A DNA stretch of 64,000 nt, from positions 23,961 through 87,960 of the IMG/VR virus record IMGVR_UViG_3300035515_000417; one strand, written 5' to 3'. The position numbers were made by a program, and so were the translations under genes. Every line of letters begins with the position of its first letter. Position 1 is the first letter of the stretch. The notes below the pieces were generated by a model. The model worked only from the letters and a program-made list of their open reading frames with translations. It was not told the DNA's origin and searched no databases. This DNA comes from a virus (lineage: Duplodnaviria > Caudoviricetes). Positions 1-64,000 of this stretch are shown in pieces.

Positions 1-1902
1 TTTGATTATGAGGTATATGTTTTAAAGCCTGACATAGTCACTGGTGACGATTCTGGTTCAATAGATATTATTATAACAGCATTGCAATCAGCTATAACAA
101 AATCAGGTAACAATAAATCAAATACTGGTATGACAGTATCAAATACAGCTTTACTTGAGCAATATTTTCAAAAGGCAACCACTAAAGATGGTAAATCAAT
201 AAAATTAATTGATAAGGATGGTAGTGGAAACATACCAGATGAATATAAGTTGGTAAAAGTAAGTAGTGCAAATGACCTTGATACAGGTGACACAACAGCT
301 ACACCTGGTAAGGATTTGATAGTAAAGCAGTATAATGTTCCAATGATGTCATTAAGGTTTAAAGAGTTTGACCAGACAGCTGTAGATAACTTAAATGCAT
401 TGATGGGTTTACAAGAGAATAAATATGTATTTTGTGAGGTAGCAGGTTCAAAAAGAGCTTACTTAATGGAATATCCAGTATCAGTATTATCTAGTATTGA
501 ACAAGTAGATGATAACAAGGTTAATGGTACACTTGCAAGTTCTGGTATAGGTGTGAACTTGTTTACTGGTAAGATAGTAAAGTATGATGTAGATTCTACT
601 GGTGTTAAATGGCTCGCATCTGGAACGGCTATAGATAATTCAGTAGAGAATTACTTAAATGTAGATGCAGCTTCAAGTAATAATGAAACATCTAAGAGTT
701 CATTTATACTGAAAGGAATGACAACTACCACAATAAGTTACAACTTGTCATCTGGTGAAGCAAAGCAGAATATAACGACAGGTAGAATTGTATTAAGAGA
801 CTATCTGGAGGCTACCTATGCACCAGGTTTTATAGATAATGAGCCTGTGGTCTCGTTTGGGCGAAAGATAAGAGTTAATTTCTCACAATGGGATGAATCG
901 GTGTACGATAAGAATAATGCTTATACACAGTATAGTCCATATTGGGACAAAACACAAACTTTTGGGTACTATGTAGATAAATCGGGTGACCGAATAGAAA
1001 CCTCACCAACACTAAAGATAACAGACCTAGCAGATATAAATTATCTAATGACTGGTACAACTTCAAGTACATGGACAAAGAACAAGTTGTATAGTATAGT
1101 AGAGCCTGGTCAAAAGACATCTAAGACAGAAGCTACAGCAGAGGCTGGTGAGGTACACTCAGCAGACCAACTTGAAAAATATACAGTGGACAGTAAGAAA
1201 TTACAGACTACACTTCCACTTCCAAGTAAGTATCTGGCTAAAGAAGATTTTGACAATGATACCACGTCAAAGCAGAGGTTTTATGTATTAGCTACCAAGT
1301 ATAATATGTTTGACACTGGACTGTTTAGCGATTGGATTGAAAGTACATCAAGTACAGCTTCATTAGATTGGTGGGACAGTTACCTTGCAACTTACAATTA
1401 TTTATATAGTCCTGGACATGAGGCTGTAAATAATTACTTGAAAACGAATTATGCATACGAGTTAAGTCAAAATGGTGTAGTTGTATTGGACCTTGAAACA
1501 GTAAGTAAGGTACAAGAGATATTTGATGATAAGACAGCTCATGACAGGGTATCGAATATAAGGACATTCTTTATGATACTTGGTTGGGTATTAATAATAT
1601 ATAGTATGATATTAATGCTCTGTTGGGGTGTAGATGCCAACATGGATATAGGTGTAAAGTTGTTAGAGAAAGCAACCTTTGGGCATTGGGTGGCTATTAA
1701 GTATGAGGATGATGTGCCATACATGAATACAAATGGTAGGACATATCTGACAGGTTCAAAGATGTTTATAAGATGCTTAATAATTATATCCTTAGGATTA
1801 ATAATTATATATGTGAACATCTTCACTGTAGTATTAAGGCTCATAGAATTGTTTGGTTCGTTCGCATCAAAGATAGAGAAAATAATTCTAGGTACTAGAT
1901 AG
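1..1902 (+). CDS. Large membrane-anchored protein, 5' truncated by the window edge; probable conjugation or envelope component
   Basis: Frame is open from base 1 (TTT GAT TAT...), so the track start at 82 is not the true start. T/S/D-rich body with two C-terminal hydrophobic helices (FFMILGWVLIIYSMILMLCW; FIRCLIIISLGLIIIYVNIFTVVL). Confidence 0.7.
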   Translation, partial: FDYEVYVLKPDIVTGDDSGSIDIIITALQSAITKSGNNKSNTGMTVSNTALLEQYFQKATTKDGKSIKLIDKDGSGNIPDEYKLVKVSSANDLDTGDTTATPGKDLIVKQYNVPMMSLRFKEFDQTAVDNLNALMGLQENKYVFCEVAGSKRAYLMEYPVSVLSSIEQVDDNKVNGTLASSGIGVNLFTGKIVKYDVDSTGVKWLASGTAIDNSVENYLNVDAASSNNETSKSSFILKGMTTTTISYNLSSGEAKQNITTGRIVLRDYLEATYAPGFIDNEPVVSFGRKIRVNFSQWDESVYDKNNAYTQYSPYWDKTQTFGYYVDKSGDRIETSPTLKITDLADINYLMTGTTSSTWTKNKLYSIVEPGQKTSKTEATAEAGEVHSADQLEKYTVDSKKLQTTLPLPSKYLAKEDFDNDTTSKQRFYVLATKYNMFDTGLFSDWIESTSSTASLDWWDSYLATYNYLYSPGHEAVNNYLKTNYAYELSQNGVVVLDLETVSKVQEIFDDKTAHDRVSNIRTFFMILGWVLIIYSMILMLCWGVDANMDIGVKLLEKATFGHWVAIKYEDDVPYMNTNGRTYLTGSKMFIRCLIIISLGLIIIYVNIFTVVLRLIELFGSFASKIEKIILGTR

Positions 1903-1936
1903 ACATTAAGGAACATTGAGGAAAGGAAAAATAAAT

Positions 1937-4900
1937 ATGAAACAAAGGATTGTTACAATATTAAAAAAGTTAATAATAGCTTTAATGTGTATAACGACCT
2001 TATCCAGTGCCATAGTGTCTGTTATACCTATAGCCAAGGCAGATAGTTTATCTGTATTGGGTACAAATAAGGCTTTGGGTTCTCCAATTTTAAATGAAAA
2101 TTTCACAGTAGATAACTGGAACAAATGGGAAATAGTTTGTTGGGGAGTATTCTTAAGTAATTTCTGTCAGCCATTGATAGATACTTATGAATCAGCCTTT
2201 AAGTCTGGAACTACAGGTTCATCTGGTGCAGGATATAAGGCATTATGCTTTGGTAGTGGTAGTGATGCATCAAATAATGAGACTATAGAAGCCTTTTGTG
2301 ATTATGCTATACAGCAACAGAAGTCAGCTTCATTAAGACAAGTTTATGTTACCTACTCACATGTAAGATACAGTGGTTTGACCAGTATAGCAGGTCAAGG
2401 TAATTTTTTAATAACAGATGAACAAGACCCTAACGTTGATGCAAAGGTGGCAAGGCAGGCTACAATATCAGATTTCTTTTTTAAGGATGGTAGTGATGTT
2501 GATACGACAAATGCTAAAGTAAAGGGTTCAAGTGTATTGAGTACAAATGTATTAGTGCAGAGTTGGTATACACATACAGTATCAATAGATGCATATGTAC
2601 CAACTTTCTGGATTGTAAATACAAATAAGCAGTACGTAAAGATTTTAGACTTTATGGACACCTGGGATATACAGGTATTTACAGCTATCATAAATGCTGT
2701 AAGAGAGACATATGAGTCTGACTTTACAACAGCTTTTGACAACTATGTAAATTCAAATGCATTGGTATCTTTGGACGTATTTGGAAATTTAGTAATGCCA
2801 GACAGAAAGATGTTCTTCCCAGCATCAGCTAATCAGAATATAACAGAGGATAAATCTATAAATCTGGTAAATAGTTGGGTGTTTAACAGTTATAATTCGA
2901 CATACTCAAATGATAACTTAATTGAGGGTGTAAAACAGGAGGCATTAAAAGCCATATTTATACCATATAGTATTTTATCTGGTCTTCCTGCTTTTACAGA
3001 GAGTAGTTTAGGAAATATAGGATTACTGTATTATGATACAGACTCAATAGTATTAAGTGATAATAACGTAACAATAACTCCTGGTGAAGCAGTTAAAGAT
3101 TTATTTGACTGTGATATAAACCAAGGAACTACTCAGAAATATCCATTAAAGTTTGAGATAGCAGGTTGTGATACTAAGTTTTCTCGTGGATTTTGGAAGA
3201 CAGTTACATTTAAGTCTAGGGATGACTTAGTTCAATCTAGTTTGGTGGCATCTGTATTGAGCAATAGAAATGATGGTACATCAGCACTGCCAGCTATGTT
3301 GAATTACATTGAGGCTACTGATGGTACACATGTAGATTTGTTTGACTCAGACCCAGTAATAATTCCAGTACAGCTGTTATCAAAGACTCAGGACGGTAAA
3401 GCTTTAAGGTATTTTTATAACTATTGTTATAAGGCATATACAGGTAAAATAACTAACCAAAGTGAGGGTGGAACATATTATACTAGTATGTTAAAGAGTG
3501 GCATGAGTATTCTATCCGCAACCACATTTAAAGAATTTAAGTCAGAGGCAAAGAATTTATGGGCAGGATTTAAGTCAGCTTATCCACAGTTCAAAAAAGT
3601 GGATTTCAGAGATTCAATGATACTTGACATAGGTGATAATGAGTCAATAAATCCAGACTCATTTAGATTAGTAAAAGTATACCCTATATCGGATGTGTTG
3701 AGGTCAGTGTCTTCTGTATTAGGATGTGTAGACGGTACAGAGTTTAGTGTGTACTCTACGATGATATACATGACTTATCTTGATTGGTACGGTGTAGCAA
3801 ATGTGACTACATTAACTTCTGGAACAGAAGGTACAAGTAATTTTGATAAAGACATATATGATTCATCTATTGACATGCTAAGTTTAGACCCTGGCGAATT
3901 AACAGATTTGAAGTCAGAGGAGGATATGGAAACAGAAGTATTAAATATGAGTTACTTGATGCTATCCCCTGACTCAGGACGTACATATAGAAAGACATTG
4001 ATATATAATGGAATATCAGACTTTTTATATGAGCAGTACAATAGAATGGTTTATGGTGGTGCTAGTGCAGATTATTCTGGCTCGGCTTCAAAGAGTAACT
4101 CAGGATTCTTTGCTATAGAGACATTTGATGAAAATCCACTAACAAGTTTCTTCTTAGAGAACTATGTAGATATAGCTGTGTGGATAATTGCAATATGTGT
4201 AGTAGCTTCCATAATAATAGGATTACTAAAGAAAAGAAAGCTAAGTTGGTTTGTATTCTCAATTATAATTGTGGTTAACTGTGTATTATTAGTCCCATCA
4301 TCAGGTGAATTAGTACCATACACCACATCGCACATAGTTAATAAGATGTTTAGTTCCAAAATGACTGCTTGGAGCATGTCAGAGGGTATAGCCAATGCAC
4401 AGCTTGAGAGTAATGCTCAATCCTCTACTGGTACATTTACAGGCATGACAACAGAAGAGGCTGAACTTGCTACAAAACTGATAAAACAGTTGAACGTAGT
4501 ATATACAGATAGGTCACTGATGCTTAAGCAGGATATAAGTCAGAAATTGACACAGGAATTAGGTGGTGTATACTCAGAAATTCAGTCTTTGCAGTCTGCT
4601 AGGTGGATATTACCAATGGTAATGGAGCAGTTCACAAATCAAGAGGATACTTATGGAAGTCTATATGTTAAGCTGAGTAATGTTTGGGATGACGCTAGTA
4701 ATCTGTATTGGTACTTTAACCCAGATGATGCTACAAATGTAACAAAGAAGACAGCAACTTCAAGTCAGTTTGTACCTGGTTCTGGTTCAGCTGTTACTAA
4801 GGTAGATACCATAGAGAGCTATGATTCATTGACAAGTTACTTCCAAGATTTTGTATCTTGCGATTGGGCAGATGATACTTCTACTAATGTAAACTATGCG

Positions 4901-6946
4901 AATTACTCATATACTTTGAATAATGACCTTAATAGTATAGTTCATACATATGCTTGGGTGTTACCAGACTCCACAAGAATGGTATACAGCAGAAAGCATA
5001 CACTTGGTACAAATGGTGAGGATTATGTAAATGCAGACTCATGGCAGAAATATATAGATAACATTACTGGTGCAGATGGTTCTTCAAAGAAATTAATGAA
5101 ATCTAACTTTGAAACCACAAGAACAAGTGATGATGTAGATAATAACTATAATAACGGTGGCTTTGAACAAATAGCAGATACATATGATAGAACAGATGCA
5201 TCCTCATTAAAGGCAGGGTTTAGCTTTTATAAACATACCGAATCACCTTTCTACTATTTCTTTGATGTAGTAAAGGATTCATTTAATAAAGATATAACAG
5301 CAGGAACAACTGCTGGTGCTACATTAGGAAGCGTAGTAGGAAAGTTACTTGGCACTATAGAGGAAGATGCAGACGGTAATGAAGTAAGGTCAAACTTTAT
5401 GTATGCAACTATAACAAGTGATAAAGAGGAAGAATCTTCAACAACTGGTAGAATTACTAATAGTGATGTAGCTTATACAGGATATGTAAGGGATGTACTT
5501 GACCTAGAATATTTCTTTAGTAATGTAGTACCGTACTTATATCAAATGACACTTGAAACAGGTGGATTTGATGGTGAATCTGGAATATTAGGTGACCTTA
5601 CAATTACGGATGATAGCGATTACTATGAAGGAAATATGCAATCATGGGCGTACAGATGTAATTGGGCAGTAAAATTAATGGAAAATCCTGAATTATCAGA
5701 CCCAATGACAGTAAGAGATAATGCTGGCAACAAGTATACTGTAAATAATCCATTATTACCAGAGTGTTACCCATCTAATAGACCAATGGTATACAGTGAA
5801 GCTCAAATGTATGCACTTGGACTTACAGAATATGACCTTAATGTAGTAGAGCTTAAGTGTCTACAAGTTAATGAGGACGTAGCTAAGACATGGACAATGC
5901 TTGTAAATTATGCTGGTACATCTGGTGTAACTAAAGAGGTCTTCTTCAGACAGATGGCTACAGATGCTACAATGATATTTGACACAGAGTTTAGTACTGG
6001 TGGAATAATGAATAATTTGTATAGCATTTATCCACAGTCAATAGATTTAAGATATTTGTCATTTGACAGTATTATGAAAATGTTGATGTTAAATGTATCA
6101 AAGAACTCAAGTTATGTATATGGTGATACAATGTCACAATTGATTGAGGACACTGATTTAGTAACCGCTTTGATATTGTTGTTAGTAGCATTTGCATGTG
6201 CTTTCATAATGCCTGGCATAAGAGTAGTATTAATGGCATTAATATTCTACTTAGGATTCACTGCAATAATAAGAGCTTTGTTTACCAGTCCTAAGGCAAA
6301 AGCAAAGATATGCTGTGGACAATTAATAAGTAACCTTGCATTTATGACCTATACAATAATATATTATGCTTCGTTCTCTTTAATGATGTCTGTTACATCC
6401 AGTGATGAGGTATTAAGCATAAATAGTATAACAACTAACACTGGAAATCCAGTATGGGTACTCTTATTAGTATTATTGTTCTCAATACTTTATATAGCAG
6501 CTATGGTAATTCAGATAAGAGCATGCATATTCAATTATAAAGATATGGGATTTGAAATGTATGCTCAGTTAGCAAGTGCAGCTGTTGATAGAGTGAGAGG
6601 TGCAATAGGTAGCTTCAAGGACTCAATCAGTGATGGCTGGGGTGATATAAGAGATGCAGTTAACGGAAATGGTTCAGGCTCTGGAAGTGGAGAAAAGAAA
6701 CAGGTAGGAATAAATGGAACAGGTAGGAAAGATGGTTCTACTAATACAAAGATAGATAACAGTACAAATACCTTGACCATAAATAATAATGGTGACAATA
6801 GTGATAGTGATATGCAACAAGACATGTTGGCTTCAGCTTATGAATCTGGTAGGGACGATGGTGAATCAGTAGTTGACTCACAGGCTACTACAGATAGCAT
6901 TAATGCTCAGATAGAGGCAGGAAGTTCAATGGGTCAAGAGGAATAA
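1937..6946 (+). CDS. Very large polytopic membrane protein (~1670 aa), VirB6/TcpH-like candidate of the T4SS-like cluster
   Basis: ATG 1937 follows AAGGAAAA. N-terminal signal/TM segment, two internal TM segments, a C-terminal block of about 5 TM helices, then a G/S/D-rich tail. The function is inferred from context only. Confidence 0.55.
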   Translation: MKQRIVTILKKLIIALMCITTLSSAIVSVIPIAKADSLSVLGTNKALGSPILNENFTVDNWNKWEIVCWGVFLSNFCQPLIDTYESAFKSGTTGSSGAGYKALCFGSGSDASNNETIEAFCDYAIQQQKSASLRQVYVTYSHVRYSGLTSIAGQGNFLITDEQDPNVDAKVARQATISDFFFKDGSDVDTTNAKVKGSSVLSTNVLVQSWYTHTVSIDAYVPTFWIVNTNKQYVKILDFMDTWDIQVFTAIINAVRETYESDFTTAFDNYVNSNALVSLDVFGNLVMPDRKMFFPASANQNITEDKSINLVNSWVFNSYNSTYSNDNLIEGVKQEALKAIFIPYSILSGLPAFTESSLGNIGLLYYDTDSIVLSDNNVTITPGEAVKDLFDCDINQGTTQKYPLKFEIAGCDTKFSRGFWKTVTFKSRDDLVQSSLVASVLSNRNDGTSALPAMLNYIEATDGTHVDLFDSDPVIIPVQLLSKTQDGKALRYFYNYCYKAYTGKITNQSEGGTYYTSMLKSGMSILSATTFKEFKSEAKNLWAGFKSAYPQFKKVDFRDSMILDIGDNESINPDSFRLVKVYPISDVLRSVSSVLGCVDGTEFSVYSTMIYMTYLDWYGVANVTTLTSGTEGTSNFDKDIYDSSIDMLSLDPGELTDLKSEEDMETEVLNMSYLMLSPDSGRTYRKTLIYNGISDFLYEQYNRMVYGGASADYSGSASKSNSGFFAIETFDENPLTSFFLENYVDIAVWIIAICVVASIIIGLLKKRKLSWFVFSIIIVVNCVLLVPSSGELVPYTTSHIVNKMFSSKMTAWSMSEGIANAQLESNAQSSTGTFTGMTTEEAELATKLIKQLNVVYTDRSLMLKQDISQKLTQELGGVYSEIQSLQSARWILPMVMEQFTNQEDTYGSLYVKLSNVWDDASNLYWYFNPDDATNVTKKTATSSQFVPGSGSAVTKVDTIESYDSLTSYFQDFVSCDWADDTSTNVNYANYSYTLNNDLNSIVHTYAWVLPDSTRMVYSRKHTLGTNGEDYVNADSWQKYIDNITGADGSSKKLMKSNFETTRTSDDVDNNYNNGGFEQIADTYDRTDASSLKAGFSFYKHTESPFYYFFDVVKDSFNKDITAGTTAGATLGSVVGKLLGTIEEDADGNEVRSNFMYATITSDKEEESSTTGRITNSDVAYTGYVRDVLDLEYFFSNVVPYLYQMTLETGGFDGESGILGDLTITDDSDYYEGNMQSWAYRCNWAVKLMENPELSDPMTVRDNAGNKYTVNNPLLPECYPSNRPMVYSEAQMYALGLTEYDLNVVELKCLQVNEDVAKTWTMLVNYAGTSGVTKEVFFRQMATDATMIFDTEFSTGGIMNNLYSIYPQSIDLRYLSFDSIMKMLMLNVSKNSSYVYGDTMSQLIEDTDLVTALILLLVAFACAFIMPGIRVVLMALIFYLGFTAIIRALFTSPKAKAKICCGQLISNLAFMTYTIIYYASFSLMMSVTSSDEVLSINSITTNTGNPVWVLLLVLLFSILYIAAMVIQIRACIFNYKDMGFEMYAQLASAAVDRVRGAIGSFKDSISDGWGDIRDAVNGNGSGSGSGEKKQVGINGTGRKDGSTNTKIDNSTNTLTINNNGDNSDSDMQQDMLASAYESGRDDGESVVDSQATTDSINAQIEAGSSMGQEE

Positions 6947-6958
6947 AATAAAAATATG

Positions 6959-7003
6959 ATAGACAGGACGTCTTTGAAAAATAATAGAGATGCATCCTGT
7001 CTA
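6959..7003 (+). terminator. Stem-loop after the large membrane protein gene
   Basis: ATAGACAGGACGTCT...AGATGCATCCTGTCTAT imperfect inverted repeat with an A-rich loop. Confidence 0.5.
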
Positions 7004-7152
7004 TTATATTACAGTCAGAGAATATTTTATACAGTCCAAGTACAAGTTAGTCAGAATACTTAAAAGTTGTGGTCTTGGATATAAGCATTTGAATGTATAG
7101 AATTTGTTATTATTTAATTTTAAAAAATAAATTAAAAGGTGGATATACAATC

Positions 7153-8523
7153 ATGGCTAATACAAAGCGTAGAGCTGAATATATAGATAGAAATGGAAAT
7201 ATGTTTATACCTATGAACGTTGAGGGTGGTTCCTATAATGAACACTTTATAACAACTCCAAAATTGGCTTGCATTATAGGTATAATAGTAGGCTATGTAG
7301 CAATAATAATGTACATAGGTTCAATAAATGGTTCCTTTATGGGTTATTTAATAACATTAGCAGGCTGGTCTGTTATAACAGTGTTCTTATTAAGGTTTGT
7401 AATATTTGAGGAAAAGTTCTATTATAGAATGTACCAAGAGTTGAAAGAACATGAAATTACCACACCTGCAATATTTTGGGACATAGCTTCAATAAAAGAT
7501 ACAGAAGATGGTGCTATAGTAACATATTCAGATGCAAGAATAGCAATAATGGTAAAAATTGACAGAGATACAATAACTGGTAAAGAATCCGATTTTAAGG
7601 AAATGCATTATGATGCTATATCGGACTTCTATAGAGAGGTAGTGAATAGTAGATACAGTTTCATACAGATGAATGTAATGGAACAAGCTGGAAAAGACCC
7701 AAGGCTTAGTGAGTTGAATAAGTTAGTTAATAATAGTGACAATCCAAATATTAACAGACTTATGGAATTGGAAGTAGGATATATAAAGAATATAACAAGA
7801 ACTTCCTTATATGAGAGTGACTACTTTATATTTTATACCACTGATGTGGCTAAGGTGGATACAATAATAAATGATATAACAGAGTGTTTGTTTAAACTAC
7901 TTGACGGAGCTTATGTAGGATACACAATAATGTCAAGTAAAGAGATAGTAGATTTTGTTAAAGACCAGTATGGTGTGAATTATTTCAATGCTACAGAGGC
8001 GAGCATGAACATGTTTAGTAGAAACTCAGTGAATATATTGCCACCATTCAATATAACTGGAATAGTTTGGAATAACTCAGAGGAACAGGTGTTAAATAAT
8101 AAAGAGCAGACAATATTAAAAGATACAGTGAACAGAATATCAAGGGAAACATTAAAGCAAGAAGATGTATCATTTAAAGAGTCAATATACAGAAAGCCAG
8201 TTAAGAAGAAAGTTGGTGTAGACTTTGATACACTTGGAGAATCAAGAGTACAAACGAGAAATAATTCAAGGCAGGTAATAAAGAGAGAACATATAAACCA
8301 ACCAAACCAAACAGCTCAGAGAGAGTCAGTTGAGCAAAAAGATTTACAGGAACAGAGATCAAATTCAAATAGTAACAGTAGCCAAGAAATTGGTTTGAAT
8401 GAAATAGGCAATGTTAAATTAGATAAATCAGTAAATCAAAACAGTCAGACTTCAAAACCAATACAAATGCCAGAGATAAGTTTTGATAACAATAGTGATG
8501 AAGATGGTTTCATTGATTTATAA
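7153..8523 (+). CDS. Two-TM membrane protein with cytoplasmic domain (PrgI/TcpE/VirB3-like candidate) and Q/N/S-rich tail
   Basis: ATG 7153 follows AAGGTGG. Two adjacent hydrophobic helices near the N-terminus. Lies upstream of the VirB4-like gene. Confidence 0.5.
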   Translation: MANTKRRAEYIDRNGNMFIPMNVEGGSYNEHFITTPKLACIIGIIVGYVAIIMYIGSINGSFMGYLITLAGWSVITVFLLRFVIFEEKFYYRMYQELKEHEITTPAIFWDIASIKDTEDGAIVTYSDARIAIMVKIDRDTITGKESDFKEMHYDAISDFYREVVNSRYSFIQMNVMEQAGKDPRLSELNKLVNNSDNPNINRLMELEVGYIKNITRTSLYESDYFIFYTTDVAKVDTIINDITECLFKLLDGAYVGYTIMSSKEIVDFVKDQYGVNYFNATEASMNMFSRNSVNILPPFNITGIVWNNSEEQVLNNKEQTILKDTVNRISRETLKQEDVSFKESIYRKPVKKKVGVDFDTLGESRVQTRNNSRQVIKREHINQPNQTAQRESVEQKDLQEQRSNSNSNSSQEIGLNEIGNVKLDKSVNQNSQTSKPIQMPEISFDNNSDEDGFIDL

Positions 8524-8556
8524 AAGTTAAAATTAAAAAAAAGGAGTAATACAGAA

Positions 8557-11085
8557 ATGAGAGTATTATTATCAGGAGGAATAAAGACAGACAATATACT
8601 AAGGGAAGTAGAGAAGAAATTTCAGTCAAGTGGCGAGGAATTTTTAGTAGTAAACTATATAGATACTGTGGATGACATATATAGTAAGGGTGATTATTTC
8701 GATAAAGCAATAATAACAGAGCAGAGTATAACAAAAGAGTACACAATAAATGATGAGGCTGCAATTAGAAAAAGAGTAAATGACTTTGCATTAGATATGC
8801 AACGTAGAGGTAAGAAAGTAACATATGTGTTCCTACTTAAATCTGAGGAAATAGCTAACATGGTTCAAGAGGAAATACTTCCAATTATAAGATTTAGTGC
8901 AGTAGTAGTTCAGCAACCACCTTATGCAGTAACATTTATGGCTAGTTTAATCATAACAGATGTAGGTCAGTTACCGGATAAAATATTATATCATCCAAAG
9001 TCAATAGTAGGTGATACAAGCTACAATTCCAATAACTCAGATACAGATTTGGACTTAACAAGTGATATGGATTTGAGTGACAATTATACAGTAAAGAATG
9101 CACCAAGTGATATGTCAAATCTGTTTGGGTTTAATGAGGAGGATAACTTGTTTGGTGATGAGGAGGATGACCCATTTGCATCCCTAAATGAGTTTGATAG
9201 CTTCACACCAGATGAGAATACAAGTACATCAGAATCAGAGTCAGAGGAATTTAACTTTGAGGATGGCCTGTTTGGTGATGAAAATAACAATATGGACCAG
9301 GCAGAACAAACATTTGAAAATAATGAGAACATTGATAATCAATTTGGTTCAAATTCATCAGATGGATTCAACTTTGAGGATGAAAATAGCCTGTTCATAA
9401 ATGACCCAGATGCAGCCAATTCAAATTCATCAGATGGATTCAACTTTGAGGATGAAAATAGTCTGTTCATAAATGATTCACAGCAATTTGAACTAAATCA
9501 AGAGCAGTTCGAGGTAGAGCAAAATCAGTTGGAAGATGAGGGAATAGAATTAGAAAATATAGAGCCACTTGGTCAGAGTTATGAAGATGCTCCTGAGTTA
9601 GTGGATAAGAAAGTAAAAATAAGTAAAGATGAGGAGTATACTGGTGATATGAACTATGAGGATGATTATGGAACAATGCAGGAAAATGATTTATATGCAA
9701 ATTATGACCCTAATGCTCCAATAGAAGGCTTTGATGATACAGTAGAGGATGACAGTTTATATGCTGATACATCAATGAATTATGATAACATGGTGGATGA
9801 CAGTGACCTGTATGGAAATCAGGGTGGAATGAGCTATGATGATAACAGCAACATGGGAAATGCAGAAGAAGAACTCTATAATGTAGATGAGGATATGAAT
9901 AATGGAAATAATGTAGGGTTTGATATAGATGCTGATTTATATGGTACACCAGAACAAATGGACGATGCACAGTCAAGTGTAGCTGAAGACCCTGAAGCTA
10001 ATATGTATCAGATGGAAGAGGAGAAGAGAGCAAGAGAGACTCAGCTCAGACAGCAAGATATGATGATGCAACAGCAGATGAATAACCAAGGTAAGAAGAA
10101 AGGTTTATTAGGTAGGTTTAAGAAAGGAAATGCACAGCCTCAGCAACCAATGATGGTACCTAACCAGTTAAATGTAAATGCACCAGTACAGAATAATGTG
10201 AATCCAATGGGAAACATTGGTAACATTGGTAGAGTAAATGCCACATCAGTACAGACAGAGTTAAAACCCTTTGCTGCTAGAGGAAACAATATAGTTGTAA
10301 CTGGTTGTGGTGGTTGTGGAACAAGTACAGTAGCCTACAATATAGCCAACATAATAAATCAGCTAGGATATACAGTGTTATTAATTGACCTTGATACAGA
10401 GGGTAGGTCGCAGAATTATATTTCAAGAGCAAATTATGAGAGTATGGAGCCTGATGGCGCTAACCTAATGGCTGCTGTAAATAGCTCTACAAATTTCCAG
10501 TCACATGTTAGCGTAGTAAAGAGTGGATTTCATTTATTAACCATGGGATTAGGAACAGATGTAGCACCAGTAAATGAGATGTTACAAGAGGATAGAATAC
10601 CAAGGTTCCTTAATATGGCAAAGTCAGCAAGTAATTTCGTAATATATGATGTTCCATTTAACAGTGCCAAGGGATACTTGAAAGATGTAGTTTACAGAGC
10701 TGATAACCTTGTACTTGTAACAGATGCAAGTAACTGGGGAGTAACAAAAACCATGTTGAGTGTATGTAACATAGAGGAAAATGATATGCAAGATATAATG
10801 TTTACTAAAGCTCAGTTAGTGTTTAATAGATATAGAAATTTGAGTAAGGTACTTGGTAAGAAAGTTAGGACTTGTTCAGATATAGCAAAGGTAATGGACC
10901 AGAAAGTCATAGAACTTCTTGGTGAAGACCCTGGCTTCCATTTCAGTGACCTCCATATAGCAGGAATAATTAATGATGACCCTGACTTTGAAAATGGTTG
11001 GTTTGATGATATACAATATTCAGATACTAAGAGAGGACAGGAGGTCTTCCTTAGATTAGCAGAGAGCATAGTATTAAAGAAATAG
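8557..11085 (+). CDS. TadZ/CpaE/MinD-like atypical P-loop protein with a long acidic linker
   Basis: C-terminal MinD/ParA-type fold: IVVTGCGGCGTSTVAYNIA (deviant Walker A with both lysines lost), VLLIDLD, FVIYDVP, DNLVLV, VFNRY. Central ~330 aa are D/E/N/M-rich. RBS AAGGAG. Confidence 0.7.
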   Translation: MRVLLSGGIKTDNILREVEKKFQSSGEEFLVVNYIDTVDDIYSKGDYFDKAIITEQSITKEYTINDEAAIRKRVNDFALDMQRRGKKVTYVFLLKSEEIANMVQEEILPIIRFSAVVVQQPPYAVTFMASLIITDVGQLPDKILYHPKSIVGDTSYNSNNSDTDLDLTSDMDLSDNYTVKNAPSDMSNLFGFNEEDNLFGDEEDDPFASLNEFDSFTPDENTSTSESESEEFNFEDGLFGDENNNMDQAEQTFENNENIDNQFGSNSSDGFNFEDENSLFINDPDAANSNSSDGFNFEDENSLFINDSQQFELNQEQFEVEQNQLEDEGIELENIEPLGQSYEDAPELVDKKVKISKDEEYTGDMNYEDDYGTMQENDLYANYDPNAPIEGFDDTVEDDSLYADTSMNYDNMVDDSDLYGNQGGMSYDDNSNMGNAEEELYNVDEDMNNGNNVGFDIDADLYGTPEQMDDAQSSVAEDPEANMYQMEEEKRARETQLRQQDMMMQQQMNNQGKKKGLLGRFKKGNAQPQQPMMVPNQLNVNAPVQNNVNPMGNIGNIGRVNATSVQTELKPFAARGNNIVVTGCGGCGTSTVAYNIANIINQLGYTVLLIDLDTEGRSQNYISRANYESMEPDGANLMAAVNSSTNFQSHVSVVKSGFHLLTMGLGTDVAPVNEMLQEDRIPRFLNMAKSASNFVIYDVPFNSAKGYLKDVVYRADNLVLVTDASNWGVTKTMLSVCNIEENDMQDIMFTKAQLVFNRYRNLSKVLGKKVRTCSDIAKVMDQKVIELLGEDPGFHFSDLHIAGIINDDPDFENGWFDDIQYSDTKRGQEVFLRLAESIVLKK
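9349..9476 (+). repeat. 56-bp direct repeat with 72-bp period inside the coding sequence (SNSSDGFNFEDENSLFIND twice)
   Basis: Copies at 9349-9404 and 9421-9476 differ at one base. Confidence 0.9.
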
Positions 11086-11175
11086 CCAAGAGCTAGAGGT
11101 GGTCTGATTCAGTAGAAATATTGAGTCAGACATAGCAATAAATAAGGAATCCTAAAACGAAAGGAAGTAAATACC

Positions 11176-12615
11176 ATGGTAAAGTACTTGATAAATGAAA
11201 ATTTTCATGGATATGAGAAAGCAGACATAGGAACGGATGAATTAAATGAACTGAGAGACAGTTTAGTGATTGTAGTAATTAATAAGAATTGTGATAATGA
11301 GGTAGGAAAATATTATAAAGCAGTAAGTAATTTACTTAAGCATAATAATAGAGTAATAGCTATAGGAATAGAAGACGAGAACAGAACTTTTAAGACAATA
11401 GCAGCTTTAATGGTAACCTTTGAGGCATATGATATATATGAAGTACATGCTAAAGAAGATATATCAGCACCATATTTACAAAGGATAGAGGGTAGAAATC
11501 CTGATATTATAGAGGTTCAGACATATATAGGTGGAGATGTTACAGCTTATGCAGATATGCAGACAATACTATTTGCAATACAGAGCCTTGTAGATGATGG
11601 CGATGTAAATGGATTGGAAAAATACGTTGAACAAAATGCAGTAAGCATAGAGAATTTAGTAAATAACTTAAATAAAATGAAAAAGAAATGTAATGAGTTT
11701 AACAGTAACGAATTAATTGATAAGGCTAACAGTTTAAAAGAAAAGGCTGACCAGTTAATTGATAAAATAGCTGAGAAAGATAAGCAGTTAGAGGAAGTAA
11801 AGCATGATAGAGATGAGAAGGAAGTAGAGGCTAATACAGCTAAGAGAGATTTAGTAAAGCTTAAGAACTTAAATCAATCACTTCAAGAGCAGGCTAAGTC
11901 AGCTGGTTCAGTGGTAAATGATTATAAAGAGTTACAGTTAAAGGGTTCTGATGTAAAGTGTAATGCAAAAAGGATACTGTATTTTAAGGAAATTTCATAT
12001 GTAAAGTATATGAATACATTTATAACAAACTTTATGAAATACCTTGACACTAATAAGATTACAAATGTAAAATTATTGATATACGATTCAAATGTAAATG
12101 TATCTGCTAAATATGGAAATTTAACTATAGTAACTGGTAAAGAGTACAATTTACAGAAATCCCATTTGATAAGTGTAAATAAGGCGTTCGTGGTTGCAGA
12201 ACCAGTTCCGGCAATAATAAGTGATATAGTATCGAGTGATAAGTGCTTTGACATAGTTATAATCTATGACAGAATGGGAAAGAAAGAGGACATAGTTACA
12301 AATTCAAGTAACATAACTAAGTTCTATGTGGTAAATGGTTCAGCTGATTATTACAACATAAAGAAAATGTTTAAATTAACATCTACGACAAACATTATAA
12401 CAAATTATGATACATCAATTGAAACAAAGTCACAGACAAATCCAAAGCCATTGGCAAGAGAGTTTTTGGATATACCTTATATAGAGAACTACAAAGGTTC
12501 CACAGAGTCAGCTAAGGCAAGTCAGTATATAAAATTACAATCTACAGTATCTGGAAAGAATTTATTTGACACGATTAGAAAGTTAGCATGGTTGGATGAG
12601 TTCTTCAAGAGGTAG
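11176..12615 (+). CDS. Hypothetical protein with central coiled coil
   Basis: Heptad-rich K/E segment (ELIDKANSLKEKADQLIDKIAEKDKQLEEVK...). C-terminal FDIVIIYD resembles a ParA-like Walker B strand, but no Walker A is seen. Confidence 0.65.
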   Translation: MVKYLINENFHGYEKADIGTDELNELRDSLVIVVINKNCDNEVGKYYKAVSNLLKHNNRVIAIGIEDENRTFKTIAALMVTFEAYDIYEVHAKEDISAPYLQRIEGRNPDIIEVQTYIGGDVTAYADMQTILFAIQSLVDDGDVNGLEKYVEQNAVSIENLVNNLNKMKKKCNEFNSNELIDKANSLKEKADQLIDKIAEKDKQLEEVKHDRDEKEVEANTAKRDLVKLKNLNQSLQEQAKSAGSVVNDYKELQLKGSDVKCNAKRILYFKEISYVKYMNTFITNFMKYLDTNKITNVKLLIYDSNVNVSAKYGNLTIVTGKEYNLQKSHLISVNKAFVVAEPVPAIISDIVSSDKCFDIVIIYDRMGKKEDIVTNSSNITKFYVVNGSADYYNIKKMFKLTSTTNIITNYDTSIETKSQTNPKPLAREFLDIPYIENYKGSTESAKASQYIKLQSTVSGKNLFDTIRKLAWLDEFFKR

Positions 12616-12631
12616 AGAATGGAGGCAATGA

Positions 12632-14866
12632 GTGTTTGGTAGTAAAAAGAATAAAAATAAGAATACACAGTCACAACAAGTTCAACAGCCAAATACAAAT
12701 ATGAATAACATGAATAGTTCAAACAGTAGTAGTGATGACCCATATGGGAACTTAACACCACAGCAGAGAGCATTCATGGAAGAATATAATAACAAGAACA
12801 ATAAGAAAAAGTCAGCTAAGATGAGTAAGAGAAAAGAAAAGATTGACATGTATGACATGATATTTGCCAATCTGATAGCTGGAAATTCAATAATTGAGCC
12901 AAGCCAAAAGTTAGATAACAGTCAGATAGCAATAGGGTTTAGTAATATTTCTTCTGCTGAACAGCTGACAAAATATTATATGATTAGTAAATTTCCAGAT
13001 TTCTTAGCTACACAGATGATTGACCACATAAGAAGTAGATGTATGCGAATAGGTGTTAAAATGAACTTTTACTTCTATGTAAATCCCCATACAATAAATT
13101 GGGACTCATCTGAAATGAAAAACAGAATGGCTATATGGAGAAGATACAGTAATGAGCATGATGGTAACATAGATATTTTCTCTTATAGGACTCAGAGAGG
13201 TGAAGCACTTGCACGTAAGAGGATAATGACATCTACTAAATATTTGAACGAGGCAGAGCTTGAATATAAGAGAAGTTTCTTAAGAGTGTTCTTTATCATA
13301 GAGGTTTCTGCTAAGAGAGATGAGGAAAGTTTAGCTAACATGTCAGAATCAATAAGTATACTAAAGGCAATGTGTAAAGGTTCAGACATAAAGTTGACCG
13401 AATTAAGAATTAACATGATAGATTGGCTGAGAGCTACAAGTCCATTTAGCTTACAGACGTTACCACAGGTAGATGGAAAGTTATCAAGAAAAGTGTTTAC
13501 AGATGATGTATTGGCTAACTTCAATAGCTATAAGCAAGGACGTGTAGGTGTAAAAGGGGTTCCACTTGGTATAGATGTGTTGTCAGGTGGACCTGTAATG
13601 TATCAGTTTAAGTCAGACCCTGATGCAGCAGAGAATTGGTTAATATCGGCTGGTACAGGTGGTGGAAAATCCTTCTGGTTGAAAGTATTAATGACTTACT
13701 TGTTAGCTTGTAACTATACAATGTGTATAATGGACTATGAGGGTGATGAATATAACTCAATAGCAAATTATGTTAGAGCAGGTAAAGCTGATGATGTAAA
13801 GATAGTTTCAATGGGTAAAGGCAGTACAGAGTATTTCGACCCATGTGAGATAGCAGAGTTAACAGGTGACCCAGAGGTAGATAATGAGTCAAAAGAGAGT
13901 GCAATAGGATTTATAATGAGTTTGTTCCGAGTAATAGTTAAGGGACTTGAGGGTGAGTTGAGCAAGGAGCAGGAAAAAGTAATAAGCTTGGCAATCCAAA
14001 GAATGTATGATACAGCTGGTGTTACAGATGATAAGAATACTTGGCATAGGTCAAAAGGATTAAGATTACAAGATGTTTATTTGGAAATAAAGGATATGGT
14101 AGAAAGCAAGGAACTTGTAGATAGCGAGGCAGACAATTTAAAGCATAAAGCAGCAGTATCAATAATAGATACAGCTAGTGTATATTTTGAGCCTGGTGAA
14201 GCAAAAGCTACCACATTCAAAAATCCAATAAGTGCTAATGAATTGTATGAGTCACAGTTGATAATATTCTCGTTTGGTATGAAAGGTGCTTCGACAAATT
14301 CTACAGATAATACAGTATTAGCATTAAAGCAGTTGAGTGTTGCATATGTAAATATTTTGATAAGTAACTATTGTAAGTATGTTAAGCATAACTTCAATGT
14401 TAAAGTCTGGGAGGAATTTCAGAGATACGGTGAGATTCCAGGTAGTGAGGACATTATAGGAAACGTAATAACTGGTGGTCGTAAGAGAGGTGATATAAAC
14501 TTCATCATAACAAATGACCTTGGTGCAATGCTTGATGATAATAACAAGTTAGCAAAAAAGCTAAGACAGAATATTCAGAATTACTCAATAGGTAAGATAA
14601 AGGATAGAGCTGTAAGAGAGGACTTCTGTCAAAAGTTTGACCAGAAAGAGATAATGCCGGCGCTTGATAGTATAGCAAAGGCACATATGGCAAGGCAGAC
14701 AGGTGCTCAGAAATTAGCAGGGTCACAGACCAAATATAAAAATGCATTTTGTATAATACTTGAGGATGGAAAGAAAGCAGTGGTAAAAGCTAAGTTGCCA
14801 AAGGCATTAATCAATTCAAATCTGTTTAAGACAGGTGTAAGAGTTCAGGAAGAATCAAAAGAATAA
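12632..14866 (+). CDS. virB4: VirB4/TraE/ConE-family T4SS ATPase
   Basis: Walker A ISAGTGGGKSF, IMDYEGDEY, YFDP, Walker B region VKVWEEFQRY, GGRKRG motif. Preceded by membrane-protein genes. GTG start after GGAGG. Confidence 0.75.
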   Translation: MFGSKKNKNKNTQSQQVQQPNTNMNNMNSSNSSSDDPYGNLTPQQRAFMEEYNNKNNKKKSAKMSKRKEKIDMYDMIFANLIAGNSIIEPSQKLDNSQIAIGFSNISSAEQLTKYYMISKFPDFLATQMIDHIRSRCMRIGVKMNFYFYVNPHTINWDSSEMKNRMAIWRRYSNEHDGNIDIFSYRTQRGEALARKRIMTSTKYLNEAELEYKRSFLRVFFIIEVSAKRDEESLANMSESISILKAMCKGSDIKLTELRINMIDWLRATSPFSLQTLPQVDGKLSRKVFTDDVLANFNSYKQGRVGVKGVPLGIDVLSGGPVMYQFKSDPDAAENWLISAGTGGGKSFWLKVLMTYLLACNYTMCIMDYEGDEYNSIANYVRAGKADDVKIVSMGKGSTEYFDPCEIAELTGDPEVDNESKESAIGFIMSLFRVIVKGLEGELSKEQEKVISLAIQRMYDTAGVTDDKNTWHRSKGLRLQDVYLEIKDMVESKELVDSEADNLKHKAAVSIIDTASVYFEPGEAKATTFKNPISANELYESQLIIFSFGMKGASTNSTDNTVLALKQLSVAYVNILISNYCKYVKHNFNVKVWEEFQRYGEIPGSEDIIGNVITGGRKRGDINFIITNDLGAMLDDNNKLAKKLRQNIQNYSIGKIKDRAVREDFCQKFDQKEIMPALDSIAKAHMARQTGAQKLAGSQTKYKNAFCIILEDGKKAVVKAKLPKALINSNLFKTGVRVQEESKE

Positions 14867-14885
14867 AGATACAGTGATTTAATAA

Positions 14886-14920
14886 AAAGAGCAAGTTAGA
14901 AAAATACTTGCTCTTTAATT
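14886..14920 (+). terminator. Intrinsic terminator after virB4 (possibly bidirectional)
   Basis: AAAGAGCAAGT-loop-ACTTGCTCTTT perfect 11-bp stem. Confidence 0.7.
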
Positions 14921-14980
14921 CTATCATTAAGATAAGTAAAAGATATATTTTTTATTTTTAAAAGGTGAGGATTGAGAGAG

Positions 14981-15136
14981 ATGTATATTTTATTATTTAT
15001 GTTCATAGCAATTGTGGTTTATATAAAGACATTTAAGGAAAATTTTAATGAGGAAAATATACAGAAAATAGTACCAGAGTTGTTTGCTGCTGGCGTAATA
15101 ATTGTAGTATTACTAATATTAAGTGCAATATCATAG
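14981..15136 (+). CDS. Small 51-aa two-TM membrane protein (absent from the ORF track)
   Basis: SD AAAGGTGAGG at 14961-14970, ATG 14981, TAG 15134-15136. Sequence MYILLFMFIAIVVYIKTFKENFNEENIQKIVPELFAAGVIIVVLLILSAIS. Confidence 0.6.
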   Translation: MYILLFMFIAIVVYIKTFKENFNEENIQKIVPELFAAGVIIVVLLILSAIS

Positions 15137-15158
15137 AGTTTAAGGTAGGTGACAGTAT

Positions 15159-17504
15159 ATGAATTTAAAGAACATGATATCACAAGAGGACGTGGACAGA
15201 GTAAATGATATAAGAAATCATCCACAATTTGAGGCAGGCTTTGATGGAGATTCAGATGACCTGTCAAGTAGTGTAGATAATGAACTTGATAATCTATTTA
15301 CTGATGGTGGCAGTGACTTTGGATTTGATAATGACCCATTTAGTGGGGATGGAAGTAGCAGTTCAAGTTTCAATGACTCATTCGGAAATGATAGTGGATT
15401 TGGTGGTGGATTTACTTCAAATGCAAGTCCATTTGGAAATGACTCAAACTTTGGGGGAAGTCCATTTGGAAGTTTTGGAAACAATCCACCACAGGCTCAA
15501 GCACAGGTACAACAGAAAGATACAATGGATTTAGCCATGGAAGCAGCTTCTGATACAATGAAGACATTAGGCAGTATAATGATGGACCTATTTAAGAGTG
15601 TATCACTAAGAACAGCTGATGATTTTGGATACTTTAGTACAAATATGATAAAAGTCGCCTTAGTAGCAGTGCCAGTATCAGTAGTGCTTGGAATAACAGG
15701 TAGCCTAGCAGGAATAAAGATGCTGTCATTTTCAGGTTTAGGTTTACAAGGCACTTTGGCAGGTGCATTATCACTGACCTCTGGAATAGCAGGTATAGGC
15801 ATGGCATCCTTGATATTAGTTAAAAAGGGTGACGAGGAAGAAGGAACAATAGACAATATACCTGATATAGATACTCATGAGAAAGATAGTAATACAGATA
15901 ACTTTATGAGTGAATTTGAAGACCAAGCAGGTGCATCATTTGATGATATGTTTGGAAACTCTTCAGAGTTTGATGACTTATTTGGTAGTGATGACGACGA
16001 TGATACTACGAAAGAAATCAGTGAACCAGAGCCCGAGGAGCCAGAGGAGGAAGAATTCGACGCTGATTTAGATACTGAAATCATTGATTATAATGCAGAA
16101 CTTGAAAAGATAGATGAAAATGATGTTATATCAAGAGAGAATTTGTTTAATACATTCAAAGTAATGTTACCAACAAATACACCAAAGTTCTATGAACGGT
16201 CAGAGATAAGTGTTGATGATACAAACTTCAAGTTACTAGAGACCATTTGTTTAAAGGCTTTGGCGAACTTAGCTAACTGTGAACTTGAAGAGGTCAACAG
16301 TCACTTAGAGTCAGCTACAGAGGGATTTTTCTCTTATGAGCTTAGACTAAAGAGAATAAATAAAGTTAAAAAGACAGAGGAGCTTGCTAGAGAAATAGAA
16401 AACTATATGAGAGAAAGTAGTAGTGATGAGTCAGTTACAGCTACAGTTGATATAGAGGGTGATTTCTATAAGATAACAGTAGCAAAAGGTGAGACAGCAG
16501 TAGTAACATTTGGTGATATATTTAAAGACCAAAAGAACGTGGACTTCTACCTTGATACAAAGAACAAATTACCTGTTATATTAGGTATAGATGCACTGGG
16601 AAATGTGGTGTTGGAAGATGCTAAGCTGTTTGACAGTATGCTAATAGCTGGTAAGCCTCGTTCGGGTAAAAGTTGGTATGTGCTAAGTATCATATTCAGC
16701 ATGATGCTTTTCAATTCACCAGAGGAAGTTCAATTTTGTATAGTTGACCCTAAGGAATCAAATTTGTTCAAGACAATAGCTCTTATGCCACATGTATTTG
16801 GACTACATAATCACAAACACATACTTAAAATATTAGATGATTTGATAGATGTTGAGGCTCCAAGGCGTAAAAAATTGTTGGATGACAATCGCTGCGATGA
16901 TATATGGGCACTAAATAAGAAAGGAATTAAGTTACCAGTAATATGGCTTGTCATTGATGAGTTTATGACTGTCATAGGTGACTTTGATGAGAAAGAGGAT
17001 AAAGATGCATTCAATATTAAATTAAGAACTCTGTTGAGTCAGTTACCAAGTTTAGGTATACGTTTATTATTTGTACCACACCGTGCAACTGGAGTAGTAG
17101 ATAAAACCCAACGTACACTTTTACAATTTACAGCAGCTGTAAGAGCTGATACAGACGATGTAAAAGATACACTTGGCATACAAAAGTGGGACAGAGCATT
17201 AGTAAAACCTGGTGACATAGCATTAAAAACTTCTACAATGAAAAATGCAAGGTATGTAAGAGGTGCAGCATTGACCACAGAAGATGCAGAAAACACATTA
17301 TTCATTGAAACTGCTGCTAAAGCATTTTATAAAAAGGGTGTTGACATACCTGATATGAGTAATTTAAGAGTAGCTTACAATAGAGATGAGAAATATATAC
17401 AAGAGGAACTTGGTGGACAGGCAATAAGAGTTCAATATAATGCAGCTAATATATTAAAAGACATAGAGGATGATGAGGGCATATCAATCCACTTAGGAAA
17501 GTGA
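15159..17504 (+). CDS. FtsK/SpoIIIE-family ATPase, TcpA-like coupling protein candidate
   Basis: LPVILGID, Walker A IAGKPRSGKS, IVDPK, Walker B LVIDEF, GIRLLFVPHR. Two TM helices flanked by acidic D/F/G-rich regions. Confidence 0.8.
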   Translation: MNLKNMISQEDVDRVNDIRNHPQFEAGFDGDSDDLSSSVDNELDNLFTDGGSDFGFDNDPFSGDGSSSSSFNDSFGNDSGFGGGFTSNASPFGNDSNFGGSPFGSFGNNPPQAQAQVQQKDTMDLAMEAASDTMKTLGSIMMDLFKSVSLRTADDFGYFSTNMIKVALVAVPVSVVLGITGSLAGIKMLSFSGLGLQGTLAGALSLTSGIAGIGMASLILVKKGDEEEGTIDNIPDIDTHEKDSNTDNFMSEFEDQAGASFDDMFGNSSEFDDLFGSDDDDDTTKEISEPEPEEPEEEEFDADLDTEIIDYNAELEKIDENDVISRENLFNTFKVMLPTNTPKFYERSEISVDDTNFKLLETICLKALANLANCELEEVNSHLESATEGFFSYELRLKRINKVKKTEELAREIENYMRESSSDESVTATVDIEGDFYKITVAKGETAVVTFGDIFKDQKNVDFYLDTKNKLPVILGIDALGNVVLEDAKLFDSMLIAGKPRSGKSWYVLSIIFSMMLFNSPEEVQFCIVDPKESNLFKTIALMPHVFGLHNHKHILKILDDLIDVEAPRRKKLLDDNRCDDIWALNKKGIKLPVIWLVIDEFMTVIGDFDEKEDKDAFNIKLRTLLSQLPSLGIRLLFVPHRATGVVDKTQRTLLQFTAAVRADTDDVKDTLGIQKWDRALVKPGDIALKTSTMKNARYVRGAALTTEDAENTLFIETAAKAFYKKGVDIPDMSNLRVAYNRDEKYIQEELGGQAIRVQYNAANILKDIEDDEGISIHLGK

Positions 17505-17516
17505 AAAGTAAGATAA

Positions 17517-19139
17517 ATGGACTTGACAAATAGAAAAATAGATAAGCTTACAATAGTAAAGAGTTTAGGAAATAACAGATGGAAATGCATGTGTGAGTGT
17601 GGAAATGAATACATAGCACTCACACATAACCTACTAAATAATAAAACCCTTAAACAATGTGATAAATGTTACCACAAGAGTAGAGTAAAGGATATGACAG
17701 GAAAGATTTGTGGTAACTGGAAAGTGATTGAATATGATACAAAAGGAAAATGGAAATGCCAGTGTTTAAATTGTGGAAGGACAGAGTTAGTAATAGGATA
17801 CAATTTAAGGTCTGGGCATACAAAATCATGTGGGTGTAATCGATTAATTGATTTGAAAGGCAGAGAAATTGGTGAGTGGAAAGTTGAGGAATATGTGGGA
17901 AACAGCAGGTGGAAATGTAAATGTTCCTGTGGTACAGAAAAGGTAATACATAGTTATGAATTGAGGAATGGTGAGACAAAGTCATGTGGTTGTAAAAAGT
18001 GGCAGTTTGAAAGAGAAACAATGCTTGATAGATATAATGAATTGACAGTAATAAAATCTGATAGTAAGAGAACAAAAGAGCAGATAAGTGCAGTATATAG
18101 TAAAGATAACTTAGAAGAATTTATAAAGAGCCAATTCAATTATAAACCAACTACTTATGAATTGTCAAGAGCACTTGGAATAAATATAGCGAACACACTT
18201 AAGAAATTACACAAGTTTAAGTGTGAGGAACTAGTTGATATTGATTCAAGGCATTCAAAAATAGAGACAGAAATAGTGGAATACCTAAGAGGAATAACTG
18301 ATACAGAAATAATATTAGGTGACAGAGAAGAGTTAGATAGTAAAGAAATAGACATATACTTGCCAGAAAAGAAATTTGCAATAGAGGTAAATGGAATACT
18401 CTGGCATAGTAACATATATAAAGATAGTAAATATCATCAAGATAAAGTGATAAATGCAGGTAAAAAAGGAATACACCTAATACATATATTTGAGCATGAG
18501 TGGTGTTTAGATGAGCAGAGAGATAAAATTAAGAATTTACTATATAACACCCTCACCCAAGAGCAAGAGACAGTAACATCAAGTTCAGATAGCTTGATAG
18601 AAAATATATCAGATACAGAATACAATAAATTCCGAACACTATACAGAACAGATGATGTACGAGGAATAAAAGACACAGAGAAACTTGCAATAAGAATTAA
18701 AGATGCATGTGACGGAGACATGTATAGAACAGTAGCAATTTTAAGTATACTTAAGATAGATAAACCAAACAAAGTAATAATTCCGGACATAACTTGGAAA
18801 GATAACATAGTGAATTGTGAGATACTAAAGAACGTATACAGAAGGTACAATGTAGATACAATAGAAATTCATATAGATTTATCAAAATACAGTTTGGAAC
18901 CATATATAAAGAATAGGAATTTTACAAAAGCAACAATATTATCACCAAGATATCAATGGATAAATAAATATACATTTGATTATATGTCAGATGAGCAAGC
19001 AAAATTAATGATAAACAGTAGTAATATAAAGAATAAGAATGAGGATGAAATAATGACATCTTTAAACTACCTGAAAGTTTATGATGCAGGCTCAATAAGT
19101 TTGGAATATGACGTGAGGGAAAATGAAACCAAAGTTTGA
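17517..19139 (+). CDS. Phage-type putative (homing) endonuclease: Cys-rich N-terminal repeats, HTH and PD-(D/E)XK-like domain
   Basis: Repeats of G.W.V.EY.G...WKC.C.CG...SCGC. HTH-like PTTYELSRALGI. Nuclease-like EIDIYLPEKKFAIEVNGILWHS...GIHLIHIFEHEW. Ends KVYDAG. Confidence 0.65.
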   Translation: MDLTNRKIDKLTIVKSLGNNRWKCMCECGNEYIALTHNLLNNKTLKQCDKCYHKSRVKDMTGKICGNWKVIEYDTKGKWKCQCLNCGRTELVIGYNLRSGHTKSCGCNRLIDLKGREIGEWKVEEYVGNSRWKCKCSCGTEKVIHSYELRNGETKSCGCKKWQFERETMLDRYNELTVIKSDSKRTKEQISAVYSKDNLEEFIKSQFNYKPTTYELSRALGINIANTLKKLHKFKCEELVDIDSRHSKIETEIVEYLRGITDTEIILGDREELDSKEIDIYLPEKKFAIEVNGILWHSNIYKDSKYHQDKVINAGKKGIHLIHIFEHEWCLDEQRDKIKNLLYNTLTQEQETVTSSSDSLIENISDTEYNKFRTLYRTDDVRGIKDTEKLAIRIKDACDGDMYRTVAILSILKIDKPNKVIIPDITWKDNIVNCEILKNVYRRYNVDTIEIHIDLSKYSLEPYIKNRNFTKATILSPRYQWINKYTFDYMSDEQAKLMINSSNIKNKNEDEIMTSLNYLKVYDAGSISLEYDVRENETKV

Positions 19140-20523
19140 TTTAGAGGATATGCAGATAGGATGTGTACATGTAGACAGTTATGATACAAAGAGTTTGTGG
19201 AATTGTACATGTAAATGTGGAAAGAAAATAAAAGTAAAGACATTTAATTTAAAAGAGGCAATCAGACTAAATAAGAATTATGCATGTGAAGAATGTAGTG
19301 CAGAGTTAAGAAGAAATGATATTACAGGTAAACAGATAAATGACTGGAAAATAATAGAATACGTAGGTGATGGATTTTACAAATGTCAGTGTAAGTGTGG
19401 TAAGGTATACAATATAAAAGGTAAGACAATCAAGAGTGGTAAATCAAAGTCATGTAGGGATTGTGGTTGTAAGAAAATGATACAGACCAGACTTGATAGA
19501 TATGATGATATAGCTACCAATGTAAAGGAAAGGCGTACAGAGGAACAAGTAATAGCCTGTAGTAGTTCAGAGGATATGAGAGAGTTTATACTAAATAACT
19601 TTAATCATAAACCAAAAGCATTAGAAATATCAAGATTGTTAGGAATTTCAGAGTGTATGGCATTAAGAAAAATACACAAATTTGGTTTAGATGGATATAT
19701 AGAGATAGATACTGGTTCAGTAATAGAAAGTGATGTGGTCAATTATATAAAAAGTATATACAATGGTAATATAATTGAGAGAGATAGAAAAGTATTGAGT
19801 GGTTCAGAGTTAGATATTTATATACCTGACAAAAATTTAGCTATAGAAGTAAATGGTGATTATTGGCATAGTAATATTTTTAAAAATACATATTATCACC
19901 AAATAAAATCACTGAAATGTTTAGAGGAACACATTCATCTGATACATATATTTGAGTATGAGTGGAAAAATAAGAATAAGAGGGATAAATTAGAAAGTTA
20001 TATAGAGACAAAGCTGAGTGATAGTAATACATTAATAGATATAAATGACACACTAATAAAAGAAATAAACACTGATGAATTAAATAACTTTAGAAATAAA
20101 TACGACATACATGAGTATCAAATACCAGATACAAGTATGAATATAGGATGCTATTACAGTAATGAGTTAATAGGAATAATGACATTTAACAAAATAGATT
20201 CAACTAATAGGACCAGGTATAAAATACTTGCAAATTGTTGGAAACCACATATAGAAGTAAAGGCTGGACAGAGTAAATTATTTGAATACTTAACAAGAGA
20301 ATATAGACCATCCTCAATAGTAGTTTATGTGGACTTAGCAAAGTTTACTGGAAACTCATATGTAGATGAATTAGGATTTAGAGAGATAGAGATAACAGAG
20401 CCAAATTACATATGGCTGAATAATCAGACATATGAAATAATAGAGGATAATGAGATAAATAATGGATACTTAAAAATTTATAACTCAGGCAATCTAAAGT
20501 TAGAGTGGAAAGATAAAAAGTAG
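19123..20523 (+). CDS. Paralogous putative endonuclease with C-terminal GNAT-like domain
   Basis: Same architecture: CxCG repeats, PKALEISRLLG, ELDIYIPDKNLAIEVNGDYWHS, HLIHIFEYEW, then IVVYVDLAKFTGNSY..LGF...PNYIW...KIYNSG. Overlaps the upstream gene by 17 nt. Confidence 0.65.
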   Translation: MKPKFDLEDMQIGCVHVDSYDTKSLWNCTCKCGKKIKVKTFNLKEAIRLNKNYACEECSAELRRNDITGKQINDWKIIEYVGDGFYKCQCKCGKVYNIKGKTIKSGKSKSCRDCGCKKMIQTRLDRYDDIATNVKERRTEEQVIACSSSEDMREFILNNFNHKPKALEISRLLGISECMALRKIHKFGLDGYIEIDTGSVIESDVVNYIKSIYNGNIIERDRKVLSGSELDIYIPDKNLAIEVNGDYWHSNIFKNTYYHQIKSLKCLEEHIHLIHIFEYEWKNKNKRDKLESYIETKLSDSNTLIDINDTLIKEINTDELNNFRNKYDIHEYQIPDTSMNIGCYYSNELIGIMTFNKIDSTNRTRYKILANCWKPHIEVKAGQSKLFEYLTREYRPSSIVVYVDLAKFTGNSYVDELGFREIEITEPNYIWLNNQTYEIIEDNEINNGYLKIYNSGNLKLEWKDKK

Positions 20524-20548
20524 TCTAGTAGAGAAAGGAGTAAGGGTA

Positions 20549-22435
20549 ATGGATTTTTCAAGAGGCATAGCAAATATGACAGACATAAGTCTTGGTGGTG
20601 TAGAAATAGCCACAGATTTTTTATCAAATCCTGATTTATATGAGCCAGAACTCACTGAAGTAAAGGCAGTCATATCAAAGAAAGATCCTAAACTTATAAG
20701 AAAAGGACCAAAGCCTATAAAGCCAAAAAAGACAAGGGAAAGTATAATGAGCAAGTTCAGTTTGGTACCACATGAAAAAGTAACAGTACAGACTGATGAA
20801 TATGTCGTAAATGATTTGGACATAGAGCAAGTAAATTTAGGGGTGGATGATGATTTTAATTTTGATGACTTTGATGATTTAATAGAGAAAGAAAAAGAAA
20901 TTGAACCAGCAAAGGTAAAAGAGTTAAGTTCAGAGGAGGATACAAGGAACTCAATAATGCTTGCTATAATGCAGGCTCAACAGAACAGCACTTCAGAGGA
21001 AGAGGAAACACCAGAGGAGGAAGAAAATCAGCAGCTCAGTAATGAGATAGACAATATATTTACAGATAATGTCTTTGAGGATGAAGATGAGCAATATGAC
21101 GAACCAGATGAAACACCAGAGGAGGAAGATGAGTCAGAAGAAAATATATTTGATGACATATTAGACGAAGCAGATAAGATAGAGGATAAGAAACCAGAAA
21201 CAATCCAAAAAGAGCCAGTGCAGGAAGTAAAAGAGGAAACTAAATCAGACGAGGATGACTTTGGAATAGACATGAGTAGCTTATTTGAGGATGAGGAAGA
21301 CCCTGATGATTATGATGAGGACCAAGATGATTATGATGAAGACCAAGATGATTATGATGAAGACCCAGATATAGAAGAAAATATCAAACCAGAACAAAAA
21401 CCTTTACCAGAGATCAAAAAGGTGGAGCCAGTAAAACAGGAAAGAACAGTTGAGGATGAACTGGATAACATATTAGGTGATGACGAAGACCCTGATGAAG
21501 AAGAGGATGAACTGGAAAATGGTTTAGATAGTTTGTTTGATGATGACTCTGACGATGACGAGTATGATGATGACAATGGGTCAATAAGCATACCACCACA
21601 ATCAAAAGTTGAGACAGTAAAAGTTGAAAAGACAGTTCCGACAGTAAATACTCAACCAGTTAAAACTCCAGTCACAGACGAGGAAGAGTCAGACAATGAG
21701 GATGATTTCAATAGTTTGTTTGATAGCGAGGATATGCAAGGATTATTTGATGATGGTGACCCTGATGAAGAAGGACTAGAAGATGAGATAGAAATACCAA
21801 CAGAAGTTCCTAAATATACACCACCTCAAAAGGTAAATACACCAACTAGTTCACAATCAACACCAGTTACACAGCCACCAGTTCAACAGACACCACAGTC
21901 ACAGATTGTACAACCAGTAACAGATATACTACAAGAGAAAGATAAAGAAATAGCAGAGTATAAAGCACAACAGGCAGTAATGCAAAAACAAATGCTAGAT
22001 ATGCAGAAAATGATGCTTGAGATGCAGAAACAAATGCTTAGTAATAAACAAGAGGGTTCTGTAAAAGATGCAGTTGATTTAGAGGGTAAATATAAAGAAA
22101 ATATTAATAGACCTAAAAAAGATGTTAATATTGAAACTAGTGAGAAAATTGCTAGAGCAAAGAAATTAAAAGAAGAATCTGTTAAAAAAGTAGCAAAAGC
22201 AGTTGCAGTTAAAGAGGAGGCAAAACCAAAGATAGATAACATAGCAAGATATAATGAGATGCCAGTTGAAAAATTATATGCAGAGGTAAGAAGCACCATG
22301 ACAAAGTTAGGTGTAAATAAGAAACTTGTGGATATAAATACATTAAATGAAAAATTCGGCGAGGCAAATATAAGGAAACTCATTCAAAAAAGTTATCTTA
22401 TCAAGATTGGTAAAAATATAACTGCTGCAAAATAG
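20549..22435 (+). CDS. Highly acidic low-complexity protein with coiled coil and small basic C-terminal domain
   Basis: About 350 aa D/E/F-rich, then a P/Q/T linker, a Q/M coiled coil (QKQMLDMQKMMLEMQKQM) and a ~60-aa globular C-terminus. RBS AAGGAG. Confidence 0.7.
   Translation: MDFSRGIANMTDISLGGVEIATDFLSNPDLYEPELTEVKAVISKKDPKLIRKGPKPIKPKKTRESIMSKFSLVPHEKVTVQTDEYVVNDLDIEQVNLGVDDDFNFDDFDDLIEKEKEIEPAKVKELSSEEDTRNSIMLAIMQAQQNSTSEEEETPEEEENQQLSNEIDNIFTDNVFEDEDEQYDEPDETPEEEDESEENIFDDILDEADKIEDKKPETIQKEPVQEVKEETKSDEDDFGIDMSSLFEDEEDPDDYDEDQDDYDEDQDDYDEDPDIEENIKPEQKPLPEIKKVEPVKQERTVEDELDNILGDDEDPDEEEDELENGLDSLFDDDSDDDEYDDDNGSISIPPQSKVETVKVEKTVPTVNTQPVKTPVTDEEESDNEDDFNSLFDSEDMQGLFDDGDPDEEGLEDEIEIPTEVPKYTPPQKVNTPTSSQSTPVTQPPVQQTPQSQIVQPVTDILQEKDKEIAEYKAQQAVMQKQMLDMQKMMLEMQKQMLSNKQEGSVKDAVDLEGKYKENINRPKKDVNIETSEKIARAKKLKEESVKKVAKAVAVKEEAKPKIDNIARYNEMPVEKLYAEVRSTMTKLGVNKKLVDINTLNEKFGEANIRKLIQKSYLIKIGKNITAAK
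21305..21367 (+). repeat. 21-bp tandem repeat, three copies (DDYDEDQ)
   Basis: GATGATTATGATGARGACCMA at 21305, 21326 and 21347, in frame within the acidic protein. Confidence 0.9.
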
Positions 22436-22465
22436 AGAATAGGAAAGGAAGGTACAGTTAGTACA

Positions 22466-24739
22466 ATGAAAAAGAAAAAGGCACTAAAACTTATAGCATT
22501 GGTAACTGCAATGAGTTTATTAGGTACTGGATGTGGTTCAGTAGTTGGTGAAGATGTAGCTTCATACCAATTGGACTCACCACTTACAAGACAAGAGGTA
22601 ATTGATTATTATGCAAAGGCATTAGACTATGATGCAGTAATATCAAAGAATGTAACAGTACATGAAACTGAATATGTCACTCAAGATATAGAGGGAGAAA
22701 AGGCAGAAAGACTTAAATCATTGACAGAACAATGTGAAGCAATATTAGGTCAAAAGACTTATGAACTTACAGAGGATACAAAGAAGCTGGTATCCGAGGA
22801 TACATTTAACTATATTAAGGTTACACTTGATAATGATACTTTGAGCAATGGTAAAATTCAGAGTATCACAGGTGCATTAGGATATTACTTTGTAGATGTA
22901 ACATATGATGTAAGCCCAAGTGTGATAGGTCAGTTTAATAGCTTAGCAAGTTTCTCAGGAATAAATGGTATATACTATAGTCATTATGATGGTTCATATT
23001 CATTAGATGATTCATACGTTGAGTATATAGTAGAAAAGCTTAATGATTATTTTAATGAGAATAAGATATTAAAGAATGCTGTTTATAATGATGAGTCAAA
23101 GTTGTTTGAGATACAAGAGGGTGTCAAGCCAGATGTCAAGACTAAAACAGTTGAAAATGTGTCCAACTTAACATCGGATGGTGATAACTATGAGGATGAT
23201 TGGTTCACAGATGATTATACAACAACTACATCAGATGATACTGAATACTTTGAGGGTGATGATGAGGTACTTAATCTTCCTGGTGATAGCAATGAAGATA
23301 CAGAGGTGTCCACATTAGAGAATACAGAGCAGACAGATGATACATTTGGTGGAAATGATTCAGCATCGGACTTAGATTTCTTAGTAGATAATGAGTCAGG
23401 TGATACAGATGATACCACTTCAACAACTTCATCAGATGCAAGTACAAGCAGTGAGAGTGGTTATAAATCATTAAAGAACACAGATTCCAACACAGATGCA
23501 ATAGACCCAAGCAGACAGGTACAGTTTGATGCAGCTTTAGTAAATAAGGTAGCTGGTAGTTCAGTAAGACAGAGAGCTACAATACCAGATTTAGCCACAA
23601 TATACTCAATACCAGAGCCACAGGGTGAAATAAGTGGATACGGTATAGCAAATAGTGGTGGTGATGGAGTAAAGTACTTTGGATTGGACAGAGCAAATAT
23701 GCAGGGTACAGCCACTTTGAGATATGTGTTTAAAGATGATGTAAATGGAACAGGTGATATACTTGGTACTAACATTTACATGACAGAGGAAAACATTACA
23801 AATGGTATTACATCTTCAGATAATACAGTATTGTTACCAGAGTTCTTAAAGACGGAACTTGAGAAAGTGGTAGAAAGAGCAGACAGAGTAAATGCCAACT
23901 GTGACTTAGCGGGTATGTTAAGTGGTAGTATGTATCAGGATTTAGGCGTTGGTGTCTTAAGAAGTTTTAAAGACCAGTCAACTGGTGTAAATAAATACAT
24001 GTCAACTATAAGACAGATAATTGAAAGAAACACAACCTATAATGTTTATTTACTTGAACTTGAGACAACTACGATAGAGGGACCAAGAGATGTTGATTGC
24101 TATGGTACTTACAAAGATAAAGGATACATGGTAATTCAGCAGCAAGGAAATGAATTTGTTATCATGGATTATATAAGAATAAGCAGGTCAATGATTAGTG
24201 AGCCACCTATTAATCCAGATTCTACAATTCAAAAGAGACTAGTAGCACTTAACTTAGCAGGTGAAATTCCAGAGGATAGTAAGGAAGAAATAACAAGCTT
24301 GATGAGTGACCTTTATACAGCTGGTACAAATAGATTGTTAAGAGGTCCAAAGGATATAACAGTTAAGGGTGAAACAATAACACTTGAGAAAGGTTTGTAT
24401 GACTGTTTCCAAGATGACTCAGACATATTATCAACTACAGAACTTGAATATACAATGAGTAAGTTAACAAATGCATTAATTAAGCATGGTGCAGATGTAA
24501 GTTCAGTATATAGCGGTATAATATCTACATGGAATGGTGGATATGATAATCAGGCAGAGTTCACTACGGAAGAGTTGATAACATATAATGGTAGAGATGA
24601 TGCCTATTACATGGAAGTTTACTACTTAGTATCTAAGTTAAATGATAAGTGGGTAATTGATGAAAGAACAATCCTTGACGAGGAAGAAATCACAAATGCA
24701 GTAGATATACAGACTATCAAGGAAAGAGTTGGACAGTAA
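22466..24739 (+). CDS. Large lipoprotein, possibly with NTF2-like (VirB8/TcpC-like) domains
   Basis: Basic N-terminus, hydrophobic core and lipobox LGTGC. Domain ends resemble NTF2-like folds (YMVIQQQGNEFVIMDY; YYLVSKLNDKWVIDE). Acidic S/T/D linker. Confidence 0.6.
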   Translation: MKKKKALKLIALVTAMSLLGTGCGSVVGEDVASYQLDSPLTRQEVIDYYAKALDYDAVISKNVTVHETEYVTQDIEGEKAERLKSLTEQCEAILGQKTYELTEDTKKLVSEDTFNYIKVTLDNDTLSNGKIQSITGALGYYFVDVTYDVSPSVIGQFNSLASFSGINGIYYSHYDGSYSLDDSYVEYIVEKLNDYFNENKILKNAVYNDESKLFEIQEGVKPDVKTKTVENVSNLTSDGDNYEDDWFTDDYTTTTSDDTEYFEGDDEVLNLPGDSNEDTEVSTLENTEQTDDTFGGNDSASDLDFLVDNESGDTDDTTSTTSSDASTSSESGYKSLKNTDSNTDAIDPSRQVQFDAALVNKVAGSSVRQRATIPDLATIYSIPEPQGEISGYGIANSGGDGVKYFGLDRANMQGTATLRYVFKDDVNGTGDILGTNIYMTEENITNGITSSDNTVLLPEFLKTELEKVVERADRVNANCDLAGMLSGSMYQDLGVGVLRSFKDQSTGVNKYMSTIRQIIERNTTYNVYLLELETTTIEGPRDVDCYGTYKDKGYMVIQQQGNEFVIMDYIRISRSMISEPPINPDSTIQKRLVALNLAGEIPEDSKEEITSLMSDLYTAGTNRLLRGPKDITVKGETITLEKGLYDCFQDDSDILSTTELEYTMSKLTNALIKHGADVSSVYSGIISTWNGGYDNQAEFTTEELITYNGRDDAYYMEVYYLVSKLNDKWVIDERTILDEEEITNAVDIQTIKERVGQ

Positions 24740-24807
24740 ATCAGAGTGAAAGCTCAAGAAAAATTAAAATAGCTTACAAGAGCCTCCTTAGTTCAATGTT
24801 ATAGTGG

Positions 24808-24845
24808 AAGGGCTTCCAGTAAAATGGAAGTCCTTTTACATTTTA
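24808..24845 (+). terminator. Intrinsic terminator closing the T4SS-like block
   Basis: AAGGGCTTCCA-GTAAAA-TGGAAGTCCTT followed by TTACATTTT. Confidence 0.7.
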
Positions 24846-24860
24846 AGGATACTAAGAAAA

Positions 24861-24908
24861 TAGCATAAATATATAAGAGGTATATTTTTATTTATTTAAT
24901 TAAATTTT
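24861..24908 (+). promoter_or_regulatory. Recurrent element-specific upstream motif (TAGCAT...GGTATATTT...TTAATT)
   Basis: TAGCATAAATATATAAGAGGTATATTTTTATT; near-identical copies at 35700 and 61114. Confidence 0.55.
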
Positions 24909-24962
24909 GGTTAAAAGTATGTGTAACAGTGAGAAATTTAAGTAAGAAAGGAAGAAAAATAA

Positions 24963-26594
24963 ATGGCAGTGAGAAACCCTACAATGTGGCATGATATGTA
25001 CATTGGACAAATGAGTGAGCCACAGGCAAAACTTATAATGCAGACAAGAGAATCCAAGGTGATACCAAACTTAAAGAAAATGATATTTAATTTTCCATAT
25101 GAGCTAATAACAAAGAGCTTAGAGGAGGAAATAAGTATCAGAGAGATAATAAAGAGAGACAATATAGATTATACACAGTACATTGGAGAATTAAGAGATT
25201 ATCAGACAGTAGGAACAGCTTTCATGTATTTAAGTCCAAGAAGCATAATAGCAGATGGTGTAGGATTGGGAAAAACAGCAGAAACAGCTGCATTGATAAA
25301 CTATCTTAAGCAAAAGAATGAGATAACACGATTTTTAATGGCTGTTGAAACCAGTGCAATTGCCCAGACAGTGGCTGAAATAACTAGGTTTACTGGTTTA
25401 AGGGTGGTTGCAATGCCATCAGAGGCACCTAAGATTAAGAAAGTCATTGAGAAAACAGACTGGACAAAGGTGGATGGAATAGTAATAAAGCATAGTACAT
25501 TAAGAAGTGACCCGTTCAGTAAATGGTTGGCTTTAAACTTAGACGAGCAGGGAAGGTGTAAGATATTTAATACATTTTTCTTGGATGAGAGTTCAGTAAT
25601 TAAAAATCAGAATACAAAGATGTTTGATTATACAAAGAATATATGTCATATAGTAGAAAGAGTACATCTGATGAATGCAACTGCATTTGAAACTTCCATA
25701 ATTGACATATATAACCAATGTGAAATGATGAACGAAGTGTTGATGCCAAAGAAATGGCGTATAGAACAAGCTTATTGTACATATCAAAATGTAAGTTACT
25801 GGACGAAAGATAAAACTACAGGTAAGGCAAAGATAAATTTCAAGAGGGATAGGTCAGGATACAAGAACCAGAAAGCCTTCAAGGATAGTTTGCAGTTGGT
25901 TTACTTTGGAAGATGCAAGAAAGACATAGGAATGGATATACCACATGTGTATAAAGTATATGAGGTTGAACCAACAAATGAAATGTCATTGGCTTTGTCA
26001 AAAGGTTACAGATATAATGAATTATTAAATTGTCCATCATTAATAGATGACCTTAACATATCAATGGATAGACAGAGTGTACCAAAGCTTAACAGACTGT
26101 GTGAACTGGTAGAGAATGAATTTGCAGATGAAAGCATAATGGTTTATTGTTTCCACATAGAAGCACAGAAAGCCATAGCAGCTGAAATGGAAAAGATAGG
26201 AAGGAAACCAGTCATTCTAAATGGTAGTTGTACAGATGATGAGAGATTTGAGGCACAGAGAGGATTTAATGAGGGAAAATATGACATAATAATAACCAAC
26301 ATTAAAAAGTCCTTAAATCTCTATGGAGGAAATGTATGTATCTTCTATTCAATGGAGACTAACATAGCAAAAATGGAACAGATAAGGGGAAGGATAGATA
26401 GAAACGTGGATAATTCAATAAAGACTTTTGTAATGTTGTTATACAAAGGTACAGATGAATATAACTTCTTCTCTACTGTAGTATGTCAGAGAGCAAAAGA
26501 TGCCAGAGACCTTACAATAGATGCAGAAACAGCAGCAGATTTCTTTAAACAAGCCTTAGAGGCAGATGAGCTTCAGGAATTAAAAGAAGTTTAG
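24963..26594 (+). CDS. SNF2-like superfamily 2 helicase/ATPase
   Basis: LRDYQ Q-motif, IIADGVGLGKT, FFLDESSVIKN (DExx variant), LMNAT, LNGS, GLN-like SLNL, motif VI QIRGRIDR. Confidence 0.85.
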   Translation: MAVRNPTMWHDMYIGQMSEPQAKLIMQTRESKVIPNLKKMIFNFPYELITKSLEEEISIREIIKRDNIDYTQYIGELRDYQTVGTAFMYLSPRSIIADGVGLGKTAETAALINYLKQKNEITRFLMAVETSAIAQTVAEITRFTGLRVVAMPSEAPKIKKVIEKTDWTKVDGIVIKHSTLRSDPFSKWLALNLDEQGRCKIFNTFFLDESSVIKNQNTKMFDYTKNICHIVERVHLMNATAFETSIIDIYNQCEMMNEVLMPKKWRIEQAYCTYQNVSYWTKDKTTGKAKINFKRDRSGYKNQKAFKDSLQLVYFGRCKKDIGMDIPHVYKVYEVEPTNEMSLALSKGYRYNELLNCPSLIDDLNISMDRQSVPKLNRLCELVENEFADESIMVYCFHIEAQKAIAAEMEKIGRKPVILNGSCTDDERFEAQRGFNEGKYDIIITNIKKSLNLYGGNVCIFYSMETNIAKMEQIRGRIDRNVDNSIKTFVMLLYKGTDEYNFFSTVVCQRAKDARDLTIDAETAADFFKQALEADELQELKEV

Positions 26595-26705
26595 ATTTAA
26601 AGAATAGATACAAACTTAAAATAATAATTTCTATTTTTTAGGCATTAGATTAATAGGGAATTAAATTTTTAAGAAAATAAAAAGAAAGAAAGGAAATTAA
26701 AGGAC

Positions 26706-27494
26706 ATGAAAAGAAAAGTAATAAGCTTAATAACAATATTGAGTATCAGTGCTAGTTTATTAGTTGGTTGTGGAAGTGCTACTAATGCGGACGGAACCAC
26801 AGACATTAGTAAATTAAGTAAATCAGCTTTATTAGAGAAATACAATGAGTTAGCAAATAATTACAATGGATTAAGTACACAGTACACTGAAATGTATAAT
26901 ATGTATCAGGCATTGACTACAGAGGAACAGCCAAGTTCAGCAATATCAGTGGTTGGTGATGGAACAGGTAGATACACCTTTAACTCAGTAGATGCTAAGA
27001 TGATATTTCCATCAAGTTTCCAATACCCGTCAGCAGAGACAATACAGTCAAATGGAAGTATTAACATAGTGCAGAATGTGCAGGTATCACCTGGAAGTAA
27101 TTGGATATTTAAAATGAATGGAACTACATTGGAACTTGAACATACCAGTGGTATATCAGGTACAATTAAAGCTTCAGGTGTTACAACTCAATATGATAAG
27201 ACACAGTTGAAAGATGAGGTTTTGTCACAGTGGTTTGTAAATGTGCCAGATGCAAAACCAGTATATAAGGATATATTTATTGACCAGACAATGTTTGGTG
27301 TACAGGCTACGACACCAATTATGATTGATAGTGAAAATGCATTTTTAAGGTGTGGAATGCTAGCTTATGGTGATTATGCAATAACTTATGTGTTTGTTTA
27401 CAGAGGTGAACAAGATGTAACAAAAGATGAGAGCATAACGAATGTATTAAATACAATAAAGATTATGGGGGCAGAGTTCCAAGTAGAGGACTAG
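26706..27494 (+). CDS. Lipoprotein with short coiled coil
   Basis: MKRK start, hydrophobic core and lipobox LLVGC. Heptads KYNELANNYNGLSTQYTEMYNMY. Confidence 0.7.
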   Translation: MKRKVISLITILSISASLLVGCGSATNADGTTDISKLSKSALLEKYNELANNYNGLSTQYTEMYNMYQALTTEEQPSSAISVVGDGTGRYTFNSVDAKMIFPSSFQYPSAETIQSNGSINIVQNVQVSPGSNWIFKMNGTTLELEHTSGISGTIKASGVTTQYDKTQLKDEVLSQWFVNVPDAKPVYKDIFIDQTMFGVQATTPIMIDSENAFLRCGMLAYGDYAITYVFVYRGEQDVTKDESITNVLNTIKIMGAEFQVED

Positions 27495-27545
27495 AGAGTT
27501 CCAAGTGGTGCAAGAAGATTAAAGGAAAAGGAAAGATAAAATAAT

Positions 27546-28466
27546 ATGATTGACATTGATGACGCTCTGGATAACTTAGATGTGGATAATAGTAAAATAA
27601 TAATAGAAGCCAATAAGTTTGGATTTAGTACACAGAAAATTGAAAAACAACATAAAATATATTATGGATTGACAGAAGCTGATAGAGAATTAGCAGTGTA
27701 TGAAAACCTAATACCAAAGGCTTATAAAAATGCAACATTCGATATAGATAGGATAAAAGAGAATTTGCAAAACCAGTACAAGAGATTTAATGGTGCATAC
27801 AAGATATACAGATTGAGTGATTACACACAGGTTTGTACAGAAGTCCTTAGTAATATACGAATGAAACATTTACCAAAGAGAAGTTACCTGATAGGTGCTC
27901 CGAATGGGTTTGGAAAATCCAGTTTTGTATATGAGGCATTGATAACATTAAGAAAGCATAACTTTAAGGTAGTCCCGTATATTTCATTATGGGAATTGGC
28001 ACAGTTAAGAGTTGATAATGAACAAAGGTTAATGAATCCATACAAAACATTTAAAGATGACAGAACAAATTATAGTTATACAGAGCCAAATAAGATAGTA
28101 GGATATATGAAAAAGCCAGAGGTTGTGACTGGAAGGTATTCATACAGTGAATATATAAATGCTGACTGTTTGTTTGTAAGTTTTACAGATGTAATAAGTA
28201 AGGATATAGAGTCACATACATTATATCAATTATTGAACATCAGAGGTTCAAAAGGGTTACCAACAATAGTTACCATATCTACATCATTGGAACCCTATGA
28301 AAATGATAAAGTGTTAAGAGAGCAGGTATGGGATGAAATAAAGGCAGACAAGGAAGAGAGAAGCCTGTATGATAGAGTCTATCATATATCTTGTTATAAG
28401 AGAAGGAACATGGGACTTGAGAATAAAGATGAAATAATTGACAGTGAAACTGGTATAGTACATTAA
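27546..28466 (+). CDS. DnaC/IstB-like P-loop ATPase (helicase-loader-like) with degenerate Walker B
   Basis: IPKAYKNATFD motif typical of DnaC/IstB N-region, Walker A GAPNGFGKSS, ADCLFVSFTD in place of DLLIIDD, LLNIRG..GLPTIVTIS. Confidence 0.6.
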   Translation: MIDIDDALDNLDVDNSKIIIEANKFGFSTQKIEKQHKIYYGLTEADRELAVYENLIPKAYKNATFDIDRIKENLQNQYKRFNGAYKIYRLSDYTQVCTEVLSNIRMKHLPKRSYLIGAPNGFGKSSFVYEALITLRKHNFKVVPYISLWELAQLRVDNEQRLMNPYKTFKDDRTNYSYTEPNKIVGYMKKPEVVTGRYSYSEYINADCLFVSFTDVISKDIESHTLYQLLNIRGSKGLPTIVTISTSLEPYENDKVLREQVWDEIKADKEERSLYDRVYHISCYKRRNMGLENKDEIIDSETGIVH

Positions 28467-28491
28467 GAATAAAAACAAGAGGCAATTAAAA

Positions 28492-28806
28492 ATGATTAAT
28501 AGACACGAACATGTAAAATGTGACTGGTGTGGTAAAAAGTCAGAGCTTGGTGAATGGAATGACCTGACATACAGTAGATGTAGAAATCGTGAAATGAAAA
28601 GAGCATTTACACAATTAACTGAAGAAAGAGCATTTTTTAAAAAGTCTGATACATTTTATGAATGTCCTGTATGTCATAAATGGAGTAGAGGTTGTCAACT
28701 AAGAATAGTGGACACAGACAATCCAAAGTTGCTAAGGCTTGGTGGAGAATCAAGAATGTCAGCTAAAGAAGCTTCAGACGATGAGCTTGATGATGAAGAC
28801 GATTAA
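28492..28806 (+). CDS. Small zinc-finger protein
   Basis: CDWCG and CPVCHKW CxxC pairs; acidic C-terminal tail. Confidence 0.65.
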   Translation: MINRHEHVKCDWCGKKSELGEWNDLTYSRCRNREMKRAFTQLTEERAFFKKSDTFYECPVCHKWSRGCQLRIVDTDNPKLLRLGGESRMSAKEASDDELDDEDD

Positions 28807-28854
28807 AGCTTAAAAGAGGACAGAATAGAGTTTAAATAAGATGCAAAAGAAATA

Positions 28855-28900
28855 AAGAGGTAGCTAGTTGGATAAGAGAATGAACTAGTTACTTCTTTTA
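28855..28900 (+). terminator. Intrinsic terminator whose arms contain A(A/G)CTAGTT
   Basis: AAGAGGTAGCTAGTT...AACTAGTTACTTCTT (G-U pairs allowed) followed by TTT. Confidence 0.55.
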
Positions 28901-29079
28901 AATACTAAAAATGAATACCTAACTAGTTCGAAATATACAGAAACTAGTTGAGAGTTTGTTAAAGACAATCAAATAAAAATAAATTTACACGAGGGGGTTA
29001 TTTTTAGGGGTACATTGTTTGATGCATTAAATTTATTAAGGGGTAATTTATTTTTAGTAAAAAGGAAGTGAAATTTCAC

Positions 29080-30006
29080 ATGATTAACAATAATATTTTA
29101 TACAAAGCAACGGGTAGATACATGGACGGTCAAAAACTAGTGGGATATCATTTGGTTGGTGAGGATGGAAGTCAGTCACAAGAGAATAAAGAGCGAGTAA
29201 AATTTTTGATAAGTCAAGGTATTATTGTGAATATGCGATTACAGACTGGTGAGAACGGTGAGCAGATTATAAGAGGCAAGGGTGTAAATTTGAATAACTT
29301 ACCAGTTTATGATATAGGAAAGCAGAGTTTTAGAAGTGACAGTAATTCACAATCAGCAGCCAGTAGTAAGGTATCAGTAAAGAAAAGTCAAGTGTCAGAC
29401 ATTAATTTGATGGGACAGTACAAATTGACTAAGAGGATAATGTTGAATGGCAAGTGTATTGGATATGAGATACAGGATTATAGCGGAGCAACTCAGTGGA
29501 AAAATAATAATGAGATAAAGAAATTAGCATACCAAAGATTGATAAACAATGCAGTTGTGAATAAGTACAGAAATGAGGCTGGTGAGGAAGTAATAAAATT
29601 AAGGGGTGTAGGAACGGATTTAGCCAGTCTACCTATATTAATTGTGACTGAACAAGGTAAAGTAGTTGACCCATCAGTGGAGGCCTCAAGGTTTAGTGTA
29701 AGAGCTGCTTATATGAAACATAGTGGTTTAATATATGACAATGCATCAAATGCAAGTGTGCCGTTTAAAACAGGTGATTTCATTGTATGTGAAGCAGATG
29801 GAAAGTTAGCAATAAAGTCACGCAGTGAAATGGAAAGATATTATACAATTGATACAGTGAGTGGAAGTGCAATTTGTGATGATTACTTTGTAAGGTCTAA
29901 TAGATACAGTGTAGAGATATTTGGTGGCTCAAAGGTCACATTGAATGCAAGTATGATAAAATCGTGGAAAATATTTAAACCAGAAAATAAACAGAGGATT
30001 CAGTAG
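29080..30006 (+). CDS. Hypothetical protein with two GY-domain repeats plus a C-terminal domain
   Basis: ATG 29080 after AAGGAAG. Repeat 1 YKATGRYMDGQKLVGYHL...IIRGKGVNLNNLP. Repeat 2 YKLTKRIMLNGKCIGYEI...KLRGVGTDLASLP. Confidence 0.75.
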   Translation: MINNNILYKATGRYMDGQKLVGYHLVGEDGSQSQENKERVKFLISQGIIVNMRLQTGENGEQIIRGKGVNLNNLPVYDIGKQSFRSDSNSQSAASSKVSVKKSQVSDINLMGQYKLTKRIMLNGKCIGYEIQDYSGATQWKNNNEIKKLAYQRLINNAVVNKYRNEAGEEVIKLRGVGTDLASLPILIVTEQGKVVDPSVEASRFSVRAAYMKHSGLIYDNASNASVPFKTGDFIVCEADGKLAIKSRSEMERYYTIDTVSGSAICDDYFVRSNRYSVEIFGGSKVTLNASMIKSWKIFKPENKQRIQ

Positions 30007-30060
30007 GATTTCTGTACAGATAAATTAATGTCCCTTTATCGTAAATATAAACTTTTAAAA

Positions 30061-30116
30061 ATCAAGAGGAATGTCATTTAATGAAAAAGTTGAATGCATT
30101 CCTCTTGATTTTTTTG
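30061..30116 (+). terminator. Intrinsic terminator
   Basis: ATCAAGAGGAATG...CATTCCTCTTGAT followed by a T run. Confidence 0.8.
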
Positions 30117-30543
30117 ATACATAATCAGAGAGACAGAGATGAAAAACAGGTATGCAGGGAGGGTAAAATCAGCAATATTTACAAAACGGAATCCTGAATG
30201 ATTTGAGTGTCATTAAACAAAAAGACTTAAACAGACTTTCAAAAAATCTTGAATGCATAGGAGGAATTTTAGGTAGAACTAGTGAGAAAAATTGGTATGC
30301 ATTTGGGGAACAAGTGTTTGTGTAAAAATGGGTTGAATTTTGGAAGTAAATTTGATAGGATAGTGGGTGGGAAAGGGGGAAATTGGATTGGGTGTAACGG
30401 TGTGGAAATTTACTATTGTATATCTAGTGGGAAAAATTGGGTTGAAAAGCACCAGACAAACCAGATTTAAGTGAAGCACCGAGCACAAATCATGGTACAA
30501 TTTCCAGTATGTAGTTTAATGGAATGGGAGTGGCGGTAAGTAT

Positions 30544-30581
30544 GAACAAATGTTCAGAATATATGGTTGGAACAAATGTTT
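30544..30581. promoter_or_regulatory. Two tandem Firmicutes LexA/DinR-like SOS boxes
   Basis: GAACAAATGTTC (30544-30555) and GAACAAATGTTT (30570-30581) match GAAC-N4-GTTY. Intergenic, upstream of gyrB. Confidence 0.5.
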
Positions 30582-30645
30582 GAAATTTTGAAAAATAAAA
30601 GAGAACAATGGATTTAAGAGTGACTCAGTTGTAATTAAAAATTAC

Positions 30646-30674
30646 TTGAGAGCAAAAATCAAAATACCTATAAT
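30646..30674 (+). promoter_or_regulatory. Sigma-A-type promoter upstream of gyrB
   Basis: TTGAGA-17 bp-TATAAT. Confidence 0.6.
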
Positions 30675-30813
30675 TAAAAAGATATACAATACCAATCAAA
30701 GGCTAAACTAGTGATAAACCAGGTAGTTCTATGAAATGAGCAATTAAATATATAAAGTATAATTTTAATTTTTTAATTTTAAGTTGGAATTTAGAAAGGT
30801 AGGACATTTAAAA

Positions 30814-32856
30814 ATGATGGAAAAAGATAATCGTAACATGCGAAGTCTTAAAGACGAGCAGCAGGTTAGACAGAGAGCAAATGTTATATTTGGTACAGTA
30901 GATATAAATGGTGCTTTCAAGTGTATTGACGAGATAGTAGCTAACTCTGTAGATGAGGCGACAGAGGGTTATGGTAAGGAAGTCAGGGTAACAGTAAGGA
31001 AGCCTAATGAAAGTGATATTAAATTAGGTGCAAAGAACATAGGTGATGTAATTGAAATCTCTGATGATGGACGTGGCTTACCCATGGACTGGAATGAGGC
31101 AGAGCAGAAATATAACTGGGAACTCGCTTGTTGTACTCTATATGCATCTGGAAAGTATGATAGTTCACAGTATTCTCAGTCAGTAGGATTGAATGGGCTT
31201 GGTTTGACAGCTACTCAGTATGCTTCATCTTTCATGGTAGTAGAATCTACATATGAGGGAAAAACAAGGTATATGAGATTTCAGTTAGGTAAGCCAGTAG
31301 GAAAAATGGTAACAGTTGATGCTGTGAGAGAAGGTTCAGGAACTACAATAAGATTTCAGACAGACTATGAGGTATTTCCATGTTTACAGTATGAACAGAT
31401 AAGTATGGACAAGTATTTGAATTTGTTTAACAATCTGGCTATGATAAATAAGGGATTGGTAATCAAGTTAAATCATTATGAGTTAAACACAGAAGCAGTG
31501 TTTTACTATGAGGGCGGAATAGTAGAGTTTATAGACAGACTTCTTGAAGACCCTGAAATGACGGCTAAGCCAATGATACAAACCACTTCATTCTATGATA
31601 CAATGTATGGCACAGATGATGCAGTGACAAATCCCGAACAGTACAAATTTGACCTTGAGTTAGCATTTAACTTCTGTAGGGACAAATCAATAGTGGGAAT
31701 ATATCATAATGGTTCACACTTGTTTGAGGGTGGTACTACAGCTGACGGATTTGAGCAAGGCATCACAATGGCTTTTAATCATGTATTAAAAGAGACAAAT
31801 AAAATGGCAAAATCAGAAAGAGTTCTTTATAAAGATATAGAGCAAATGCTGTTATGTACACTCAGTACAAAATCTCCTGGATATCGTACAAATTTCAAGA
31901 GTCAGACAAAGAGTGCAGTAACGAATCCATGGATGGGAAAGGCTACAGCTTCATTTACATATGAGAAGTTTAGATACTGGCTTGAGAATAATAAGAATCT
32001 TGCTGATAAAGTATTGAACGAGGTTTTAATTAATAAGAAAGCTCGTGAGGATGGTGAGGCAGTAAGCAAGAAAGTAATTAAAAAGTTAAGTACAAATGTA
32101 AGTTTTACTAACAAGCCAAAGGGATTTGAGGACTGTGCTACAAAGGACGTTTCAATAAGAGAGGTATATCTAGTAGAGGGACTTTCAGCTCTTGGTTCAG
32201 CAAAACAGGCTTGTGATAGTAACTTCCAAGCAGTAATGCCACTTAGAGGTAAAATTATTAACAGTATAAAAGAAACCCCTGCACGAGTATTGAATAATGA
32301 GATAGTAGTAAATTTATTCAGAATACTTGGTTGTGGAATAGAGTTAAAGACAAAGTACCTTGAGGACCTTCCAAAATTCGACATAAACAAGTTGAAATGG
32401 AATAAAATCATCATATGTACTGATGCAGACGTAGATGGTTTTCATATAAGATGTTTAGCACTGGAGCTGTTTTATGTATTAGCACCATCCCTAATTAAAG
32501 AAGGTAAGGTGTTTATAGCAGAAACACCTCTGTATGAAATGTCATACAAAGAGGATTACAAGTTTGCTTATGATGATAGTGAGTATGACTTAAATATGAA
32601 ATACTTCACAGATACCTATGGAATTAATCCAACTAAAGTAGTAGTTAAGCGTTCTAAGGGACTTGGTGAGAACGATGCAGAAATGATGCATCGTTCAACA
32701 ATGAATCCAGAATCACGTAGATTAATTAAAATACAGTATCCAGAAGATGACACACAGTTAAGAAGTCAGTTCAATGCTTTATTAGGTGATGACATTGAAA
32801 CACGTAGAATGTTAATCAATGAATACTTTGATAAAATAGATGCAGACCTTGAATAA
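30814..32856 (+). CDS. gyrB: Type IIA topoisomerase subunit B (GyrB/ParE family)
   Basis: EIVANSVDE, DDGRGLP, GKY...GLNGLG, TOPRIM LVEGLSA, PLRGKIIN, ICTDADVDG, RSKGLGE. Start moved to ATG 30814 after AGAAAGGTAGG. Could equally be ParE. Confidence 0.9.
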   Translation: MMEKDNRNMRSLKDEQQVRQRANVIFGTVDINGAFKCIDEIVANSVDEATEGYGKEVRVTVRKPNESDIKLGAKNIGDVIEISDDGRGLPMDWNEAEQKYNWELACCTLYASGKYDSSQYSQSVGLNGLGLTATQYASSFMVVESTYEGKTRYMRFQLGKPVGKMVTVDAVREGSGTTIRFQTDYEVFPCLQYEQISMDKYLNLFNNLAMINKGLVIKLNHYELNTEAVFYYEGGIVEFIDRLLEDPEMTAKPMIQTTSFYDTMYGTDDAVTNPEQYKFDLELAFNFCRDKSIVGIYHNGSHLFEGGTTADGFEQGITMAFNHVLKETNKMAKSERVLYKDIEQMLLCTLSTKSPGYRTNFKSQTKSAVTNPWMGKATASFTYEKFRYWLENNKNLADKVLNEVLINKKAREDGEAVSKKVIKKLSTNVSFTNKPKGFEDCATKDVSIREVYLVEGLSALGSAKQACDSNFQAVMPLRGKIINSIKETPARVLNNEIVVNLFRILGCGIELKTKYLEDLPKFDINKLKWNKIIICTDADVDGFHIRCLALELFYVLAPSLIKEGKVFIAETPLYEMSYKEDYKFAYDDSEYDLNMKYFTDTYGINPTKVVVKRSKGLGENDAEMMHRSTMNPESRRLIKIQYPEDDTQLRSQFNALLGDDIETRRMLINEYFDKIDADLE

Positions 32857-32866
32857 ATTGAGGTAA

Positions 32867-32989
32867 ATTGTAGAGTCATTTAGGTTTTTCAAGTACAAAT
32901 TGAATAACACTGGGTGACTCTACAATAACACTAATGCATAAAGGAAAACAGCTCAGAATTTAGATGAATTGCTTTCTTTTGTGCATTAG
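32867..32989 (+). terminator. Two consecutive long hairpins after gyrB
   Basis: ATTGTAGAGTCATTTAG/CTGGGTGACTCTACAAT (32867-32926) and CTAATGCATAAAGG/CTTTTGTGCATTAG (32931-32989). Confidence 0.45.
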
Positions 32990-33043
32990 AAGTAAAAGAA
33001 TTTGTAATTTTAATTTTAAAAATTTGAAAGGAGCCTATCAAAA

Positions 33044-34138
33044 ATGACCTTACCAAATTATATAAAGACAGATGGTAAAATGGTAGACGTTGAGTTTCAA
33101 AAGCTTCCAGACAGTGTATTTATGGATGCTGTTAAGAATAGAGACATATCAAAGTTTATGATACTAGCCAAAGGTAAAAGGAAAGATATGGCACCAGGTG
33201 CACCAGACGTACAGATAGTTAGTTCAACAGGTGAGACAAAGATAATATCTCGAAAAGATTTGTGTAACAATTATGTGTTTGCCACAGGTAAGAAAATTAG
33301 ATTAGCATTACTAAGAAATAATAGACCTTACTTATGTGTATCACAGTGTGATAAGCCTTATAAAGTTTTGGCTGTGCCAGATAATTGTAAAGGAAGCATA
33401 TTATCAAATGGAAATGTAGTTCAAGTGAGTCCTGGTTCTGTAATAATTGTACCTATAAAAAGTGATGGAACACTTGATAAAATTCATATGTCAGTATCTA
33501 CAATGAGAAACTTCAAAAAGGGTTTCAGAGTTCCAAAGCAGGCTGTATTGCTTAGGCATAGGGGACAAAATGGTGCAAGACAATTTACACTGCATAATCA
33601 GTCAGAGAACAATGTAAATGGTGGTTCAAGGCAGAGGTTTGGAAGACGACCAACAATTAATTTTGGAAATCCAGCAAGTCCAAGTATGAACATTGGTGGA
33701 AATACACAGCATCAGATTAATTTGGAAAAGAAAGAGTTTAATACTCAGATACGTGTACAACCACAGATGACAAGCAGACCAAATCCAAATATGAACGTAA
33801 GGTCAAATACCAACATGCCAAATAGAAATGTGAAGTCACAGCCTCAAAATAACAGACCAAATGGTGTAGATATACAGAATCAACAGAAACAAGTACAGCC
33901 CAAGTATCAATATACAGTAGTAAATCAAGTATTAGATACAAAGAATAATCAGCTAAAGGGATATACCTTGATGCACCTGGAAACAAAGAAAAAACAGGTA
34001 GTATCTCCAAATGTACTTCTTCAATTATGTAAGCAGTACAGGGTAGCAAATGTGGAGGCTGTACAGAATCAAAATGGAATATCTTATTTAAGAGGAAATG
34101 GCATAGTTCTTAAGAACTTACCATCAGTGTTAGGATAA
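33044..34138 (+). CDS. Hypothetical protein with Q/N/P-rich linker and C-terminal GY-domain
   Basis: RBS AAGGAG. C-terminus YQYTVVNQVLDTKNNQLKGYTL...YLRGNGIVLKNLP aligns with the 29080 repeats. Confidence 0.75.
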   Translation: MTLPNYIKTDGKMVDVEFQKLPDSVFMDAVKNRDISKFMILAKGKRKDMAPGAPDVQIVSSTGETKIISRKDLCNNYVFATGKKIRLALLRNNRPYLCVSQCDKPYKVLAVPDNCKGSILSNGNVVQVSPGSVIIVPIKSDGTLDKIHMSVSTMRNFKKGFRVPKQAVLLRHRGQNGARQFTLHNQSENNVNGGSRQRFGRRPTINFGNPASPSMNIGGNTQHQINLEKKEFNTQIRVQPQMTSRPNPNMNVRSNTNMPNRNVKSQPQNNRPNGVDIQNQQKQVQPKYQYTVVNQVLDTKNNQLKGYTLMHLETKKKQVVSPNVLLQLCKQYRVANVEAVQNQNGISYLRGNGIVLKNLPSVLG

Positions 34139-34160
34139 GAGATGAGTTTGTGAATAAAGG

Positions 34161-34652
34161 GTGATAGCAATAAAAGCAGTGAAAATCAAATACAAAAGAA
34201 ATAAGTCAAAAGAATTAAAAGAGTATACAATTCAAGAAGAATTATTGTCAAAGCCATCAGATAAACTAACACCTTATGAAAAACGAGTAGTAAGAGATAT
34301 GAATAAAATACAATATACTGTATTAGATGTTACAGTAATGTTGGTAATAGGAATTTTGTTGTTAATATGTACAGCAGTATTAGTTTTGGGCGAGCAGCAT
34401 CCAGTACAAATAATACACAAGATATGCAGACAGGAATCAATAGCAGAATTAGAGAGTGTAGAGGGAATATTTTCCTATTCAGCTAATATGATATTCTTTA
34501 GCATAGTCTTGAATATAGTAACAGTAATTCTTCCATTCTTAGTAGCATGCATATTTTGTTTAAGAAATGTAATATACCGAGAGGAAATTCTAAGATACTT
34601 TAACCTAGAGAACAATAAGAACAGGGAATTGGTGGTTTATCCGATAAGGTAA
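34161..34652 (+). CDS. Hypothetical two-TM membrane protein
   Basis: Hydrophobic segments VLDVTVMLVIGILLLICTAVLVLG and MIFFSIVLNIVTVILPFLVACIFCL. Confidence 0.65.
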   Translation: MIAIKAVKIKYKRNKSKELKEYTIQEELLSKPSDKLTPYEKRVVRDMNKIQYTVLDVTVMLVIGILLLICTAVLVLGEQHPVQIIHKICRQESIAELESVEGIFSYSANMIFFSIVLNIVTVILPFLVACIFCLRNVIYREEILRYFNLENNKNRELVVYPIR

Positions 34653-34810
34653 CATTAAGGTGTCCAAGATGTAAATATACAGATACATATTTGGTTAGAC
34701 CGATATACTCTAATACAAAAGACCAAGCAGACCTAACAGTAGAATGTCACTTCTGTGATGAAATGATAGACAGTAGAATTTATAGTAATAACTTTGATAT
34801 AAAATTATAA
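34619..34810 (+). other. Open frame encoding a Zn-ribbon (CPRC...CHFC) with no ATG/GTG/TTG start ahead of the first CxxC
   Basis: Frame open 34619-34810: EQGIGGLSDKVTLRCPRCKYTDTYLVRPIYSNTKDQADLTVECHFCDEMIDSRIYSNNFDIKL. It fills the gap between two + strand genes. Confidence 0.45.
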
Positions 34811-34821
34811 AGCAAGGAGAT

Positions 34822-35577
34822 TTGATAGATATGCTAAAGACTAATTATTACAACAATTCCAGTTACTTTGAGGATAATTGGAGATTTGGTAAAGGTGATG
34901 GAATAAAGCTAGCAGACTTGTGTCAGAATATGGAGAACATAGAGGATAATAGGTGTTTCTGCTATGATATAGCTACTTCTATGACAATGCTGGGACTTGA
35001 TTGTGATGTAGTTCCACTTTATAAATACTATACATTGCAGATAATACATGCAGCAAGACTTGGTGAATTTGCAACTACAACTGAGGAATACTCTATACTT
35101 AGTAATTTGTGCTGCAAATGTGGTGCACTTACAGCTATATTAAAATTAAATACAGACATAAATCAAGCTGTAACATTAGCAAAGGCATTTATACCAATAT
35201 CCAGTATATTAAATGACCAGGCAGGTACAAGTGTTTTTGGATGTAAGGCAGTGTTTCTACAGCCACTATACGATTATAGAAATACAGACCTCACAGCTGT
35301 AGTAAGAACACTCAATTTGTTAAACACTGAGATACGTGAGAATTTTATAGACCAGAATGGTAGACTTTTTGGTAACATGCCAGTTGGACCTATTGAAGGG
35401 TTGGACCCAGAGAGTATAATGATATTGGCAATTGATAAGTTTATTGAGTTTGTAAGTAGTGAGGGATTCATGGTACTTGAATATAAACACATACCATTAT
35501 TCTATGAATACAATAAAGGTTACAATGTAGAATTGGCAGATAGATATAGACAGATGTATGGTGGAAAAACATTATAA
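34822..35577 (+). CDS. Hypothetical protein
   Basis: 251-aa ORF with AAGGAG RBS; no recognisable motif. Confidence 0.7.
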   Translation: MIDMLKTNYYNNSSYFEDNWRFGKGDGIKLADLCQNMENIEDNRCFCYDIATSMTMLGLDCDVVPLYKYYTLQIIHAARLGEFATTTEEYSILSNLCCKCGALTAILKLNTDINQAVTLAKAFIPISSILNDQAGTSVFGCKAVFLQPLYDYRNTDLTAVVRTLNLLNTEIRENFIDQNGRLFGNMPVGPIEGLDPESIMILAIDKFIEFVSSEGFMVLEYKHIPLFYEYNKGYNVELADRYRQMYGGKTL

Positions 35578-35699
35578 AATATTGAGTAGTCAATTACAAA
35601 AATCAATAATCAAATTACTAAAAAATGTCAATAAAGAGTATAAAATTAACTTATAATTTACAGTGAATACATGCTGGTGAATAAGCCATACTTGTTCAC

Positions 35700-35748
35700 T
35701 AGCATTTTTATATAAGTAGGTATATTTTATTTTTTAATTAAATTTTTA
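35700..35748 (+). promoter_or_regulatory. Recurrent element-specific upstream motif
   Basis: TAGCATTTTTATATAAGTAGGTATATTTTATTTTTTAATT upstream of gyrA. Confidence 0.55.
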
Positions 35749-35797
35749 AAAATAAAGGTGATTTAAAACAATTAAAAGTGAAAGGACAATTAAAATT

Positions 35798-38107
35798 ATG
35801 GAGACAAACTTAGAGTTAGGTAAAGCGTTGAATGAGTTTATGTTACCATTTGCAAAGTATTCTATCATTGATAGGGCAATATCTAGGATAGATGGTTTAA
35901 AGCCAGTACAGCGTCGTGTAATATATACAATGCATAATAAGGGGTTGGACAAGCCAAGTGCAGCTAAGGTCAAGAGTGCTAAAGTAGTAGGTGATGTAAT
36001 GGGTAAATATCATCCACATGGTGACTCATCTATTTATGAGGCTATGGTGACAATGTCAGATAATCATGAGGGATATAATATACCTTATATAGCTGCTAAA
36101 GGAAACTGGGGAAAGAAATACTCAAGCAATATTCAAGAAGCAGCTTACAGATATACAGAGGCGGCTTTAACTCCAATATGTGCAGAGTTCTTTGATGGTA
36201 TAAAAGAAAATGCAGTAGATTTTGTACCTAACTATGATAATACAGAGGAAGAGCCAGTAGTGCTTCCAGTAAAATTTCCTAGCATATTGGTAAATCCAAA
36301 TGCAGGTATAGCTGTTGGAACCAGTTCAAACTTACCAAGTTTCAGACTCGAGAATGTATGTAAGGCTACCCAGGGAATTATAACTGGTGAAATTAAAGAT
36401 GTGAATAAGCTTGCTGAAGTGTTAGGTGCACCAGAGTTTACCACTGGAGGATATTTACACGCTAGCAATGAATCTTTAGCAAAGTTGTGTAAAACAGGTA
36501 AAGGTTCATTTGTAATCAGTGGTAGAGCTGTATTGTACAGTAGTAAAATTGTAATAGAGGAAATTCCATATAACACGACAGCTGAGGCAGTAATTGAGTC
36601 AATCACAAATGCAGTATCAGAAGGAACTTTGAAAGGTGTATCAGATGTTCATAATCAGATTGACATTCATGGTTTCAGAATTACAGTAGAACTTAAAAAG
36701 GGCATGGACCCCAGAGCTATACTTAAAGAGTTATATAGACTTACACCATTAAGAAGTACAATATCATTTAGAACCAGAGTAATAGTAAATGATAGGTGTG
36801 AAGAAATTGGTTTATTAACACTGTTGGATGAGTGGATAAAGTTTAGAGTTTCTTGTATACGTAGAACCTATGAGTTTAGGTCAAAGAAAATGGCTGAAAG
36901 GGAACACCTATTAACAGCTTGGGAATTAATTATAGCAGATTTACCAACAGTAGTGCACATGATAGCTAGTAATACAGAAGATGTTGCAAGAGCTACATTA
37001 CAGACAAAGTATAAGTTAGATGAATTACAGTGTGATTATCTGTTAGACATGCCTATTAAAAGAATTACAAAAGATAGAGCAGAGAAGTCTATTAAAGAAT
37101 TAAAAGAAATCAGAGAGGAAATTAAGAGATTACTTGCTATAGTAAACTCTGACAATGAGATAAAGAAGATAATCGTTACAGAATTGACAGAGATAAGTAA
37201 TAAGTACAGCAAAGAAGGAAAAGTAACTCTTGTAGAGGAACTAAGACCTGAGGATAATAAGCCACAGGCAGTACAGATTACAGATGAAGTAGTAGCTATC
37301 ATTTATACAAAGAATGGTTTCATTAAGAGATTATCAAGTAACAGTCAAAGATGGCTTGATACTTATGAAACAGATGATGACTATGAGGTATCAAGGTGGA
37401 CAATGAAAAATAATCAACACTTGTTAGTATTTGATAGGTTTGGATATGTTCATAAGATATTAGCAGATGATATAGATGCAGGACGTGGAAGATTAGTAGA
37501 AGAACTTCATAAAAAGGCTGGACTTGAAAAGAAATCAGATATAATATGGGCAGATGCAGCTGGTGATTATTCAGGATACTTTAACTTAATGACTCCATTT
37601 GGTAAAGGTTTAAGAGTATACTATGATGAGGCTAAGCCAGAGGGAAAGAGAGTAAAGTACAGATTAAATTATGATGAGTTACAGCCTGGTTCATTCTTTA
37701 CCACTAGGGAAGATAAGTTCTTCATGATAACAAAAAAGAATAAAGCAGTATATAGAGATATTACAAATTTAGGTTTAATATCAAGGCGTACAGCTTTCAA
37801 TGTGGCACGAGTAAATTCAGGTGACCAATTTGTAAGATTACAGCCACTTGGTAAAGTTCCAGTATTAGAAGCTATTGATATAAACAGATATATTAGAGAA
37901 TATACAGTTGCAATTGGTGATGATATACTGTGGATACCAGATGAAGAGCTGACAAAACTTAGAATCCAGCAGAGAGTAGCTAGAGAGAACTATGAAAGAG
38001 AACAGAGAGAAAAAGAAGAAGCTGAGAGGCAGGCTAAGTTGGCTGATAACGTAGAAGGTGGAGAGGAAATAGCACAGGAAGATGTGCAAGACCTTGATAC
38101 AGTTTAA
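35798..38107 (+). CDS. gyrA: Type IIA topoisomerase subunit A (GyrA/ParC family)
   Basis: YSIIDRA...DGLKPVQRR, VMGKYHPHGD, catalytic Tyr in AAYRYTE, LVNPNAGIAVG. C-terminal domain is divergent with no GyrA-box seen. Confidence 0.9.
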   Translation: METNLELGKALNEFMLPFAKYSIIDRAISRIDGLKPVQRRVIYTMHNKGLDKPSAAKVKSAKVVGDVMGKYHPHGDSSIYEAMVTMSDNHEGYNIPYIAAKGNWGKKYSSNIQEAAYRYTEAALTPICAEFFDGIKENAVDFVPNYDNTEEEPVVLPVKFPSILVNPNAGIAVGTSSNLPSFRLENVCKATQGIITGEIKDVNKLAEVLGAPEFTTGGYLHASNESLAKLCKTGKGSFVISGRAVLYSSKIVIEEIPYNTTAEAVIESITNAVSEGTLKGVSDVHNQIDIHGFRITVELKKGMDPRAILKELYRLTPLRSTISFRTRVIVNDRCEEIGLLTLLDEWIKFRVSCIRRTYEFRSKKMAEREHLLTAWELIIADLPTVVHMIASNTEDVARATLQTKYKLDELQCDYLLDMPIKRITKDRAEKSIKELKEIREEIKRLLAIVNSDNEIKKIIVTELTEISNKYSKEGKVTLVEELRPEDNKPQAVQITDEVVAIIYTKNGFIKRLSSNSQRWLDTYETDDDYEVSRWTMKNNQHLLVFDRFGYVHKILADDIDAGRGRLVEELHKKAGLEKKSDIIWADAAGDYSGYFNLMTPFGKGLRVYYDEAKPEGKRVKYRLNYDELQPGSFFTTREDKFFMITKKNKAVYRDITNLGLISRRTAFNVARVNSGDQFVRLQPLGKVPVLEAIDINRYIREYTVAIGDDILWIPDEELTKLRIQQRVARENYEREQREKEEAERQAKLADNVEGGEEIAQEDVQDLDTV

Positions 38108-38196
38108 AGTATGCAGAGAGTGACAGTAAATAAAGGCGTGCAGAGAAAGTTAAACTAGTAGGAAAATTAAAAGAACAAACATAAGGAGACATAAGC

Positions 38197-39774
38197 ATGT
38201 GGGATAGAGTAAATATACCACTTGGAGTAGAAAGTTCTATAAGAAATATATTTAGTGCTCTGTTAGTTGGTGGAATAGATACAAACGACCCAAATAATGT
38301 ACAATTGCTACAAGACAAAGTAACAATTGCTAAGATAGCAAGAGCAAGATTCACAGCAGAATTTGCATTTAATATATTTTATAACAATTATGCTATATTT
38401 TATGAAATACTGAATACTTTACAAGTTAAGGTATTCAGTGTGGAACAGCTGAAATCTATATTGGAAACAAATAGGGACTTGGTTCTTGATAGTCCATACA
38501 TAGATAAAGCAAGATATAGTACCACAGAGACTGGTAACATTGCTAGTGATGATGACATATTAAATGCAATAACAGCTTCATTAGAGGAAGACTTGGTAGA
38601 ACTGTCAAATGTATTTGTAACAGAGGAACAATTTACTTCTGCTTGTAATATATACAAAGAGTGGTACAAGAAGGCTTTTGCAGAGTTTACTGCCTTGAAC
38701 ATGTCATCAATAATGTCAGACATAGGGTTTGATTGTAAGAAGCCCAATAGAAGGACAAGACACTATCAGGGTTTAAGTGACATGATGGAGTACTACAATG
38801 AAAATATAAAGATTATAAGGTCATTATCTGATGAGAACAGAATAAAAAGTACAGTGCTAGATGAAAAATGGTTATATGACCAGTTAAAAAATGAAACTAC
38901 AAAGGATAAAAATGGATTATTTACCATTGGAATCAAGGAAATGGACAGAACAATTGGTGAGTTACGTAGAGGAAATATATTAGGTGTCCTTGGACCACCA
39001 AAGGGTGGAAAAACAAGATTTACAAATTACCTTGTACAAAGAGCATTAAGCCTTGGATATAATGTATGTGTCTGGCCTCTTGAGGGTACACGAGAAGAAT
39101 GGGAATCCACACAGATATCCTGTTTAATAGCCCAAAACTCATACAATACCATGCGAAGAAAAGGCAAGAAAGATGGTATGATAAGAATTTCAAGCAAGGA
39201 TATATTACAAAAGAAATACTTGAGTTCACCAGAGTTAAGAAAACAAGTAGCAGGTGCAAAAACTATAATGGCAACTAGTCCAGAATATGGAACATTAAGT
39301 TTTATAGATGGAACAGCTTATGTAGAGGACTTTATAGATGTATTAGAGAATCATTGGGAAACAGAAAATCCATTTGATGTATTGGTAATTGACCAGTTGA
39401 TAAATGTAATGTCACATAAACCAATGAGTAGACCAGAGAAAATATCTGAAGCATACATTACATTAAAGGACTTCTTGGCAAATAGGCTTAAAATACCTGC
39501 TCTTGGAATAATGCCAGCTCAGCTAAAACAGACGGTCGTTGATTATATGAGGTCACATCCAGACGATACCATAGATGTTACTGCCGGAGGAGAGTCATCG
39601 GAAACGATTAGAACACCAGATGAGAGCATCGGACTCTTCAGTAGTAAGGAAGAGCGTGATAATAATATGATGAAGATTTATAGTGTGGCTTCAAGACATA
39701 ATGGCTCTTTCCAAGATTTTCAATGTAAATGTTACTTAGAGTGTTGTTTCTTTACAAGTGCAGATGATGAATAA
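38197..39774 (+). CDS. dnaB: DnaB-like (SF4) replicative helicase
   Basis: IGIKEMDRTIGELRRGNILGVLGPPKGGKT, PLEG, VLVIDQL, MPAQL, GESSETIRTPD, ASRH. Confidence 0.8.
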   Translation: MWDRVNIPLGVESSIRNIFSALLVGGIDTNDPNNVQLLQDKVTIAKIARARFTAEFAFNIFYNNYAIFYEILNTLQVKVFSVEQLKSILETNRDLVLDSPYIDKARYSTTETGNIASDDDILNAITASLEEDLVELSNVFVTEEQFTSACNIYKEWYKKAFAEFTALNMSSIMSDIGFDCKKPNRRTRHYQGLSDMMEYYNENIKIIRSLSDENRIKSTVLDEKWLYDQLKNETTKDKNGLFTIGIKEMDRTIGELRRGNILGVLGPPKGGKTRFTNYLVQRALSLGYNVCVWPLEGTREEWESTQISCLIAQNSYNTMRRKGKKDGMIRISSKDILQKKYLSSPELRKQVAGAKTIMATSPEYGTLSFIDGTAYVEDFIDVLENHWETENPFDVLVIDQLINVMSHKPMSRPEKISEAYITLKDFLANRLKIPALGIMPAQLKQTVVDYMRSHPDDTIDVTAGGESSETIRTPDESIGLFSSKEERDNNMMKIYSVASRHNGSFQDFQCKCYLECCFFTSADDE

Positions 39775-39790
39775 CATTTGTAAATAATAA

Positions 39791-39826
39791 GTAATAGCAG
39801 TGATGAAACAATGACACTGCTATTAC
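39791..39826. terminator. Perfect 12-bp inverted repeat after dnaB
   Basis: GTAATAGCAGTG...CACTGCTATTAC; no U-tract. Confidence 0.45.
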
Positions 39827-39874
39827 AATATAAAATATAGGATTAGCAATTAAGAAAGGTGGTATAACATTGAC

Positions 39875-40558
39875 ATGAAACCAATGCCAAAAGAATTAAG
39901 AGATATGTTATGTGAGTTCTTCATTTGTGAAATAGGAGCTTCTGCAATGGATGGAGTCACATATACCATGATAATAAAAGATGAGAACAATAAGAAATCA
40001 ATGGCAAACATAGAGAGATATAAGCAAATTAAGACAGAGGCTCTTAAGGCAGGATTTGGTGATAATGAGGCTTTTAGGGTATATGAGGTATCAAATGGAT
40101 ATGTGTTTGATATGGATTTATACTTTGCTAAGCAGATATTAGCAGAGATAGCTAAGTCAGTCCCGGTAAAAGAGGGTGAACAGCCAATACCAACAGACTT
40201 AATGAAAGATATGCCAGATAGAAGGAGAAAGAAAGATATTTATGATTTGGCTAAGCATCTCACAAATGAATATAACAAAGGTAATTTGAGGGTAGAGGTA
40301 GCCTTGTTTAATAAAAACTCTACAAATAGGATAAATGTTACGGGCAGGGGACCTTCTGGTGAGAAACTGATGATAGTTTTCCCAGCATTTGCTTTAAGAC
40401 ATTTGGACATTGAAATTATAAATGAGAAATTTTTAATACCTAATGGGTTTAGGGTGAAAATGATTCAACCATGTGAGATACTTCCATCAAAGAATGGTGT
40501 AGCATTTATCTTTGAAATGGAATCAATGGAACAGTATGGTGATTACACTAAGTGGTAA
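39875..40558 (+). CDS. Hypothetical protein
   Basis: 227-aa ORF with AAAGGTGG RBS. Confidence 0.7.
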   Translation: MKPMPKELRDMLCEFFICEIGASAMDGVTYTMIIKDENNKKSMANIERYKQIKTEALKAGFGDNEAFRVYEVSNGYVFDMDLYFAKQILAEIAKSVPVKEGEQPIPTDLMKDMPDRRRKKDIYDLAKHLTNEYNKGNLRVEVALFNKNSTNRINVTGRGPSGEKLMIVFPAFALRHLDIEIINEKFLIPNGFRVKMIQPCEILPSKNGVAFIFEMESMEQYGDYTKW

Positions 40559-40587
40559 AAAGTAAAATTGAGAAAAGAGAAAAGAGA

Positions 40588-41523
40588 ATGAAATTTATAG
40601 TAAGACAGCCTAGACAAGTCAAAGATGGACAATTAGAAATGATAACAATACCATTGGAAGATGTGTTGGTACAGCAATATTCTGTGTTAAGTATAGATGG
40701 TTCAACAACTAATACTGGTATGTCGATACTTAGAGAATCTGATGGTGCATTACTATATAGTATTAGTGCAGTTAGGAATAAGGATACAGAGACACCAGTA
40801 AGATACAAGGTAAGTCTTAAAAGGCATGTGCTTGATTTGGTAAGAAGAAATAAATATATACAGACTATTATATATGAGGAGCCTGTAGTAGCTTATGCAA
40901 GTGCAGTTGCAAATTTATTTATGCTAAGAACTTTTGTAGAAGAAATGGTAATAGAGAATGAGCCAGAGTTAAACTACTTAAAGACATTTGAGGTAAGTAA
41001 TATGAAATGGAAAAAGTTGTTCTTAGCACCTGATAAAATACCACAGGGTTCAGAGAAACAGAAAGAGGCAGTAAGAAAGAAATTGGAGGCTTCACTTCCA
41101 TTCTTGCACACAGTGACACAAGATGAGATTGACTCAATATGTATGGGATATATAGCATGTGTAAGTTTGATGAAAAATCAAGGATTGGAAGAATTGCAGT
41201 CTAAAAAGAAATTAGCTAAGTTTCAGTACAATGTACAGTTTGTTGGTGCAGATTGTGATGAAAGTATCTTTGATGAATTTGGAGAAACATATACAGGACC
41301 TCAGTCAATACTTCAAAATGGAATATGTTTAAGAGAGATAGACAGACGAGCAAATTTTGAGAAATCAATATATGAATTAATGGGACAGGAAGATAAATTA
41401 GTAATCATCAAGTTTTCATCTGAACACCATAATAATATAGCGCTTGAGTATCAAATAGGTAGTATGGTAGCTATGTTTCCGTACATATATGCATTTGTTT
41501 GGAGGAAGACTAGGAAATATTAA
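40588..41523 (+). CDS. RuvC-like Holliday junction resolvase/RNase H-fold nuclease with C-terminal extension
   Basis: VLSIDGSTTNTGMSI, IIYEEPV, WKKLF, QDEIDSICMG give the D/E/DxxD acidic tetrad. Start may instead be GTG 40552. Confidence 0.6.
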   Translation: MKFIVRQPRQVKDGQLEMITIPLEDVLVQQYSVLSIDGSTTNTGMSILRESDGALLYSISAVRNKDTETPVRYKVSLKRHVLDLVRRNKYIQTIIYEEPVVAYASAVANLFMLRTFVEEMVIENEPELNYLKTFEVSNMKWKKLFLAPDKIPQGSEKQKEAVRKKLEASLPFLHTVTQDEIDSICMGYIACVSLMKNQGLEELQSKKKLAKFQYNVQFVGADCDESIFDEFGETYTGPQSILQNGICLREIDRRANFEKSIYELMGQEDKLVIIKFSSEHHNNIALEYQIGSMVAMFPYIYAFVWRKTRKY

Positions 41524-41623
41524 TCCTTAATCTATAAGTTAGGCATTAGAATGAAATGTGTGTAATTTTAAAATTAAAGTTAAAATAAAAATTATGCATA
41601 TTAAGAAAAGGAGATAACATATT

Positions 41624-42199
41624 ATGGTAAAGTGTGATTGGTGTAAAAAGGAAGTAGAGGCTGTAGAGGATTATACAGACGTAATAGGTACAATAAGATA
41701 CATATGCAAGGCTTGTAGAGAAACAGTAGATAATTGTGAATGCAGAAAGTGTGGAACATTGACAGACCCCAGTATGATGATAGATGGTTTATGTACCACA
41801 TGTGTACAGGCACAAATCTATGAGAAATCAAAGTTACGTGAGGAAGTAGATTATGGTAGCCAGGAGGCAATAGATGCTACAGGTGGAAAGAAAATGACAA
41901 ATGAGGACCTTCAGATATGGCTTACTTTAGGTAACAGTTACTCACCAAATGATATGAGAAGCCATGAGATGAAAAGGTTGTGGATAATGGTAAAGCTTGG
42001 AACTTCTGGAATAACAGACGAGAAGGACATGCCAGAGTATATTGATTGCATGGAAAAGATGCTTGATAGAAACTTTACAAAGCTTATAGGGCATAGATGT
42101 GACGTTATAGCTGCTAAGGATTCAGAATCAAGAAAGAGAGTAAGGCAATCAAAAGTAATAGATTTTGAGAAAGATGTATACATAGTAGAGGCTGAATAG
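41624..42199 (+). CDS. Zinc-finger protein
   Basis: CDWC, CKAC, CxCxxC and CTTC in the N-terminal 60 aa. Confidence 0.7.
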   Translation: MVKCDWCKKEVEAVEDYTDVIGTIRYICKACRETVDNCECRKCGTLTDPSMMIDGLCTTCVQAQIYEKSKLREEVDYGSQEAIDATGGKKMTNEDLQIWLTLGNSYSPNDMRSHEMKRLWIMVKLGTSGITDEKDMPEYIDCMEKMLDRNFTKLIGHRCDVIAAKDSESRKRVRQSKVIDFEKDVYIVEAE

Positions 42200-42252
42200 A
42201 GTTTAAAAGAGTAGAGCAAGGAAATTAAAAATAACATTTGGAGAAAATTAAA

Positions 42253-43422
42253 ATGCTTAATTCTAATATGATGAATACACTGATAGATATAGGGTTTGGT
42301 GCTGACATAGATTCCCTAGAATCCTATTTAATAGATTATAGACATGCAGAGTTAGTAAGTGACTTATCTCTGTATGCCTATAATCATTTAAAATTAATGC
42401 AAATACTACAGGAAATAAGAAGTGGTTCAGTAGCGCTTAATAGTAGTAACAGATTGACAAAGACCAAACTTGATGAAAATAAGGATATAAGGTTTAGAGA
42501 GACACCTAACAAATACATAGAAATGTCATATGGAATAAACAGTCAAAAGCTTGAAGCATTTAGAAGTAATTTAAGGCTTGGTGTAAATGAGTCAAGGGAT
42601 TTAATAGCTTTGACTAATATACAGGGAATAAATATAAAGTGTGTCTATATTGAGGGTGAGTTGGACAGTGTAAATTTAATAGGTGACAATGCTAAATATA
42701 CAGACATCACAGAACAGGTAGAGGATTTACTTCCAAATTCAATTGATGAACTTGAAAGATTTGGTGTAGTAGAATTAAGAGGAAAGTTGACAATAAGTAA
42801 TAACAATAAAGCATTGCAGAATAAATCATTATGTATAGAGTGTGCTACAATGCATTGTATTAGGACAGATACAAATATAGATAAATTAGCAATTGTGATA
42901 AATGATATACTATTAGATAATTTTGTATATGAGGATATGCCATTTCATACACAGTGGGAAAAAATGGAATATCTTGAGGATTTAGAGTTTAATATACCAG
43001 AGTACAGTTTAGTACGAGGGGTATTTGAAGATACATTAGGTTCGGCATTAAATGGTTTCAATGAACATTTTAATGAAATAGAAGAGGCAGGAACAGATTT
43101 TAAGTTTAACAGTATAGATGTAAGAATAAATAATAAATTAAAGTGTTATGACCAAGATGAAAGAATTATATATAATTCTAAAGATTACAATAGCAATTCA
43201 ATTTTTACTTCTACAATAAAATCAATAAATACTAAGTTTAAGAATAATAGAATAATAGCCGTGTTAAATATAGTGGATACTCAGTGTAATGATGAGCTGG
43301 TCATAAGTGAGATAGATATAGATGATATTTACATGATAGAGAGCAATGAATTGAAGATAGGTGGGCAGGTAAGATTTTGTATAAGTGAAAGAAAAGCAGT
43401 GCCATACTTCAGTAAAAAATAA
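42253..43422 (+). CDS. Degenerate NAD-dependent DNA ligase N-half (adenylation + OB domains), catalytic motifs lost
   Basis: LTNIQGINIKCVYIEGEL aligns to motif I (KxDG...Y.xG). ELRGK for EVRGE, NSIDVR for DGIVVK, FHTQWEKMEYLEDLEF, OB-fold end LKIGGQV. Confidence 0.6.
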   Translation: MLNSNMMNTLIDIGFGADIDSLESYLIDYRHAELVSDLSLYAYNHLKLMQILQEIRSGSVALNSSNRLTKTKLDENKDIRFRETPNKYIEMSYGINSQKLEAFRSNLRLGVNESRDLIALTNIQGINIKCVYIEGELDSVNLIGDNAKYTDITEQVEDLLPNSIDELERFGVVELRGKLTISNNNKALQNKSLCIECATMHCIRTDTNIDKLAIVINDILLDNFVYEDMPFHTQWEKMEYLEDLEFNIPEYSLVRGVFEDTLGSALNGFNEHFNEIEEAGTDFKFNSIDVRINNKLKCYDQDERIIYNSKDYNSNSIFTSTIKSINTKFKNNRIIAVLNIVDTQCNDELVISEIDIDDIYMIESNELKIGGQVRFCISERKAVPYFSKK

Positions 43423-43604
43423 ATGTCAACTATAATAATAAATAGCTTATGAGGTACAAAACAAAGCAATGTTAAGTGCTAAAATACTTCAGTAAAATTA
43501 GAGGTTCTATAAACAAAACATTTAAAATAAAGGAAATTATAAAAAGGATTTAATTAGTGACCTAAAAAGGTACTAGTTAGGAAAAACTGAAAGGCAGGTT
43601 AAAA

Positions 43605-45392
43605 ATGAGTGACTTAGGATTTGAGTTTGATTTTGACGATAGTTTATTTGACACCAAGGCAAAGAACAATAATGACAAAGGGTTTGACTTAGATGATTTT
43701 GATGATTTTGAGGGTTCAGAAAACTCAGACAGTTTAGACAGTGGCAATGCCGAGGAATTACCAGAGAGTACAGAAAATAATGAGGAAGGCTTATTTGGTG
43801 ACCTTGACTCCTTTCTTGAAGAAACAGATTCACTGTCAGAATCCTTATTATCAGATGATGATTTAGGAGCTAACTTTGATGATGATTTAGATTTTGATGA
43901 ACCAGAAACAGACTCAGAGTCTGAAGAAGTTCAGACAAGTACAAATTTTGATGACATTTTAGATAATGCAGAGGTACATGATGATTCTGAATCAGGTTTA
44001 ATGAATAACAATACAGATTTTGATGAGGACATTAGTGATGGAGCTATAGTGGATGATATTGACCTTCATGATGAAGAGGAGGAAGTAATTCAACCAAGAG
44101 ATACAGATTTCATAAGTGAGACAGGCACTATAGTAGTTCAGGATGCTAATGATGATAAAGAGAATGGTTTTGAACTTGTATACGTTCCAATTGATAAGAT
44201 AGCAATAACTCAAAGAATTAGAAAAATGAAATCTGTTGAGAGCTTGGTACAATCAATCCAGTCCACAGGTTTACTGAAACCATTGGTAGTAGCAGAGACA
44301 GCTACAGAGGGAATGTATGTATTACTTGATGGATATAGAAGAATACAGGCTTGCGCAAGGGTAGGAAAAACAAAAGTGCCCTGCATAGTTAATACAAGAG
44401 TGAGTACACCAGAAATTCCAATACTTGAGGCTATGTACAACCACTCACAGAAGTATTCAATACAAGAACAGATAGGATACATAAACTACCTTGAGACACA
44501 GAAAGGTATAATGAATCCAGCAATGATAGAATACCTATTACAGATGAATAGCGGTGATTATACAAAGCTTAAAGATGTGTTGAATGATAATGATGATGAT
44601 ATAGTATCAAAGTTATACGATGGCGTTTATGATATAGCTACAGCCTTTAAAAAGCTTGAGCAGAGAAGAAAGAAAGAATCTGCTGAGGAAAAAGAGGATA
44701 GGAAAGCAGCTCAAGTTTATGATAACGAGCAGGAATCTGGTGTAGAGCAGATAAGAGGTTCTGGTGAGGATGCAGATGGTGAGGCATTAACAGAGGAACA
44801 AATTAATGCCTTGGCAATTAATCCTGAAAACCTTGACAAAGACATCGAGGATGCATCTATTGACGATATGGTACAAGCTGATAAAGATATAGAAGGTTTC
44901 GAACCACATAAGCAAAAGGTAGGTGAGCGTGAATATATAGACCCTATTATTAAAAAGACAGTCATGGCAAGGGATAATAGTACATGCCAGTGTTGTAAGA
45001 GAGGTGGTCAACAATATGTAGATGTACTAGATTATCACCATGTGTTACCCGTTTTTTTGGGTGGAGCTGATAACCCTGAGAATGGTATCATGTTATGTGT
45101 AACTTGTCATAGATTAGTACACTTATATTCAACAGCAGACCTTACAATAGATAGTGCACTACTTAATAGTAAGTATGAGGACATTGATGAAGAAGCTAAG
45201 CTGCGATATGAAAATGAACAAATCTTTGAGGATGAGAAGATGAGATTTAAGAGGATAATAAGGCTTGGTGGTGTAATAAGAAAAGGCATAGCACAGAAAG
45301 GTTTAAACAGAGAACAATATAAGAAGGAACACTCAAATGTTGGTATAGGCAGAAGGAAACCAGGTGTAAACGCAGAACAAGAGAAGTCCTAA
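43605..45392 (+). CDS. Fusion of acidic N-terminus, ParB/Srx domain and HNH endonuclease
   Basis: VESLVQSIQSTGLLKPLVV...LLDGYRRIQA (ParB box). VMARDNSTCQCC...YHHVLPVFLGGADNPENGIMLCVTCHRLVH (HNH). Confidence 0.8.
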   Translation: MSDLGFEFDFDDSLFDTKAKNNNDKGFDLDDFDDFEGSENSDSLDSGNAEELPESTENNEEGLFGDLDSFLEETDSLSESLLSDDDLGANFDDDLDFDEPETDSESEEVQTSTNFDDILDNAEVHDDSESGLMNNNTDFDEDISDGAIVDDIDLHDEEEEVIQPRDTDFISETGTIVVQDANDDKENGFELVYVPIDKIAITQRIRKMKSVESLVQSIQSTGLLKPLVVAETATEGMYVLLDGYRRIQACARVGKTKVPCIVNTRVSTPEIPILEAMYNHSQKYSIQEQIGYINYLETQKGIMNPAMIEYLLQMNSGDYTKLKDVLNDNDDDIVSKLYDGVYDIATAFKKLEQRRKKESAEEKEDRKAAQVYDNEQESGVEQIRGSGEDADGEALTEEQINALAINPENLDKDIEDASIDDMVQADKDIEGFEPHKQKVGEREYIDPIIKKTVMARDNSTCQCCKRGGQQYVDVLDYHHVLPVFLGGADNPENGIMLCVTCHRLVHLYSTADLTIDSALLNSKYEDIDEEAKLRYENEQIFEDEKMRFKRIIRLGGVIRKGIAQKGLNREQYKKEHSNVGIGRRKPGVNAEQEKS

Positions 45393-45441
45393 CAAAGTAG
45401 CACAATTAAAATTAAAATAACAAAGAAAAGGAGAAGTAATC

Positions 45442-45666
45442 ATGAAACTTTTAGACCAGAACAATTCAGAGAAAGAAGTTAGTGGGGGAGCAGTATTCGG
45501 ATACATATTATTAGCCGCAGCTGCTGTAGTAGTAATTGCCTTCTTGGTGTTTGTATGTATACAAAAGATTGGTGGTAGTAAAGAGACATCAGATACAGAA
45601 ACATCCAGAATAGAATCAGTTACGGATATATATGACTTCAATTTTGAAGAGGGATTGCTTAGTTAA
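45442..45666 (+). CDS. Small single-TM protein
   Basis: GAVFGYILLAAAAVVVIAFLVFVCI; RBS AAGGAG. Confidence 0.65.
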   Translation: MKLLDQNNSEKEVSGGAVFGYILLAAAAVVVIAFLVFVCIQKIGGSKETSDTETSRIESVTDIYDFNFEEGLLS

Positions 45667-45722
45667 ATATAAAATACAGTAGGTCAAGCTAAAATAGTTA
45701 AGAGTAAAAGAGGTGATGCAGT

Positions 45723-46181
45723 GTGAGAATGGTTAAGTCGAATAATGGTGATGATAACAATGAGGCTTCAAGAGAAGCAAGTAGAATAAAAGCTCAAATT
45801 AAAAAGATAAATCCAGATACAATAGAATGTAGGCACCTGACTAGTAATATTTTAGTAAAGGCTTATATAAAAAGTGATATGCATTTTGAAATAGGTCAAG
45901 TGGTGTTACTTGAATTTAGGAACAATGGTACATACAGTGGATACATAGTTGTAGACGACCTAATGGAGGAAATAGAGGCAGACGTATTAGAGGCTCAGCA
46001 CATAGTATCTGACGGAATGATGTATACCAGTTTAATTTTAGAGAATCCTAAGACAAAACAAAGAATGCATTCTTTAATACCAAGTAACAATCAATTGTTC
46101 TGTAATGCTAGTGTAGTGATAACAGGTGACAAAGTAAAATTAAGAATAAATAATGGAAATTTGTTTAATCTTGAGTATTAA
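45723..46181 (+). CDS. Hypothetical beta-rich protein
   Basis: 152-aa ORF with GAGGTG RBS; two similar beta-strand blocks ending GQVVLLEF and GDKVKLRI (OB-like, uncertain). Confidence 0.6.
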   Translation: MRMVKSNNGDDNNEASREASRIKAQIKKINPDTIECRHLTSNILVKAYIKSDMHFEIGQVVLLEFRNNGTYSGYIVVDDLMEEIEADVLEAQHIVSDGMMYTSLILENPKTKQRMHSLIPSNNQLFCNASVVITGDKVKLRINNGNLFNLEY

Positions 46182-46198
46182 TAAAGGAACAAGTAAAA

Positions 46199-47179
46199 AT
46201 GGGTATATCTTATGAAGAGGCATTAATGAATGGGCTAATATCTGAGACGACTAGGAATATGTTACCTGACAAATGTGCCTGTGGTAGTAAATATGAATTA
46301 AATGACTCATTGACAGTAATTCAATGTACTAATAAAAAGTGTAAGGAATACTTAATAGACAGAATAGAGAATTTTAATGTAATGGTTGGACTTGATATAG
46401 ATAAACCAGAGCTAAGAAACATAGTAAAGAAGCTTAATATTCAGACACCATATCAAATATTAATGTTAGATGAGGCATTAAGTAAAGATGTAATAACATC
46501 AAAGGATTTGTCAAATCATAAAGAAGTAGTGGATAGATTGGACAAAATAAAAAAAGCACCAGTGAGTTTAGTAAATATTGTAAGGATTTGTGGGATAAAG
46601 GTAATATCCAAAGTTGCATATAAGATATTTGATGGGTTCAATACAATTGATGAGGCTTACACAGAAATAGAAACAAGACAGATTACATTTATAAATGAAA
46701 GGCTTGGAATAAAAGATACAGACAGTAGTATATTTTCTGCTGACATATATAGTAAAATAATTGAGCTAAAAGATGAATTTATATTGGCAGAAATGTTACT
46801 GAATGTACAATCAGATAATCAGGATAACATTATAAGAATAGCCTTTACAGATAATGTACAGCCATATGTGAACAAGTCAGAGTTTGTTGAGTTCTTAAAT
46901 GATAAGTACAGTTACAAGTTTATATTGTTGAGTTCAGTGAATGACAATACTGATATACTTGTAAGTAATGCACTAAGTCAGAATACAAAATATAGAACAG
47001 CTCGAATAATAAACAATGAGCAGATAGCAAAAGAGATGAAGGCTGGTGAATTGGAACTCAAGGATGCAGAGAAGAAAATTAAATATCAGTTAAAACCAAG
47101 AGGTTGTAAGATATTTATAGACTCTCTGGAAAATGTGTTGGACAAGTTGGATGAAATAGAAAGGCATAATGCAGAATAA
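46199..47179 (+). CDS. NAD-dependent DNA ligase C-half homologue (Zn finger, HhH, BRCT)
   Basis: LPDKCACGS...QCTNKKC..YLIDRIENF, LDID, VRICGIKVIS..AYKIFDGF, BRCT IAFTD...SSVNDNTDILVS...TKYRTA. Confidence 0.65.
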   Translation: MGISYEEALMNGLISETTRNMLPDKCACGSKYELNDSLTVIQCTNKKCKEYLIDRIENFNVMVGLDIDKPELRNIVKKLNIQTPYQILMLDEALSKDVITSKDLSNHKEVVDRLDKIKKAPVSLVNIVRICGIKVISKVAYKIFDGFNTIDEAYTEIETRQITFINERLGIKDTDSSIFSADIYSKIIELKDEFILAEMLLNVQSDNQDNIIRIAFTDNVQPYVNKSEFVEFLNDKYSYKFILLSSVNDNTDILVSNALSQNTKYRTARIINNEQIAKEMKAGELELKDAEKKIKYQLKPRGCKIFIDSLENVLDKLDEIERHNAE

Positions 47180-47211
47180 AAATCAATAGTAAAAGAGGAA
47201 GTAGTAGCAAA

Positions 47212-47673
47212 ATGTCAGAGGCTAAGTATCGATTAGTAGGAAAGCAATTTGATGGTGTCGAGATAGCAAGACTAATAATAGAAAAGATAGATGAGGGTAG
47301 CGAGAGCAGGCAGCCAATATCTATCAAAAATGCAATAAAGCTTGCTAGGGATGAAAAGATACAAAATGCAAAAAGTGTATACAATGTAAATACAAATGAA
47401 TACTTACTTGATGTAAGAGGGGGATATGGAACTCTTGAAACAATTAAAAATGACTCAAACATAAGCATAGAGCTTAAGGCAAGGTTGATTACAGGTGGAA
47501 AATGTGTAGGATACAAAGCCATAGATAACAAGGGTAAGATATATAAGTTAAGTATAGAGAAGGTATGGGGATTGGCAGAGCAGGGTGCAGTAAATGGTGT
47601 AACAGCCAAGTTTATAGGTGATAAGAAAGTTTTAATAGGGAGCCTTGATGAACTGCCAAAAATCATTAATTAA
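47212..47673 (+). CDS. Stand-alone two-repeat GY-domain protein
   Basis: YRLVGKQFDG... and ARLITGGKCVGYKAID...LAEQGAVN...LDELP; the latter is very similar to 29080 repeat 2 (NGKCIGY). Confidence 0.75.
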   Translation: MSEAKYRLVGKQFDGVEIARLIIEKIDEGSESRQPISIKNAIKLARDEKIQNAKSVYNVNTNEYLLDVRGGYGTLETIKNDSNISIELKARLITGGKCVGYKAIDNKGKIYKLSIEKVWGLAEQGAVNGVTAKFIGDKKVLIGSLDELPKIIN

Positions 47674-47693
47674 AAATTAAAGTAGCAGTGGTA

Positions 47694-47722
47694 TTGACAA
47701 ATTTGTTAAAATGTGTTAAAAT
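47694..47722 (+). promoter_or_regulatory. Sigma-A promoter of infC
   Basis: TTGACA-17 bp-TAAAAT with extended -10 TGT. Confidence 0.75.
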
Positions 47723-47771
47723 AAAAATAAGTTAGTAAAAATTTAAAATAAGAGTGAGGATAAAATATTAT

Positions 47772-48278
47772 ATGTACATTATTACTAGAGAGTCTAACAT
47801 TAAGAAATTGAGATTAGTTACAGGAAATAGAGAGGCTCCAAGAGATGTTGATTTGAGTGAAGCTCTCAATATGGCTGATGAGCAGGAATTAGACCTTATA
47901 TGTGTCAGTGAAAAAGATGACATGATCGTAGCTAAAATAGATGACTACAGTAAGATGCTATATGAGAAGCAAAAGAGAGAAAAAGAGAACAGAAAGAAAG
48001 CTAGGTTAAATTCTCAGGAATTAAAGGAAATACAGATAAGCAATGTAATAGCAGAGCATGATTTGTTGACAAAGGCAAAAAATGCCAGTAGGATACTTGG
48101 TAATGGTGACAAGGTAAAACTGGTAATTACATATAAAGGTAGGTCAATAAAATTGATTGGTCAGGGTGAATCTAAACTATATGAATTGACAGATAAGATA
48201 GAAACAAAATTTAACGTAGAGAGAGCACCTAAAATAGAGGGAAACAGAGTAACAATGATTTTGTCTCCAATGAAATAA
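47772..48278 (+). CDS. infC: Translation initiation factor IF-3 (divergent)
   Basis: LRLV...EALNMADEQELDLICVS...VAKIDDYSKMLYEKQKREKE...KEIQI...IAEHDLLTKAK.A..IL.NGDKVKLVI.YKGR...APKIEGNRVTMILSP. Confidence 0.85.
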   Translation: MYIITRESNIKKLRLVTGNREAPRDVDLSEALNMADEQELDLICVSEKDDMIVAKIDDYSKMLYEKQKREKENRKKARLNSQELKEIQISNVIAEHDLLTKAKNASRILGNGDKVKLVITYKGRSIKLIGQGESKLYELTDKIETKFNVERAPKIEGNRVTMILSPMK

Positions 48279-48309
48279 AAGTACACAGAGTAAGGAGGTT
48301 TACTGGGAA

Positions 48310-49074
48310 ATGAAAATAAAGAAAATTATAGCCATAGCAGGTATAGTTACTTTATCAACACTTAATATAATGGCTTGTGGCAAGTCAGATGATGAAGATA
48401 CAGGTGTTATAATAGGGGCAGTTGATAGTGGTAATGACTCAGGTAAAACAGTAGATTTGAGTAAAGATACTACAGTCAAGAGTGATGATGTAGCAATAGA
48501 TAATAACGAGGAACAAGAGGAAGAACAAGTTTATACAGAGGATATAACTGAAGAAAACTTCTCATTATATGGTACATGGGTGTCAGTTAGAGGTGACACC
48601 ATGATGCTTACACCAGCAGGCAATTTCAGTGGATTTATATTTAATTCTGATGGAACATCTGGTGAAAATGTAAATGGTACATACACAACTGATAATGAGA
48701 CATATATAAATGTATTAGAATCTGATAGATATGAAATTGTGGAAACTCAGGACGAAGAGGGTAATACAGTAACAGAGCAGCAGCCACTTGATGACAGAGA
48801 ATATAATTTCACCATAAAGAGTATGGGTGTAGGAAATGACATCACAGAAACATATACATATTTAATGACAGTAGAGCTTAATGGTGTTGAGATTGACTTA
48901 AGAAAAGATATGAGTTTAGAATCTAACTATGATGATAGCTTTTATGACTATGAAACAGCTACAGTAGATGAGGAAATCAAGGAAATGGACGACACAGAGG
49001 ACATCAATGCAGATACAGAAGGTGTTGAAATAGAAGTAGTAGAGGAAACAGTAGTTTCAGAGAATAGCAATTAA
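48310..49074 (+). CDS. Acidic lipoprotein
   Basis: MKIKK start, hydrophobic core and IMAC lipobox; D/E/T-rich. Confidence 0.7.
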   Translation: MKIKKIIAIAGIVTLSTLNIMACGKSDDEDTGVIIGAVDSGNDSGKTVDLSKDTTVKSDDVAIDNNEEQEEEQVYTEDITEENFSLYGTWVSVRGDTMMLTPAGNFSGFIFNSDGTSGENVNGTYTTDNETYINVLESDRYEIVETQDEEGNTVTEQQPLDDREYNFTIKSMGVGNDITETYTYLMTVELNGVEIDLRKDMSLESNYDDSFYDYETATVDEEIKEMDDTEDINADTEGVEIEVVEETVVSENSN

Positions 49075-49140
49075 TAGCTAACTAGTGAATATTTCAAAAT
49101 ACAGAGTAAAATATCAGTTCACAGAATGGATAATTAAAAA

Positions 49141-49182
49141 ATCATAAGGAGTATGCAGAAATATACATACTCCTTATGATTT
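49141..49182 (+). terminator. Intrinsic terminator
   Basis: Perfect 15-bp inverted repeat ATCATAAGGAGTATG/CATACTCCTTATGAT. Confidence 0.7.
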
Positions 49183-49219
49183 GAACACTAAATACTATTG
49201 TAAAACATTATTACAATTG

Positions 49220-49249
49220 TTGACAGAATAATAATTTTGTGTTTAACAT
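49220..49249 (+). promoter_or_regulatory. Probable sigma-A promoter of the LRR gene
   Basis: TTGACA-18 bp-TAACAT preceded by TGTG. Confidence 0.45.
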
Positions 49250-49313
49250 ATAAATAATCATTAAGATTATATAAGTGTATATTAAATTTTTAAAATTTAG
49301 GTGGTGTGTGAAC

Positions 49314-59005: not shown

Positions 59006-59028
59006 TTAAAAATCAGAGAGGAAAGAAA

Positions 59029-59496
59029 ATGAATAAATCATTAAAGGCATTTACGCCTACAATTGAAAATAAAAAGGTATTTCATGATTATTTTGTTGAG
59101 GAACAGTTAATATGTGGAATAGAGCTTAGGGGAAATGAAGTTAAGAGTATAAGGGACGGAAAAGCTTCAATTAAGGAAAGTTGGGTAGTCATTGAGAATG
59201 GTGAGCTGATAATTAAGAAAATGCATATTACAGCTTGGAGAACAGCTAACAAGTTTGATGTAGATGAGAACAGAGAAAGAAAGCTATTGGCTACCAAAAA
59301 GCAGATAAGAGATTTTGACACAAAAGTACAGAGACAGGGATATACACTGGTACCCATTAAGGTATTTTTTGATAACAATGGAAGGTGTAAGGTGAAGATA
59401 GGTCTTTGTTTGGGTAAGCATGATTATGATAAGAGGAAAGTTTTAAAAGATAAGCAGATACGCTTGGACATAAATAGGGCACTAAAGGGTAAATAA
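59029..59496 (+). CDS. smpB: SsrA-binding protein SmpB
   Basis: ENKKVFHDYFVEE..ICGIELRGNEVKSIRDGK, RERKLL, GYTLVP, KVKIGL..GKHDYDKR. Confidence 0.95.
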   Translation: MNKSLKAFTPTIENKKVFHDYFVEEQLICGIELRGNEVKSIRDGKASIKESWVVIENGELIIKKMHITAWRTANKFDVDENRERKLLATKKQIRDFDTKVQRQGYTLVPIKVFFDNNGRCKVKIGLCLGKHDYDKRKVLKDKQIRLDINRALKGK

Positions 59497-59523
59497 TCAG
59501 GTAATTGGGGTATTACATAGATT

Positions 59524-59572
59524 AAAGTGGTTAGTTCATTGATTTTAAAAGTGAGCTAACCACTTTTGTTTA
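59524..59572 (+). terminator. Intrinsic terminator after smpB
   Basis: AAAGTGGTTAGTTCAT...GTGAGCTAACCACTTT followed by TGTTT. Confidence 0.75.
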
Positions 59573-59655
59573 TGTTCTTTTAAATCAGCATGTGAGTAAT
59601 TGAATTTTAGATTTTTAATTTTTTAATAAAAATTTTGGACAAGGAGAGTGGGAAG

Positions 59656-59961
59656 ATGTACAGAGGGGATGGCAGTTATAACACCTCAAGGTTAGGCTAT
59701 GAGCGAGAGACCTCATTAAAGGAACTTATAAATAGAGAGCATGAAATGGTGGAAAGATATAATATGATACTTGCTGCTTATGAGACAGCAGATAGAAATG
59801 CTATGAATACTTTGAAATATAAGGATGACCTTAGAGAGAGTATGAATAATATAGATAAAGCAAGACAGGCAATAGTAAATTGTATTAATGCAATGGAAAA
59901 TAACATAATTAATAATGCATGTGAGCAAAAGGCTGGTCAGCTGAGCTTATATGATTTATAA
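59656..59961 (+). CDS. Small helical hypothetical protein
   Basis: ATG 59656 after AAGGAG; ends QLSLYDL. Confidence 0.6.
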   Translation: MYRGDGSYNTSRLGYERETSLKELINREHEMVERYNMILAAYETADRNAMNTLKYKDDLRESMNNIDKARQAIVNCINAMENNIINNACEQKAGQLSLYDL

Positions 59962-60004
59962 GATACAATAAATAAGTTAAGACACAAGAAAGGAAAAAGA
60001 GGAA

Positions 60005-60202
60005 ATGCAGAGAATAAGAGTGGACATTGATGAATTGAGTGAGAAACTTGAGCTAATGAAAGAGGATGACTATGTAACAACAGAGTTAGAAATTAACGAT
60101 GATGAGTATACACCTGAATTATTAATATCAGCAGTATCATTTGATGAGGAGGAACCAATAAGTTATGGTACACTGAATGAAGTGAGTGAGGAGCTGTATT
60201 AA
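60005..60202 (+). CDS. Small acidic hypothetical protein
   Basis: 65 aa, D/E-rich, good RBS. Confidence 0.6.
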   Translation: MQRIRVDIDELSEKLELMKEDDYVTTELEINDDEYTPELLISAVSFDEEEPISYGTLNEVSEELY

Positions 60203-60205
60203 TAA

Positions 60206-61069
60206 ATGAGTAGCATAATAAGTACAATATTAGATACAGAGTGGATAATGATTTTACTAAGAAGTATTTTAATACTAGTCATAGTGAAATCAGTGAATAA
60301 GTTTATAACAAGGACATTCAATAAAAGCTTGGTACCTAACTCATTGTATATAAAGTTCATTAAGAATATATTGAGGGCAATAGTATGGATAATAGGTATT
60401 TCTTCAATAGCATCTCAATTTCCAGCTTTTTCTAAAATGGCAAATACTGTACTTGCAGGTTCTGGTATAGTAGCAGTAGTTTTAGGTATGGCGGCACAGG
60501 ACTCATTTGCAAATATATTTAATGGATTGATGATATCTTTGTTTAAACCATTTGACATAGGTGATAGAATAAAGATATCAGGTGATGATACGGCTGGGTT
60601 TGTTGAGGATATAACCTTGAGACATACAATAATAAGAACATACACAAATGTAAGAATAATAGTGCCTAATTCAATAATGGGTAGTGTAAAGATAGAAAAT
60701 AGTACATATACGGACGGAGCTTCATACCCAGTAGAGGTAGATATAGCATATGAGAGTGCAGATAAGATAGAAAGAGCCATGGAAATCATGGAGGATATAG
60801 TGATAAATCATCCAAAATTTTATGATGCACGAAGTGAAAAAGCTAAAGAAAGTAATACAAAGCCAGTGACCACATTGGTAACAGAATTGGGTGATAGTGG
60901 AATACATTTGAAGGTATTGATGTGGACAGAGCAATTTAATGATAATGCAAAGGCATGTAGTGATTGCAGGATAAAAATATTAAGAGAGTTTGAAAAAGAG
61001 GGAATAGAGATTACGTATAATAAGTTAGCAGTGATAAAATATGAACCAACAGTAGACTTGACAAAATAA
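60206..61069 (+). CDS. mscS: Small-conductance mechanosensitive channel
   Basis: Three TM segments, GIVAVVLGMAAQDSFANIFNG, KPFDIGDRI, GFVEDITLRHTII, IIVPN, VTELGDSG, FEKEGIEI. Confidence 0.9.
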   Translation: MSSIISTILDTEWIMILLRSILILVIVKSVNKFITRTFNKSLVPNSLYIKFIKNILRAIVWIIGISSIASQFPAFSKMANTVLAGSGIVAVVLGMAAQDSFANIFNGLMISLFKPFDIGDRIKISGDDTAGFVEDITLRHTIIRTYTNVRIIVPNSIMGSVKIENSTYTDGASYPVEVDIAYESADKIERAMEIMEDIVINHPKFYDARSEKAKESNTKPVTTLVTELGDSGIHLKVLMWTEQFNDNAKACSDCRIKILREFEKEGIEITYNKLAVIKYEPTVDLTK

Positions 61070-61086
61070 GAAAAATGTGGTATAAT
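61058..61086 (+). promoter_or_regulatory. Consensus sigma-A promoter of the Clp ATPase gene
   Basis: TTGACA-17 bp-TATAAT with extended -10 TG; followed at 61114 by the recurrent TAGCATT motif. Confidence 0.85.
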
Positions 61087-61173
61087 AAAAATTAAATAGA
61101 AATACTATAAATTTAGCATTTTTATATATGGGGTATATTTATTTTTAATTTTAAAGATTTAGGAGAAAAGAGT

Positions 61174-63528
61174 ATGTCATCTAGTAATTTTAATAACAGA
61201 CCAAAATTTGTAAATTTTCTTAATTTTAATGAGGAAGCTAACAAGATATTGAATAAGGCTATATACTATTCAATGGCAGAGGATTGCAGTTCAATAAATG
61301 AGGTACACTTGTTCTTAGCATTAGTAGAAAAGACCAGTTTGGGTAATAAGATACTTAATCAGTTAGATACGACATTTGATATGCTATATAACTCATATCA
61401 ATTTCTAGCAAGCACTGGTGAATATGGTACAGCTAATAATAATTATCCTGATATGCCATTAGATAACATGACAAGAGAGCTATACATAGTATTAGTAAGC
61501 GTGACAAATAAGACAATGACTAGTGCTAGAGAGGTGACTCCTGATGACCTCTTTAGAGAGCTGTTATCAGTGACAAGTAAAAGGTTGGATACATACCTTG
61601 ATTATATAGGAATCAGTTTTGATGATATAATGTCAATGAGTAACAGTGAATTCTACATTCCAGAGGAGTTAGCAGACTTTATAAAAGATATGAAAAATGA
61701 TGTACTTGATGAACAGGAATCAATAGTAAATGTAGATAATTACGTTGATGATATAGTAGAAATCCTTGGTAGAAAAAAGAAAGCAAATCCTTGTTTGGTG
61801 GGTGAGCCCGGTGTAGGAAAGACAGCAATAGTTAAAAGGCTTGTACAGAGGATGATATCTGGTGAGGTTCCTAGTAGTTTAATGGATACACATATATGTG
61901 AGGTACAGGGTTCTACAATATCAGCAGGTACGAGGTTCAGGGGTGACCTTGAGGAAAGAGTAAAAGCAATAGTAGATTGGGCGAGTACACAAGATGTAAT
62001 ATTGTTTGTTGATGAAATTCATACATTTCTTACAAATGGTGATACAGGACATGGTTCAGAATCACTTATAGGAAATGCCATAAAGCAGGGACTTTCAGAT
62101 GGTAGTATGAGGTTAATAGGTGCCACCACACTTGATGAATACCATAAGAGTATTGAAAAGGACAAAGCTTTTAATAGAAGGATACAGTTAGTAGAGGTCA
62201 AGGAGCCTACAATTGAGAATGCTATAACTATGATAAAAGAGTCAATTGTAGATTATAGAAATTTCCATCATGTAGAAATAAATGAGGAAGTTATAGAAGA
62301 AGCAGTAAGACTTTCTGATAGATACTTAAAAAATCAATATTTACCAGATAAAGCATATACGGTGATAGACCAGACATGTGCAAGAATAAAGCTTACAGAT
62401 AAGAAATATATTGACAAAGAGGATATTAAGGATACAATATCAAAGATAACAGGAATAAAAACAAGCAGACTTGAGGAAAATGAGACAGATGCATTAGTAA
62501 CCTTAGAGAAATCAATATCAAAGAGACTGATAGGTCAGAAAGAGGCAGTTAAGACAGCAGCTAAATCAATTAGACGTGCAAAAGCAGGTGTAAGTGATAG
62601 TGGAAAACCATTAGCAAGCTTAATGTTTGTTGGACCTACAGGTGTAGGAAAAACAGAGCTGTGTAAAGTATTAAGTGAAGAAATAGGTATAGGAAAAGAT
62701 GCATTTGTAAAATTGGATATGTCAGAGTTTAATACGAAAGAGAGTGTAAATAAGTTGTTAGGTTCTGACCCTGGATACATTGGATATGGTGAGGAGCCAA
62801 AGTTACTTAAGAGGGTTAAGCATAATCCAGAGAGTGTAGTGCTATTTGATGAGATAGAAAAGGCACACCCAAGTGTATTTGATGTATTACTACAGTTACT
62901 TGATGAAGGCAGGCTTACAAGTAGTTTAGGTGAAACAGTAGATTTTACTAATTGTGTTGTAGTAATGACCTCTAATGCAGGATATGGTGCAGACGGAATG
63001 AATAAGAGAGCACTTGGATTTGATACTGGTAGTAATCAGAACAATGACAGTGACAAAGAAAAGATAGCAAGAAAAGCTCTTGAGGAAACATTCAAACCGG
63101 AGTTCTTAAATAGAATTGATAACATAGTAATCTTTGAGAAGCTCAGTACGGATGAATGTAAAGACATAGTAAAATTAATGCTGAACAAGTTAAATAATAG
63201 AATGGCAATAAAGCATATCAAGTTTAACTTTGGAAATGAATTAGTTGATAGACTAGTAGAAGTAGGATACAGTGATAAATATGGCGCAAGGAATTTAAAA
63301 AGAGGTATTCAAGACATTGTAGAGGATGCCATAGCAGATGCAATAATAGCAGGAGATGTTAAAGAGAATAGCATGGCAGATATAAATTATAACAATGTAA
63401 GTGAAAAGGTAGAAATATCCAATATAGTTGAGGTAGCAGAGGTTAAGCCAGATATAGTAAATGTTGACATAAGAAAAACACCTTTAAACTTGGACATACC
63501 AGATATGACACTGAAAACAAAGAATTAG
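61174..63528 (+). CDS. Class I Clp/Hsp100 ATPase, ClpA-like (no middle domain)
   Basis: Clp N-domain (EVHLFLAL), NPCLVGEPGVGKT, LFVDEIH, GATTLDEY, LPDKA, IGQKEAV, GPTGVGKT, LFDEIEKAHP, MTSNAG, ClpP-docking RALGF, PEFLNRID, YGARNLKR. Confidence 0.9.
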   Translation: MSSSNFNNRPKFVNFLNFNEEANKILNKAIYYSMAEDCSSINEVHLFLALVEKTSLGNKILNQLDTTFDMLYNSYQFLASTGEYGTANNNYPDMPLDNMTRELYIVLVSVTNKTMTSAREVTPDDLFRELLSVTSKRLDTYLDYIGISFDDIMSMSNSEFYIPEELADFIKDMKNDVLDEQESIVNVDNYVDDIVEILGRKKKANPCLVGEPGVGKTAIVKRLVQRMISGEVPSSLMDTHICEVQGSTISAGTRFRGDLEERVKAIVDWASTQDVILFVDEIHTFLTNGDTGHGSESLIGNAIKQGLSDGSMRLIGATTLDEYHKSIEKDKAFNRRIQLVEVKEPTIENAITMIKESIVDYRNFHHVEINEEVIEEAVRLSDRYLKNQYLPDKAYTVIDQTCARIKLTDKKYIDKEDIKDTISKITGIKTSRLEENETDALVTLEKSISKRLIGQKEAVKTAAKSIRRAKAGVSDSGKPLASLMFVGPTGVGKTELCKVLSEEIGIGKDAFVKLDMSEFNTKESVNKLLGSDPGYIGYGEEPKLLKRVKHNPESVVLFDEIEKAHPSVFDVLLQLLDEGRLTSSLGETVDFTNCVVVMTSNAGYGADGMNKRALGFDTGSNQNNDSDKEKIARKALEETFKPEFLNRIDNIVIFEKLSTDECKDIVKLMLNKLNNRMAIKHIKFNFGNELVDRLVEVGYSDKYGARNLKRGIQDIVEDAIADAIIAGDVKENSMADINYNNVSEKVEISNIVEVAEVKPDIVNVDIRKTPLNLDIPDMTLKTKN

Positions 63529-63556
63529 TAAAGGGTTTTAAAGTTTTTAAAAGGAA

Positions 63557-64000
63557 GTGACAAGCGTGCTGAATATATACACATCTTTGAATAAAATGCC
63601 AAAGGACAAAAAGTTCATCAATGATGTTGACACATTTTTCTTATTATGCAGATTGAGAGACACTGATTTTACAAAGAAGGTGCTATCGGAAGTAGAAAGA
63701 GCAAGGTATTGTGATGAACAAACATTCTATGATAGGTTTGACAGAGGGTTGTTTGTAAAGAATTTAAGTACAACTTCAAAAATACTTCTATCAGTAGAAT
63801 ATTATCCTGACATGATATTTAATGCAGATGAACTTGGATATAATGGGTATGACTTGATACTCGGTATTGATAAAGGCAATGTGTTGTTTACAAATAGACT
63901 TGCTAAGTTCTGTGGTAATACAGTAAGAAATGTTTCTGTTGATGATTATGAATGTAGTGACATTTCAGATGTTAATTATGCAATTTGGGGGATAATATGA
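63557..64000 (+). CDS. DUF4869-like protein
   Basis: Resembles the family pattern from memory (LNIY...KVLSEVE...LSTTSKILL...FNADELG.N); TGA at 63998-64000. Confidence 0.5.
   Translation: MTSVLNIYTSLNKMPKDKKFINDVDTFFLLCRLRDTDFTKKVLSEVERARYCDEQTFYDRFDRGLFVKNLSTTSKILLSVEYYPDMIFNADELGYNGYDLILGIDKGNVLFTNRLAKFCGNTVRNVSVDDYECSDISDVNYAIWGII

What the first reader, a model, noticed from the sequence alone, without database searches (positions are those of the whole stretch)
42253..47179. NAD-dependent DNA ligase split into two non-adjacent genes with all catalytic motifs degenerated
ORF 42253 follows the LigA adenylation + OB domain order but has TNIQG where KxDG should be (no adenylated Lys), ELRGK for EVRGE and NSID for DG. 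ORF 46199, 2.8 kb and three genes downstream, has the LigA C-terminal Zn-finger, HhH and BRCT series. Both frames are long and uninterrupted with RBSs, which argues for retained pseudoenzymes rather than decay. Inference: a nick-binding scaffold, dominant-negative ligase decoy, NAD/AMP sensor or anti-defence factor.
Basis: partly seen in the sequence, partly recalled or inferred. Interest (0 to 1): 0.7.

Follow-up and report, generated by a model that had tools for sequence, protein, structure and literature searches.

The report
Catalytically dead two-piece NAD ligase
A giant gut DNA element carries a bacterial-type DNA ligase encoded as two separate genes that has lost every residue needed to join DNA, yet has been conserved across a large family, so it is most likely a re-purposed non-enzymatic protein pair.

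Summary
Observation confirmed. ORF1 (42253-43422) folds as LigA domains Ia, NTase and OB (VIA Z 18-19 to LigA). ORF2 (46199-47179) folds as LigA Zn-finger, HhH and BRCT, and its best structural match is subunit B of the solved two-subunit ligase of phage PR1 (9hu3).

A ligase split at the OB/Zn hinge is already known from T5-like phages. The loss of chemistry is the new part. Of 142 full-length relatives of ORF1:
- 54 keep the motif I Lys together with TRG, EVRGE, DG and the motif V Lys.
- 88, including the window's protein, lack these. They form essentially one large clade with no conserved replacement Lys.

Intact and dead versions occupy the same slot in a syntenic block: GyrA, DnaB, RuvC-like, LigN, ParB/HNH, LigC. 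The dead halves evolve about three times faster than their neighbours but remain under purifying selection (dN/dS 0.11-0.14).

One related record with the dead pair (G001, 268 kb) also carries a canonical full-length LigA. A complete 250-kb relative (G002) with an intact split ligase has no other ligase.

Best reading: a retained pseudoenzyme pair, probably a DNA-bound scaffold or clamp, with sealing done by another ligase. The actual role is untested. Another first-stage note of this scan (e1-5769358) describes the same arrangement in another genome.

The parts
42253..43422 (+). LigN: N-terminal half of a split LigA (Ia-like about 42253-42456, NTase about 42457-43185, OB about 43186-43419), catalytically degenerate
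   Evidence: AF2 pLDDT 88.7; Foldseek E 1e-16 and VIA Z 18-19 to LigA; PF01653 only 19 bits against a cut-off of 27; 9 of 16 close relatives hit PF01653.
42295..42327 (+). FGADIDSLESY motif, the most conserved stretch; it lies at the first helix of the Ia-like domain and is shared by the dead and intact clades
   Evidence: Invariant columns in A1; also present in K-clade proteins.
42613..42627 (+). Relic of motif I: TNIQG, with NIQG at the KxDG positions (nucleophile Lys replaced by Asn)
42772..42786 (+). Relic of motif III: ELRGK in place of EVRGE (Glu, Arg and Gly kept; final Glu replaced by Lys)
   Evidence: The Lys is present in only 54% of the dead clade.
43108..43125 (+). Relic of motif IV: NSIDVR in place of DGxVxK (DG lost; Lys replaced by Arg)
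43605..45392 (+). ParB_N + HNH protein with an acidic N-terminal tail; a conserved backbone gene that always follows LigN
   Evidence: Pfam PF02195 and PF01844; 72-75% identical in L001, G001 and G003, 50-53% in G002 and L003.
45442..45666 (+). 74-aa ORF with one hydrophobic segment; L001 has a 71-aa ORF in the same slot, homology not tested
45723..46181 (+). 152-aa ORF with no family match; no counterpart found in L001 or G001, so a variable filler
46199..47179 (+). LigC: C-terminal half of the split LigA (Cys4 zinc finger 46274-46342, HhH region to about 46816, BRCT about 46820-47164)
   Evidence: Foldseek best hit 9hu3_B, E 2.8e-7; VIA 4glx Z 11.4 and BRCT Z 5-7; TIGR00575 E 3.8e-5; four Cys invariant in A2.
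46838..46855 (+). BRCT beta1 loop IAFTDN: the Gly of the usual T-G pair is an Asp in every dead-lineage LigC examined, and Gly in the one intact-lineage LigC and in true LigAs

Best explanation
ORF1 (LigN) and ORF2 (LigC) are the two subunits of a T5-type split NAD+-dependent DNA ligase lineage that lost ligase chemistry once, early in a large clade of giant gut extrachromosomal elements.

Residues lost, shown here:
- the adenylated Lys of motif I
- the TRG Arg
- the motif IV Asp
- the motif V Lys
- the Tyr/Asp NMN contacts of domain Ia
- the OB GRTG-type and RAtLHN-type DNA contacts
- in LigC, the BRCT T-G pair

The folds of all six LigA domains and the zinc site are kept, and both genes remain under purifying selection. 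The pair therefore cannot self-adenylate or seal nicks in the canonical way. It is kept as a non-enzymatic protein pair.

Inferred, not shown: it acts as a DNA-bound structural adaptor or clamp in the element's replication and recombination module (GyrB/A, DnaB, RuvC-like, ParB/HNH). DNA would be held mainly through the Zn-HhH half. Nick sealing would be done by another ligase: an element-encoded full-length LigA, as seen in G001, or the host's LigA.
For: Fold.

Loss of catalytic residues: seen in the window and in 88 of 142 full-length relatives. No clade-specific conserved Lys exists in the NTase domain.

Phylogeny: one major dead clade (80 rows, 76 without Lys). The window sits inside a starred 51-row clade in which 49 lack Lys. 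The tree needs 8 label changes against 43 in shuffles.

Positional orthology: the order GyrA-DnaB-p227-RuvC-Zn191-LigN-ParB/HNH-LigC-GY153 is the same in L001, G001, G003 (dead LigN) and G002 (intact LigN). L003 also has an intact LigN followed by ParB/HNH.

Rate shift: the intact pair L005-L003 has LigN 69% identical against ParB/HNH 51%. Dead pairs have LigN 35-46% against ParB/HNH 72-84%.

Selection: Nei-Gojobori for L001 against L004 gives dN/dS of 0.135 for LigN and 0.113 for LigC, against 0.03-0.06 for the neighbours, at dS of about 1.

A replacement ligase exists in one relative. G001 (dead pair) carries a 751-aa LigA with KLDG, TRG, LRGE, DGLV and the full Pfam domain set (PF01653 at 170 bits). 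G002 (intact split ligase, CheckV 100%) has no other PF01653, PF01068 or PF09414 hit.

Precedent: the poxvirus A20 middle domain is an inactive DNA ligase that serves as a replisome scaffold (PMC11142717). It also appears in the Foldseek list.
Against: - No binding, complex formation or DNA interaction was tested.
- The window's own record is only 39% complete and shows no second ligase. The association of a dead pair with a separate LigA rests on one record on each side.
- dS is near saturation, so the dN/dS values are approximate.
- Loss of the OB and NTase DNA-contact motifs means the N-half may not touch DNA at all.
- Retention of the motif III Glu/Arg and of a basic residue at the K290 position leaves room for residual nucleotide binding.
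- The conserved synteny of the whole block means that adjacency to ParB/HNH is not specific evidence of a functional link.
Confidence: 0.6

Rival explanations
1. Nick-binding decoy or nick protector. The dead heterodimer still closes around nicked DNA like LigA and blocks sealing by active ligases. This would preserve programmed nicks, for example those made by the neighbouring ParB/HNH nuclease or at a transfer origin.
For: The whole LigA clamp architecture is kept. An HNH nuclease gene always lies between the halves. T5-like phages combine a split ligase with site-specific nicks; the PDB 9hu3 title refers to a phage nick sequence.
Against: The OB GRTG and RAtLHN equivalents, the TRG Arg and the BRCT T-G pair are lost in the dead clade, while intact relatives keep them or related forms. 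The adjacency is part of block-wide synteny. No nicks are documented for these elements.
Confidence: 0.15
2. Still an enzyme. The pair catalyses ligation or another nucleotidyl transfer with an unconventional nucleophile or with a residue supplied in trans.
For: The motif III Glu, Arg and Gly are retained, and a basic residue sits at the K290 position. ELRGK has an invariant Lys among the 16 closest relatives.
Against: That Lys is present in only 54% of the wider dead clade. No NTase column has a clade-wide conserved Lys. The Ia NMN contacts, the motif IV Asp and the motif V Lys are all lost together. Evolution is about three times faster than in the neighbours.
Confidence: 0.07
3. Ligand sensor or counter-defence factor. 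The degenerate adenylation pocket binds NAD+, AMP or a related nucleotide, or mimics host LigA towards a host system.
For: The pocket shell is partly kept (E168, R170, basic residue at K290). Evolution is fast compared with the neighbours.
Against: The Ia NMN-binding Tyr/Asp are lost. There is no PADLOC hit. The gene sits in a replication block, not in a variable accessory region.
Confidence: 0.08
4. Neutral decay. The two ORFs are remnants of a ligase made redundant and are on their way to loss.
For: They diverge faster than flanking genes. A canonical LigA is present in G001.
Against: 88 representative clusters keep full-length open frames of 345-410 aa. dN/dS is 0.11-0.14. Fold-determining residues are conserved. 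The AF2 models are confident. Both halves are present in every related record examined.
Confidence: 0.03

Closest known systems
Two-subunit NAD+-dependent DNA ligase of T5-like phages (T5 ligA/ligB; PR1 heterodimeric ligase, PDB 9hu3 and 9i5i)
   Same: The split is at the same hinge, between the OB domain and the zinc finger. Subunit A is NTase+OB and subunit B is Zn+HhH. 9hu3_B is the best structural match of ORF2 (Foldseek E 2.8e-7; VIA Z 9.5), and 9hu3_A matches ORF1 at Z 15.2. T5 ligA/ligB are named as subunits in PMC3632103.
   Different: - The PR1 subunit A keeps the motif I Lys (PKLDG in the alignment). Here it is Asn, and most other catalytic residues are gone.
- Here subunit B also carries a BRCT domain with a C-terminal extension.
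- The two genes are separated by a conserved ParB/HNH gene.
- Sequence identity is only 14-18%.
Bacterial LigA (E. coli 2owo, 5tt5, 4glx; S. aureus 3jsl)
   Same: All six domains are in the same order. The NTase superposes at rmsd 2.9 A, Z 18. Zn+HhH gives Z 11.4.
   Different: It is encoded as two proteins. The nucleophile Lys, R136, D285, K314 and the Ia NMN contacts are missing. Scores are far below the Pfam and NCBIfam cut-offs.
Intact split-ligase clade ('K clade') on related giant elements (G002 = IMGVR_UViG_3300045988_184922; L003)
   Same: It occupies the same genomic slot, has the same N-terminal G-x-D-[IV]-D-x-L-E-S-Y motif and the same partner genes. It is therefore the positional ortholog.
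   Different: It keeps K-x-N-G, TRG, EVRGE, DG and the motif V Lys. It scores 69.6 bits on PF01653 and evolves more slowly than ParB/HNH.
Poxvirus A20 (MPXV A22) middle domain, an inactive DNA ligase in the polymerase holoenzyme
   Same: It is a ligase NTase+OB fold without catalytic residues, kept as a structural bridge in a replisome of a large DNA element (PMC11142717). It appears among the Foldseek matches of ORF1.
   Different: The Foldseek match is much weaker than those to LigA (E 6e-8 and TMq 0.27, against E 1e-16 and TMq 0.48). It is one domain of a larger protein, belongs to a eukaryotic virus, and has no Zn/HhH/BRCT partner.

Membership tests
NAD+-dependent DNA ligase LigA (active enzyme) | Domain order Ia-NTase-OB-Zn-HhH-BRCT | tested here: met
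   ORF1 covers LigA residues of about 24-393 and ORF2 about 361-586 plus BRCT, on two polypeptides.
NAD+-dependent DNA ligase LigA (active enzyme) | Motif I KxDG with the adenylated Lys | tested here: not met
   NIQG in the window. Lys is absent in 88 of 142 relatives, including all 16 close ones.
NAD+-dependent DNA ligase LigA (active enzyme) | TRG Arg, motif IV Asp-Gly and motif V Lys | tested here: not met
   Ile, Asn-Ser and Asn at these columns in the window. The motif III Glu and Arg are kept.
NAD+-dependent DNA ligase LigA (active enzyme) | Domain Ia NMN-contact residues (E. coli Y22, H23, D32, Y35, D36; numbering from memory) | tested here: inconclusive
   In the MAFFT alignment the EYD-type Tyr-Asp pair is kept in the K clade but not in the dead clade. 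The alignment is less certain in this helical region.
NAD+-dependent DNA ligase LigA (active enzyme) | Curated family score cut-offs | tested here: not met
   PF01653: 19 against 27 bits. NF005932: 16.5 against 369. TIGR00575: 22 against 444.
T5-type two-subunit NAD+ ligase | Break between the OB domain and the zinc finger, with subunit B being Zn+HhH | tested here: met
T5-type two-subunit NAD+ ligase | Catalytically competent subunit A | tested here: not met
T5-type two-subunit NAD+ ligase | The two subunits form a heterodimer on nicked DNA | not testable with these tools
Pseudo-ligase scaffold (poxvirus A20 type) | Ligase NTase+OB fold lacking catalytic residues but under selection | tested here: met
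Pseudo-ligase scaffold (poxvirus A20 type) | Physical bridging of replisome subunits | not testable with these tools
   The only evidence is the gene's position in a replication gene block.

The most novel reading that the evidence does not exclude
The dead LigN/LigC pair is a new class of ligase-derived, non-catalytic DNA clamp. It still recognises strand discontinuities and works with the ParB/HNH protein encoded between its halves. It might hold or mark programmed nicks for replication initiation, partition or conjugative transfer of giant gut plasmid-like elements, while a separate domain-tagged LigA does the ordinary sealing.
Probability: 0.2. Interest if true: 0.8.

Novelty: new variant of a known kind. 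Interest (0 to 1): 0.6.

Why it matters
Non-catalytic derivatives of DNA ligases appear to be rare. The one precedent confirmed here is the ligase-like middle domain of poxvirus A20 (PMC11142717), and one literature search of the held library for inactive LigA homologues found nothing relevant.

In this case a complete six-domain LigA, already split into two subunits, lost its chemistry once. It then diversified into at least 80 clusters at 50% identity on giant, poorly understood gut elements. Intact positional orthologs are available as a natural control.

This gives a clean system for two questions: what a ligase architecture can do without ligation, and how these elements organise replication. 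It is also a practical warning for annotation, because such genes may be transferred the label 'DNA ligase'.

Tried and rejected
The 236,864-bp contig that carries the window's exact proteins could therefore not be searched for a second ligase.
- blastn and tblastn against cultured phages found no match.
- IMG/VR scans with the LigN and LigC alignments found nothing because the peptide patterns were too narrow. ParB/HNH and DnaB alignments recovered the same three records.
- GTDB genome contigs gave no relatives with LigN or ParB/HNH.
- The search for fused forms longer than 682 aa found none, which is weak evidence. The close-relative scan with G001's LigA found only itself.
- The promoter and terminator scan found no more sites than shuffled sequence gives.
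- PADLOC gave no hit for either half.
- The idea that the ELRGK Lys is a relocated nucleophile was rejected, because it is present in only 54% of the dead clade.
- The idea that ParB/HNH is a homing endonuclease that split the gene was rejected. It is the best-conserved gene of the block and is present in both clades.
- Overall net charge does not separate the dead and intact clades.
- Literature searches for inactive LigA homologues and for a PR1 ligase paper found nothing relevant in the held library.
Full report
**What is there**

The window is the last 64 kb of an 87,960-bp IMG/VR record with a CheckV completeness estimate of 39%. It has about 33% G+C and almost every gene on the + strand. 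The exact products of both ORFs also occur on a 236,864-bp contig.

ORF1 is best started at the ATG at 42253. GGAG lies 9 nt upstream, and this start gives the same N-terminus as the relatives. It ends at 43422. ORF2 runs from 46199 to 47179. Three ORFs lie between them:
- a 595-aa ParB_N + HNH protein at 43605-45392 (Pfam)
- a 74-aa ORF with one hydrophobic segment
- a 152-aa ORF with no family match

**Are they ligase halves?**

Sequence signals are weak but consistent.
- PF01653 hits ORF1 at 19 bits (cut-off 27), and 9 of its 16 close relatives hit it, with a best E of 4.5e-6.
- A profile of the family finds LigA adenylation domains in the PDB.
- TIGR00575 positions 387-643 align with ORF2 residues 18-272 (E 3.8e-5).

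Structure settles the question.
- The AF2 model of ORF1 (pLDDT 88.7) matches LigA at Foldseek E 1e-16 and VIA Z 18-19. The NTase superposes at 2.9 A over about 215-228 residues, and the whole model covers E. coli LigA residues of about 24-393.
- The model of ORF2 (pLDDT 79.9) has subunit B of the PR1 phage heterodimeric ligase, 9hu3_B, as its best Foldseek hit (E 2.8e-7).
- ORF2 residues 13-206 match LigA Zn+HhH (4glx residues 361-586, Z 11.4). Residues 208-322 match dozens of BRCT domains at Z 5-7.

**The split is not new**

T5 encodes NAD-dependent ligase subunits A and B (PMC3632103). A T5-like two-chain enzyme has been solved on nicked DNA (9hu3, 9i5i). The cut here is at the same OB/Zn hinge. 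Other notes of this scan describe further split NAD ligases in large phages.

**The loss of chemistry is real and clade-wide**

An exhaustive HMMER search found 225 representatives at 50% identity. The 140 hits of 300 aa or more, together with the LigN proteins of L001 and L003, gave 142 rows for the alignment.
- 54 keep the motif I Lys. They mostly read K-x-N-G, TRG, EVRGE, D-G and have the motif V Lys.
- 88 lack the Lys and, with it, the TRG Arg, the motif IV Asp and the motif V Lys.

The window reads NIQG, LIG, ELRGK, NS and N at these places. In the alignment the Tyr-Asp NMN-contact pair of domain Ia and the OB GRTG-type and RAtLHN-type motifs are also gone in the dead group. The Ia pair is kept, and the OB motifs persist in modified form, in the Lys-bearing group.

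The columns conserved at 75% or more in the dead group are almost all fold-determining Gly, Tyr, Asp, Thr and Phe residues shared with the intact group. No NTase column has a clade-wide Lys. The Lys of ELRGK is present in only 54%.

LigC also changed. The Gly of the BRCT T-G pair is Asp in every dead-lineage sequence examined (the 12 rows of A2 plus G001 and G003). It is Gly in the intact-lineage LigC of G002 and in true LigAs. That this pair contacts a 5' phosphate is my recollection of BRCT literature and was not tested here.

**Evolutionary setting**

A FastTree rooted on full-length LigAs puts 76 of the Lys-less proteins in one 80-row clade. The window's protein lies inside a starred 51-row subclade in which 49 lack Lys. 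The label needs 8 changes on the tree against about 43 in shuffles.

Three IMG/VR records and two metagenome contigs carry the same gene block: GyrA, DnaB, p227, RuvC-like, a 191-aa zinc-ribbon protein, LigN, ParB/HNH, 0-2 small ORFs, LigC, a 153-aa protein and IF-3.
- In G002 (249,770 bp, CheckV 100%) LigN is of the intact type, at 69.6 bits on PF01653, and sits in the same slot.
- L003 holds only the LigN-ParB/HNH part of the block. Its LigN is also intact and is again followed by ParB/HNH.

The dead genes are therefore positional orthologs of an intact split ligase. ParB/HNH is a backbone gene and not the mobile element that cut the ligase. It is 72-75% identical between the window and L001, G001 and G003 (93% between L001 and G001), where LigN is 35-37% and LigC 38-41%.

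**Selection**

Relative to ParB/HNH, LigN is slow in the intact lineage and fast in the dead lineage.
- Intact pair L005-L003: LigN 69% identical, ParB/HNH 51%.
- Dead pairs: LigN 35-46% identical, ParB/HNH 72-84%.

For the closest pair (L001 and L004, dS about 1), Nei-Gojobori dN/dS values are as follows.

| Gene | dN/dS |
|---|---|
| LigN | 0.135 |
| LigC | 0.113 |
| GyrA, DnaB, p227, RuvC-like, Zn191, ParB/HNH | 0.03-0.06 |

Constraint is relaxed about threefold but is far from neutral. Together with 88 intact full-length representatives, this excludes simple decay.

**Is there another ligase?**

- The window's own 88-kb record has none, but it is incomplete.
- G001 (268,054 bp, 89% complete), whose LigN is dead, carries a 751-aa canonical LigA 112 kb downstream. 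It reads KLDG, TRG, LRGE and DGLV and has significant PF01653, PF03120, PF12826 and PF00533 domains.
- That LigA has an about 100-aa N-terminal extension containing an IGYK motif.
- G001 also has a PF09414 RNA-ligase-family gene.
- G002, with the intact split ligase, has no other hit to the three ligase families.

With one record on each side this is suggestive and not a proven pattern.

**Mechanism**

Shown here:
- The pair has the LigA fold but lacks the residues for adenylation and for canonical nick engagement by the N-half.
- The zinc site and at least three HhH hairpin glycines are kept in LigC.
- Both genes are selected, co-occur one to one, and sit in a replication and recombination block with no + strand terminator-like site between 41.4 and 47.8 kb.

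Inferred:
- They form a non-catalytic complex, anchored on DNA mainly by LigC.
- The complex serves as an adaptor or clamp in the element's replisome or repair machinery, in the manner of the inactive ligase domain of poxvirus A20 (PMC11142717).
- Sealing is done by a separate LigA.

The rivals are a nick-protecting decoy, residual unconventional catalysis, a nucleotide sensor or counter-defence factor, and neutral decay. They are listed separately with their odds.

**Context not tested here**

Earlier follow-ups of this scan argue that the record is a giant plasmid-like element with a conjugation-like locus and not a phage (e1-5891118, e1-5891124). I did not test this, and it does not change the reading of the ligase pair. 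Another first-stage note (e1-5769358) reports the same dead split ligase with a ParB/HNH gene in between in another genome. This agrees with the family's breadth found.

Noticed in passing
window 47754-48278 (+): The element encodes its own translation initiation factor IF-3 homologue (TIGR00168, 118 bits against a cut-off of 60). It is conserved in all related loci, just downstream of the ligase block.
   Followed up: partly
window 43605-45392 (+): The ParB_N + HNH fusion has an acidic N-terminal tail of about 170 aa. It is the best-conserved gene of the block (72-75% identity between the window and L001, G001 and G003, and 93% between L001 and G001, where the ligase halves are 35-41% and 75-77%). 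Its HNH part resembles IscB-type and type IV restriction HNH domains.
   Followed up: partly
L013:1018-3273 (G001 = IMGVR_UViG_3300045988_167287, 226161-228416): This canonical full-length LigA has an extra N-terminal domain of about 100 aa containing an IGYK motif. The motif is reminiscent of the element-specific 'GY' domain seen on several window proteins (47212, 49275, 50489). BLAST support is weak (E 0.015-0.06).
   Followed up: partly
L006:13066-13551: In G003 a 161-aa ORF lies immediately upstream of LigC. It is 50% identical to a 123-residue stretch of ParB/HNH and looks like a partial duplicate.
   Followed up: no
K-clade proteins (e.g. L005:8137-9348, L003:30-1235): The apparently intact split ligases read K-x-N-G rather than KxDG. 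They have Ala, Ser or Gln at the position of E. coli K290 and lack the Tyr/His of the Ia 'YY' motif. Their activity should not be taken for granted.
   Followed up: no
window 41624-42199 and 47212-47673 (+): The zinc-ribbon protein upstream of LigN and the 153-aa protein downstream of LigC evolve as fast as the ligase halves (35-44% identity where DnaB is 72-74%). They may be partners or equally relaxed.
   Followed up: no
L016 (G001 183752-184234): A PF09414 RNA-ligase-family gene (open frame of 323 aa, 52.7 bits) is present in G001 only.
   Followed up: no
window 47694-47722 (+): A near-consensus sigma-70-like promoter (TTGACA, 17-nt spacer, TAAAAT, with an extended TG) lies just before the IF-3 gene. 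It is the only 11-of-12 match in the 6.4 kb scanned.
   Followed up: no
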